The notes: generated from the letters alone by a model not told the origin. A stretch of DNA of 64,000 nt from Octopus sinensis (GCF_006345805.1 NC_043015.1:12276001-12340000); one strand, 5' to 3'. Shown: positions 1 through 64,000, counted from the first letter of the stretch. Numbers and translations are program-made.

Positions 1-1234
1 GACCCCAGTAATGAACTCATTTGCATACAAGCCAATCAGAGCAGAGCAGAGCCATCTTTATACTTTCTTGTCAGCACCTTGCATTCCTTACTCTTTCCCT
101 TTCTACTGGCAGACGACAACCTTTTTGTCAATATCGAAATTTTTTTTCGCTAACCCCATGAGTACTACTGTCTCTCTAACTACCTGTCGGGCAAAAAATA
201 AATATATGTAAATAATATTTCTTCCTTTTTGGTATTGATCCTTCGATGTTCACTAGTTACTCCGACGTTGCCACAATAATACACTTGCCCAAACTGAATT
301 GTTGGAGTAATTTCATTTTTTCTAGAAAATGTTTTTAAAAAGTTATAAAAGTTTAAAGTTTGATCATTTCCACCCAGACAAGAAACAGGATTTGGAAGCC
401 GTCATTTTGTGCGTGAGCATTTTTCAATCAAGCTCCTTAAGGTCATCAAATTAATTTACATTTTTATATTTTCCGTGAATTTTTCACGGGTCCAGCTAGT
501 TATATAAATAGATCTATAATTTACTATTAATAATATAATAGTACTCAGCAAATTTTTTTAGTACACACACATTTTCGTTTTTTTTTTGTTGATCTTTTTG
601 TTTGGTTACCAGCGTCAATTTTCTGTTCGAATTGATTTCATATTCCGTGTAATGATACACTTTTATAGGCCAATTAATAAAGTGAAAGTAGTTTTGGCTA
701 TAAATCAATAAATAGTTATTAGTAATTAAAGTTTGAAAATTTTGGAAATTTTACTCAATCGTAAGCCACAGACACATCATGCTTTTCTATTTTAAATTAA
801 CAAACATTTCACGTCTTGTTTACAAATATTGACAACATGTGCTATTTTGTCACACACAAAATGACAGCTTCCAAATCCTGCTTCTTGACTGAGTGAAAAT
901 GATCAAACTTTAACCTCTATAACTTTTTAAAAACATTTTTCTGGAAAAAATTAAATAACTCCAGCAATTCAGTTTGGGCAAGTGTATTAATGTGCCAATG
1001 TCGGAATAAGCAGTGAACATAGAAGGATCAACACCAAGAAGGAAGAAATATTTACATATATTTATTCGTTACAGTAGTACTTATAGAGATAGCGAAAAAA
1101 ATTTTCGATAGTGACTAAAAGGTTGCTGTCTGCAAGTGGAGAGGGAAAGAGTAAGGGATGCACGGTGCTGACTAGAAAGGATAAAGGTGGCTCTGTTCTG
1201 ATTGGTTGTATGTAAATGAGTTCATTACTGGGGT
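1..1234. mobile_element. Foldback / non-autonomous DNA element with very long terminal inverted repeats (left arm may extend beyond the window start)
   Basis: 1-420 is the reverse complement of about 840-1234 (e.g. gaccccagtaatgaactcattt vs aaatgagttcattactggggtc; cacttgcccaaactgaatt vs aattcagtttgggcaagtg), with scattered mismatches; no ORF. Confidence 0.7.
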
Positions 1235-2234
1235 CCGGAACTCTCGTGGAAAAACATTTTGCGCCTCGGGCAAGCTGAACTTCGGCGTGTACAAGCTGAC
1301 GGTCGTGGAAGTTTCCTTGTCTTTGTCACGCCCTCCTTGTGCCCATATCACCTTGATGGCCTTGGCCTCGGGGACTACCCGAGGGGCCGGTACCTGAAGC
1401 TGGCCTGGTTATTCTTAAAAAGCACAAGTATATATATTTTATCTTACAATTTATGGAGCCAGCTTCTCTTGTGAGCTCGAACCGGGGGGCATGTTCTCGA
1501 AAATCAAATTCGTTTTTCTCGAGACCGCACTGTCTCAGAGCTTTTCAGGGCTAATCTCATACACTCGCATTTATATAATAGATATATTCAAATATATATG
1601 TATGTATACACACAAATAAACTGAGACCCCCACACCATTACATATTCACACACACACAAAGGAAAATATTCTCTATAAATGCAATATCAAAACACAACTC
1701 AGCCAACAGAGTGTACATCAGAATCACCATCAAGAAATTTAAGACCACATTTAACTAGCACCATATATATTCTGGAATCCTAACGAGAGAAATGTCACAT
1801 TGTCCTTACACATTTGGCATCAAGTGATAACCACACACTACACGAGCTTCAGTGAATAATGTTACCAAAACCACTATAAGACCACAGTCGCTGCCAGTCC
1901 TGTAATTTATGTACAAATGAATGTTTTCACATCCTATTAGCCCTCAAACAACAAAAAACAAAAACTCATAATTACCTACAGACTTTCAAAATCTATTTCA
2001 ACTACTAATGTGTGCACCACCCAGAGAGTAAGATGCGTTTATCTCATGTACATATTTGTACAAACAACTTACCATGACACCACCCAAGACACCTATTATC
2101 CTTTACCTGTTTCAGTCATTAGGCTGCGGTCACGCTGGGGTATCACTTTGGAGGCTTTTTTCTTTCAATCGAACGAATCGACCCTAGTACATATATTTTT
2201 AAGCCTGAAAAATATGTTTTTCTATCAATTTCCT

Positions 2235-2460
2235 TCGCCAAACCGCTACATTACGGGGGCGTAAACAGACCAACATCGGTTGTCAAGCGATGGGAGGATG
2301 ACAAATACAAACACACGCAACGCGCTTGTTTCAGTTTCCATCTACCGAATCAACTCACAAGGCTTTGGTCGACCCGGGAGACACTCAAGATGCCACGCTG
2401 TGGAATAGAACCCGGAACAACGCGGGGTAGTAAAGAAACATCTTGCGATACAGAAAAAAG
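2235..2460 (-). mobile_element. Degenerate tRNA/CORE-type SINE (family 2)
   Basis: Matches the family at 53060-53470 (acaaggctttggtcgacccggg, ccacgctgtggaatagaacccggaac). Confidence 0.6.
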
Positions 2461-5400
2461 ATCACAGCTCTTGCTACATGCACATATACAAAACCAAACA
2501 CAAATCCAATCGCCCATACAATCAATCACTGCGATCATACCGAAAAAGCCCACACAAACAGTCAACAACAACACACCAGTACACAGGTACTAACATGAAC
2601 ATACGAGTGTTGTATATGCGTGTGTCTGTATACTGCATGTTTATCATAATCGAAGACTATATCACACTTATGAGTGAACACACACACACTATAAACAGGT
2701 TTATAATCAAAAGCGAAATAATATAAGACGTTAGTAGTAGAGCCGTAATTCTGGAGTCGAAAACGAGTAACGTATTTGGCGTTGACTGTAAGACTTAATA
2801 TATCGTTTATTTCATTCAATCACTTTCATCAATTCTTGTTGGTAGTAGTAGTAGGAGAAAGATCGATTAAAATAACTACCAGAAATAAACGATATCTTAA
2901 CATCAAATATATTTCTTGAGGTTTAATGTTCTACGTATCTGTTGTGCTGAATCTATAAAATTAGCACCACATGCCGTAAATGGAAAAGAGTCTTGAACGT
3001 CGTAATTATTTCTGGTGTCTGTTTAATAGGTAGGATCTCCACTCGTGCCAACCTCCTGTCAATAACGTTAATAGCTCGAACTAATGAAAGAATCGTCTCT
3101 CCATGGTTGCCCGTTCATGCTATGAAAAATTGCAATCGAATCTCCTCTGAATCACACACTACCGTTTAAAAAAAATATATGACCATTTCACTTTGGTAAT
3201 TTTAATGATCTCCTCCAACAAGGCACGAACGCCACATAATATAATTTCTCCTCTCCTATTAACACAAAGGCTTGGCTATAAAGGAAACAATCAATTATGT
3301 AATGAGGGTAGTCAAGAGGTGAAGGTTCGATTTTCAAATACAAGAGCTACACATCAACATCCAACAAAGCTGATGCACGCTAACAGTCCAAGTGAGCGGC
3401 TCCATTCAGTTTCACATTTATTTGAATGCGGGTGGGGAAACACTTTCGCTGACGAAGTTGACTCTAAATCCATATGAATAAATAAATGAATAAACCTCGA
3501 AACCGGAGGACTGACGTTGTAATGCAAACATATGAATTTGTAAACTTAAAGATTCGTTATCTTTCTTAGCAGGATGCACCTTCTGCGGGTTCTTCTGCAC
3601 TTGCGGTCTGTCTCCGGTATTAAAAATCCTGTCAAAGCAACCATCCAAAGCTGCTAGCAACAGCAGTCAAAATTTCTCTCCTACAGTCTTAAAAGAGAAA
3701 GTGTACATTTGATGTGACCCTGAATGCACACTGTTTGGGTGGATGGGGGTGGATGCGAAACAAGAAAATGAAATAAAAGCCTTATATTTACTTCTTCGCA
3801 GCTGAACGATAATACCTGTTGATAAGGCATACATAAAGGCCACGAAGATTTGAGTTCGAATCTCTGGTTGTACCTATTTTACTGTTCTTAACGTTTCCAA
3901 ATGCTCCGGAGACATAGCCGAACGTCACATTAGCCCTCCTCAGAGAAGTTGATAAACTGTGATAATGTTAGAAACATATTATTCAGTAGATTAATAGATT
4001 GAGGTATATCACATTTTATGTTCAGAGTTCAAATTCCACCGATGTTGATAAAATATACTTCTAGCCAAGTACTTGCAAGAACTCTAGGACTTGAAGAGTT
4101 GAGTCCACAATACTTTCCTTCAAAATCCATGGCCATGGACCACAGTTAAGGATAAAATACAATGCGGTACTACAATCGCCTCTTTACATTCTGCGCTCGA
4201 ATCCCACCGAAGTCAACTTTTCCCTTCCTCCTCCGAAAATGACAAAACAGAATATCAATCACGTACTAAGTCGATTTAACTGGCCAATACAAAAAATTAT
4301 TTTTGTGAATTGGCAATATCATTGGAGCGTCGGACAAAATGGCTTCTAATATTTGCTCCGACTCTACGTTTTGAGTTCAAATCTTCCTACGTTAACTTCA
4401 ACTTTCATCCTTCTGCGATTGATAAAATAAAGTACCAGCCAAACAATTAAGGTTGATGTGATTAATTAAGCACTCCCACCCAGCACCCAAATATGTGACT
4501 TTGTGTCCATGTTGAAATGATATAGATATTGTTATTTATAACGATAGTAGGTTACAAAAAGAAAAATAAATGTGTGTATATATATATACATACACACACA
4601 CACACACAAACAATAGGAGTGAAGCATGACTGAGCAAAAAATATTGAGGCACAATCTAGTCACGAGTTAAGGCAAAGAGAAAGAATAAGCATTATGTAAA
4701 TGGTCGTAAATCCACGGCCATACAAATGCGCTAACACTTTAAATAAACCCTATGGTCTCGGTAATTATATATATGTACATACATGCACCCCGCGCACATA
4801 CATAGAGAGAGGGGGAATACAGGCATTTAAATGAAAGGTCTAAGTAGTTATGTGTAGAGAGAGTGAGAGAGAAAATGTGAGAAATATTGGATAAAAAAAA
4901 GAATACATCTGAAGACTGACTGACTCTGTTTCTCTCTCACACACATACAATTCCAGTTCGCTTGTGATTGAATTAATGAAAGAGATTGACTATTATTTCT
5001 AGCAGGTGGTGACGGTGCAAAAGTGAGGTAGAGGAAGAAAGAACAACTATAACGACAGTAGTAAACAGGTGGTAGTCGGATTAACGATTTTAAATTACAT
5101 AGGCACGAGTGGAGCTAAGATTTACAATGGAGTGAATGGATGAAAGAAAAATGAGATTATATGTGATGTCCAGGTCTTTCTTTTTTTTTTTTAAATGAAA
5201 TTTAATATTAACGTAAATGAAATCAAATAGTAATTAGCTGGAAAACGAAACGAATAAAACAGTAATATATTATTTTATTAGTTTTGGATAATTTTAAAAA
5301 TTTCAATTTGGAGAACCATCTAAATTTTATTTTAAGAGAGTGAGGGGATGATTAAGTATTTGTAACATTCATAGAGCCCCTCTCTAACCCTAACCCTTCC

Positions 5401-6502
5401 CTCCACTTAAATGAGGTGTTGAAGTTCTGAGTGGAGTAATGCGGTTCTGACTGGAAATCGAAAGCAGGTCACACAAAGACAGATAGATAGATAGACACAC
5501 ACGGATGTACAAACACAAATACGCTATATACTCTATTAGGCAATATAATGGGTATATATGGTTACGGTTTTCTTCACACAATATATAAAATATTTTACTA
5601 ATACACAATATATAGAACGGGACCTATTTTATTTACAGTAATTCAAAATTATACAAGCCCAGTGTGTATGGGTGGGTAGATAGATAGATAGATAGATAGA
5701 TCGGTCGAATAGTGTATTCTTGGATATAAAGAATAACTAGGGATATAATACTCCTCTACTATATAAAAGTATAACCGCTCAAAATTTTTTTTAGATTGTG
5801 CTTTTTTTCTGACTTATGGAAAACTGCCCGATGTATATATATATATATATATATATATAGAGATATGTATATATACACACATCCAAAACGGAACAATCAA
5901 ACAGTAGTCTTCATATTACCCATGACATTTAAAAATTACACACTGCTTTAGTTAATGAGAGCAGTTACATAGGATCTAAATTTTTGTTCTTGGTTAAATG
6001 TCCCATAGTTAATCGACGACAGAGATTCAATATCTACAGTTAAGGCATATATTTAGGGCAGATTTTATGTAACTTCGTAGTTTGAACAAGGAAATTAGCA
6101 TTTTTTTAAAAGCTAGTCTCTTCAGCAAATTACTTACCAAAACATAAACTTGAGGGTGGGACCAGCGAATTTACTCAGTTTCAATGACTTGATATCTTTC
6201 TGTGAAGTTGGTTCCGACTGAGTGGATGTTAAATCTCTCCATGTGAGTACACAAAGCCCTATGAACAGAACCGCTAAAGACATTCGGCCGAAAGAAGCCA
6301 TTGCTTTTAGCTAAATAGCATCTGAATCAAAGGGGAAATAATTCTCGTTTACAAAAACACAAAAGAGTTACACTTGTTCCTCCTGCTTACGTGTTATTGT
6401 TTATTTATTTATTTATTTATGCAAAGTTTATTCATAAAACGAAAGCTTGGAGCGAGAATCGAGCTCGTTAGTTTCATCGTTGCCCTCACAACTCATCGGG
6501 TT

Positions 6503-6900
6503 TGAGCTGGCAAGATCGTTAGCACGCCGGGCGAAATGTTTAGCGGTATTTGGTCTGCCGCTACGTTCTGGGTTCAAATTCTGCCGAGGTCGACTTTGCC
6601 TTTCATCCTTTCGGGGTCGATAAATTAAGTACCAGTTACGTATTGAGGTCGATGTAATCGACTTAATACCTATGTCTGTCCTTGTTTGTCCCCTCTACGT
6701 TTAGCCCCTTGTGGGTAATAAAGAAATAGGTATTTCGTCTGCCGTTACGTTCTGAGTTCGAATACCGCCGAGGTCGACTTTGCCTTTCATCCTTTCGGGG
6801 TCGATTAAATGAGTACCAGTTACACACTGGGGTCGATGTAATCGACTTAATCTGTTTGTCCCCTCTGTGTTTAGCCCCTTGTGGGTAGTAAAGAAATAGA
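6503..6900 (+). mobile_element. SINE family 1 (MetaSINE-like central domain), about 1.5 tandem copies
   Basis: gccgaggtcgactttgcctttcatcctttcggggtcgat core occurs twice here and recurs at 19880-20065, 32195-32405, 35420-35640, 47515-47750 and 59560-59790; family name from recollection. Confidence 0.8.
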
Positions 6901-7200
6901 TTACTTCTTTTTTTTCTTAACCACCGAGTGTCATTAGCGGACAGCTAGTTATTAAAATGTAAAAAAGATTGAGTAGACCTTATGGCCGAAGGCATTCCAC
7001 CCGTGACTCTCCTTCTCGTATTTTGTCAATTTCATTTTTTATTTATTCAGCAATAGAGGACTCATGCCTGCTTTATCTGTGTCCTTCGTCTAAAAAACGT
7101 ACCGTTGTTTGAGGAAAGTTTAGCTGCTATTTCCTGCAGGTCGAGGGACTACAAATGCAACAAGAGCATCGAGACTCATAAGTGGATCACTGATGACCTA

Positions 7201-7688
7201 CGGGTGGAATTCTGGTTTAAGCACCTCATAACATATTTTCTTTTTCGGAATTTTCAGAATTTTTTTTGCGAATTCATACGATTAAAAAAAAAAAAAGAAA
7301 ATGATTATTTTTGTGTGTATGATTTAAGGGCGATATAGCTGTTATTTATAGCACAACTCACGACCACCTGGTACCTTCTTCGTTTCATTGTCACTCTGAC
7401 ATGTATTGATGTTTTTTTTTTCCAATATTTTTCTCCCCATAAACACATTTAATAGAATGATGATGCACCCATGGGTGGTCGATTGCTGGGATTTAATCTA
7501 AAAATTTGCAATGTCTGTATTTTAAACTCTGATTTGGAAAAAACAAATCGAAAAAGAGTTGAACTTATAGGATTTATGAAAGGATGGAGTTTACATTTCA
7601 GAAAATTTTTGCGAATTTTCTGAAAATTTTTTTTTAAATAATTAAGTTATGAAGGGTTGTATGAGGTGCTTAAACTAGAATTCCCTTG
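7201..7688. mobile_element. Tc1/mariner-type MITE
   Basis: TIRs cgggtggaattctggtttaagcacctcata / tatgaggtgcttaaactagaattcccttg, flanked by TA on both sides (7199-7200, 7689-7690). Confidence 0.7.
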
Positions 7689-7929
7689 TACTAAGACCTT
7701 TTATAAAAGTTTTTTCAGATTTAATATATCTGTGGCTTATAGACGGCCTTTTGTGTCACGTTTTGTTTCGTTTTTACTAATCTTCAGTGATAGAAAGGGT
7801 GCATATTTTTGTATGTAAGTTGTGATATGATATGATGTATACATATGACATGGGTAAATATCAAAACAATCAAAATGTGAATCAATAGAGAAGGAAGTTG
7901 CTGATCTCTGACGTACAGGCTCCAACTGT

Positions 7930-8215
7930 CATTTCAATCAAGTACTGACTGCTTTTGATCTTCTGTGAGCAAGAAAGGCACAAATTTTGCTGCAACTCTT
8001 TTCATGTGCAACTCCTCATTCAAAATTCGTTGGCAGGAGCTCCAGGACATACCAGTCATATCAACAAGTTCATCAATTGTTTGGCAACAGTCCTCCAAGA
8101 TCAAGTCATGAATTTTCATGATGTTTTCATTTGTTTGGGAGGTTGACAGCCGCCCTGAACAAGGTTGGTCTTCAAGCGACAAGTGACCATTCCTAAAGTG
8201 TGAATAATTCATGCA
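7930..8215 (-). mobile_element. mariner transposase N-terminal HTH fragment
   Basis: ORF 7934-8224: SLEDQPCSGRLSTS...TIDELVDMTGMSWSSCQRILNEELHMKRVAAKFVP, typical of mariner HTH2 and the linker (WVP-like motif). Confidence 0.8.
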
Positions 8216-8384
8216 CACACACACATATGTATGAATAATATATTCAGTAGAACCTCAGTTTTTTAACAACTCTGATCATGAATAAATCGTGCTTTATCTC
8301 CTGTCTTTCTCATATTCATTTAATACAGTAGTACCTCGGTTTACGAACACTTCGGATTGCGAATAAATTACGCTTTGTATATAT

Positions 8385-8660
8385 CATCATCATCATCATC
8401 GTTTAACGTCTGCTTTCCCTGCTAGCATGGGTTGGACAATTTGACTGAGGGCTGGTGAACCAAATGGCTGCACCAGGCTTCAATCTTGATCTGGCAAAGT
8501 TTCTACAGCTGGATGCCCTTCCTGGCAATGACCTCGCTCGAATCTTTTTACATATGCCACCAGCACAGGTGCCAGTAAGGCGATGCTGTTAACGATCACG
8601 CTCAAATGGTGCCCTTTACATGCCACCGGCACGGAAGCCAGTTAGCCAAAGCACAATTTA
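8385..8660 (-). mobile_element. RTE LINE 3'UTR fragment with (CAT)n tail
   Basis: Reverse copy of the ggaagggcatccag...ccaacccatgctagcatggaaa...aacgatgatg terminus seen at 9460-9605. Confidence 0.6.
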
Positions 8661-8726
8661 TATATGATCAGAGGCATTTGTAAACCGAGGTACCACTGTA
8701 CATAATATATATATATATATATATAT

Positions 8727-9605
8727 AAGCTGGACCTAAGAAGCATCAGTTGTGGTGTGCAAGAGAGACGTTTGCGCTGGTATGGTCATGTGGCGAGAAT
8801 GGATGAAGATAGTTGAGTGAAAAAGTGCCACACCCTAGCGGTTGAGGGAACCTGTGGAAGAGGCAGACCCAGGAAAACCTGGGACGAGGTGGTGAAGCAC
8901 GACCTTCGAACTTTAGGTCTCACTGAGGAAATGACTAGAGACCGAGACCTCTGGAAGTGTGCTGTGCGCGAGAAGACCCGGCAGGACAAGTGAGTCCACA
9001 ACCCGTGGCCTTCTACATGGGATGGAGCCAGCCTACGTATGCATACCTTCCCTTCTTGGGACACAAAACTCTACTTGTGAAGATGTGTTGAGGCAAGTGA
9101 GGATCAGAATCGAAATCGATCAATGGAAATTGCGGATGTGCTACCAGTGCCGGTGGCATGTCGAAACTCTGCTTGTGAAGACCCATTGAGGCAAGTGAGG
9201 ATCAGAATCGAAATCGATCAATGGAAATCGATCAATGGAAATTGCAGATGTGTTACCAGTGCCGGTGGCATGTAAGAGAACTTTCCGTTTCGCGACCGTT
9301 GCCAGCACCGCCCCGTTTCGTGTCCGTTGCCAGCCTCGCCTGGCCCTCGTGCCGGTGGCACATAAAAAGCACCATCCGTTCGTGGCCGTTTGCCAGCTCT
9401 GTCTGGCACCAGTGCGGGTGGCACATAAAAAGCACCCACTACACTCACGGAGTGGTTGGCGTTAGGAAGGGCATCCAGCCGTAGAAACACTGCCAGATTT
9501 GACTGGGCCTGATGAAGCCTTCTGGCTTCACAGACCCCAGTAGAACCGTCCAACCCATGCTAGCATGGAAAACGGACGCTAAATGATGATGATGATGATG
9601 ATATG
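8727..9605 (+). mobile_element. 5'-truncated RTE-clade LINE (RT C-terminus, long 3'UTR with tandem subrepeats, (GAT)n tail)
   Basis: Translates as LRWYGHVARMDED..VKKCHTLAVEGTCGRGRPRKTWDEVVKHDLRTLGL, runs into gccggtggca...aaaaagcacc subrepeats and ends in gatgatgat. Confidence 0.85.
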
Positions 9606-9681
9606 ACTGATATATACATATATATATATTTATATATATATTATATATATTATATATATATATATATATGATATATATACA

Positions 9682-9726
<45 letters not shown>

Positions 9727-9729
9727 TTT

Positions 9730-10140
9730 ATCTCTTACTTGTTTCAATCATTTGACCATGGCCATGCTGGAGCACTACCTTGAAGGGTTTTAGTGAAACA
9801 AATCAACCCTAGTACTTATATTTTTGAAGCCTAGTACTTATTTAATCAGTCTCTTTTGCTGAATTGCTAAGTTACAGGGACATAAACACACCAACACCAG
9901 TCATCAAGTGGTTATGGAGGTGGGGACAAACATAGACACAAAGGCACACATAAATACACACACACACATACATCACATATATATACTACAGGCTTCTTTC
10001 AGTTTCCTTGTACCAAATCCACTTACAAGGCTTTGGTTGGCCCGAGGCTATAGTAGAAGACACTTGCCCAAGGTGCCAGCAAGTGGGACTGAACCCAGAA
10101 CCATGTCGTTGGGAAGCAAGCCACTTGCCACACACATACG
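9730..10140 (-). mobile_element. tRNA/CORE-type SINE (family 2)
   Basis: gtagaagacacttgcccaaggtgcc CORE-like block, gggactgaaccc B-box region and the family 3' tail. Confidence 0.75.
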
Positions 10141-10544
10141 TGTATGTGTGTATATATCAATTCATATATATATATCATGTGTGTACAGATAGATGTATGA
10201 TTATTACTGTATAAATTATAGCTTCAGGTAGATTATCATTATCCAGGCAGCTTCCAGTATAGTGGTTAATTGACCACTGTACTCAAATTACATAAAGGCT
10301 TTAGTGTTTATCCAAAAATTCATTACAAGAATCAAAGGTTCATCACAGGAGTTTTCACCGAACCAATTTCACTTATCTTGAGATGCTTTTATCTACAACC
10401 AACTGGCATTTGATTAGGTTTTGTTAATAATCAACACTTGTGGCTAGTAACAAGCCATGATTCATGGTATCCTTTTCTCTACTAGTAGCCTTGCGGGTTC
10501 TACAAACAGTTATAGGTGCTCCTATTTTCATTTAAACTAAACCA

Positions 10545-10960
10545 GTGTTTTCCAAATCAAAATCAAGCTGTTTATTGCAATTGTCAAATCAGTGCTTATT
10601 ATATGGAAGTGAAACATGGACATTGACGAAGAAATTATCAAACGGGCAAGATGACTGCTCTGCAAGGATGCTATGAATGGCCCCTAAATGTGAAATGGTG
10701 GCAACATATGACAAACGAATGCCTTTATGGGAACCTGCCGAAAGTTTACGAGAAGATCAGGCAAAGATGGTTGCGATTATCTGATCACTGCGTGCGCCAC
10801 TCTGTTCTAGAAGCATCCAGATTGGTCTTGTGGAACCCACTTCATCATGATGTGATAAAAAAATGAAAACATCATCACACTTATATCAACAACTTGATTG
10901 CAGACAGGGCCTCAAGGCAGTGAAGTTGGACCAAGAAGTGTGGCGGGTGGACTTTGTTGC
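10545..10960 (+). mobile_element. RTE/RTEX-like LINE C-terminal remnant
   Basis: SETWTL...RMALNVKWWQH...NLPKV.EKIRQRWLRLSDHCVRH..LEASRLVLWNP, with stops and frameshifts. Confidence 0.6.
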
Positions 10961-11049
10961 TGTGGCCGGGGTTGGAAAACTTGGCCATAAGAAGAAGCGG
11001 TTTCCAACATTTCTTTGACCTCAACACTCTATATCTCTATCCTTAAGGT

Positions 11050-11273
11050 ATGCAACAGCTTTACTCTTTCACTTGTTTCAGTCATTTGACTGCGACCATG
11101 CTGGAGCACCGCCTTTAATCGAGCAACTCGACCCCGGGACTTATTCTTTGTAAGCCCAGTACTTATTCTATCGGTCTCTTTTGCCGAACCGCTAAGTGAC
11201 AGGGACATAAACACACCAGCATCAGTTGTCAAGCAATGCTAGGGGGACAAACACAGACACACAAACATACACA

Positions 11274-11318
<45 letters not shown>

Positions 11319-11420
11319 GACGGGCTTCTTTCAGTTTCCGTCTACCTACCAAAGTCACACTTGCCCGCAGTAGGACTGAACCCGGAACCATGTGGTTGGT
11401 AAGCAAGCTACTTACCACAC
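11050..11420 (-). mobile_element. tRNA/CORE-type SINE (family 2), young, internally deleted
   Basis: Near-identical to 53060-53470 and 63570-63960; CpGs retained. Confidence 0.8.
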
Positions 11421-12761
11421 AGCCACTCCTGCGCCTATCGAAATTTTTTTATCGATTGTTTTTGTTTAAATGTAAAATATCACAGCACCCCTAACTACTG
11501 TTAATTATACCCTAGGCAGTAGTTCTCAAACTTATTCTGGTGTGGAACCATTATGCAATTTTCCAAAAATGTCAGAACCCATTCCTATATTTTACAGACA
11601 AACCTTTACCACTCTAAGAGACCTATAGAATCAGTATAAGGCTTTAAAAATAATAAGTACCGAGGTCGATACATTCGACTAAAAATTCTTCAAGGTGGTG
11701 TCCCAGCATGACCGCAGTCTAATGACTGAAACAAGTAAAAATAAATAAATAAAACACACACATACACGCATGCATGCATCCATGCATACATACATACATA
11801 CATACATACATACTGATCCGTTGTCTATAGGTTAGATAAAAACACTCTATTTTGAGCAGTTATATTTTATGTAGTCAGGTAATATATCCTTGCTTATGGC
11901 ATATTACCGGTCACAACGTTACCATTGGTTTCACGTCTACTATTGCACTTAGCAGTGTAGTCGAGTCGTTGGACCAGCTGGCCGAAAGCACATAGCCTCT
12001 TTATCAAAGGAGTCTTGGCCAGTTTAATAGTGAGGAAAAAAAAAGGGTAAGATAAAAAAATTTCAGTAAGGGAAAAGAAAGGGTACTTTCCCTGGAACGA
12101 TTCATGCGGTGTCAGAAATGGATTCAACTGTGTACCTTTTCTTTTCCCCGTTCTCTGGTCCGCAAATGAGTAAGACCACGTTTCTAAAACAAAATTCCTC
12201 TTGTGAGGGCAAAATGCTTCGCAGCATTTCACCAACTAGTGTGAGACCACTCTTGGTTCTCTGATACAAAGTTCCTGTCTTAAATTAACATCTTATCAAA
12301 ATTCCATGTTAATTAATGCCTTAGACACCAATTTAATAATTACAAAAGTATGATACTTAATTCTTCGTGAGCTTCCAAATTAATTGAAATAAAGGCAGTG
12401 TAATTCAACAAAATACGATCAGTTGTTCTGCTTGAATTACTTCCCCTATTCCTTTAGCTTGTTAGCTACATTAAAAGCATGGAAAACGATACTGTCTACA
12501 ATTAACTTCGACAAATTACATAAAGGTTTTAGTGTTAATCCAAAAATTCATTACAAGAATCAAAGGATCTTTCATTTCCAATGGTAATAGAATCAAATGA
12601 AGCTTTGCAAAATAAAGAATTTTCAATGCGGACATTTTGCTTTTATTAATAATCTTATTCACCACCACCGCCAACTTTACTGAAAATGAAAAAAAAAGAG
12701 TCAAGATAAAAAAGGAAATATTGCAGCTCTTGCGACTTTTGATGGACTTTACATAATTTTG

Positions 12762-13171
12762 GGATCTTTTCGGTTTGAACGGCAGTTTTTTCTAGCGGTG
12801 TCATATGAAATTGTCACCCATAATTATGACCCTAGTATCGATCTATTGCATTTCGATCTATTTTAGGGTTAGGGGTGGGGGGAAGGGTATATTTTTTTCT
12901 TCACAAATGTAAATAAACCCAATCTGTTTCTTAAACGAGGGACATATTCATACGGCACAGAATGTTGCTTACCTCAATGGACGTCAGTGATTGGTTGAAA
13001 TTGCAGAAATTGAAGAAAAAAGCAACAAATATCTTACAAACTATAGAATTTTCTCAATAAAACCAAGAGAAAAAGATGTTTTATAAACACATTCTACCAG
13101 TATACGAAGTTTAAAATTTTTTAGTTACCTAGAAATTATGTTAAAAACTGCCGTTCAAACTGAAAAGATCC
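12762..13171. mobile_element. 410-bp non-autonomous DNA transposon with 8-bp TSD (Merlin-like)
   Basis: TIRs ggatcttttcggtttgaacggcagttttt / aaaaactgccgttcaaactgaaaagatcc; exact TSD taattttg at 12754-12761 and 13172-13179; GG...CC termini. Confidence 0.85.
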
Positions 13172-13670
13172 TAATTTTGTGCCTGAAGAATGGAACCAGT
13201 TTAAAATCTGGGACTCTTGTTAAATACAAATTCTGATGCATATGGCAATAATAACATATTGCCCGTTTATAGATGCATAACCACACTTACTTATATGGGA
13301 AAAATAATCAAAATATGTGGATTTGGCTTCAGGCTGGGAATCAAACCATGATTAAAGACAAGTTTCTCATAGCTTTATAATTTTATTTTATTTTTCTGCA
13401 ATGAATGGTCTTTGGTTACAGATGCAATTCAAATGATGTATGAGATATTTGATGTTTGTTATATATTCTGTGCAAATTTCACATATATACTAAATAATCT
13501 ATGACATATCTGTATACATAGCTTTAACAAAAGAAGAGCTCTGTAGATCATTGTGACTAGTTCTCATAAACTGCAAAATAACCTATGAAAATATATGTTG
13601 GTGACAGAGGCAGTGTCAATACTAAGGGCTAATATTTATCCTCACTTAAACGTATATTTTCTGTTAGAAC

Positions 13671-13837
13671 AAACTATACTGCAGTGAATGCCATGAGAGA
13701 AACTCTCACATTGGCTTTTGGTGCAAAATGCACCAAACTCTTGTTTATCTCCCCCACTAGTGATATAAACGAGATTGCATTTTGCACCAAAAGCCAATAT
13801 GAGAGTTTCTCTCTTGGTGCCTACCACAGTATAGTTT
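13671..13837. repeat. Long near-perfect hairpin (foldback)
   Basis: 13695-13732 and 13776-13813 are inverted with 37/38 identity; there is an outer aaactatactg/cagtatagttt pair and an inner tcttgtttat/ataaacgaga pair. Confidence 0.85.
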
Positions 13838-13864
13838 AAGTGGGAATAATAATAATAATAACCA

Positions 13865-14400
13865 TCATCATCTTCGTTTAACGTCTGTTTTCCATGCTGG
13901 CATGGGTCGAACGGTTTAACTGAGGACTAGCAAGCCAGGAGACTGCCCCATGCTCCAATCTGATTTGGCAAGGTTTCTACAGCTGGATGCCCTTCCTAAC
14001 ACCAACCACTCCAAGAATATAGTAGGTGCTTTTTACATACTGCCAGCACAGGCGCCAGTCGGGCAGTACTGGCATCAACCAGGCTTGTTTGGTGCTTTTT
14101 ACATGCCACCGGCATGGGAGCCAGTCAGACAGCACTGGCAACGACCACACTCGAGTGGTGCTTTTTACATACCACCAGCATGGGAGCCAGTCAGGTAGTA
14201 CTAGCATTGGCCATGACAATGATTTCACTTGACTCAAGCACAGTATATTGCCCAATGATCGAATGGTACTCTAAAATGGGCTGGCTATGCGACACTGGCA
14301 TAGGCCACAGCTATGGTCTCATTTGGCTTGCTGGGTCTTCTCAAGCACAATATATCTCCAAAGGTCTTGGTCACATGTCATTGCCTCCGTGAGGGATAAA
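13865..14400 (-). mobile_element. RTE LINE 3' end/3'UTR
   Basis: catcatcatcttcgtttaacgtc tail, gctggatgcccttcctaac, subrepeats and the RT C-terminal end. Confidence 0.7.
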
Positions 14401-15119
14401 TATAACCTTATGAAAAGGCAATGGATTTTTAACATGATAATGATGATGGTTATTATCACTGTCACCGTCATGTCATGCTTGTACTCTTTTTTCATGGTTT
14501 TTGCTTCATATACTTCCAGTTGCCTGAATATAAAACACAGACTTTGGACAACTCAAAATATAAGGCAATGGAATAAATAGCACCCAAATTAGATTGTTTT
14601 AATCTTCTTTAAAATTAACAAGACATAATTAATATGTTATTAAGTTAAATATTCAGTTAGATAAGAAAAAGGAACAATATACATAATAAAATGTTTCTTT
14701 CTACAATTTAGAGAATTCGAATTTCTTGAGTAGAATCAATTTTAAAACCAACTTGTCCACCACGAAAATAAAAACGTTTTGGCTCCAGGATACAAATATA
14801 GTTTCCTATTTTCAGTTGGCTCCAGGAAAAATATGGGAAAGGATCAGGTTCTTTGTGACAAAATATTAGGATCATCATGCAACCATCAGTGTCCTAAAAT
14901 GAAGAAAATTTTATTGTTTTAATTTTAAAAAATGTGATTTAATACATTTATATAACAACTAGGTTCCAATAATAGCTGTATTGTATCCCCGCACCCATTC
15001 ACCTCATCCAATTCAGTCAAACACAAAATACATACTGTTAAACAAATGGAAAAAATCTATTATAGTCTTTAGGAATAAAACTTCAATTTTTATGCCTTTA
15101 CAATTTTGCTGTTGTATGG

Positions 15120-15710
15120 TTTCGATTTCACCTGTTGAGGCAAGTGAAATCGAAATCGAACCAAATTCAACAACTGGCACCCATGCCAACCTTCCTTCAT
15201 TGGACACTAAACTCTGCTTGCAAAGACCTGTTGGGACAAGTGAAATCGGAATTGAACCAAATGCCAGTGGAGCGCTAACAGCTCCATCCGAGCGGGATCA
15301 CTGCCAGAGCAGCTGTCTAGCTTCTGTGCCGGTGCCATGTAAAAAGCACCATTTGAGCGTGATTGTTACCAGCATCGCCTTACTGGCACTTGTGCTGGTA
15401 CTTGCTCGTGAACAAAACATTCGAGTGAGGTCATTGCCAGTGCCGCTGGCCTGACTTCTGTGCAAGGTGGCATATAAAAAACACTATTTGAGCATGGCCG
15501 TTGCCAGTACCGCCAGACTAGCCCTCATGACGGTGGCACATAAAAGCACCCACTACACTCTCAGAGTGGTTGGCGTTAGGAAGGGCATCCAGCCGTAGAA
15601 ATTCTGCCAGATCAGATTGGAGCCTGGTGCAGCCATCCGGTTCGCCAGTCCTCAGTCAAATCGTCCAACCCATGCTAGCATGGAAAGCAGACGTTAAATG
15701 ATGATGATGA
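15120..15710 (+). mobile_element. RTE LINE 3'UTR copy
   Basis: Same terminus as 9200-9605, ending atgatgatga. Confidence 0.75.
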
Positions 15711-16484
15711 CTACAAAATGCTTGATATCAATTACCTTCACTTAAGTTTTCGATTATATAGGGCTGCCATAGTGCTCTTAATAAACCTTAAAAATTCCTC
15801 TCAAAATCACTAAGTTTTAGTCTTGTACTCAACAACAAATTCAATATTACAGAATTTTCATAATAGCAAAGGTAAACAAATGTGTTGCTTGCTCTGTGGT
15901 ATACGTCCCACAATAGCTTCAACAAATCAAAGGTAATGATTTGTCATCATTATTATCATCATCATCCTTTAATGTGTTTTCCATGCTAGTATGGTTGGAT
16001 GGTTTGACCAGAGCTGGAGAGCTGCACCGGGTTCCAGTCTGATTTGGCTTGGTTTCTATGGCTGGATGCCCTCCCTAACACCAACCACTTTACAGTGTGT
16101 GCTGGGGGCTTTTAACATGTCACTGGCATGAGAGCTTGTATGTGGCCCAATCACAAGTGACTTTTACATGGCATTGGCACAATACTCTTGCAGGTCAATT
16201 CTCTTCTTCAGGGGACGTGGCCTTAACACTTCTGCTGAGGAGCACAGGTTTTCTTAAGTACTATCAGGAACCAAGTTTTTCAGTCTTTTGTCATCTCGTC
16301 TGAAAGGTTCAGCATAAATGTATGTGTGTGTGTGGGGGGGAATGGATGGATAGGTGGATGGATGGATGGGTGGATGGATGGATGGGTGGGTGGATGGATG
16401 GATGGATGGATGGATGGATGGATGAATGAATGAATGAATGAACGGACAGATTAACAGTAGCTCTAATAATATAAATATTATCGG

Positions 16485-17090
16485 ACACACACACACAGTG
16501 TATGTCTTTTGTATATATGCCAGTTTGCTGTGGAATAGCATCCTGGAAAAACTCCCTACATCAAACCAAGTGTTAAAGAACACCGAATGTCTGACAGGTG
16601 GGGGCGACTCACCCAGAGTGAATGAGAATGGTAGATACCAGTATTTCACTATCATTACAGTTCTTCCCAAGATGCTATCCCACAGCAAATTGGTGTATAA
16701 ACAAGACACATACATTGTCTATGTGTGACTGATAATGTTTACATTATTACAACTGCTTTTAATTTGAAACTTAATTTTGCTTCATATGTGCTAAGCCACA
16801 ATGCAACAGCAAATAGTCTTCATACTATTTGCATATATACCCCAGACGGGTGTTTCGGTTTGTTTCGAGGTGAATCAAGTAAATGATACTAAAGGGCTAT
16901 AACGGTAGCAAAATATTGATGTCTATTATTCTCGTTCGTGTTGAGCAAGTTGTCTTGCCAGTCTGGGACATTCAGTGTTCTTTAGCACATGGTGTCTTGT
17001 AGGGAGCTTTCCCTGGATCTCTGGATGCTATACCTCAGCAAATTGGCATATAAACAAAACATATTTGCTGTGTATGTGTGATTGATAATA
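16485..17090. repeat. Three copies of a ~70-bp motif (one inverted, two direct)
   Basis: gatgctatcccacagcaaattggtgtataaacaagac (about 16670), gatgctatacctcagcaaattggcatataaacaaaac (about 17025) and an inverted copy at about 16490-16560. Confidence 0.6.
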
Positions 17091-18883
17091 TATATATCAT
17101 TGATTATATATATATATATATATATACATACATATGTGTGTATTTATATATATACATATATACATACATACTTACATACCTACACATATGCATGCACACA
17201 TTAACATAATAAGTACAAGAGTTAAAATAAGCACCAAAGTTGATTTCTACAACTACAGCCTTCAAGGTGGTGCCCATTATGGCTACAGTGTAATGACTGA
17301 AAGAAAGAGAGGTCTAAAGACACACTTGTATAAGAGTCTCTTTATTTCATTTCCGAGTAACAATCATCTTTGGTTATTGTAGACAGATTTCACAGCTGCT
17401 CTAAGACAATTTAAAGATATCTAACCTACCAACTTCTCTATATCTCAGATGAGTACATCAAACGACTGTGTACCTCTTCACACCATATATCAATGCAAGG
17501 AACTACAGTATTCTCTTATCCTGGGCTGGCTGATGTTATTCAAAATACTCATCATTTAATGTATATTTTCAAGGGAGCACTACAACTCAACAAGTAAGAT
17601 TTCAACAAGTGCCACAACTCAGAAAGCACTTGCTGATTTGAGACATTTGTTATATTTATGGGGCTTGCTGAGTTGGGCCCTTGCTGAAATTAAAAAACTT
17701 GCTTAAGTCAGACTTGCACTGTCAGTGTTTACTAAGTTGTGGCACTCACTGAAATGTTACTTGTTAATTTTTATTTGCTGTGTTTGGGTGTAATCTATTT
17801 TCAATATATAATTTTGCCACTTATAACTTGTCTTGTTAATTCTGGCTGTTAATTGTTCCAATTCTTAAACTGAAGCTGATTCTTCTGGTGCCTTACCAAC
17901 AACACTTTTATCAACATAACAGGACTTTCCTTTCCTCCATTTCTCCCAATAAAGCAAGGAATCTTCCTCATTTTCTGCCTGCTTTACATCTAAATATATA
18001 ATATTTGTACTAGGTAAATCTCCTCCCAAACTATTTCTATTCCCATCCATCCTCACCCCCTTGGCACATGTGTGAGACATGAAACAGAGAAAGAAAAAGA
18101 AAAGTAAACAAGAGCTCTCAGTGAGTGCAAACCTCCACCAAGGCAACACCAATGTCCTTTCAATGATTAGTTGGAGATGATTTTTAAAATGAGAATATCT
18201 GAAACAAACTCGATTGCTCTCACAAGTGAGAATACTAAAAATGAACCCAACCACTCTCAAAAATTAAGTAAAAAAACAGGAAAAATAATCTAGAATCCTT
18301 GTCCAGTACTAGATCGATCCCCAAATCTAATCAGTTTGTGCCAGTCATGAGGCCAAACATCCCAGAGAGTTTCATCCGAATCCATTCAGTGGTTCTTGAG
18401 ATATCTTGTGCACAGACAAACAAACAAACACAGCTGAAAACAATACCTCCGCCTTCGCTAAAGCAGAGGTAATAAAGAGAAAAGAGACAGTTAAGATGTA
18501 CAATAATATACTCACTTCAATGAAAATACTTGGCCTAACTTCATCATGTCCTGGTTTTGAAATGTAAGCAACAAGAAGTGTATTTTCTGTCCATCTATTC
18601 CAGTGAAATTTCACTTCAACCTCAATAAATCTAGTAATTATATGATGCCAAGGAAAAAGCCCTTTTGCTAAGAGTAAACTTTTGACGTAACGAACTGAAA
18701 TAAAAGTTTAGTAATTGAGGTTATATGACAGAGAAAAATATTAATCATACAAGTAAAAATACCACCTGTTGAAATCAACATTTAAGAATAAAGATGGCAA
18801 TGTCAGCAGAAGGTCAAAATAAATGTTTTGTTTTAATTTGTTAAGTATGTCCTGTTCTAAGTTGAAATACCACTGACATTGGC

Positions 18884-18900
18884 TCACATTTCATCTTTCT
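18884..18900 (-). CDS. Probable terminal coding exon of the MYND-finger gene (E-K-D-E-M-stop), followed by a 3'UTR
   Basis: Acceptor ttttattccttttag|AG AAA GAT GAA ATG TGA; phase 1 matches the donor at 21303; CDS total 859+168+17=1044 nt; candidate AATAAA on minus near 17770. Confidence 0.4.
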
Positions 18901-18989
18901 CTAAAAGGAATAAAATATAAATCAGTATGTTCTGAAATTTATTAAACTATACTTTATTTCGTTTGCTTTGTTAAAAGAAATCATTCATC

Positions 18990-19100
18990 AATTCACCGAG
19001 GTGTTGGGTGATGCCTGTGATAGCACTTGGCTTTTCCAATGCCTTAGCCTCGCCATCACCCAAGGTAATGCTGTGAGCATGCTAGCTTGCTTCAGTAGGT
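18990..19100 (+). mobile_element. CRE-like (RLE-type) non-LTR retrotransposon C-terminal remnant
   Basis: EVLGDACDSTWLFQCLSLAITQGNAVSML resembles the LFQRLSxAxQRGNA terminal motif. Confidence 0.45.
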
Positions 19101-19879
19101 TCCATTGAACCTTGTGGTGTGTGACCAATTGAAGCACTTGGTGCTGCATTGATGATTCTTCTTTCTTTTTTTTTTTTGTCTTTCTTTTATAAAAACTATA
19201 TTAGATAAAATAAAGGCAAAATAATTGTTGAAAAAATCATCAATTTCGCCTTTGTATTTAAAAAATAAATCTCTTGAATTCATTAAGATGAGTGCTGGAA
19301 TAAGAAAAGATTTTTCTGTCATAATTCCATTCACATTCAGGATGTATTACAGGAATATAAACAGACACAAGTGCTTGGCTGTTACATTATTTTAATCAGC
19401 CTCAGAAGGGTGAAAGCAAAGTTGATCTTGGTAGGATTTAAATGCAAAGTATAGTGAAGAAGTTAAATGTTTTTTCTTTGCAATTTTGGCACAAGACCTA
19501 CAATTTTCAGAGGAGGGGGTAAGTAGATTACATCAACCCTAATACTTGACTGGAGTTGATGTATTACTGGTACTTATCTGATTGACACTGAAAGGATGAA
19601 AGGCCAAGTTGACCACAACAGAATTTCGACTTGGGATATTGAATCAGAAGAAATACCACAAAGCAATTCTGGAACCTTCCTATCTTAGTAGTTAAATATT
19701 GCGAAGTATTTTGTTTGACCCTCATTCATTTCTTCCAATACACAGTCTCGGTCTTTTGCTTTTCCACAAATAAATAAATAAAATCCACTAAGTTTAAAAA
19801 TCAAATATTAGTAATTATTTATGTATTTTTGTAGCTTACAAATATCACTGAATATAAAAAATATTCTTTTCTATTCTAA

Positions 19880-20065
19880 GCACAGGCCCGAAATTTTGGA
19901 GGGAGCCAGTTGATTAGATCGACCCCTGTATGCAACTAGTACTTAATTTATCGACCCCGAAAGGATGAAAGGCAAACTCGACCTCTGCGGTATTTGAACT
20001 CAGAATGTGAAGACAGACTAAGCATTTCGCCCACCATGCTAACTTTTCTGCCAGCTCACCACCTT
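19880..20065 (-). mobile_element. SINE family 1
   Basis: atcgaccccgaaaggatgaaaggcaaactcgacc core, reverse orientation. Confidence 0.7.
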
Positions 20066-20129
20066 GAATATAAAAAATATTGTCAGATATATGTTAGAGA
20101 GATCAATATGTCATTGTAGATATATATAA

Positions 20130-20420
20130 CAACACTGAACACCTTTTTGATCTCCATGTGTCTAACACATGTGGACATGCCCACAAAGTCAGAAAACAAC
20201 ACAGCTCCCATGACTTTCGGAAACATTTCTTCACACTCAGAGTTGCTGAAGCATGGAATAAACTGCCTGCGTCAGTTGTTGACTGCCATGACACTGCATC
20301 CTTTAAGGCCCTCATGCTTTCCGAAATCCGTCGAAACTACACCTGATTATATATGCACTTTCGATGAGTTGTAGTGCACCTGAGCACTGTACACAATGTT
20401 TATTATTATTATTATTATTA
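20130..20420 (+). mobile_element. CR1-clade LINE 3' end with (TTA)n tail
   Basis: CGHAHKVRKQHSSHDFRKHFFTLRVAEAWNKLPASVVDCHDTASFK, then tattattattatta. Confidence 0.8.
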
Positions 20421-20519
20421 TAGTGGTTAATGAATGATGAAAGAATAATTGGGAATTAATTTGGCCTCAGAAGATCAAGACTCAGTTAACCTATGGGAAC
20501 ATATAAAAAATAATGTTAA

Positions 20520-20760
20520 GCTAAAGATTGGTGACCCTGTGGTAGTGATGCCAAGTAAAAAGCACTAGTGCTAGTGCAGCATAAAATGCACTCAGTGCAC
20601 TTTGTAAAGTGGTTGGCATTAGGAAGGGCGTCCAGCCATAGAAACCATGCCGAAGCAGACAATGAAGTCTAGTATAGCTCCCAGCCTTGCCAGCTCCTGT
20701 CAAACCGTCCAACCCATGCCAGCACGAAAAATAGACGTTAGATGTTAAATGATGATGATG
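20520..20760 (+). mobile_element. RTE LINE 3'UTR fragment
   Basis: gtggttggcattaggaagggcgtccagcc...aaccgtccaacccatgcc...atgatgatg. Confidence 0.6.
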
Positions 20761-21302
20761 AATAATAATCTACTAGTATCTATTTAGTATTCAGTATGAA
20801 GGGTGAAGTGAGAGAATTAACAGAAAGTAAGAATAAATGCCCTTCTATATTTAGTTCCGTCCATGTGTTCTGAACTCAAATACAACTTGTGATAAACCTG
20901 CCTTTCATTCATCTTGGATCAATCAACTAAATACCAGTAATATACTGTGAGAGATTCAATTTATTATGACATTCCCTTACAAATTAGCGACTTTGAGCCT
21001 ACATGATAAATTAATAAATTTAAGATATTCAGTTTTTAAAATATGTTGTTTATTCCAACAGTATTTTAACCCTTTTGTTACTAACCCGGCCAAAACTGGC
21101 TCTGGCTCTGTGGTAAAATATCTTGTTTTCATAAGTTTTGAATTAAAATCTTCCACCAAGTCCACAATTTATGTTCCTAACACTAGCTGAATGATACCTA
21201 AATTGTTTTACTAAATTCTTTCTTATATTTAAAATGGTTGAAAGAAACACAGAGCATCTCAAAATAAATACAGTAATGAAAGGGTTAAAGTATAGAACTT
21301 AC

Positions 21303-21470
21303 CTTGACTTCTTGAAAGTGAGGTATTTAAACTGTTAGGAGATTTACAGAATTTTTTGTGAAGTTGCCTTGCAGATATTTGACAAGGTTTTGAGCAATAT
21401 TTTGCAATTTTGCACTGGCTACATGTCATTAGATTTTCACTAAAACTTCCACAGTTTTCACATCTTACAG
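21303..21470 (-). CDS. Internal coding exon of the MYND-finger gene (third MYND finger)
   Basis: Acceptor ggtttttgaag|CT, donor CAAG|gtaagt, phase 1-1, 168 nt; encodes CENCGSFSENLMTCSQCKIAKYCSKPCQISARQLHKKFC (C4-C2HC). Confidence 0.85.
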
Positions 21471-22289
21471 CTTCAAAAACCAAGGAGTCATACAGTATAT
21501 GTAAATAAAAGATACATAAACATATATGTGTGTTTTTTAAAAAAAAGAGCTCATGAAAATAAGAAAACAAAATATTTATATAGAAAATCAGATGCAGTTA
21601 CATAATTATCTTCATGCCTTCCTTACACGGAAAAAAAAACATGGATTAAATTCTTTAGTTTAATCAGGTGTTGGATATTAATTTTCTATTAGATTTCATT
21701 CCATATTTAGTTTCATCTCTAAATGTTCCTACCTTAAATGCAGTCAGGGCTAACTGACTTCCATCCTTCTGGGATTAATAACATAAGTATCAGTAATATA
21801 GTGCTGGTAATTCAAAAGACTATAATTTTCCCTCACAAAATACTGGCCTAGAGCTAATGGAATCAATGATTAAAAATAAACAATTAACTTTTTTCTCATA
21901 AAGACATGGCCATGTGGTAAGAGGTTTCCTTCTCAACCACACAGTTGTGGATCAGTTCCACTGCATGGCACCTGGGGCAAGTGAGTTCTCCTTTAGCTCC
22001 AGACCAACCAAAGCCTTGAGTGGATTATTTGGCAGGCAGAAAGTGAAAAAAGCTCATCACACACACACACACATACATACATACATACATAATATATATG
22101 TGGGTGTGTGTGTGTGTATAGAAAACAAAAAACAGAGATAGGTGAAGGAATAACAAACGAGTGCATTAGTTTGAGGTTTGGTAAAAATGGAAAAAGTCTT
22201 TGATGGTTCAAGCCTATACTCTTCAACAGAAAAGGATGAGAAAGGAAAAAATTGAGAAAGAGAAATATACACACATATATATATATACA

Positions 22290-23505
22290 TGGTGCAGTGA
22301 ATAAATTGTCGTCTAAATTACACAAAAATGAAAATACCACTGACATCTCATTTTAACAGATATATTTACCAAATTTACATAAAAATATCTTGAAATACTA
22401 AAGAGTAAATTTATTTAATAAAATCACAATTAGCTTCAACCACAGCCTCCAAACGATTTCAGAATCTTCTATAACTCTTCTGGATGGTCTCCTTGTTTAA
22501 GTTGGTGAATGCTGCCATAATCCTTGCCTTTAGTTCATCTTTGGTGTTACAAGGAGTTTTATTGGTATCTCACTCACCTGTGTCCCACACATAATAATCA
22601 AGAGGGTTGCAGTCTGGGGAGTTATGTGGCCAGATGTTAGGGATGATGTGGTCACAGAAATTGTCTGACAACCATGACTAGGTTCTCCTGCTTGTATGGC
22701 ATGGTGCAGAATTCTGTTGCCAGTCATAGGATCTTCCAGCAACCACCCTCTTGACCTAGGGCAGCACTACCTCTTCCAGGCATTTGATGTAGGCCTCTGT
22801 GTTGAGTCTGAGGCCATGTGAGAAGATGAATGGAGGCATAACATTACCATCAGTGGTGGTCACTCCAAATACCATGATGTTGCCTGGATGTTTGATTTTT
22901 ATCACTCTCGATACATGTTTTGGAGACACAGCAAGCCAAATATTGTTCTGTGTGTTCACCGTCTGATCCTGGCAGAAATTTTTTTCATCTGAGAAAAACC
23001 AAAGCATGTTCGGTTGGAGGAGATGCTTGAGTTTGTTCAAAAGCTTCATAGCACGGTCTTTCCTCTTATCCTTGGTAGCTTGGGAGAAAGATTGGCCCTT
23101 TCTCATCTTGTATGAGGAATACCAAATGTCTTCATACTCTACCTGCCTAGCAAGAAACTCAGGCACTCCCATATCCCTGTCAATGGACCTGATTGACTTG
23201 GAGGAATTATTGTCAATCATCGCCTGGATCTTACCAATAAATTCAGGAATTCTTTTCTTATGAGAATGATCAGAGTGAGTTTTCCAAGCTGCTATACCTT
23301 TGTAATCACTATTAGACTCGTCCAACTCTTTCTGAATCCTCTGCACTGTCCTCAGATCGGCACTCAAATACTCTGAAATGTTCGTATTGGAGCTTCCAGC
23401 AGGAATTCTAAGCAGTACATGTCGTTTCCAAATTTCTGGCAGAATGAATGCAAGGTGCTGTTTTTCTCACAGATGGTGCCCAACTGACCCTACTATACTG
23501 TATAG
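22290..23505 (-). mobile_element. Decayed maT (DD37D) Tc1/mariner-superfamily transposon
   Basis: WFFSDEK, WQQ(N)SAPCH and WPHNSPDCNPLDYYVW motifs; 37 residues counted between the second (D>N) and third catalytic positions; several in-frame stops. Confidence 0.9.
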
Positions 23506-23506
23506 T

Positions 23507-23559
<53 letters not shown>

Positions 23560-23907
23560 ATATATATATATATATATAAGAGAGATGACAAAGGGAAAAA
23601 TGATTATCGTATGAACTTCATTAGGTTACAGACATTTCTGCTATAAGATGCAGTGGACTCATAGTTGAGTGCTGAATAACATCCTATAGCTTCACCTGAA
23701 ATATGAAGTACTATTTATTTGGGAAAGAATTACATTTGCACCTATATAGAGAATGCCATCAACAATGAGAAAAGTCAATACAGATGTATATAAGATATAT
23801 ATACCGGAGTAAACACATAAATGTGAAACAAGGTGGAAAAAGGAGTACTCAAATACCAGTGGTAGAGTAATATGCTTTATTTAAAGCAGCAGAAAATTCA
23901 ACAAAAC

Positions 23908-23945
23908 CTGTTACTCTGAGTTTCACGTTCCCGTTCGTCGGACAG
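23908..23945 (-). ncRNA. Minimal type I hammerhead ribozyme (U4C core variant)
   Basis: Exact reverse complement of the motif at 24077-24114. Confidence 0.7.
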
Positions 23946-24076
23946 TTTTTGAAATATCTGACTCTATGAAGTAAACAAGTGATTATCCAATCAATACTTG
24001 GAATTCAAAATAAAGTTTATGTTGGAATTAATGTTCAACGCCACTTCATTTAACACAATACTAAAATTAGCAAAAA

Positions 24077-24114
24077 CTGTCCGACGAACGGGAACGTGAA
24101 ACTCAGAGTAACAG
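24077..24114 (+). ncRNA. Minimal type I hammerhead ribozyme (U4C core variant)
   Basis: CTGT-CCGACGA-ACGggaaCGT-GAA-ACTCaGAGT-A-ACAG: stem I CUGU/ACAG, stem II 3 bp, quasi-palindromic stem III, GUA triplet (cleavage after 24110). Confidence 0.7.
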
Positions 24115-24334
24115 GTTTTGTTGAATTTTCTGCTGCTTTAAATAAGATATATATATATATATATTTAAATAAAACAACCATAATATATTACATCAAACAA
24201 AATATTTTGAAATATCTGACTCTATGAAGTAAACAAGTGATTATCCAATCAATACTTGGAATTCAAAATAAAGTTTACGTCGGAATTAATGTTCAACGCC
24301 ACTTCATTTAACACAATACTAAAATTAGCAAAAA

Positions 24335-24372
24335 CTGTCCGACGAACGGGAACGTGAAACTCAGAGTAACAG
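24335..24372 (+). ncRNA. Minimal type I hammerhead ribozyme (U4C core variant), second tandem copy
   Basis: Identical to 24077-24114, 258 nt downstream. Confidence 0.7.
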
Positions 24373-24628
24373 GTTTTGTTGAATTTTCTGCTGCTTTAAA
24401 TAAGATATATATATATATATTTAAATAAAATAACCATAATATATTACATCAAACAAAATATTTTGAAATATCTGACTCTATGAAGTAAACAAGTGATTAT
24501 CCAATCAATACTTGGCATTCAAAATAAAGTTTACGTCGGAATTAATGTTCAACACTACTTCATTTAACACAATACTAAAATTAACATAAAACTCAAATCA
24601 GTTCAATCTAAAAGGATATTACAGTGAA

Positions 24629-24712
24629 GACCTTGATGAAACCATACCGGTATTATAGCAGAGTTGCAACTGCAACACTTACTAACTAATGTAGTGGAAA
24701 CATATGTTGGTC
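24629..24712 (+). ncRNA. Degenerate hammerhead-like motif
   Basis: GACC-TTGATGA-(long, poorly paired stem II)-GAA-ACATATGT-T-GGTC; palindromic stem III, 4-bp stem I. Confidence 0.35.
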
Positions 24713-24820
24713 GATATTTAAATCAAAATGTAAATTGAAATTTCTGAAATGCTATTTCATCTTACTCATTATTATTTATATAAAAAATGTGTGTGTGTGT
24801 GTGTATATAAACATATATGC

Positions 24821-24853
<33 letters not shown>

Positions 24854-24870
24854 TCTATGTTTGTCTATAT

Positions 24871-25089
24871 CAGTGGTTTTCAACCAGGGTTCCGCGGAAC
24901 CTTGGGGTTCCGCCAGTACAGTCCAGGGGTTCCGCAAGAAGTTACAAAACTGCTAAAATCGGCAGTAATTTTTAATTCTCCTGTGCAGATATGTGTGCAT
25001 AAAACTATTAAATTATTGCACAGGGGTTCCTCGAGCCAGTGGAATGTTTCCTTGGGGTTCCGCTCCAGTAAAATGTTTGAAAAGTACTG
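24871..25089. mobile_element. hAT (Charlie-like) MITE, 219 bp
   Basis: CAG...CTG termini (cagtggttttcaac / tttgaaaagtactg); exact 8-bp TSD gtctatat at 24863-24870 and 25090-25097. Confidence 0.85.
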
Positions 25090-25311
25090 GTCTATATATA
25101 CATGAGCAATGTAGCTAGTACTAAAAATCTCTAAATGAGATATAAGTAGTACCAATAATAGACAGTAACGTTTTTTTTGCCACTATAACATGGCTGTTCT
25201 ATAAAGAATTATGTTACTACATTTTAACCGCAGGAAAAACGTCTTTTCCAGCTGGTTAATGACACACAACCTGTGTCCACACACACATACATGTATATAC
25301 ATAACTATATA

Positions 25312-25344
<33 letters not shown>

Positions 25345-25348
<4 letters not shown>

Positions 25349-26123
25349 TAATAGCTGGTGAAGGCCGGTTTATAGGGCTTCCCTGGGTTTCTCACCATAA
25401 AGAGTAATTTTATGGTGTATCTTCAGACACTAAGACCTGATGGCCTATGACCTTTTTAAAATATGGCGGGGGAAATGATACTGATATAAACAGTGGGACT
25501 TATCGCCTCCTGGAGCTAGTCATCAGTTTCCAGCTGTGTCGTCTTCCTTCAGTCACGCCACCTGTCAGCTATGAGGGTAAAAGGTAGGGGGTTATCCCCT
25601 ACTCTCATCAGCAACCAATTTCCAGCTGTGGTGTAATTATCACTATTATGTGGTCCCCAAAACGCTAACAAGAAACAACATAATAGCGATAATAGCGCCT
25701 ATTAGCGATAATTGCACCACAGCTGGAAGTTGATTGCTGATGAGAATAAGGGATAACCCCCTACCTTTTACCCTCATAGCCGACAGGTGGTGTGACTGAA
25801 GGAGGACAACACAGCCAAAAACTGATAACCAGTTCCAAGGGGACATAATTACCACTGTTTATATCTGTATCATTTCTCCCTCTATATTTCAAAGAGGTCA
25901 TAAGCCATCAGGTCTTAGGGTCTGAAGGTACACCATAAAGGTACCCCTTATGGTGAGAAACCCAGGGTAACGCTACAAACCAGTCTTCACCAGTAATTAA
26001 TATAGACTGCTTTTCTTTTTAGAGTGGGCTTCTATTCTGGATTTATGTTTTTCTAAAAAAAACGATTATATATATATATTTATTAGTGGGTGAACAATCC
26101 AACGCTTTGCGAATTCTGCTTCG

Positions 26124-26161
<38 letters not shown>

Positions 26162-37730: not shown

Positions 37731-37959
37731 ATTTTCTATGCTTGTATCAGTGAAATGAGTATTTATTTGAAGTCGAATTTTATGGCCAGACACCCCTCCT
37801 GTCACCAAATTTTATCTGTCTTATAAATGAGGGTTTTTTTTCATTCGAATACTTTGAGAGCTCATAGCTATAACTTAAATAACTTGGATTGGTTTCAGCC
37901 ATTATCAACTCAGGGTATGACTAACTTAATAGCACTACCTGGAAAGATCTTTTAGGACA

Positions 37960-38130
37960 CCATGGACCACTCAAGCCAAGAGTTGTTGTTGGGTGACATG
38001 TATCCAGGTGTTGGTGGATTGTCTGGTACTTCCTGGAGAAATTTTTTGAGGCACCATTTGAATGCTGTGGGGGTCATTTTCAACTTTAATTTCCTTCAGG
38101 ATATCACTGAATAAATCAGGACCATGAGAA
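37960..38130 (-). mobile_element. CR1-group LINE 3' end remnant
   Basis: HGPDLFSDILKEIKVEND...FKWCLKKFLQEVPDNPPTPGYMSPNNNS, the same motif class as 59030-59220. Confidence 0.6.
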
Positions 38131-38241
38131 TGTAAACATGACACTACCACATCTTAACTTAGAGGGTTTCGTGCAAAGCAGAGAAATCACAAGTCATACA
38201 CATGTGCATAAGGACACAGACACAGACATAATATGTGTATA

Positions 38242-38283
<42 letters not shown>

Positions 38284-38345
38284 CATGTGTAAATATATAT
38301 GTACTATATATGAATCTATTCTATGTATGTGTGTATGTATGTGTG

Positions 38346-38410
<65 letters not shown>

Positions 38411-38479
38411 AATAATAAATATTAGGGAATAAATCCAAATTTACAGGGAAAAAATCAGATTTAGGATTAAATCCAATTT

Positions 38480-38730
38480 TATAGTAAAATAATATATAAT
38501 ATTAATTCGAGACAAAACCACTATTTTGCAAAACAAACAAGGAAAGACTTAATCAATACATAAAAATTTTTTAAATTAAAATTAAATTAAAACGAATGTC
38601 ATTGAAGACATGAAACGTTTGTAGTGGCGGTTTATTTCTTTATATTAAAAATTTTTATGTATTGATTAAGTCTTTCCTTGTTTGTTTTGCAAAATAGTGG
38701 TTTTGTCTCGAATTAATATTATATATATAT
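38480..38730. repeat. Inverted repeat (about 90-bp arms), Penelope pLTR-like context
   Basis: taatattaattcgagacaaaaccactattttgcaaaacaaacaagg... is paired by its reverse complement at about 38645-38725. Confidence 0.85.
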
Positions 38731-38844
38731 GTATATATATAAAGTTAATCCAAACATGAAAACACAAAGAAAAAACACAACAACGCGAGGACGTGGAACA
38801 AATATAGTATTACTGGATGCTCAGGAAGGAAGGGAAGAAGGAGG

Positions 38845-38879
38845 GTTTTACGTTTCGTGCGGAGCTCTTCATCAGAAAC
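38845..38879 (-). ncRNA. Minimal type I hammerhead ribozyme (35 nt)
   Basis: GTTT-CTGATGA-a-GAGCtccGCAC-GAA-ACGT-A-AAAC; canonical core, GUA triplet, one stem II mismatch. Confidence 0.65.
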
Positions 38880-39054
38880 ATAGGAATAGGAAAGATCCAG
38901 AGAAGGGAAGACGGAGGAAAAAAAAATCGCCAACGGTACACATGCAGTCACACTTTTTAAATCTAACCAAACTGAACAATTACCCATATGTATGTATGTA
39001 AAAAGTAAAAAAGTAAATAAAAATTAAGGGGGAGATAAGCCAACATTTTACACA

Positions 39055-39318
39055 TTACTTCTTACACAATATTAACACTGGCGAAATATGATGTCTCTCA
39101 AAAAATGAATGGCAACAAACAGATTTGCTCCTTTTGCAACTCTTGCAGTTCCATAATTTTCCATCAGTAACATCACCACATATAGTAAGGCCACATGGTG
39201 AATTACAATTCATAATTAGCCGATGCCATGCCAACCACTGAAGAATGTTGTCTCCAGCCTTTCCTAACTGAATGATAGTCCATGATTCCTCTAAGATTGA
39301 TTCATCCTTTTGCTTCTT
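39055..39318 (-). mobile_element. Merlin/IS1016-like transposase N-terminal fragment (absent from the ORF track)
   Basis: Open frame ...ILQWLAWHRLIMNCNSPCGLTICGDVTDGKLWNCKSCKRSKSVCCHSFFERHHISPVLILCKK* matches the DGxxWxCxxC..SxRxxSFF zinc-ribbon pattern. Confidence 0.6.
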
Positions 39319-40049
39319 TTACTACTTATCTCCTCCTTAATTTTTATTTACTTTTTTAATCCAACCAAACTGAACAATTATCATACACACACACACACCC
39401 ATACACACACACCATATCATGGAGAATCCTAGAAAATCCAGGCCCCTACATTAACAGGACCAACCACTGTAAATTATGCATAGCGGAACAGGCAAGGATT
39501 CTAAAGGACCTCCTCAACACAGGGAACATCCTGAACTCCAAAACAGAGGTCTTCAGGCCATGCTTACATTTCAGGAAATTCCTGGCACCCTACTGGAACC
39601 CACAGGATAACAGGGCCACCAGTGATCGATAGCCAAAGTGAGATAATCCTCTTAGTTGACATCGAGTAATGTGGTCATTTTCTCCTCCATATTCTAGCCA
39701 ACAGGTTTTGGGATCTGATGATACGCCATAAAACCAAGCCTAAGGTAATCCTATAAACCAGTCTTATCTAACTTTGATATATGCTGCTCTATAATGTAGA
39801 GTGTGTTTCTTTTTTCAGATTTATGTTTACGGACGATATGTAGTGGATTTGCTCCCTACACTCAGCACACAATAATATGAAAATGAAAGGGTATATCTTT
39901 TTCCACCTCTGATGAGATTCAACTTTAAAATGTTTTTAATTATACTAATTAATTTCTAAAGTCTTGAATTGAAATAACTTTCAGAGATGATGTCCAATTT
40001 TGTAATTAATAATTAATCATCAATTTAATTTTCTCTATTTTCTTATATA

Positions 40050-40120
<71 letters not shown>

Positions 40121-40144
40121 CTGTATTTATGTGCTTTCTGGTAT

Positions 40145-40203
40145 ATTCAACTGAAGAAGGCAGAGCTTCTCTGGAGCAAAGCCAGAAATCCAGCATCTTG
40201 AAT
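40145..40203 (+). ncRNA. Type I hammerhead-like motif
   Basis: ATTCAA-CTGAAGA-a-GGC..GCC-a-GAA-AT(ccagc)AT-C-TTGAAT: 6-bp stem I, AUC triplet, extra A before GAAA. Confidence 0.45.
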
Positions 40204-40782
40204 TATCCAGTAAAATCTTTCTTTTGCTAGTCTATTTTGTCTTTCTGTCTTCTCTCCTGGCGTGATATAAACATATAAGGTGGTTTTAGGGTCAGGGTTT
40301 TGACTGCTATTTCAGCATGGTGGTATCTCTCAGATACTCTAATTTATAGCTTAAATAATTATTACCTTTGAATGGTATTTATTCCCATGCTGGCCACTAG
40401 ATAAAATCGATATTATCCTTATTTATGAATAAATATATATATACATATATATGATCAAACAAATTCTAAAAGAGCCGGTGTTGATCTACAAAGGCATGAT
40501 CTATATTATGTAGTAGAAGTGTTAAAATACTTTTAAAATACCTAAAATTAATGAGAGACAACAGAGATTTATATCCTCTAAGTTACAGGTACTATTTTTA
40601 ACTTTGAGGATGTAAAACTCTGCTGTTTCTCAATAATTCCTCTCCTTTTAACTTTCCCCTTGAAGAAGGACTCTCTCCAAAACATTGGATTTTTCACTCC
40701 TCACGAGTTCACTGCATTCTTTTTACCTATTTACCAACCAAATACATACATATATAACACACATACACAAAGATATATATGA

Positions 40783-40990
40783 GTGGGGCTGAAAAGTTCT
40801 TGGCTGTAAAGTAACACGAAAGGCCTGGTTGGTGGCTCAACTTTCCGAGTTCTTTTACAGGGCTTAAGAAAACTGAAGGACCATGGCAATAAGTGTATGA
40901 ACCCGAGAGAGGAATATGTTGAATAAAATCATAATTTAATGATCCACTTATTATTTTATTTTTATCCAAAGCCAGGAACTTTTCAGCATT
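40783..40990. mobile_element. mariner-derived MITE
   Basis: TIRs ggctgaaaagttcttggct / agccaggaacttttcagc; the interior retains the transposase end (...NKCMNPR.EYVE*). Confidence 0.7.
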
Positions 40991-41263
40991 CTATCATAAA
41001 ATGAGCTTTTGCATAGTTTCCATGGTCGAAAGCAACAGTATTTGTCTCCCATTGCCCTACTCACGGGTAGCCAGATACTATTAAGTAGGTATGGTGAACA
41101 CTTTCCTCACCTTAGTCTTTAATTTAAATCAGGATAAACTTTAAAAATTACAATTGTTTCTCCATTGAAAAATATTAAAAATTTTACTGAGATATCAAGC
41201 CAGATAGACTGAGTATTTCTCCATCTCTAACATAATCTTTGCCAGTTTCTTGCACTATCATAC

Positions 41264-41325
41264 TTATGCTTGGTTTTCAGGTTGTAGCAATTTGTAGCTG
41301 AGTGGAAAAGGAAGAAAATAATTAT
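41264..41325 (-). other. Non-coding 5'UTR exon of the MYND-finger gene
   Basis: Strong acceptor tttctttgttttttacag| and donor TAA|gtatga; splicing to 37199 puts an in-frame TAA three codons before the ATG at 37193. Confidence 0.65.
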
Positions 41326-42019
41326 CTGTAAAAAACAAAGAAATGAATTTTGCAAAATAAATAAATAAATAAACACTGGCCTCTTGTCTTTGCAGTGGGA
41401 GAGAGAATATAAAGAATTTATCAGTTAGGTCAGTGTCAAGTAGTAAGAAAGTTTTAAAATACAATACAAAAACTTTTACTAGTCATATTACTTTCATTAC
41501 AGAACATGCTTTCTGTGTCTCATTGTTGACTATATATTATTTAGCTGTCGTTTGTTTTGGATCTTTTTGCTCGAAAATCTTTCTGAAAACTGCTTGGTGA
41601 TTATTAAGTTTAGAACATCACATTCACTTTTGTCATGAATATTCATGCTTAAAAGGTAAAACATTAAAAGATCTTTTAAGAAAACAATAACAATGTTATA
41701 TCATGAGGGTCATGATTAAGAAAAAAATTCCACCTAAAATTATTAAACATCACTGAATTACAAATTAATTTTACCATTTCAAGAAACTCAGTTGTACAAT
41801 CAATATCCCATGAGTGAGTTTCTTATGAGAGTATTAGCAACTTCTATACTCATGAAGTTGTCAACCATTCACTCAGTTTTGTGGATCCAAATGATGACAG
41901 CATCCATAAACAGACAACAAACAGACAATGGATGTTGGCCAAAAAGAAACCTCAGCAACAATATGATTAGTGAGGATTTAATTACATCATATCAAATTCA
42001 AAATCAAATTCGATGACTG

Positions 42020-42550
42020 GCATCTGTACTAGCGGGGTGCAAAGAGCACCATATGAGTGTGATCGTTGACAGAGTGGCTACCTGGCTTCCATGCCAGTGG
42101 CACATAAAAGGCACCATTCGAATGTGATTGTTACCAGTGTTGCCTTACTGGCACTTGTGCCCCATGCTAGTAGGGTGCTAAGAGCACCATACGAGTGTGA
42201 TCGTTGACAGAGTGGCTAACTGGCTTCCATGCCTGTGGCACGTAAAAGGCACCATTCGAGCGTGATTGTTACCAGCGTCACCTTACTGGCACTTGTGCCG
42301 GTGGCATGTGTTAAAACATTCGAGCGAGGTCGTTGCCAGTAATGCCTGACTGGCCCCCATGCCGGTGGCACGTAAAAGCACCCACTACACTCTCGGAGTG
42401 GTTGGCATTAGGAAGGGCATTCAGCTGTAGAAACTCTGCCAGATTAGATTGGAGCCTGGTGCAGCCATCTGGTTCACAAGCCTTCAGTCAAATCGTTCAA
42501 CACATGCTAGCATGGAAAGCGGACATTAAACGATGATGATGATGATGATG
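42020..42550 (+). mobile_element. RTE LINE 3'UTR copy with tandem subrepeats
   Basis: Duplicated gagcaccata.gagtgtgatcgttgacagagtggct units; (GAT)n tail. Confidence 0.75.
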
Positions 42551-42569
42551 ATGATATCTTCAAGAGCAT

Positions 42570-42880
42570 GTGTGGTGAAACAAATTTAGAAATCAAGAAA
42601 AACTATTCATAAATCTCATTTCATGCATCAATGACTGTTATGTTTTCCTGCATAATTATGGACAATTGCTTCAAAACATCCAGCTTTTATATCCATATTA
42701 CAAATTTACATTTATACCAATAATAATTGGAGCCCTTGGTTTTGTAAGTGAATGCCCAACTATCAGTCTGGATAAGGTTGGATTTTCAGAAAAAGTAATT
42801 AATAAACTGATTTGCACATTACAAATACAATCTATAAGTGAAACAGTAAAACTATGCGAGACTTTTCTCAAGTTGAAAAT
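42570..42880 (+). mobile_element. RLE-type non-LTR retrotransposon C-terminal remnant
   Basis: QNIQLLYPYYKFTFIPIIIGALG motif. Confidence 0.55.
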
Positions 42881-45233
42881 GCGACATCATTTTCATTATC
42901 TACATTCCAATGAAAAAGTTTTGTATGTTTGTTAAAAACCAGCTTCTTCATCAGAGGAAGAATTTAAATGATTAAATACAGAAGATATACACACATGCAC
43001 ACCCACCCACCAACACACACACACAGAACATGCATAAAAGTCCCCTACCTTCTGAATGACAAAAATGTAAGTGTTGATCTAGTTTGTTGTTAGTGAAAAC
43101 CCTTGAATTAATTATTACTTTATTTTGGCTTGCAAAATATATTGCTACTGGATTATGATCTAGATTTGTGTTAAATAGGTATATAAATAGACGGAAAAAC
43201 AAATTTCAAGGATGAATTCATCCATGTAGCAGATAGTAGTCACTGAAATCAACCAGAAATATAAAGCTCAGCCAAGCCGAAGATCGTTGACAAAATCGAA
43301 AAAAAAAAAAAACGCACACACACACATGCAAAAATAACAGGTGACAAAGTACCAATGGAAAGTCCTTATGTCTAAATATCAAATAAAAGGTTCTTCTGAA
43401 ACCATGGAAATTATTTGACAAGCAACAACATTAGTCAAAGTTATGTTCTGTCTTAATAACAAATTGTCAACAATCTGATGCAGTCATACTCTCCCAGAGA
43501 AATCACACTGTCTACCGATTAACTGCTGACCTAAATAGACATTTCAATTTGAAACTAATGAAAAAAAAATTTTTGTGGGTCACCAAATAAAATAAAAGTA
43601 GTAGTAAGCTAGAACAGCAAAATTGTAGTTCTAAGCTTGAGGACACATGTTGGGGAATATATTACACTGGTAAATTAATCTGGGTATACTGAATAGGTGG
43701 AGTAAATTTTTATTTTTTATGAAATACATGAAATTGAAGATGTTAGTTTGTACACTAACAATATAACACTGCATTAGTTTGTTGTGAAATGCATAAAGAA
43801 CAGTAGTTTGAAATTATGATTGCTTATTTTAATTAGTGGTTTAAAATATCTTTTCATTGTTAGACTAGCCCTAGCCAGGATAAAAGCTTCTGAACACTGT
43901 AGTCAGTGGAATTGTCCTGGGATGATATGAAGAGATCCAATAAAATCAATTTTTTTCACCCTTTAGCTTGAAGCAGATACTTTGTTTAGGGATACCACTA
44001 TTAGTATGTCTGCCTGGTTAAATGTGTCTTTATTAATTGGTATTAAGTTTATCTGTATGTTGTCCTATAATAGACAAACTCTGAACATTGTTGATATAAC
44101 ATTTATTTTTATCAAAGTTTATTACAATATTTACATTTTTTATTGTGGCTTGTTAGTAATGTAAAGTGGTGTGCTAGAAACGACTGTAGTTTGTAATTAC
44201 ATTGCTAACAGAAGAGATTCACAAGAGACCGGAATAATGTTTTGACTATCAAAATCGAAGAATCCTATTAACTCAGGTCTGAGTTTCAGCTAAAGAAAAT
44301 TTGTCAATGTGCCACTCTCTTCTGTGTTCATAACTAAGAATTGATTAGTTATAGATGTGTTGTGAGGTGAGGATACTGTGTTCATAATATGCACTTGGAG
44401 AAGTGCAGTGCTAACAAAGTAATTTTTTTAAACGCAGGTCACATAAGGACCAAGAATCCAAAGTTCAGCTATCTGCTCTGGAATCTACTCAAACCTCTTT
44501 GCTTACTTTCTTACATTGTTGCTTATATTACTCCAAAAACATGGTAACTACTGGAACAAAATAGAACATTCTTGGATATTGGATGATATTCCAGCAAGTC
44601 AATTGTTTGATATTCCGGGAATGTTGCCATATTTAAGTGTGGTCTAGACCTAGCTGCTAAAGTTGTAAGGTTTCAATTCTAGGTTTTGCTACAAACAACT
44701 CATTTGCTCCCCTATACATCACATGAGTGGAAGGTTACTGCCGCCATATTTAATGAAATAAGGTACAAACAACCTTTGGTTTTTGTGTGGTACTGAACTA
44801 CTTCTTTAGAGACCCCACCTTACTGACTTAACAAATGATGCTTGGGGAACATGGTGGTTCCTGTACCTCAGCCATGCAATTATCTATGTTGATGCCACGA
44901 GTATTTTAGGATATCTTGAAAATTGTTAAGGAGGAAAATCTGTTTCATATGATGCAATTTATTATTGAGAGACAGTGTGCATACTTCTAGTTTGACTATT
45001 TTTTCCTGATTTATCTTTCTTTTTTTTTCTGTCTCCATTTTTTTTTTATTGATTGCTTTTGTAAAGATAAATATCTTTTTTTGAGAAGTAGACAATCTTT
45101 GATTACAATGAGTCCCTTTCACTTTGTCAAACTTCAGAGGGTGGTCTCAGCATTTTTTTTTTAGAACTGAGGAGCAATCAGTTTGTCTTACAGAATATTT
45201 TAGGGTGCAATTAAAAGATTATTGTGTGTGTGT

Positions 45234-45303
<70 letters not shown>

Positions 45304-45714
45304 ATGTTGTTTATTACAGTTGTTGTACATTTTTGTTTTGTTGAATTACACTGTATAACACGGTTTTTGTCCTTGGATAGCAACTGTTATTTCCTATTTG
45401 CTTACTCCAAGAAAGTATGAAAAGTGGTTAATATTTCCTTCAAACTTTGCTTTTGTTACATTTACTCAAACCTCAAAGAATCTCTCTAAACACATGGTTG
45501 TGATGCTCCCCCAAAACTCCTGCTCATGTTGTTAGCCACTAAGGAAAAGCAAATCTGTGGTATTGAGCAGAATATTTTCTACAACAATATTTCTGCTTCA
45601 ACAATTCAACACTGAATCTGTCTAAAATGTAATGGAAAATAAGTCAGTTTCAAAACATTGATGACCAGGTCACAAAAGCAAAGTTTGAAGAGAATAGTAG
45701 TAATTTCCTTTGAT

Positions 45715-46105
45715 TTAGCCATATTGTCCGGCGTTGCTCAGGTTTGTTTCGAGCCTTTAGAATTGAAATTTTCGAAAAGTAAAAATCTTGCATTATGTAG
45801 CTTGTTATTCTCTTTAAGTGAACATTTTTCTGGTTGAAATACACCAGAAAATGGCGACACAGCAGTAAAAAAATCGTAAAAAGTAGGGATTTTCATAGAA
45901 AAAAAGTACCTTTTTAATGTAAATAATTTTTGGTCTTAACATAGTCCGATTTGAATTTTTTCTTCTATGGAAGAAAGAGTAAGCCTTCTTCTATTATAGT
46001 CTCAATTTTGGTCAACTTGCACCGCAGGGTCTCAGAGGAGATAGTGTTAGTTGAAGGTTACCAAACCTGCCAAACACAGACAACTTCAGCTTTATATAGA
46101 GAGAG
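45715..46105 (+). mobile_element. Helentron-associated (HINE/DINE-1-like) non-autonomous element
   Basis: cggcgttgctc.ggtttgt 5' block and body shared with 54171-54500; ends ctttatatagagag. Confidence 0.55.
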
Positions 46106-46486
46106 AAACCCTAACCCTTTGTTATCGAAATAGAGACTTGAAACCTACTCTGGCCATAACTACATCACGCCCTCTATAGGTGCGTAAATTTTCAGCTCAA
46201 TCCTAGCACGTCTAGTGCCATTGAATCCTTACCAAAGCCAAAGTGTGCAAGTTTTTTTCCTCTTTAATATAGGTAGATATGTGTGTTGTTGAACATGTTT
46301 GATACTGTAGAATTTTTTTTTGTTACTCTCACAATGGAGCCTCTCAACAGTCACAACTCAACCTGCTAGAAATCATCATCAAATCTCTCAGTAATCATAC
46401 TGAATAGCAAAATTTAAAATTATTTAATACAATTATATATTTCCATCTTTGACAATGACAAAACAAAATATCAACAATTTAGACAC

Positions 46487-46950
46487 AGGCATGACTGTGT
46501 GGTGAGAAGCTTGCTTCCCAACCACATAGTTCTGGGTTCAGTCCCACTGCACGGCACCTTGGGCAAGTGTCTTTTACTATAGCCTCAGGCTGACCAAAAC
46601 CTTGTAAGTAGACTTGGTAGATGGAAACTGAAAGAAGCCTGTCATAAATGTATGTATGTCTGTGTGTGTTTATGTGTGTGTGTGTGTGTGTGTGTGTGTA
46701 TGCGTGTGTGTGTGTGTGTCCATGTGTGTATGTATGTGTCTGTGTTTGTCCCGCCCCATCACTTGACAACCGACGTTGGTGTGTTTATGTCCCCTTCACA
46801 TAGTGGTTCAGGAAAAAAGATGAATAAAGTAAGTACTAGGGTTACAAAGAATAGGTCCTAGAGTTGATTTCTTCAACTAAAACCCTTTAAGGCAGTGCTC
46901 CAGCATGGTCACAATCAAATGACAGAAACATGTAAAAGAATAAAAGAATA
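46487..46950 (+). mobile_element. tRNA/CORE-type SINE (family 2), CpG-decayed
   Basis: ggcaccttgggcaagtgtctt CORE-like block and the family tail. Confidence 0.8.
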
Positions 46951-47226
46951 GTTGAAATCCAAAATATTCCCTAGCACAATAATTCCCAGACTGACAAACA
47001 TGAAACCATTTCTAGAAACAATGAGTTAAATCCTACGCCACCCTACCCCACCTCACTCCCACCCTCTTTTATTAAAAAGTCAAAAGACACAGTGTATCAT
47101 AGAAATCTTTCTTTGATATGGAATTGGACAAATTTTTGAAAAGCTTCAAATCATCGAAAATTTTAAACATGGTAATTAATCTACTTCTCTGTCCTCACAA
47201 CCAGCCCTGGAGGGTGGGGGTCCCAC

Positions 47227-47278
47227 CTTATAAGAAACACACTGTCCTGGAACAAAGAAGTTTGCCACAGTACAGCAT
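47227..47278 (-). other. Candidate further 5'UTR exon (52 nt) containing a short uORF
   Basis: Acceptor ttatttttag|ATG and donor AAG|gtggga; ATG...TAA gives MLYCGKLLCSRTVCFL*. Confidence 0.3.
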
Positions 47279-47514
47279 CTAAAAATAAATTCTTGTATGG
47301 CTATTAAACTTAATATAATCAAAGTGAAAAATGATGTCTTTTGACAAGAGTTGCCACATTGATCTAATTGCCGTGGAATGTGGGGAGTTGTTACATCAGC
47401 AGACATCACAGTGAGATTGTAACAGAGCTGTTTGTAAATAACAATTTGATTCTGATGTTTAAGGATGCTTGTATGATACTATTGTGATATTGCTCCTTAA
47501 AACATATCAATGTC

Positions 47515-47750
47515 TTGAGGGCGGCGAGCTGGTAGGATCATTAGCATTTCGGGCAAAGTGCTTAGCGGTATTTCATCTGCCGTTACATTCTGAGTTCAAA
47601 TTCCGCTGAGGTCGACTTTGCCTTTCATCCTTTCGGGGTCAATTAAATAAGTACCAGTTACGCACTGGGGTCGATGTTATCGACTTAATCCCTTTGTCTG
47701 TCCTTGTTTGTCCCCTCTATGTTTATCCCCTTGTGGGCAATAAAGAAATA
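47515..47750 (+). mobile_element. SINE family 1, near full length
   Basis: ggcggcgagctgg head, family core and tail. Confidence 0.8.
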
Positions 47751-48169
47751 AATATATCAATGTTTTGCAAATTATGATGGGAACAGAGCTACTTATTCTG
47801 GGGGAGGTGTGTTGTTAATTAAAACAACTTCTGTATTTGATTGATGCTTTTTTTACCAATTCCAGAATGATGAAAAAAATGAAAAAAACGAAAAAAAAAA
47901 CTGCAGCATGATGGGATTGCTAAATGGATGTAGCTAAATACCAAAAGACATTTTGTTTGACGATCTGCCTATTTTGAATGTTAAAGACAATAATGTTAGA
48001 AATATTTTTTTCTTAATTTATGTAACATTTTGATATTGCTGTTGCATTCATTAATTGATTTATTGCTATTTTATTATGTAAACTAATGTGTCCGCATGGA
48101 TGGTGGCTCACTTGCATTTAATGAGAGAGACTTGGAGATGCCACAATGAAAGATTGCTAAATGAAGGGA

Positions 48170-48360
48170 ATGAATGGAAGAAAGAGAGTCTGCCAAATGT
48201 CAATCCAATAGAGAAACCAGCTATCTGAATTGATAGTACCTTAGTAGATAAAGCAATTAAGGGTATGAAGACAGGGAAAGTCCCCAACCCATCAGTAATC
48301 ACTGCAGAGTTGCTTAAAATATCTAACGGTGTAGGCTATAATCTAGTCAGCCATATAGGG
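48170..48360 (+). mobile_element. RTE LINE RT N-terminal fragment
   Basis: LVDKAIKGMKTGKVPNPSVITAELLK resembles the RT domain-0 KAxGPDGIxAELLK motif. Confidence 0.6.
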
Positions 48361-48414
48361 TTGATCCTATGTATATGGCTGTAGAGTTGTGTAATAGATT
48401 AAGGACACAACCAA

Positions 48415-48690
48415 AAATTTTAAGCAACAATATGCCACTCACCTCCATTCTTTTAGATACGATAAACATAGTAAATCTACAACACTCGCCAACCACATAT
48501 ATCATCTCAAAAATACAAATTATACCCTATACTCTATCATGGTCCATACTGGACTCAGGGATACCCTACCAAGGTCAACACTCAACCTGCAAATTTTGCC
48601 TGTAGGAGGCACTTCACATATTAAAGCACAACTCTCCAGCACTGCTAAATAAACATAATGAGGCACTAAGCACATGCAACCACTGCTTTT
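48415..48690 (+). mobile_element. Penelope-like element GIY-YIG endonuclease C-terminal remnant
   Basis: FKQQYATHLHSFRYDKHSKSTTLANHIYHLK(fs)IPYTLSWSILDSGIPYQGQHSTCKFCL*EALHIL...LLNKHNEALSTCNH. Confidence 0.65.
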
Positions 48691-49680
48691 TTCATACATT
48701 CAAAGTCTACCACGAATCCAAATGCCTAAACGACCATACAGTACATTTCCACAATACCCCTTAGGTAATCCCAATAACATTATAAAACTACACTTTAACT
48801 CCTAATCCCTATCTAATTCCTCACTCATACCTGAGTATCACAACCATCTAATTATATTCATATGTATGTGCATCCATGCATATGTGTGCGTATATGTATG
48901 TATGTGTGTATGCATGTATGTATGTATGTGTGTATGTGTGAATGTATGTATGCAGGCAAGGTATATATACCTGCATGTACAGGGGCAATAATACATGCAG
49001 ATACACATATATATGGGTGCGCATGTGTGCATATGCAAATGAGTAAGAGCTGTATATGTAGACATTGATTTGTATAAACATCTGTATAAATTTATATATG
49101 CATGTTTAATATATACATATGTATACATCTTCACATATATATTTTCTTCTACTACTAAACACTGACCTGTCCAACCACCCAAATTCCTAAATTCTTCATT
49201 CCATACTACTACCCTTCTCTCTGGCCCATCACTTAGACTCTATCACTGCACAATTGACAATCCTTTAAGTTTTATACCTCTCTCTCTATCACCCCGCCCC
49301 CATTCCTGCTATCTTTTTACACTCTAATACCTTTCTCTCTCTATCACCCTTATCTCCCCATTCCTACTTTCAAATTATCTCTAACTGGCTCCCTTAATTC
49401 GTTCCTCTCTTCTTATTTTTTCTTCTTTTTTTTATTTATTTTTTTATACACACATGCTGATATATGACAGCATGTGGACCCCTTATTCGCATGATCACCG
49501 AATCTGGAACTCAACTATGGTCCATCCATAGCACTTATTCAGCATTACCTGACACCTTTGGGTCTCACTGACACCATTACCTCTCATAACCTCTATATAT
49601 GTATATATATATTTATACATATATCTGTATATGTATGTATACAATACATACATATACATACATATATATATATTTATATA

Positions 49681-49716
<36 letters not shown>

Positions 49717-49786
49717 TGTATGTATGTATGTATGTATGTATGTATGTATGTATGTATGCATCTATGTATGAATGTATGTATGCATG

Positions 49787-49839
<53 letters not shown>

Positions 49840-49879
49840 ACAAATGAAGAAAGAAATAGTTTGATTAAATTTTATTTAA

Positions 49880-51371
49880 CAGTAAGAAAATTCTAATTTC
49901 ATGACAAATTGCTTCATAACTTAATATCACTTGAATAATTTATATTTAAGAACCAAGGTCTAGAATCAAAAGGCCTTAGGGTTAACCTAGCAAAAACCAA
50001 AGTTTTAGTAAGTAGGAAGGCTGACAAATCACAAATCCCTTCAAGTAGATGGCTTTGCTTGATCTGTAGAAAAGGTGTGGGTAGAAACTCCATACGATGC
50101 ACCCGGTGTAAGCTACAGACACATAAAATGTGCAGCAATATCAAAGGAAGGTTAACTGGGAAGATAGTTTTTGTGTGTGGAAGATGCACAGGAGTAATAA
50201 ACACAAGATACTCAGAAAACAGATTCCATCACATGCCAGGGGGAAAAAACTAGAAGTAGTTAATAGCTTCCGCTACCTAGATGATCAAATCTGTAGTGGG
50301 GGTGGTTGCTCTGAGTGTATAGTGGCTAGAATAAGAGTAACCTGGGCAAAGTTTGGGGAGCTACTACCTCTGCTGACAACTAAGGGCCTCTCGCTTGGGA
50401 TGAAAGATACATTGTATGATGCATGTGTGCGAACTGCAATGCTACATGGCAGTGAAACATGGGCCATGACTGCTGAGTACATGCGTAGGCTTGAAAGAAA
50501 TGAAGCATGTATGATCCACTGGATGTGTAATGCTAGTGTGCATACACAACAGAGTGTAAGCGCCCTGATAGAAAAGCTGGACACAAGAAGCATCAAATGT
50601 AGTGTGCAAGAGAGACGCCTGCGCTGGTATGGTCATGTGTTATGTATGGATGAGGACAGCTGTGTGAGGAAGCACCACTCCTTTGGAAGGAACCTGTGGA
50701 AGAGGTAGATCAAGGTAGACCTGGGATGAGGTGGTGAAGAATGACCTTCGAACATTGGGTTTCACAGAAGCGATGACAGGAGACCGAGACTTTTGGAGAT
50801 ATGCTGTGATTGAGAAGATCCGGCAAGTAAAGTGAGATTACAGCCATGGCTGATGCCAGTGTTGCATGACCATCCCATTTAAGAGTACCCTTGATGCGTC
50901 AGGCAATATGATATACTTGAGAAGACCTGTTGAGTCAAATAAAACCAAAATCATAGCTGTGGCCAGTATTCCCTGACTGGCTCCCATGCCAGTGGCACAT
51001 TAAAAGCACCATCTGAATGTGGTCGATGCTAGGTCGACCTGACTGGCTCCCATGCCAGTAGTATGCAAAATGCAACATCCGAACGTGGCCAATGCCAGTA
51101 CCCTCTGATTGGCTCCCATGCCAGTGGCATACAAAAAGCACTATCTGAACAAGATCGATGCCAGACCCACCTTACTGGCTCCTGTGCCAGTGGCACGTAT
51201 AAAGCACCCACTACACTCTCAGTGTGCTTGGCATTATGAAGGGTATCCAGCTGTAGAAACATAGCCAGATCAGATTGGAGCTTGGTGCATCCGCTGGCTC
51301 TCTAGACCTCAGTCAAACTGTCCAACCCATGCCACTATGGAAAATGGTCATTAGATGATGATGATGATGAT

Positions 51372-51420
<49 letters not shown>
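49880..51420 (+). mobile_element. 5'-truncated RTE LINE (RT end, Cys-rich insert, C-terminus, 3'UTR, (GAT)n)
   Basis: KGLRVNLAKTKV...CRKGVGRNSIRCTRC...LEVVNSFRYL...LYDACVRTAMLHGSETW...RRLRWYGHV; same family as 8727-9605. Confidence 0.9.
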
Positions 51421-51441
<21 letters not shown>

Positions 51442-51775
51442 GATAAATAAATTATTTACATGCCTGCATTCATGCAAAATGCAAAAATCCTTCAAAATAA
51501 TGCAGAATTTAAGCTATGCCTTCAGGTGAAAGAAAGTCTTTCTTAAATAATAGATTCTTGATGTACTGTTCCTATAGGAATTGTAAGTCAAAATTTTAAA
51601 ATATTATGGAAGACAATCATAATAAAGTTGATATAAATTGAGAAGATTTTCTAATAAATAGAAGGGAATTTTAGCTATATATAAAAGTAACTAATAGATA
51701 TTATTAGTACAACAAAAGAAAAGAAATATACTTAATAAAAATCGAGAAAATAAAAGATCGCAAACATAGAGAAAA

Positions 51776-51818
<43 letters not shown>

Positions 51819-52108
51819 TAAAACTAAATAAAAGTATTTAGAGACGATATTTATGAAATATAGGGATTGATATCAACAAGAAAATGTGCACAATATTAAA
51901 TTTTAAAAATTAGAAATTTGAAGGTATAAGTATTTTTTTAAAATTCGCAGAAAGTATGGAAGACAAATGGGAACAAAATCAACATAACCAATGAAATGAA
52001 ACAGTCCACCAAAATGAGAAGGGAGATCCATCAAGATTTCAAGAAATAATTATTAGATAGCAATAATAAATCTCTGAACGATATGTAAACAGTAACTGCT
52101 CGACAACG

Positions 52109-52474
52109 TAAAGTATACTAGCCATCTCAATATGGCTAACCACTAAGGGTGGGTGTTACTGTAGCTTTTAGCCCCAGGAGATCATCGTCTCCAGCTGACT
52201 TTAGGCACACTTTCTAGAAAAACAATAAGTATTTGCAAACAGGTCTCCCTTTCATTGTAAACCGGTGACTGCCGTACGCCGAAGACAGGCAAATACCTAG
52301 AAACTGCAGTCCGTGCGTGTCACTTAGGTTGACGAGGGAGGGATGACCTCCCTTTGAAAATAACATAAGTGCACAGAAGTGTGCCTAAAGCCAGCTGGAG
52401 ATCTCCTGGGGCTAAAAGCTACAGTAACACCCACCCTTAGTGGTTAGCCATATTGAGATGGCTAGTATACTTTA
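52109..52474. repeat. Inverted repeat (about 100-bp arms, 52109-52212 and 52377-52474) enclosing a hammerhead
   Basis: taaagtatactagccatctcaatatggctaaccactaagggtgggtg... is paired by ...cacccacccttagtggttagccatattgagatggctagtatacttta. Confidence 0.9.
52265..52323 (+). ncRNA. Type I hammerhead ribozyme (U4C core variant) with extended stem I
   Basis: GTGAC-tgc-CGTACG-CCGAAGA-cAGGcaaataCCTa-GAA-ACTGCAGT-C-CGTGCG-t-GTCAC; palindromic stem III, GUC triplet (cleavage after 52311). Confidence 0.7.
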
Positions 52475-53059
52475 AATTATTAGATAGTTTTAGTATAAAG
52501 AAAGGAAATTCATATATTTATAAAGACAGAATTTACATAATATAGAGTTTGATATCAACAAAAAAATTATTAAATTAAAGATTAAAGGTTCATATATATA
52601 TAAGTAAATAGGTTATGATGTAAGATAAAATTAATATAATTTGATAATGTAGATAAGGATAGATTAAAGCATATAATGTAAGTATATGGAAAAACAATAT
52701 TAATATACATTCATTAGATATTCTTTAAAATACATGATTATAATCATAATGTAAATATATATCTTTTATGTTACCTCTTTCAGTCACTAGACTGCAGTCA
52801 TGTTGGGTGTCAGCTTGGAAAGTTTTAGATAATAAAAAAATTGATCCCGATACTCTGCAGATCTTATTCAGTGAAATGACTAACACTAGTTGTCAAGGCA
52901 AAATGGAGAGACAAGCATAAATATAAATACACACACACACGCATGCACACATGCACATACACACACAAGCTTACATGCATTTATACATAAATAGGTGTGG
53001 GCATGATAAATTCTTGGAATTGATAATGAAAGTAATTTTTCAAAGAAAATAACAAACAG

Positions 53060-53470
53060 GTGCAGGAGTGGCCGTGTGGTAAGTAGCTTGCTAACCAACC
53101 ACATGGTTCCGGGTTCAGTCCCACTGCGTGGCATCTTGGGCAAGTGTCTTCTGCTATAGCCACAGGCCGACCAAAGCCTTGTGAGTGGATTTGGTAGGTG
53201 GAAGCTGAATGAAGTCTGCCGTATATATGTATATATATATATGTGTGTGCGTGTATGTTTGTGTGTCTGTGTTTGTCCAGCTAGCATTGCTTGACAACCG
53301 ATGCTGGTGTGTTTACGTCCCCGTTACTTAGCGGTTCGGCAAAAGAGACCGATAGAATAAATACTGAGCTTACAAAAGAATAAGTCCCGGGGTCGAGTTG
53401 CTTGATTAAAGGCGGTGCTCCAGCATGGCTGCAGTCAAATGACTGAAACAAGTAAAAGAGTAAAAGAGTA
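53060..53470 (+). mobile_element. tRNA/CORE-type SINE (family 2), full length
   Basis: Head gcaggagtggccgtgtggtaag...ggttcagtccc (A/B box-like), CORE-like block, central microsatellite and tail gactgaaacaagtaaaagag. Confidence 0.85.
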
Positions 53471-53832
53471 AACAAGTTTACATTTCCTGTAATAATATTG
53501 ACCTTGTTAAAGAAATTGAAATAATTGCTAGGAGCATGTTTATTTTTCAGTTGTTTCAGTTATTAGACCACAGCCATACTGGAGCTGTGCCTCAGGGTGT
53601 TTAGCTGAACACATTGAATCCAGTACTTATTTTTATTAATCCTAGCTCTCCTTCTATGTTTTGTTTTGTTTTTTAATTCTTTGCCAAAGCTACTAAATTA
53701 TGGGGAAATAAACAAACCAACACTTGTTGTCACACAATGGTATGTGATAAGCGCAAACACAGAGACACAGACTTACATACATACATTTGTAAATATATAT
53801 TTGTATGTGTATATATGTATATATATTATATA

Positions 53833-53867
<35 letters not shown>

Positions 53868-54025
53868 TCGTATATATATACATATATATATATGTATGCA
53901 TACACACACATACACATATATGTATACATCTATCTATCTATCATATATATATATATATAATGATAGATCAACAAAAAAGTACTCCATCTGCTGAGAAATA
54001 AATATATTTATATATGTATGTATGC

Positions 54026-54072
<47 letters not shown>

Positions 54073-54170
54073 CCATCCAACCCGTGCCATCCGTCCAACC
54101 CGTGCTAGCACGGAAATGGACGTTAAACGATGATGATGATGATGATGATGAGATATATATATATATATAT

Positions 54171-54500
54171 ACTAGCAGTATCGCCCGGCGTTGCTCGGGT
54201 TTGTTTCAACCCGCTGGAATTGTAATTTTGAAAAGTAAAAATTTTGTGAACATTTTTCTGGTCGAAATACACCGAAAAGTGGCGACACAGCAGTGAAAAA
54301 ATCGTAAAAAATAGGGATTTTCATAGAAAAAAGCATCTTTTTGATGTAAATAATTTTTGGTGTTAACATGGTCCGATTTGAATTTTATGTTCTACGGAAG
54401 GAAGAGCAACCCTTCTTCTACCATACTCTCAATTTTGGTCAACTTGCGCCGCAGGGTCTCGGAGGAGATAGTGTTAGTTGAAGGTTACCATTCTAGGTGC
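54171..54500 (+). mobile_element. HINE/DINE-1-like element
   Basis: actagcagtatcgcccggcgttgctcgggtttg 5' terminus, shared with 55836. Confidence 0.6.
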
Positions 54501-54949
54501 CTGAGTAACAACCTCGCGGATTTACAGATAAATGAATTAATTACTATTTTACAGAATAAAATTAAATAATTCTTGAAAATTAATTAATATTAATATTTTT
54601 TGAACAAAGTAAATAATTTTTAAAACTTAAATAATAATTTTTTTTACACAAACGCGAACGGGGAAAAGGGGGTGGCAAATTCGATTTACATACCTAAATT
54701 TTTTCTTTTTCATGACATTGTAGCAAAATAGTAGTGAATTATATAAATACCAGCAGTACATTTTTTTTCTGGGGTATTTTTTTTCAACCTCGTCACATAT
54801 TTTCCCCTTTCAATTTAAACAAAGTCTTAATTAAGCAATTACGGCAGCTTAGCAATGGTTTCAATACAGGCGTGACATCTGTATCTCAATTGTTCAAAAC
54901 CCTTCGAATTTTTTCGCACGTGATGATATCATAGTGAAAACTTTCAATT

Positions 54950-55835
54950 ACGCGCGCTTAGAAGTACGCTCGCAAATTAATACTACCAAAATTTTGAAGT
55001 TCGCGCTCCGCTTGTGTGTGTGTGTGTGTGCGTGCTTTAGGTGTACGTAGGTATGTGTTTTTGTGTGTGTATGTCACTGAAGCCATACATACATATATAC
55101 ATACATAACCTCTCTCTCTCTTTTCTCTCTCAGTCACTCACTACAAAAAGTGAATAAAAAAAGTTCAGTTATTTCTGTCTTTCACTCTGTCTGTCTCTTT
55201 ACACACACTAACAAAAGCACTTCACTTACACACCACACTTTCTGTGTCGCACAACCCATCAAACACACACACACACACACACACACTCACGCACGCACAC
55301 ATGTACATCAATGCTTTCGGAGTGAAATGTTAAAATATTGAGTTTTCTTGAATTTTGTCTTAATTGGGGGTGAAATTGAAAGAAATATATTATGGCATGA
55401 CCGAATGGAGTACTTTGAAAAATCTTAGGTAAACTCTAATTGAAGAAATTGTGTGAGGAGTAAATCGTTATGTATTTATTTGTTTCTGTTTGCTGTGTTT
55501 TTTTATTTTTTGAGTAGTGGTTTAAATACTTTCAGTTTAGTCTTCCTCAAATCACTCTGTCGCTATTTACTTTCATTTTATTCGTTGCACGCTGTGTGTG
55601 TGCGTGTGCGTGTGGTGTAAACCACAATAAGAAAAGCATTTGACATACACACCAGAATGTGAGTTTTCTGTAAATTTTGCTTAATTGGAGTTTAAATTTT
55701 AAAAAACTGGACCTGGCATGACCCGATGCATTCTACTCTTAAAAATGCTAGGTAAATTGTAATTGAAGAAATCCTATATTGTAGATTTCTATAAGTTACA
55801 AAGGGAGGCAGATAAAATCTGCCTTTTATAAGAGA
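54950..55835 (+). mobile_element. Helentron-type non-autonomous element with 3' hairpin
   Basis: Ends ggcagat-aaa-atctgcc followed by ttttataagaga; its last ~300 bp are repeated at 57335-57643. Confidence 0.55.
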
Positions 55836-56472
55836 CTAGCAGTATCGCCCGGCGTTGCTCGGGTTTGTAAGGGAAATAACTATATAAGCATTTTTAGAGA
55901 GTTATAGCCAAAAAATAGCAAAAAATGCATTAAAAATGGAAAAAATATGATGGTAAATTTTTTTTAAATCGTTGACTCATCGTAGACATTTTTAGAGAGT
56001 TACTTCCCTTATATAATAGCGAAAAAATGCATTAGAATGGAAAAAAAACGATGGTAAATTTTTTTTTAAATCGTAGACTCATGTAGACGCTTTCTTAGCC
56101 ATTTCTCTTTTGGTGTCTTCAAGCCATGAAGTCGTTGTTCTAAAAGAACACTGGTCACCTTGACAACGCATTATGACGTTGATTTCCTTACACTCCCTTC
56201 CCCACAGGTGCAGGTGTGAGCGTGGACGCCAACTCCGCCGCCATCGACACACGAAAAATTATGCATTAAAATGGAATAAAAAATGATGTTAAATTATTTT
56301 TAAAATCGTAGACTCATCGTAGACGCGCGCTAATATTCAGACGGGCTCGATATGAATCACGACTATAAGCTACCCGAATTTGGTTAAACTGTACCGCAAA
56401 ATGTGGGAGTAGTTAGGAATCTAAATCGAAGGGGACAGACACTCACACAACTACAGTTTTATATATATAGAT
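55836..56472 (+). mobile_element. HINE/DINE-1-like element, apparently complete
   Basis: 5' actagcagtatcgcccggcgttgctcggg, internal tandem units and 3' ttttatatatatagat. Confidence 0.6.
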
Positions 56473-56559
56473 ATACATAGCGCAGTAGTGGTGAGATATG
56501 ACAGCAAAGAAAAGCATACATTCACTCTCTGCATGCAATTAGACTCGGAAAGTTCGTGA

Positions 56560-56870
56560 GGAACCCATTGACCCAATTTGCTGACTTTTCCGATAGCACA
56601 CAGGTGTCAATGAATGGTTGAATGACCAAATCCAAGCTTCTCTGCTAGTTCCTCAACAGTTACGATGATATTTTGTTCCACCAGGGTTTTCAGGATGTCC
56701 TTGTCGAGTTCTACAGATCTTTCAGGATGAGGCTCGTCTTCTAGGCTGTAGTTTATGGCTCGGGATTTCTGGAACCACCATTGACACTGCCTTACGCTTA
56801 TTGTCCAATCCCCATATACTGCATTAATATTTCTTGTACTTCGCACACATTTATATTCTGTTATTCTTTA
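56560..56870 (-). mobile_element. mariner (Mos1-like) transposase N-terminal fragment
   Basis: TRNINAVYGD.TISVRQCQWWFQK...SLEDEPHPERSVELDKDILKTLVEQN..VTVEELAEKLGFGHSTI. Confidence 0.85.
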
Positions 56871-56905
56871 TATGTTTCAGCCTTGAGGTTGTGGCCATGC
56901 TGGAT

Positions 56906-56936
<31 letters not shown>

Positions 56937-57334
56937 CTATCTGTCTGTCTGTCTGTATGTATATATGTATATGTATGTGTGTGAACAATAATATTTTCAA
57001 CAGATGTGTTGCAAATGTATCTGATTGTTCTCAAGCTTCAATACTGTGTGTGTGTGTATGTGTGTGTGTGTATGTATGTATGTATATGTATGTATGTATA
57101 TATATGTATGTATGTATGTATGTGTGTATGTATGTGTGTGTATGTATGTGTGTGTATGTGTGTGTGTATGTATGTATGTATGTATGTATGTATGTATGTA
57201 TGTATGTATGTATGTATGTATGTATGTTTACTTTATTACTAATTACTCTCTTCCAAGAACATTTTCACTCACTCTTAGCTCTTAGCTTCCCATACATTTT
57301 ACTCATGTATCTATCAGCGTCATAGACAGAATAC

Positions 57335-57643
57335 TTTCACTTTAGTCTTCCTCAAATCACTCTGTCGCTATTTACTTCCATTTTATTCGTTGCCCACTGT
57401 GTGTGTGCGTTTGCGTGTGGTGTAAACCAGACTAAGAAAAGCATTTGACACACACACCAGAATGTGAGTTTTCTGTAAATTTTGCTTAATTGGGAGTTTA
57501 AATTTTAAAAACTGGACCTGGCATGACGCGATGCATTGTACTCTCAAAAATGCTAGGTAAATTGTAATTGAAGAAATCCTATATTGTAGATTTGTATAAC
57601 TCCCAAAGGGAGGCAGATAAAATCTGCCTTTTATAATAAGAGA
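57335..57643 (+). mobile_element. 3' copy of the Helentron-type element
   Basis: Direct repeat of about 55530-55835, including the ggcagataaaatctgcc hairpin. Confidence 0.6.
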
Positions 57644-57883
57644 TTTCTCTGCTTTTTACCTTCCTTGTTTTCATATACATTTGCTGCTTTCTTCCAAGGA
57701 ATCTAATGCTCTTAGCTTAGGTCTTACTTGGGGCTGGTCAGATTGGAGCAATCTCGAGTATAATCAGCCAAAATTGCAAAAATAATCTCGTACTCAACTG
57801 AGGAAAGAAAACTCCGAATGACCCATCCTTGTTTTCTTTGTATCATCTACCTGGATGTTTTGTTGTCCCATTTTGTATTGTCT

Positions 57884-57957
<74 letters not shown>

Positions 57958-57974
57958 ACACACACACACATATA

Positions 57975-58010
<36 letters not shown>

Positions 58011-58024
58011 TGTATGTATGTATG

Positions 58025-58100
<76 letters not shown>

Positions 58101-58102
<2 letters not shown>

Positions 58103-58406
58103 GAGGCGCAATGGCCCAGTGGTTAGGGTGGCGGACTCGCGGTCGTAGGATCACGGTTTTGATTCCCAGACCGGGCATTGTGAGTGTTTATTGAGTGAAA
58201 ACACCTAAAAGCTCTACGAAGCTCCGGCAGGAGGTGGTGATCCCTGCTGTACTCTTTCACCACTCTTTCTCCCACTCTATCTTCTGTTGGTCTGCTCGCT
58301 TAGCCAGCGGGGTGGCGTTATTTGAAGGCTAAAACAATGCGAACACATTGTGACCAGCAATGTGTAACTACATCTGATGGACTGGTCAGTCATGTGATCA
58401 CGTGAT
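58101..58406 (+). mobile_element. tRNA-derived SINE (family 3)
   Basis: A box tggcccagtgg, B-box-like ggttttgattcc, non-tRNA body, flanked by (TA)n. Confidence 0.7.
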
Positions 58407-58425
58407 ATATATATATATATACACA

Positions 58426-58461
<36 letters not shown>

Positions 58462-58564
58462 TGTATGTATGTATGTATGTATGTATGTATGTATGTATGA
58501 ATATAAATTATGTAAATGTCTAATGAACTGGAAATTATGTAGTAAATATATATATATGTATAGA

Positions 58565-59235
58565 CCTGTGTATTTACATGAGTAATGATGCAACCTTTCA
58601 TGTGCATGTTAAAAAATTGGCAATGAAATGTAGGCAGCTGACCAGATGGATTCTTAGAACCTTTAGAACAATGATGGTCCTCTGGAGGACACTTGTCCTA
58701 AACCACTTTGACTATTGCTCTCAGCTATGGTCACCATCCAGTGTCAAGTTAATCACATAACTTGAAGCGATCTAATGAAGCTACACGAAGAAGATAGCCT
58801 CTATGCAGCATATAAGCTTCTGGGAAAGACTCAAGAGATTAAGACTCTATTCCTTAGAGCGTAGGCGAGAAAGATATGCCATAATATACATCTGGAGGAT
58901 CCTAGAAGGACTTGTCCCAAACTTTGGCATCAAGAGTTACACAAACACTAGAACTGGGCGCCACTGCATAATGCCAAGAACTCCAAATTTGCCATCAAGA
59001 TGTAGGACAAGATACTGTGACAGCCTGGGTTCAGAGGTCCACAGCTCTTCAATATCCTCCCGAAGGACCTGAGAGACCTGTATGGGGAGGATGCAGATGT
59101 CTTTAAAATAAAACTGGATCTCTTCCTGTCAGGTGTCCCAGATGAACCAACTTCATGGCAGGAGGTGCAGATGTGGGCAGCTGCATCGAACTCTCTCATG
59201 CACCAAATGGCAATTGCTAAAAAGCATTTGTGAAG
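58565..59235 (+). mobile_element. CR1-group LINE 3' fragment
   Basis: LVLNHFDYCSQLWSP...WERLKRLRLYSLERRRERYAIIYIWRILEGLVPN...GPQLFNILP...KLDLFLSGVPDEP...AASNSL. Confidence 0.9.
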
Positions 59236-59559
59236 TAAAATCATGGAGCAACACCAAATGGCGGTGCCCCAGCATAGCCACAGCTTGTGAGCTGAAACTA
59301 GATTAAATAAAAAAAAAATAAAATAAAATATATATATATATTATATGATCAAATGCCACGCATTTTTATCTTAATAATTACGATGCGCACTCTTCTATCT
59401 CTTCTCTGTCTATCTCTCTCCCTCTCTTGTTCTTCATCCTTTCTGATTTTCTCTTCCACCCTTCCCTAAAATTCTCCTCTCCTCTTCACCGTTCCCTCTC
59501 TTTCACTCCTCCTCCTCGACTCTCTCGTTGCTGACAGGTGACGAAAGAAATCTATCTTT

Positions 59560-59790
59560 CTTATTTCTTTACTGCTCACAAGGGGCTACACAGAAGGGAC
59601 AAACAAGGACAGACAAACGGATTAAGTCGATTGTATCGACCCCAGTGTGTAACTGGTACTTATTTAATCGACCCCGAAAGGATGAAAGGCGAAGTCGACC
59701 TCAGCGGTATTTGAACTCAGAACGTAGCGGCAGACGAAATACCGCTTAGCATTTCGCCCGTCATGCTAACGTTTCTGCCAGCTCGCCGCT
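59560..59790 (-). mobile_element. SINE family 1
   Basis: Family core in reverse orientation. Confidence 0.8.
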
Positions 59791-60002
59791 ATCTTTCTGC
59801 CCACTACCTTCCTGAAGACAAAATATGCTTATACGGTCTCCTCTCATAAGCTCGTCTTCCTAGCAAGGGGGTACAAGGAATAAATTCGACTAAAGGTGGT
59901 GCTCCAGCATGACCAAAACAAGTAAAGCAATAAAAAAACATACCATTTTAATCTTGAGCAACACCGGGTATCTTTGCTAGTATATATATATATATATATA
60001 TA

Positions 60003-61210
<1,208 letters not shown>

Positions 61211-61529
61211 GTGGCAATATACATACATATATATATATAGTAAGTAATTAAAAACGCTTAAATCTCGAAACGCGTCTGTGGCTAATCAGAGTCGTGTTGA
61301 TTCATTGTTTTTCTCTTTGCCTACGTAAATAAGTGTGTTACGGTCGTGAAAATTCTTACAGTAGTCGAAAATGAATTTTTAACTCCTATTTCTAAATTCG
61401 GTATGTAATTATAATTATAATTACGAACGTAACTGAGATGAAATATGACATAAATAACAGAGACAAACGAAATATACACCGCCTATAGTTGTTGTTGACA
61501 AACAACAGTAATTTTATTCAGCTGAATAC

Positions 61530-61722
61530 ACGTCATTGATTGGTTGAAATTACCGAAATACGACAACTTTAACACGAAATAACTTCGTAAATAGAAATTT
61601 TTCTCAATAACGCTAAGAGTAAAAGATGTTTTATATAACACAATCTTCCAGTGTCCGAAGTTTGAAAGTGTTTAGTTACAAAAAATTAATTTCTCAATCT
61701 GCCGGTGAAAGTGAAAAGAACC
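61530..61722 (+). mobile_element. Diverged 3' half of the Merlin-like MITE family
   Basis: cgtcattgattggttgaaatt...ttttctcaataa...aaaagatgtttta...gtgaaaagaacc aligns with 12980-13171. Confidence 0.65.
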
Positions 61723-62113
61723 AATTGCTCTTTTGGTTAATTCTTATTTGTAACAATTTAAATACTACTTTCATTTTGGACATTCCTTCGATATGACTCG
61801 ACGAATTCAAAACATCAGTTCGGCTGTTTCCGTGAACAGCTTAAAAACATGTGGCCAACTGTCATGAAATGGGAGGAGGATAAGAAAGCTCATGGGTTGT
61901 ACGTGTGTCATTTTGAGGTCTTACGCAATTGAGAATATTTTCAAAGGCTCCGTAATAGGAAACAAACATTTTCATGAAAATTATTTCACGTAAGCTCTCA
62001 AGTGGGTTTTCTGGTTTTGAAGGTGAGATTTGAGGGCAGTCGTTGCGAGGCGGCAGAAACTATTGCTTCAGTTATCAAACCCGGAACTAAATTCAAGACA
62101 TTTCATTGCTGCA

Positions 62114-62965
62114 ATGACTGACATGGATGCCGTACCCGAAAAAAGGAGAAAACGGAGTGACAGTACAGGCGACCATTTCGACGACCGACAAACCGAAGCA
62201 GAACTATTGAAATGCTTCGATAAATATGATATGACACATAAAAAGCGAGGTGTCGCCTACATCTTCAACAATGAAACTTTCAGACACTCGGAACTTACTT
62301 GTGGTGGATCATCAAAAGACGCACAAGATTTTAAAATGGCATTAATAAGACTTGGATTACAGGAAGAAGATATCCATATTAATACAGATTTAAGTACCGA
62401 AGAGATGATTGGGGTTTTGCAAAGGTTTGGCAAAGATAATACTGATATTGATTCTGATTGTTTTATTTGTGCAATACTAAGTTATAGTAACTCAGAAGGT
62501 CTAATCTATGGATACGACGATAAAACTGAACTAGAGAAATTACTTTCTTATCTGAGACCCGATCGTTGTCCATGTTTAAAAGGAATACCTAAATTATTCT
62601 TTATTCAAGCATGCCGAGGAAGTAAGATGGATTGTGGGGTCGAACAAAATGATGTTGCTTCCTATGGATTTGAAAAAACGTCATCCAAAATTCCAATTAT
62701 GGCAGATATGCTGGTTGCTTATTCATCGTGTGATAAATATCCTTCTTTCGGAAATGAAGAAGGAGGCTCGTGGTTTATGCAAACTCTAAGTAAAATGTTG
62801 ACGTATTATGGCACTGAACATGAAATCATGACACTTTTAACCGCTGTCTCTAAGTACGTTGCCTCTTTAGGCTCCCGGATTCCGGACAATTCAGCATACA
62901 ATGAATATAAACAAATGCCTCACATTACGTCGACATTGACTAAACAACTGAAGTTTGAACCGTAG
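62114..62965 (+). CDS. Single-exon caspase-3/7-like protein (283 aa), predicted catalytically inactive
   Basis: Open frame with p20/p10 motifs RGVAYIFNN, DSDCFICAILS, PKLFFIQACRG, KIPIMADML, GSWFMQTL, QMPHITSTLTKQL; SHG is replaced by SYS and both S1 arginines are substituted. Confidence 0.93.
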   Translation: MTDMDAVPEKRRKRSDSTGDHFDDRQTEAELLKCFDKYDMTHKKRGVAYIFNNETFRHSELTCGGSSKDAQDFKMALIRLGLQEEDIHINTDLSTEEMIGVLQRFGKDNTDIDSDCFICAILSYSNSEGLIYGYDDKTELEKLLSYLRPDRCPCLKGIPKLFFIQACRGSKMDCGVEQNDVASYGFEKTSSKIPIMADMLVAYSSCDKYPSFGNEEGGSWFMQTLSKMLTYYGTEHEIMTLLTAVSKYVASLGSRIPDNSAYNEYKQMPHITSTLTKQLKFEP

Positions 62966-63429
62966 AACATTTGTAATATGGGATCCTTAAATACAGTGAG
63001 AATTTCTGATGCACGCACACATTATACGAATATATATATATATATATATATGTATAAGGATGAAAAGGAACACATATGATTACAGACTTAATTTGATTTT
63101 ATAAATATCATCTAACTTTTAAGACGTTTAACTAAAACTATTTTCTACCGTAAATTTCAATAAGGACACAAGTGCCTTATATTTTCATGCTAAATCTCAA
63201 AATAATTCTTCACTCTGAAAATTCAACTAACATTGTTTGGCGAACCTGGTGCACAGTCACCCCTAACCCCGGAACCAACCTTTCCGATTTTTTTTCCGCA
63301 CCGGATTCCTATGTTTTCGATGACGGAGATTCCAAATATGAAAAAAAAAAAAAGAACACGTTTTTAAAATTTTTTAATTTTTAACTCATTTTCGAATTTT
63401 TCTTTTCAATCTACGTGGAAAAATACGGA

Positions 63430-63960
63430 GATTATATATTTATGTGTTTGTGTATGTTTGTATGTCTGTGTTTGTTCCCCCACCCTTGCTTAACAACCGA
63501 CTCGCCTCCATTCAAAAATTGGGTTACCGACCCACTAAAAAATTGAGGTTGGATTAAAAGTGCTACTCTCTCTCTTTTACTTGTTTCAGTCATTTGACTG
63601 CGGCCATGCTGGAGCACCGCCTTTAGTCGAGCAAATCGACCCCGGGACTTATTCTTTGTAAGCCCAGTACTTATTCTATCGGTCTCTTTTTGCCGAACCG
63701 CTAATGACGGGGACGTAAACACATCAGCATCGGTTGTCAAGCAATGCTAGGGGAACAAACACAGACACACGCACATACATACATATATATATATATACAT
63801 ATATACGACAGGCTTCTTTCAGTTTCCGTCTACCAAATCCACACACAAGGCATTGGTCGGCCCGGGGCTATAGTAGAAGACACTTGTCCAAGATGCCACG
63901 CAGTGGGACTGAACCCAGGACCATGTGGTTGGTTAGCAAGCTACTTACCACACAGCCACT
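63430..63960 (-). mobile_element. tRNA/CORE-type SINE (family 2), full copy plus partial
   Basis: Reverse copy of 53060-53470 at about 63570-63960, with a partial tail at 63430-63500. Confidence 0.85.
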
Positions 63961-64000
63961 CGGCGTTTGGCCTCCTCAATAGGCATGTTATAAAAAAATG

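What the first reader, a model, noticed from the sequence alone, without database searches (positions are those of the whole stretch)
62114..62965. Intact effector-caspase homolog with a dismantled active site: candidate pseudo-caspase or decoy
Seen: an uninterrupted 283-aa ORF with QACRG intact (C167). Aligned by eye to caspase-3, the catalytic His-Gly (H121-G122) is Tyr-Ser (Y124, TAT at 62483). The S1 Arg64 equivalent is Cys (C63, TGT at 62300; TCGGSSKD vs SRSGTDVD), and the Arg207 equivalent is Gly (G213, GGA at 62750; SFGN vs SWRN). Established: the His-Cys dyad and both arginines are needed for Asp-specific cleavage, and inactive caspase homologs (cFLIP, C. elegans CSP-2/CSP-3) act as regulators. 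Inference: four hits on functional residues with no stop or frameshift, plus a retained linker site (VEQND|V) and dimerisation-strand motif, point to selection for a non-catalytic, possibly dominant-negative effector-caspase partner rather than random decay.
Basis: partly seen in the sequence, partly recalled or inferred. Interest (0 to 1): 0.85.

Follow-up and report, generated by a model that had tools for sequence, protein, structure and literature searches.

The report
Catalytically dead octopus effector caspase
This is a real, intact Octopus sinensis gene for a caspase-3/7-like protein that has lost the residues needed to cut proteins. Its reading frame and fold have still been kept by selection in at least three octopus species, so it is probably a non-enzymatic "decoy" caspase, a known kind of regulator not yet described in cephalopods.

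Summary
Window 62114-62965 (+) is an uninterrupted 283-codon caspase ORF (Pfam PF00656, E=6e-48). QACRG is kept, but the catalytic His-Gly is Tyr-Ser and both S1 arginines are replaced (Cys63, Gly213).

The window is Octopus sinensis chromosome CM016877.1. The gene is the first member of a collinear tandem array of single-exon effector-caspase genes, also present in O. bimaculoides. Syntenic orthologues in O. vulgaris and O. bimaculoides also lack the His and both Arg, so this is not a sequencing error.

Overall dN/dS is about 1.0-1.1, against 0.3-0.5 for a catalytically intact neighbour. Three results argue against plain decay:
- The 732-bp core took 97 substitutions with no stop (P about 0.02) and no frameshift (P from 0.03 down to 1e-9).
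- Replacements avoid family-conserved columns (8/98 against 60/146, p=6e-9), on both branches.
- The dimer strand is unchanged.

Best reading: a pseudo-caspase kept for its fold and binding surfaces. Its regulatory mechanism, and whether it is expressed, remain untested. It is a new member of a known kind, of moderate interest.

The parts
62114..62965 (+). Complete single-exon CDS of the pseudo-caspase (283 aa plus TAG). NCBI models it as 'caspase-3-like', isoform X1 of 283 aa.
   Evidence: An exact-sequence look-up places it in O. sinensis GCA_006345805.1 CM016877.1.
62114..62230 (+). N-terminal 39 codons: short prodomain with no CARD or DED. Disordered in the model. Lost in O. bimaculoides (ATG to TTG plus a 1-bp deletion).
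   Evidence: pLDDT below 50 for residues 1-26 and 30-34. Obim alignment and three-frame translation.
62300..62302 (+). Cys63 (TGT) in the column of caspase-3 Arg64, an S1-pocket arginine. Cys in all three species.
62483..62488 (+). Tyr124-Ser125 (TAT AGT) in the columns of the catalytic His121-Gly122. Cys-Ser in O. vulgaris and Cys-Gly in O. bimaculoides.
62606..62620 (+). QACRG pentapeptide (Q165-G169) with the catalytic Cys167 kept in all three orthologues.
62639..62653 (+). VEQND (176-180): inter-subunit linker Asp in register with the family's V/I-E-K/R-x-D|A motif. A possible cleavage site for an active caspase.
   Evidence: The linker 169-193 is disordered in the model. That it is cleaved is inference.
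62744..62755 (+). SFGN (211-214): Gly213 in the column of caspase-3 Arg207, the second S1 arginine. Glu in O. vulgaris and Gly in O. bimaculoides.
62912..62956 (+). Q267-F281 (QMPHITSTLTKQLKF): the C-terminal beta-6 strand, which forms the dimer interface in caspase-3/7. 0 of 12 residues (270-281) differ between O. sinensis and O. bimaculoides.
   Evidence: The dimer role is taken from established caspase-3/7 structures and was not tested here.
62797..62798 (+). GT used as an internal splice donor by the NCBI isoform X2 model (XP_036367180.1, 236 aa). It joins codon 228 to an exon about 8.2 kb downstream, outside the window.
   Evidence: P0035 sequence. The peptide LYEILVMN is found after an AG at L002 about 13862, equal to window position about 70975. 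RNA support for the model could not be checked.
61943..62113 (+). Upstream 171 bp (likely 5'UTR or promoter-proximal). Less diverged from O. bimaculoides than the CDS: 9.9% against 12.8% mismatches, with no indels.

Best explanation
The ORF encodes a pseudo-caspase: a catalytically dead paralogue of effector (caspase-3/7-type) caspases. It belongs to an octopus tandem array of single-exon caspase genes.

Shown:
- It folds as a caspase.
- It keeps Cys167, the linker Asp and the dimer strand.
- It lacks the catalytic His and both S1 arginines, so Asp-directed proteolysis should be abolished.
- These losses predate the O. sinensis / O. bimaculoides split.
- Since that split the core reading frame and the fold-determining residues have been preserved.
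- The former substrate loops (L1, L4, the 123-129 loop) and surface helices change at or above the neutral rate.

Inferred: the protein is kept for binding, not catalysis. Most likely it pairs through the conserved beta-6 interface with active paralogues from the same array. Alternatively it competes with them for upstream activators, IAP-type inhibitors or cleavage at its linker Asp. Either way it would tune effector-caspase activity. The direction, inhibition or enhancement, cannot be told from sequence.
For: Family and fold:
- Pfam E=6e-48.
- AlphaFold2 pTM 0.74 with a confident core.
- Foldseek top hits are Sf-caspase-1 and caspase-7/3, with TM normalised to target 0.83-0.91.

Active-site losses:
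- They are present in the syntenic orthologues of O. vulgaris (L001) and O. bimaculoides (L003).

Array:
- Five collinear single-exon genes lie on one strand in both species.
- They form clean orthologue pairs.

ORF retention over 97 substitutions in the 732-bp core:
- P(no stop) is 0.02-0.03.
- 3.5 to 20 frameshifting indels are expected and none is seen (P from 0.03 to 1e-9).
- The only core indel is 3 bp.

Fold constraint:
- Replacements hit 8 of 98 family-conserved columns against 60 of 146 variable ones (Fisher 6e-9).
- dN is 0.040 against 0.241 in the two classes.
- Both branches are depleted in conserved-column changes: 3/30 (p=3e-4) and 4/27 (p=4e-3).
- Changes in conserved columns are mostly conservative or at ex-catalytic sites.
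- The beta-6 strand has 0 of 12 residues changed, and helix 238-251 has 1 of 14. L1 has 7 of 14 and L4 has 9 of 18.

Precedent:
- Decoy caspases arising by duplication are an established category (PMC7586951; Bryant et al. 2010 as cited in PMC3141678 and PMC7768685).
Against: - Gene-wide dN/dS cannot be distinguished from 1. It is 1.12 (bootstrap 0.70-2.08) against O. bimaculoides and 1.03 (2 synonymous, 8 non-synonymous changes) against O. vulgaris.
- CDS divergence equals flank divergence between O. sinensis and O. vulgaris: 1.2% against 1.3% and 0.7%.
- The O. bimaculoides orthologue has lost its first ATG and has a 1-bp deletion in codon 12 or so. It can only start at Met40. A 2-bp indel rewrites its last residues.
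- There is no direct evidence of transcription or protein. No transcript contig carries the exact protein. None of its peptides was found in the stored, truncated supplements of an O. vulgaris mucus proteome.
- No interaction or activity data exist.
- The indel expectation comes from microsatellite-rich flanks and may be too high, which is why a conservative range is given.
Confidence: 0.55

Rival explanations
1. A duplicate that is dying or has recently died. After losing catalysis the copy became redundant and now drifts neutrally. It simply has not yet acquired a stop or frameshift in the caspase core.
For: - dN/dS is about 1.0-1.1 for this lineage and about 1.2-1.4 for another dead (EASRG) pair. 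The intact neighbour pair P0013/P0004 gives 0.32-0.52.
- CDS divergence is equal to or above flank divergence.
- The ex-catalytic sites continue to flip: Y/C/C at the His site and G/E/G at the Arg207 site.
- O. bimaculoides has a prodomain frameshift, has lost its start codon and has a C-terminal 2-bp indel.
- There is no expression evidence.
- The O. sinensis - O. vulgaris comparison has only 10 substitutions, so it has no power to show constraint.
Against: - P(no stop) is about 0.02, and P(no frameshift) is at most 0.03, over the O. sinensis - O. bimaculoides divergence.
- Replacements are about five times rarer in family-conserved columns, on both branches. A neutral sequence would not show this.
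- The dimer strand and the central 130-165 segment are almost unchanged.
- These tests speak for most of the time since the split. They do not exclude death within the last 1% or so of divergence.
Confidence: 0.3
2. Still chemically active but repurposed. The retained Cys167 works without His, for example with altered, non-Asp specificity. Alternatively it forms a redox or metal site with the new cysteines (Cys at the Arg64 site in all three species, Cys at the His site in two of them).
For: - QACRG and Cys167 are invariant in the three orthologues, while other dead paralogues lost the Cys instead.
- O. vulgaris and O. bimaculoides carry three cysteines at positions that line the caspase catalytic centre and S1 pocket.
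- That these positions are close in space is recalled from caspase-3 structures and was not measured here.
Against: - In O. sinensis the His-site residue is Tyr, not Cys. In O. vulgaris the Arg207 site is Glu. The putative site is therefore not conserved.
- By established knowledge, caspase His mutants are inactive.
- No precedent is known to me for a His-less caspase protease.
Confidence: 0.07
3. Assembly or sequencing artefact: the true gene has His and Arg, and the substitutions are errors.
For: None found.
Against: Three independent assemblies (GCA_006345805.1, GCA_951406725.2, GCA_001194135.2) all lack His121, Arg64 and Arg207 equivalents at the syntenic locus.
Confidence: 0.01

Closest known systems
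Aedes aegypti CASPS18 and other dipteran 'caspase-like decoy molecules' (Bryant et al. 2010, cited in PMC3141678 and PMC7768685)
   Same: A short-prodomain, effector-like caspase paralogue. It arose by lineage-specific duplication next to active copies, has substitutions in critical catalytic residues, and is thought to regulate a paralogous caspase.
   Different: A different phylum and an independent origin. According to the title of the cited paper, CASPS18 enhances its paralogue's activity, and that function was shown experimentally. Here Cys is kept while His and both S1 Arg are lost, and no function has been tested.
cFLIP(L), the human pseudo-caspase (PMC7586951)
   Same: A full caspase-like fold with p20/p10 organisation and dead catalytic residues. 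It acts by heterodimerising with an active paralogue and can inhibit or activate it depending on dose.
   Different: cFLIP is an initiator-type (caspase-8/10) paralogue with tandem DEDs, recruited to the DISC. The octopus protein is effector-type with a 39-residue prodomain and no recruitment domain. From my own knowledge, cFLIP lacks the catalytic Cys, which this protein keeps.
C. elegans CSP-2 and CSP-3
   Same: Catalytically inactive caspase homologues that bind and restrain the executioner caspase CED-3.
   Different: CSP-3 is essentially a small-subunit-only protein. The octopus protein has both subunits and a linker Asp.
Catalytically intact octopus array paralogues (e.g. O. sinensis P0013 / O. 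bimaculoides P0004)
   Same: 59-64% identical, with the same single-exon structure, length, linker motif and tandem locus.
   Different: They keep Arg64, His-Gly, QACRG and Arg207, and evolve with dN/dS of 0.3-0.5 rather than about 1.

Membership tests
Peptidase family C14A (caspases), as a sequence and fold family | Significant match to the caspase domain profile covering both p20 and p10 | tested here: met
   PF00656 E=6.2e-48, residues 45-279 against profile positions 1-232 of 233. PDB caspase-3/7 at E around 1e-42.
Peptidase family C14A (caspases), as a sequence and fold family | Caspase alpha/beta fold | tested here: met
   AF2 pTM 0.74 with a confident core. Foldseek top hits are all caspases, prob 1.00, TM to target 0.83-0.91.
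Active caspase (Asp-specific cysteine protease) | Catalytic His-Cys dyad | tested here: not met
   Cys167 is present. The His column holds Tyr124 (Cys in the two orthologues).
Active caspase (Asp-specific cysteine protease) | S1 pocket Arg64 / Gln161 / Arg207 (caspase-3 numbering) | tested here: not met
   The three positions are Cys63, Gln165 and Gly213, so only Gln is kept.
Active caspase (Asp-specific cysteine protease) | Measured proteolytic activity | not testable with these tools
   Needs recombinant protein and a DEVD or peptide-library assay.
Effector (executioner) caspase subgroup | Short prodomain without CARD or DED; closest to caspase-3/7 | tested here: met
   39 residues precede the domain and there is no other Pfam hit. 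Best solved relatives are Sf-caspase-1, caspase-3 and caspase-7.
Pseudo-caspase / decoy caspase | Paralogue of active caspases that arose by gene duplication | tested here: met
   First gene of a collinear tandem array that includes catalytically intact members.
Pseudo-caspase / decoy caspase | Catalytic residues substituted while the fold is retained | tested here: met
   97 of 105 family-conserved columns are kept, and 3 of the 8 lost are R64, H121 and G122.
Pseudo-caspase / decoy caspase | Maintained by selection (not a pseudogene) | tested here: inconclusive
   For: ORF retention and depletion of changes in conserved columns. Against: gene-wide dN/dS about 1 and the N-terminal frameshift in O. 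bimaculoides.
Pseudo-caspase / decoy caspase | Expressed, and binds or regulates an active caspase | not testable with these tools
   The only hint of a transcript is the NCBI isoform model X2. No peptides were found in the truncated mucus-proteome supplements.
Pseudogene (non-functional duplicate) | Stops or frameshifts in the coding region | tested here: not met
   None in O. sinensis or O. vulgaris. In O. bimaculoides they occur only in the prodomain and the last residues, and its caspase core is intact.
Pseudogene (non-functional duplicate) | Neutral substitution pattern: dN/dS of 1 and replacements spread evenly | tested here: inconclusive
   dN/dS of about 1 is met. Even spread is not met (Fisher 6e-9).

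The most novel reading that the evidence does not exclude
The octopus single-exon effector-caspase array may be a generator of dead caspases. At least three lineages in it have lost different catalytic residues:
- this gene has lost His and both Arg;
- P0003/P0007 have lost Cys and Arg207;
- P0011/P0015 have lost Gln and Cys.

The two dead lineages tested keep open frames and fold cores, while their loop and surface positions evolve at or above the neutral rate. Relative to gene-wide dS, variable-class dN/dS is about 1.8 (1.4-2.3) for this gene and about 1.7 for P0011/P0015.

That pattern would fit a diversifying decoy system. It could be engaged in a conflict with pathogen or endogenous caspase inhibitors, or it could set cell-type-specific death thresholds. 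That is more than a single regulator.
Probability: 0.2. Interest if true: 0.65.

Novelty: new member of a known kind. Interest (0 to 1): 0.45.

Why it matters
Pseudo-caspases are few and mostly of the initiator type (cFLIP), or known only from nematodes and Diptera.

A cephalopod effector-type pseudo-caspase would give an independent natural experiment in how a dead protease is reused. It sits in a lineage-specific array beside active copies and other independently inactivated copies.

It would also caution that counts of 'caspase-3/7' genes in octopus genomes, transcriptomes and proteomes overstate the number of active enzymes.

The claim is cheaply testable by expression, a DEVDase assay and co-expression with neighbouring paralogues.

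Tried and rejected
- **Chance ORF or mis-frame.** Rejected by the Pfam and PDB E-values.
- **Sequencing error.** Rejected by three assemblies.
- **More caspase copies in the window or near flanks.** tblastn found only this one in the window and in each 20-kb locus.
- **Gene conversion from active neighbours as the reason the frame stays open.** Rejected. Orthologues group cleanly by gene. Derived states (Cys63, non-His, CPCLKG, HITSTL) are shared across species and were not overwritten.
- **Retrogene hallmarks.** No poly(A) tract follows the stop. Target-site duplications were not looked for. All array members have single-exon CDS, so an old retroposition followed by tandem duplication is plausible but unproven.
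- **Transcript evidence.** The two Logan contigs carrying paralogues (L009, L010) look genomic, with microsatellite ends and no poly(A), so they say nothing about expression.
- **P0007 DNA.** It could not be fetched, so the P0003/P0007 pair was not analysed for dN/dS.
- **Protein evidence.** The accessions and tryptic peptides of this protein were absent from the stored, truncated supplements of the O. vulgaris skin-mucus proteome. Only a canonical caspase-3-like protein matched.
- **Literature.** No paper describing octopus pseudo-caspases or this array was found. Bryant et al. 2010 itself is not held and is cited through two papers that describe it.
- **Gene range in the index.** The 9.3-kb 'gene range' is explained by isoform X2's downstream exon, not by introns in the main CDS.

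Full report
**1. The observation**

Window 62114-62965 (+) is an uninterrupted ORF of 283 codons ending in TAG. It is the longest ORF in the 64-kb window. No ORF of 60 aa or more overlaps it on the other strand.

It matches the Pfam caspase domain end to end: PF00656, residues 45-279, E=6.2e-48. It matches solved effector caspases: Spodoptera caspase-1 at 1.4e-46, human caspase-3 at about 1e-42 and caspase-7 at about 1e-37.

TGT at 62300 is C63, TAT at 62483 is Y124, GGA at 62750 is G213, and C167 lies in QACRG.

The HMMER alignments and a 23-sequence MAFFT alignment confirm the residue equivalences:
- C63 stands in the Arg64 column.
- Y124-S125 stand in the His121-Gly122 columns.
- G213 stands in the Arg207 column.
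- Gln and Cys of QACRG are kept.
- VEQND|V is in register with the family's linker motif V/I-E-K/R-x-D|A.

An AlphaFold2 model has a confident caspase core (pTM 0.74). The prodomain (1-34) and linker (169-193) are disordered. Foldseek returns only caspases at the top, with TM to target 0.83-0.91.

**2. Where it is and what surrounds it**

An exact-sequence look-up places the protein on Octopus sinensis chromosome CM016877.1 of GCA_006345805.1. Window base 57114 corresponds to record position 12,333,114.

NCBI models the gene as 'caspase-3-like'. Isoform X1 is this 283-aa ORF. Isoform X2 (XP_036367180.1, 236 aa) uses a GT at 62797-62798 inside the ORF and an exon about 8.2 kb downstream.

The closest proteins in the 5.8-billion-sequence collection are all from Octopus:
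- an O. vulgaris orthologue at 97% identity (P0001);
- an O. bimaculoides protein at 72% (P0002);
- about 16 paralogues at 54-64%.

Identity then drops to vertebrate caspase-7 at 39%.

Every paralogue whose locus I fetched has a single-exon CDS. They lie head to tail on one strand:
- In O. bimaculoides CM046619.1: P0002 at 21,769,765, P0003 at 21,783,651, P0004 at 21,822,334 and P0015 at 21,836,608.
- In O. sinensis: this gene at 12,338,114, P0013 at 12,397,197 and P0011 at 12,409,226.

A neighbour-joining tree gives clean O. sinensis / O. bimaculoides orthologue pairs in the same order as the genes.

The O. bimaculoides locus is syntenic with the window. Flanks align at 85-89% on both sides of the CDS. 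The gene is therefore the first member of a conserved tandem array. The 62 kb upstream in the window holds no other caspase.

**3. The lesions are old, and the dead sites keep drifting**

| Position (caspase-3 numbering) | O. sinensis | O. vulgaris | O. bimaculoides |
|---|---|---|---|
| Arg64 | Cys | Cys | Cys |
| His121 | Tyr (TAT) | Cys (TGT) | Cys (TGT) |
| Gly122 | Ser | Ser | Gly |
| Arg207 | Gly | Glu | Gly |

QACRG is intact in all three.

Catalysis was therefore lost before these species split. Since then the ex-catalytic positions have kept changing, as expected if they no longer matter.

Other array members have lost other residues:
- P0003 has QASRG and SFGN.
- P0007 has EASRG and SFIN.
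- P0011 and P0015 have EASRG.
- P0012 has EACRG and SVIH.

**4. Is it decaying or maintained?**

*Evidence pointing to decay*

- Nei-Gojobori dN/dS is 1.03 against O. vulgaris (2 synonymous, 8 non-synonymous changes).
- It is 1.12 against O. bimaculoides (dS 0.133, bootstrap 0.70-2.08). YN00 and ML give 1.12-1.14.
- A second dead pair (P0011/P0015) gives 1.2-1.4. The catalytically intact pair P0013/P0004 gives 0.52 (NG86) or 0.32-0.34 (YN00, ML).
- Between O. sinensis and O. vulgaris the CDS differs at 1.2% of sites. The flanks differ at 1.3% upstream and 0.7% downstream.
- Between O. sinensis and O. bimaculoides the core CDS differs at 12.8%. Alignable flanks differ at 8-10%.
- In O. bimaculoides the first ATG is TTG. 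A 1-bp deletion in an A-run at about codon 12 puts the second ATG out of frame, so the protein can only start at Met40. A 2-bp indel rewrites the last residues.

*Evidence against plain neutrality*

(a) ORF retention. The 732-bp core (codons 40-283) took 97 substitutions between the two species without a stop. Simulation with the observed transition/transversion ratio gives P(no stop) of 0.02-0.03.

(b) Indels.
- The O. sinensis - O. vulgaris flanks show 18 indel events per 62 substitutions, 72% of them not multiples of three.
- Scaled to 97 substitutions, that predicts about 20 frameshifting indels in the core.
- Even at a ratio six times lower, 3.5 are expected.
- None occurs inside the caspase core, whose only indel is 3 bp. 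The 2-bp indel noted above falls in the last few codons and only rewrites the tail. P ranges from 0.03 down to 1e-9.

(c) Where replacements fall.
- I defined conserved columns (90% identity or more) from the other 16 octopus paralogues only.
- O. sinensis and O. bimaculoides differ at 8 of 98 conserved columns and at 60 of 146 variable ones (Fisher 6e-9).
- Two of the 8 are the ex-catalytic His and Gly columns. Of the other six, five are conservative (V/I, L/F, R/K, V/A, M/I) and one is not (S/I).
- dN is 0.040 in conserved columns and 0.241 in variable ones. Relative to gene-wide dS this is 0.30 (0.10-0.53) against 1.8 (1.4-2.3).
- Polarised with the paralogues, both branches are depleted in conserved-column changes. 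O. sinensis has 3 of 30 (p=3e-4) and O. bimaculoides has 4 of 27 (p=4e-3). The truncated O. bimaculoides copy has therefore also stayed under fold constraint.

(d) Regional pattern.

| Region | Residues changed |
|---|---|
| beta-6 strand, 270-281 (dimer interface in caspase-3/7) | 0 of 12 |
| Helix 238-251 | 1 of 14 |
| Segment 130-165 | 4 of 36 |
| Loop L1 | 7 of 14 |
| Loop L4 | 9 of 18 |
| Loop 123-129 | 3 of 7 |

(e) Which conserved columns were lost. This lineage has lost 8 of 105 family-conserved columns, and three of them are exactly R64, H121 and G122. By a simple hypergeometric count, the chance of including those three is about 3e-4.

*Conclusion from the two sets*

Selection has preserved an open, foldable caspase domain for most of the time since the O. 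sinensis / O. bimaculoides split. It has released, or is diversifying, the substrate groove and the surface.

The data cannot exclude that function was lost very recently. The O. sinensis - O. vulgaris comparison has only ten substitutions.

**5. Mechanism**

*Shown*
- A caspase fold without the His of the dyad and without two of the three S1 residues.
- Retained Cys167, the linker Asp and the dimer strand.
- Tandem linkage to active paralogues.

*Established knowledge*
- The His-Cys dyad and the Arg/Gln/Arg pocket are required for Asp-directed cleavage.
- Effector caspases are obligate dimers through beta-6.
- Dead caspase paralogues regulate live ones. cFLIP(L) is described in PMC7586951. 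Dipteran decoy caspases are described through PMC3141678 and PMC7768685, which cite Bryant et al. 2010.

*Inference*
- The protein acts by binding. It may heterodimerise with array paralogues. It may instead compete with them for activators, IAP-type inhibitors or processing at D180.
- The sign of the effect is unknown.

I put 0.55 on 'selected non-catalytic caspase-fold protein', 0.30 on 'dying or recently dead duplicate', 0.07 on 'repurposed chemistry at Cys167' and about 0.01 on artefact.

**6. Comparison with what is known, and novelty**

- It is a member of the C14A sequence and fold family and of the effector subgroup.
- It fails the defining tests for an active caspase.
- It meets the structural and evolutionary criteria of a pseudo-caspase or decoy. 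The functional criteria (expression, binding) could not be tested.
- The nearest analogue in kind is the mosquito decoy CASPS18. cFLIP(L) and CSP-2/3 are analogous in logic but differ in subgroup or architecture.
- I found no paper describing octopus pseudo-caspases or this single-exon array. The protein itself is already in databases, labelled 'caspase-3-like' or 'caspase-1-like'.

Verdict: a new member of a known kind, with moderate interest of 0.45. Interest would be higher if the whole array proves to be a diversifying decoy system.

**7. Limits**

- The codon analyses are pairwise and approximate. No PAML or HyPhy was available.
- Only three orthologues exist in the searchable data.
- The indel expectation comes from repeat-rich flanks.
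- The structure model is a monomer built from a shallow alignment.
- Expression evidence is absent.

No step in this work needed to be referred.

Noticed in passing
outside the window: O. bimaculoides L004 10001-10846 (P0003), L007 10001-10888 (P0015); O. sinensis L008 10001-10849 (P0011); proteins P0007, P0012: Other members of the same tandem array have lost different catalytic residues. P0003 has QASRG and SFGN, P0007 has EASRG and SFIN, P0011 and P0015 have EASRG, and P0012 has EACRG and SVIH. The dead pair P0011/P0015 also has dN/dS of about 1.2-1.4 with an open frame in both species.
   Followed up: partly
window 62797-62798, and L002 about 13862-13890 (equal to window position about 70975, beyond the window): The NCBI isoform X2 (XP_036367180.1, 236 aa) splices from inside the ORF after codon 227 to an exon about 8.2 kb downstream. 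It replaces the last 56 residues, including the dimer strand, with 9 residues. The product would not be a complete caspase fold. RNA support for the model is unknown.
   Followed up: partly
L003 9850-10010 (O. bimaculoides orthologue): The first ATG is TTG, and a 1-bp deletion in an A-run puts the second ATG out of frame (MDDVPAKRKN*). The annotated protein starts at the Met equivalent to M40. The following residues are still conserved in the old frame.
   Followed up: yes
window 36318-37205 (-): A 295-codon ORF with two MYND zinc-finger matches (PF01753, E=1e-19). It may be a gene or part of a transposon. A low-complexity ORF at 35686-36321 (+) abuts it (overlap of 4 bases, 36318-36321).
   Followed up: no
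window 60035-61056 (-): Two adjacent ORFs read like the reverse-transcriptase and C-terminal part of a LINE ORF2 (for example '[12 protein letters not shown]'). A long (TA)n/(TATG)n microsatellite interrupts them, about 1 kb upstream of the caspase gene. There was no Pfam hit at E<=0.001 for the 60035-60631 part (the 60628-61056 part was not scanned), so the call rests on my reading. The element is also present at the O. vulgaris locus.
   Followed up: partly
window 9724-10134, 11060-11436, 46492-46950, 53066-53471, 63564-63961; also 6504-6736, 32168-32401, 35424-35639, 47521-47751, 59561-59789: Two families of dispersed short repeats, about 400 bp and about 230 bp, at 75-91% identity and in both orientations. 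They are probably SINE-like elements and showed up as many secondary BLAST hits.
   Followed up: no
window 46911-48983 and 51922-54171 against L001 4-4317: The O. vulgaris locus lacks about 2.9 kb (window 48984-51921) and about 3.5 kb (window 54172-57642) that are present in O. sinensis. These are large insertion/deletion differences between two very close species.
   Followed up: no
PMC11431876 supplements: The O. vulgaris skin-mucus proteome is enriched about five-fold for caspase-domain proteins (13 accessions under IPR011600). One is a canonical caspase-3-like protein (A0A7E6EGP6) with an intact THG / QACRG / WRN. The pseudo-caspase was not found in the stored, truncated files.
   Followed up: partly
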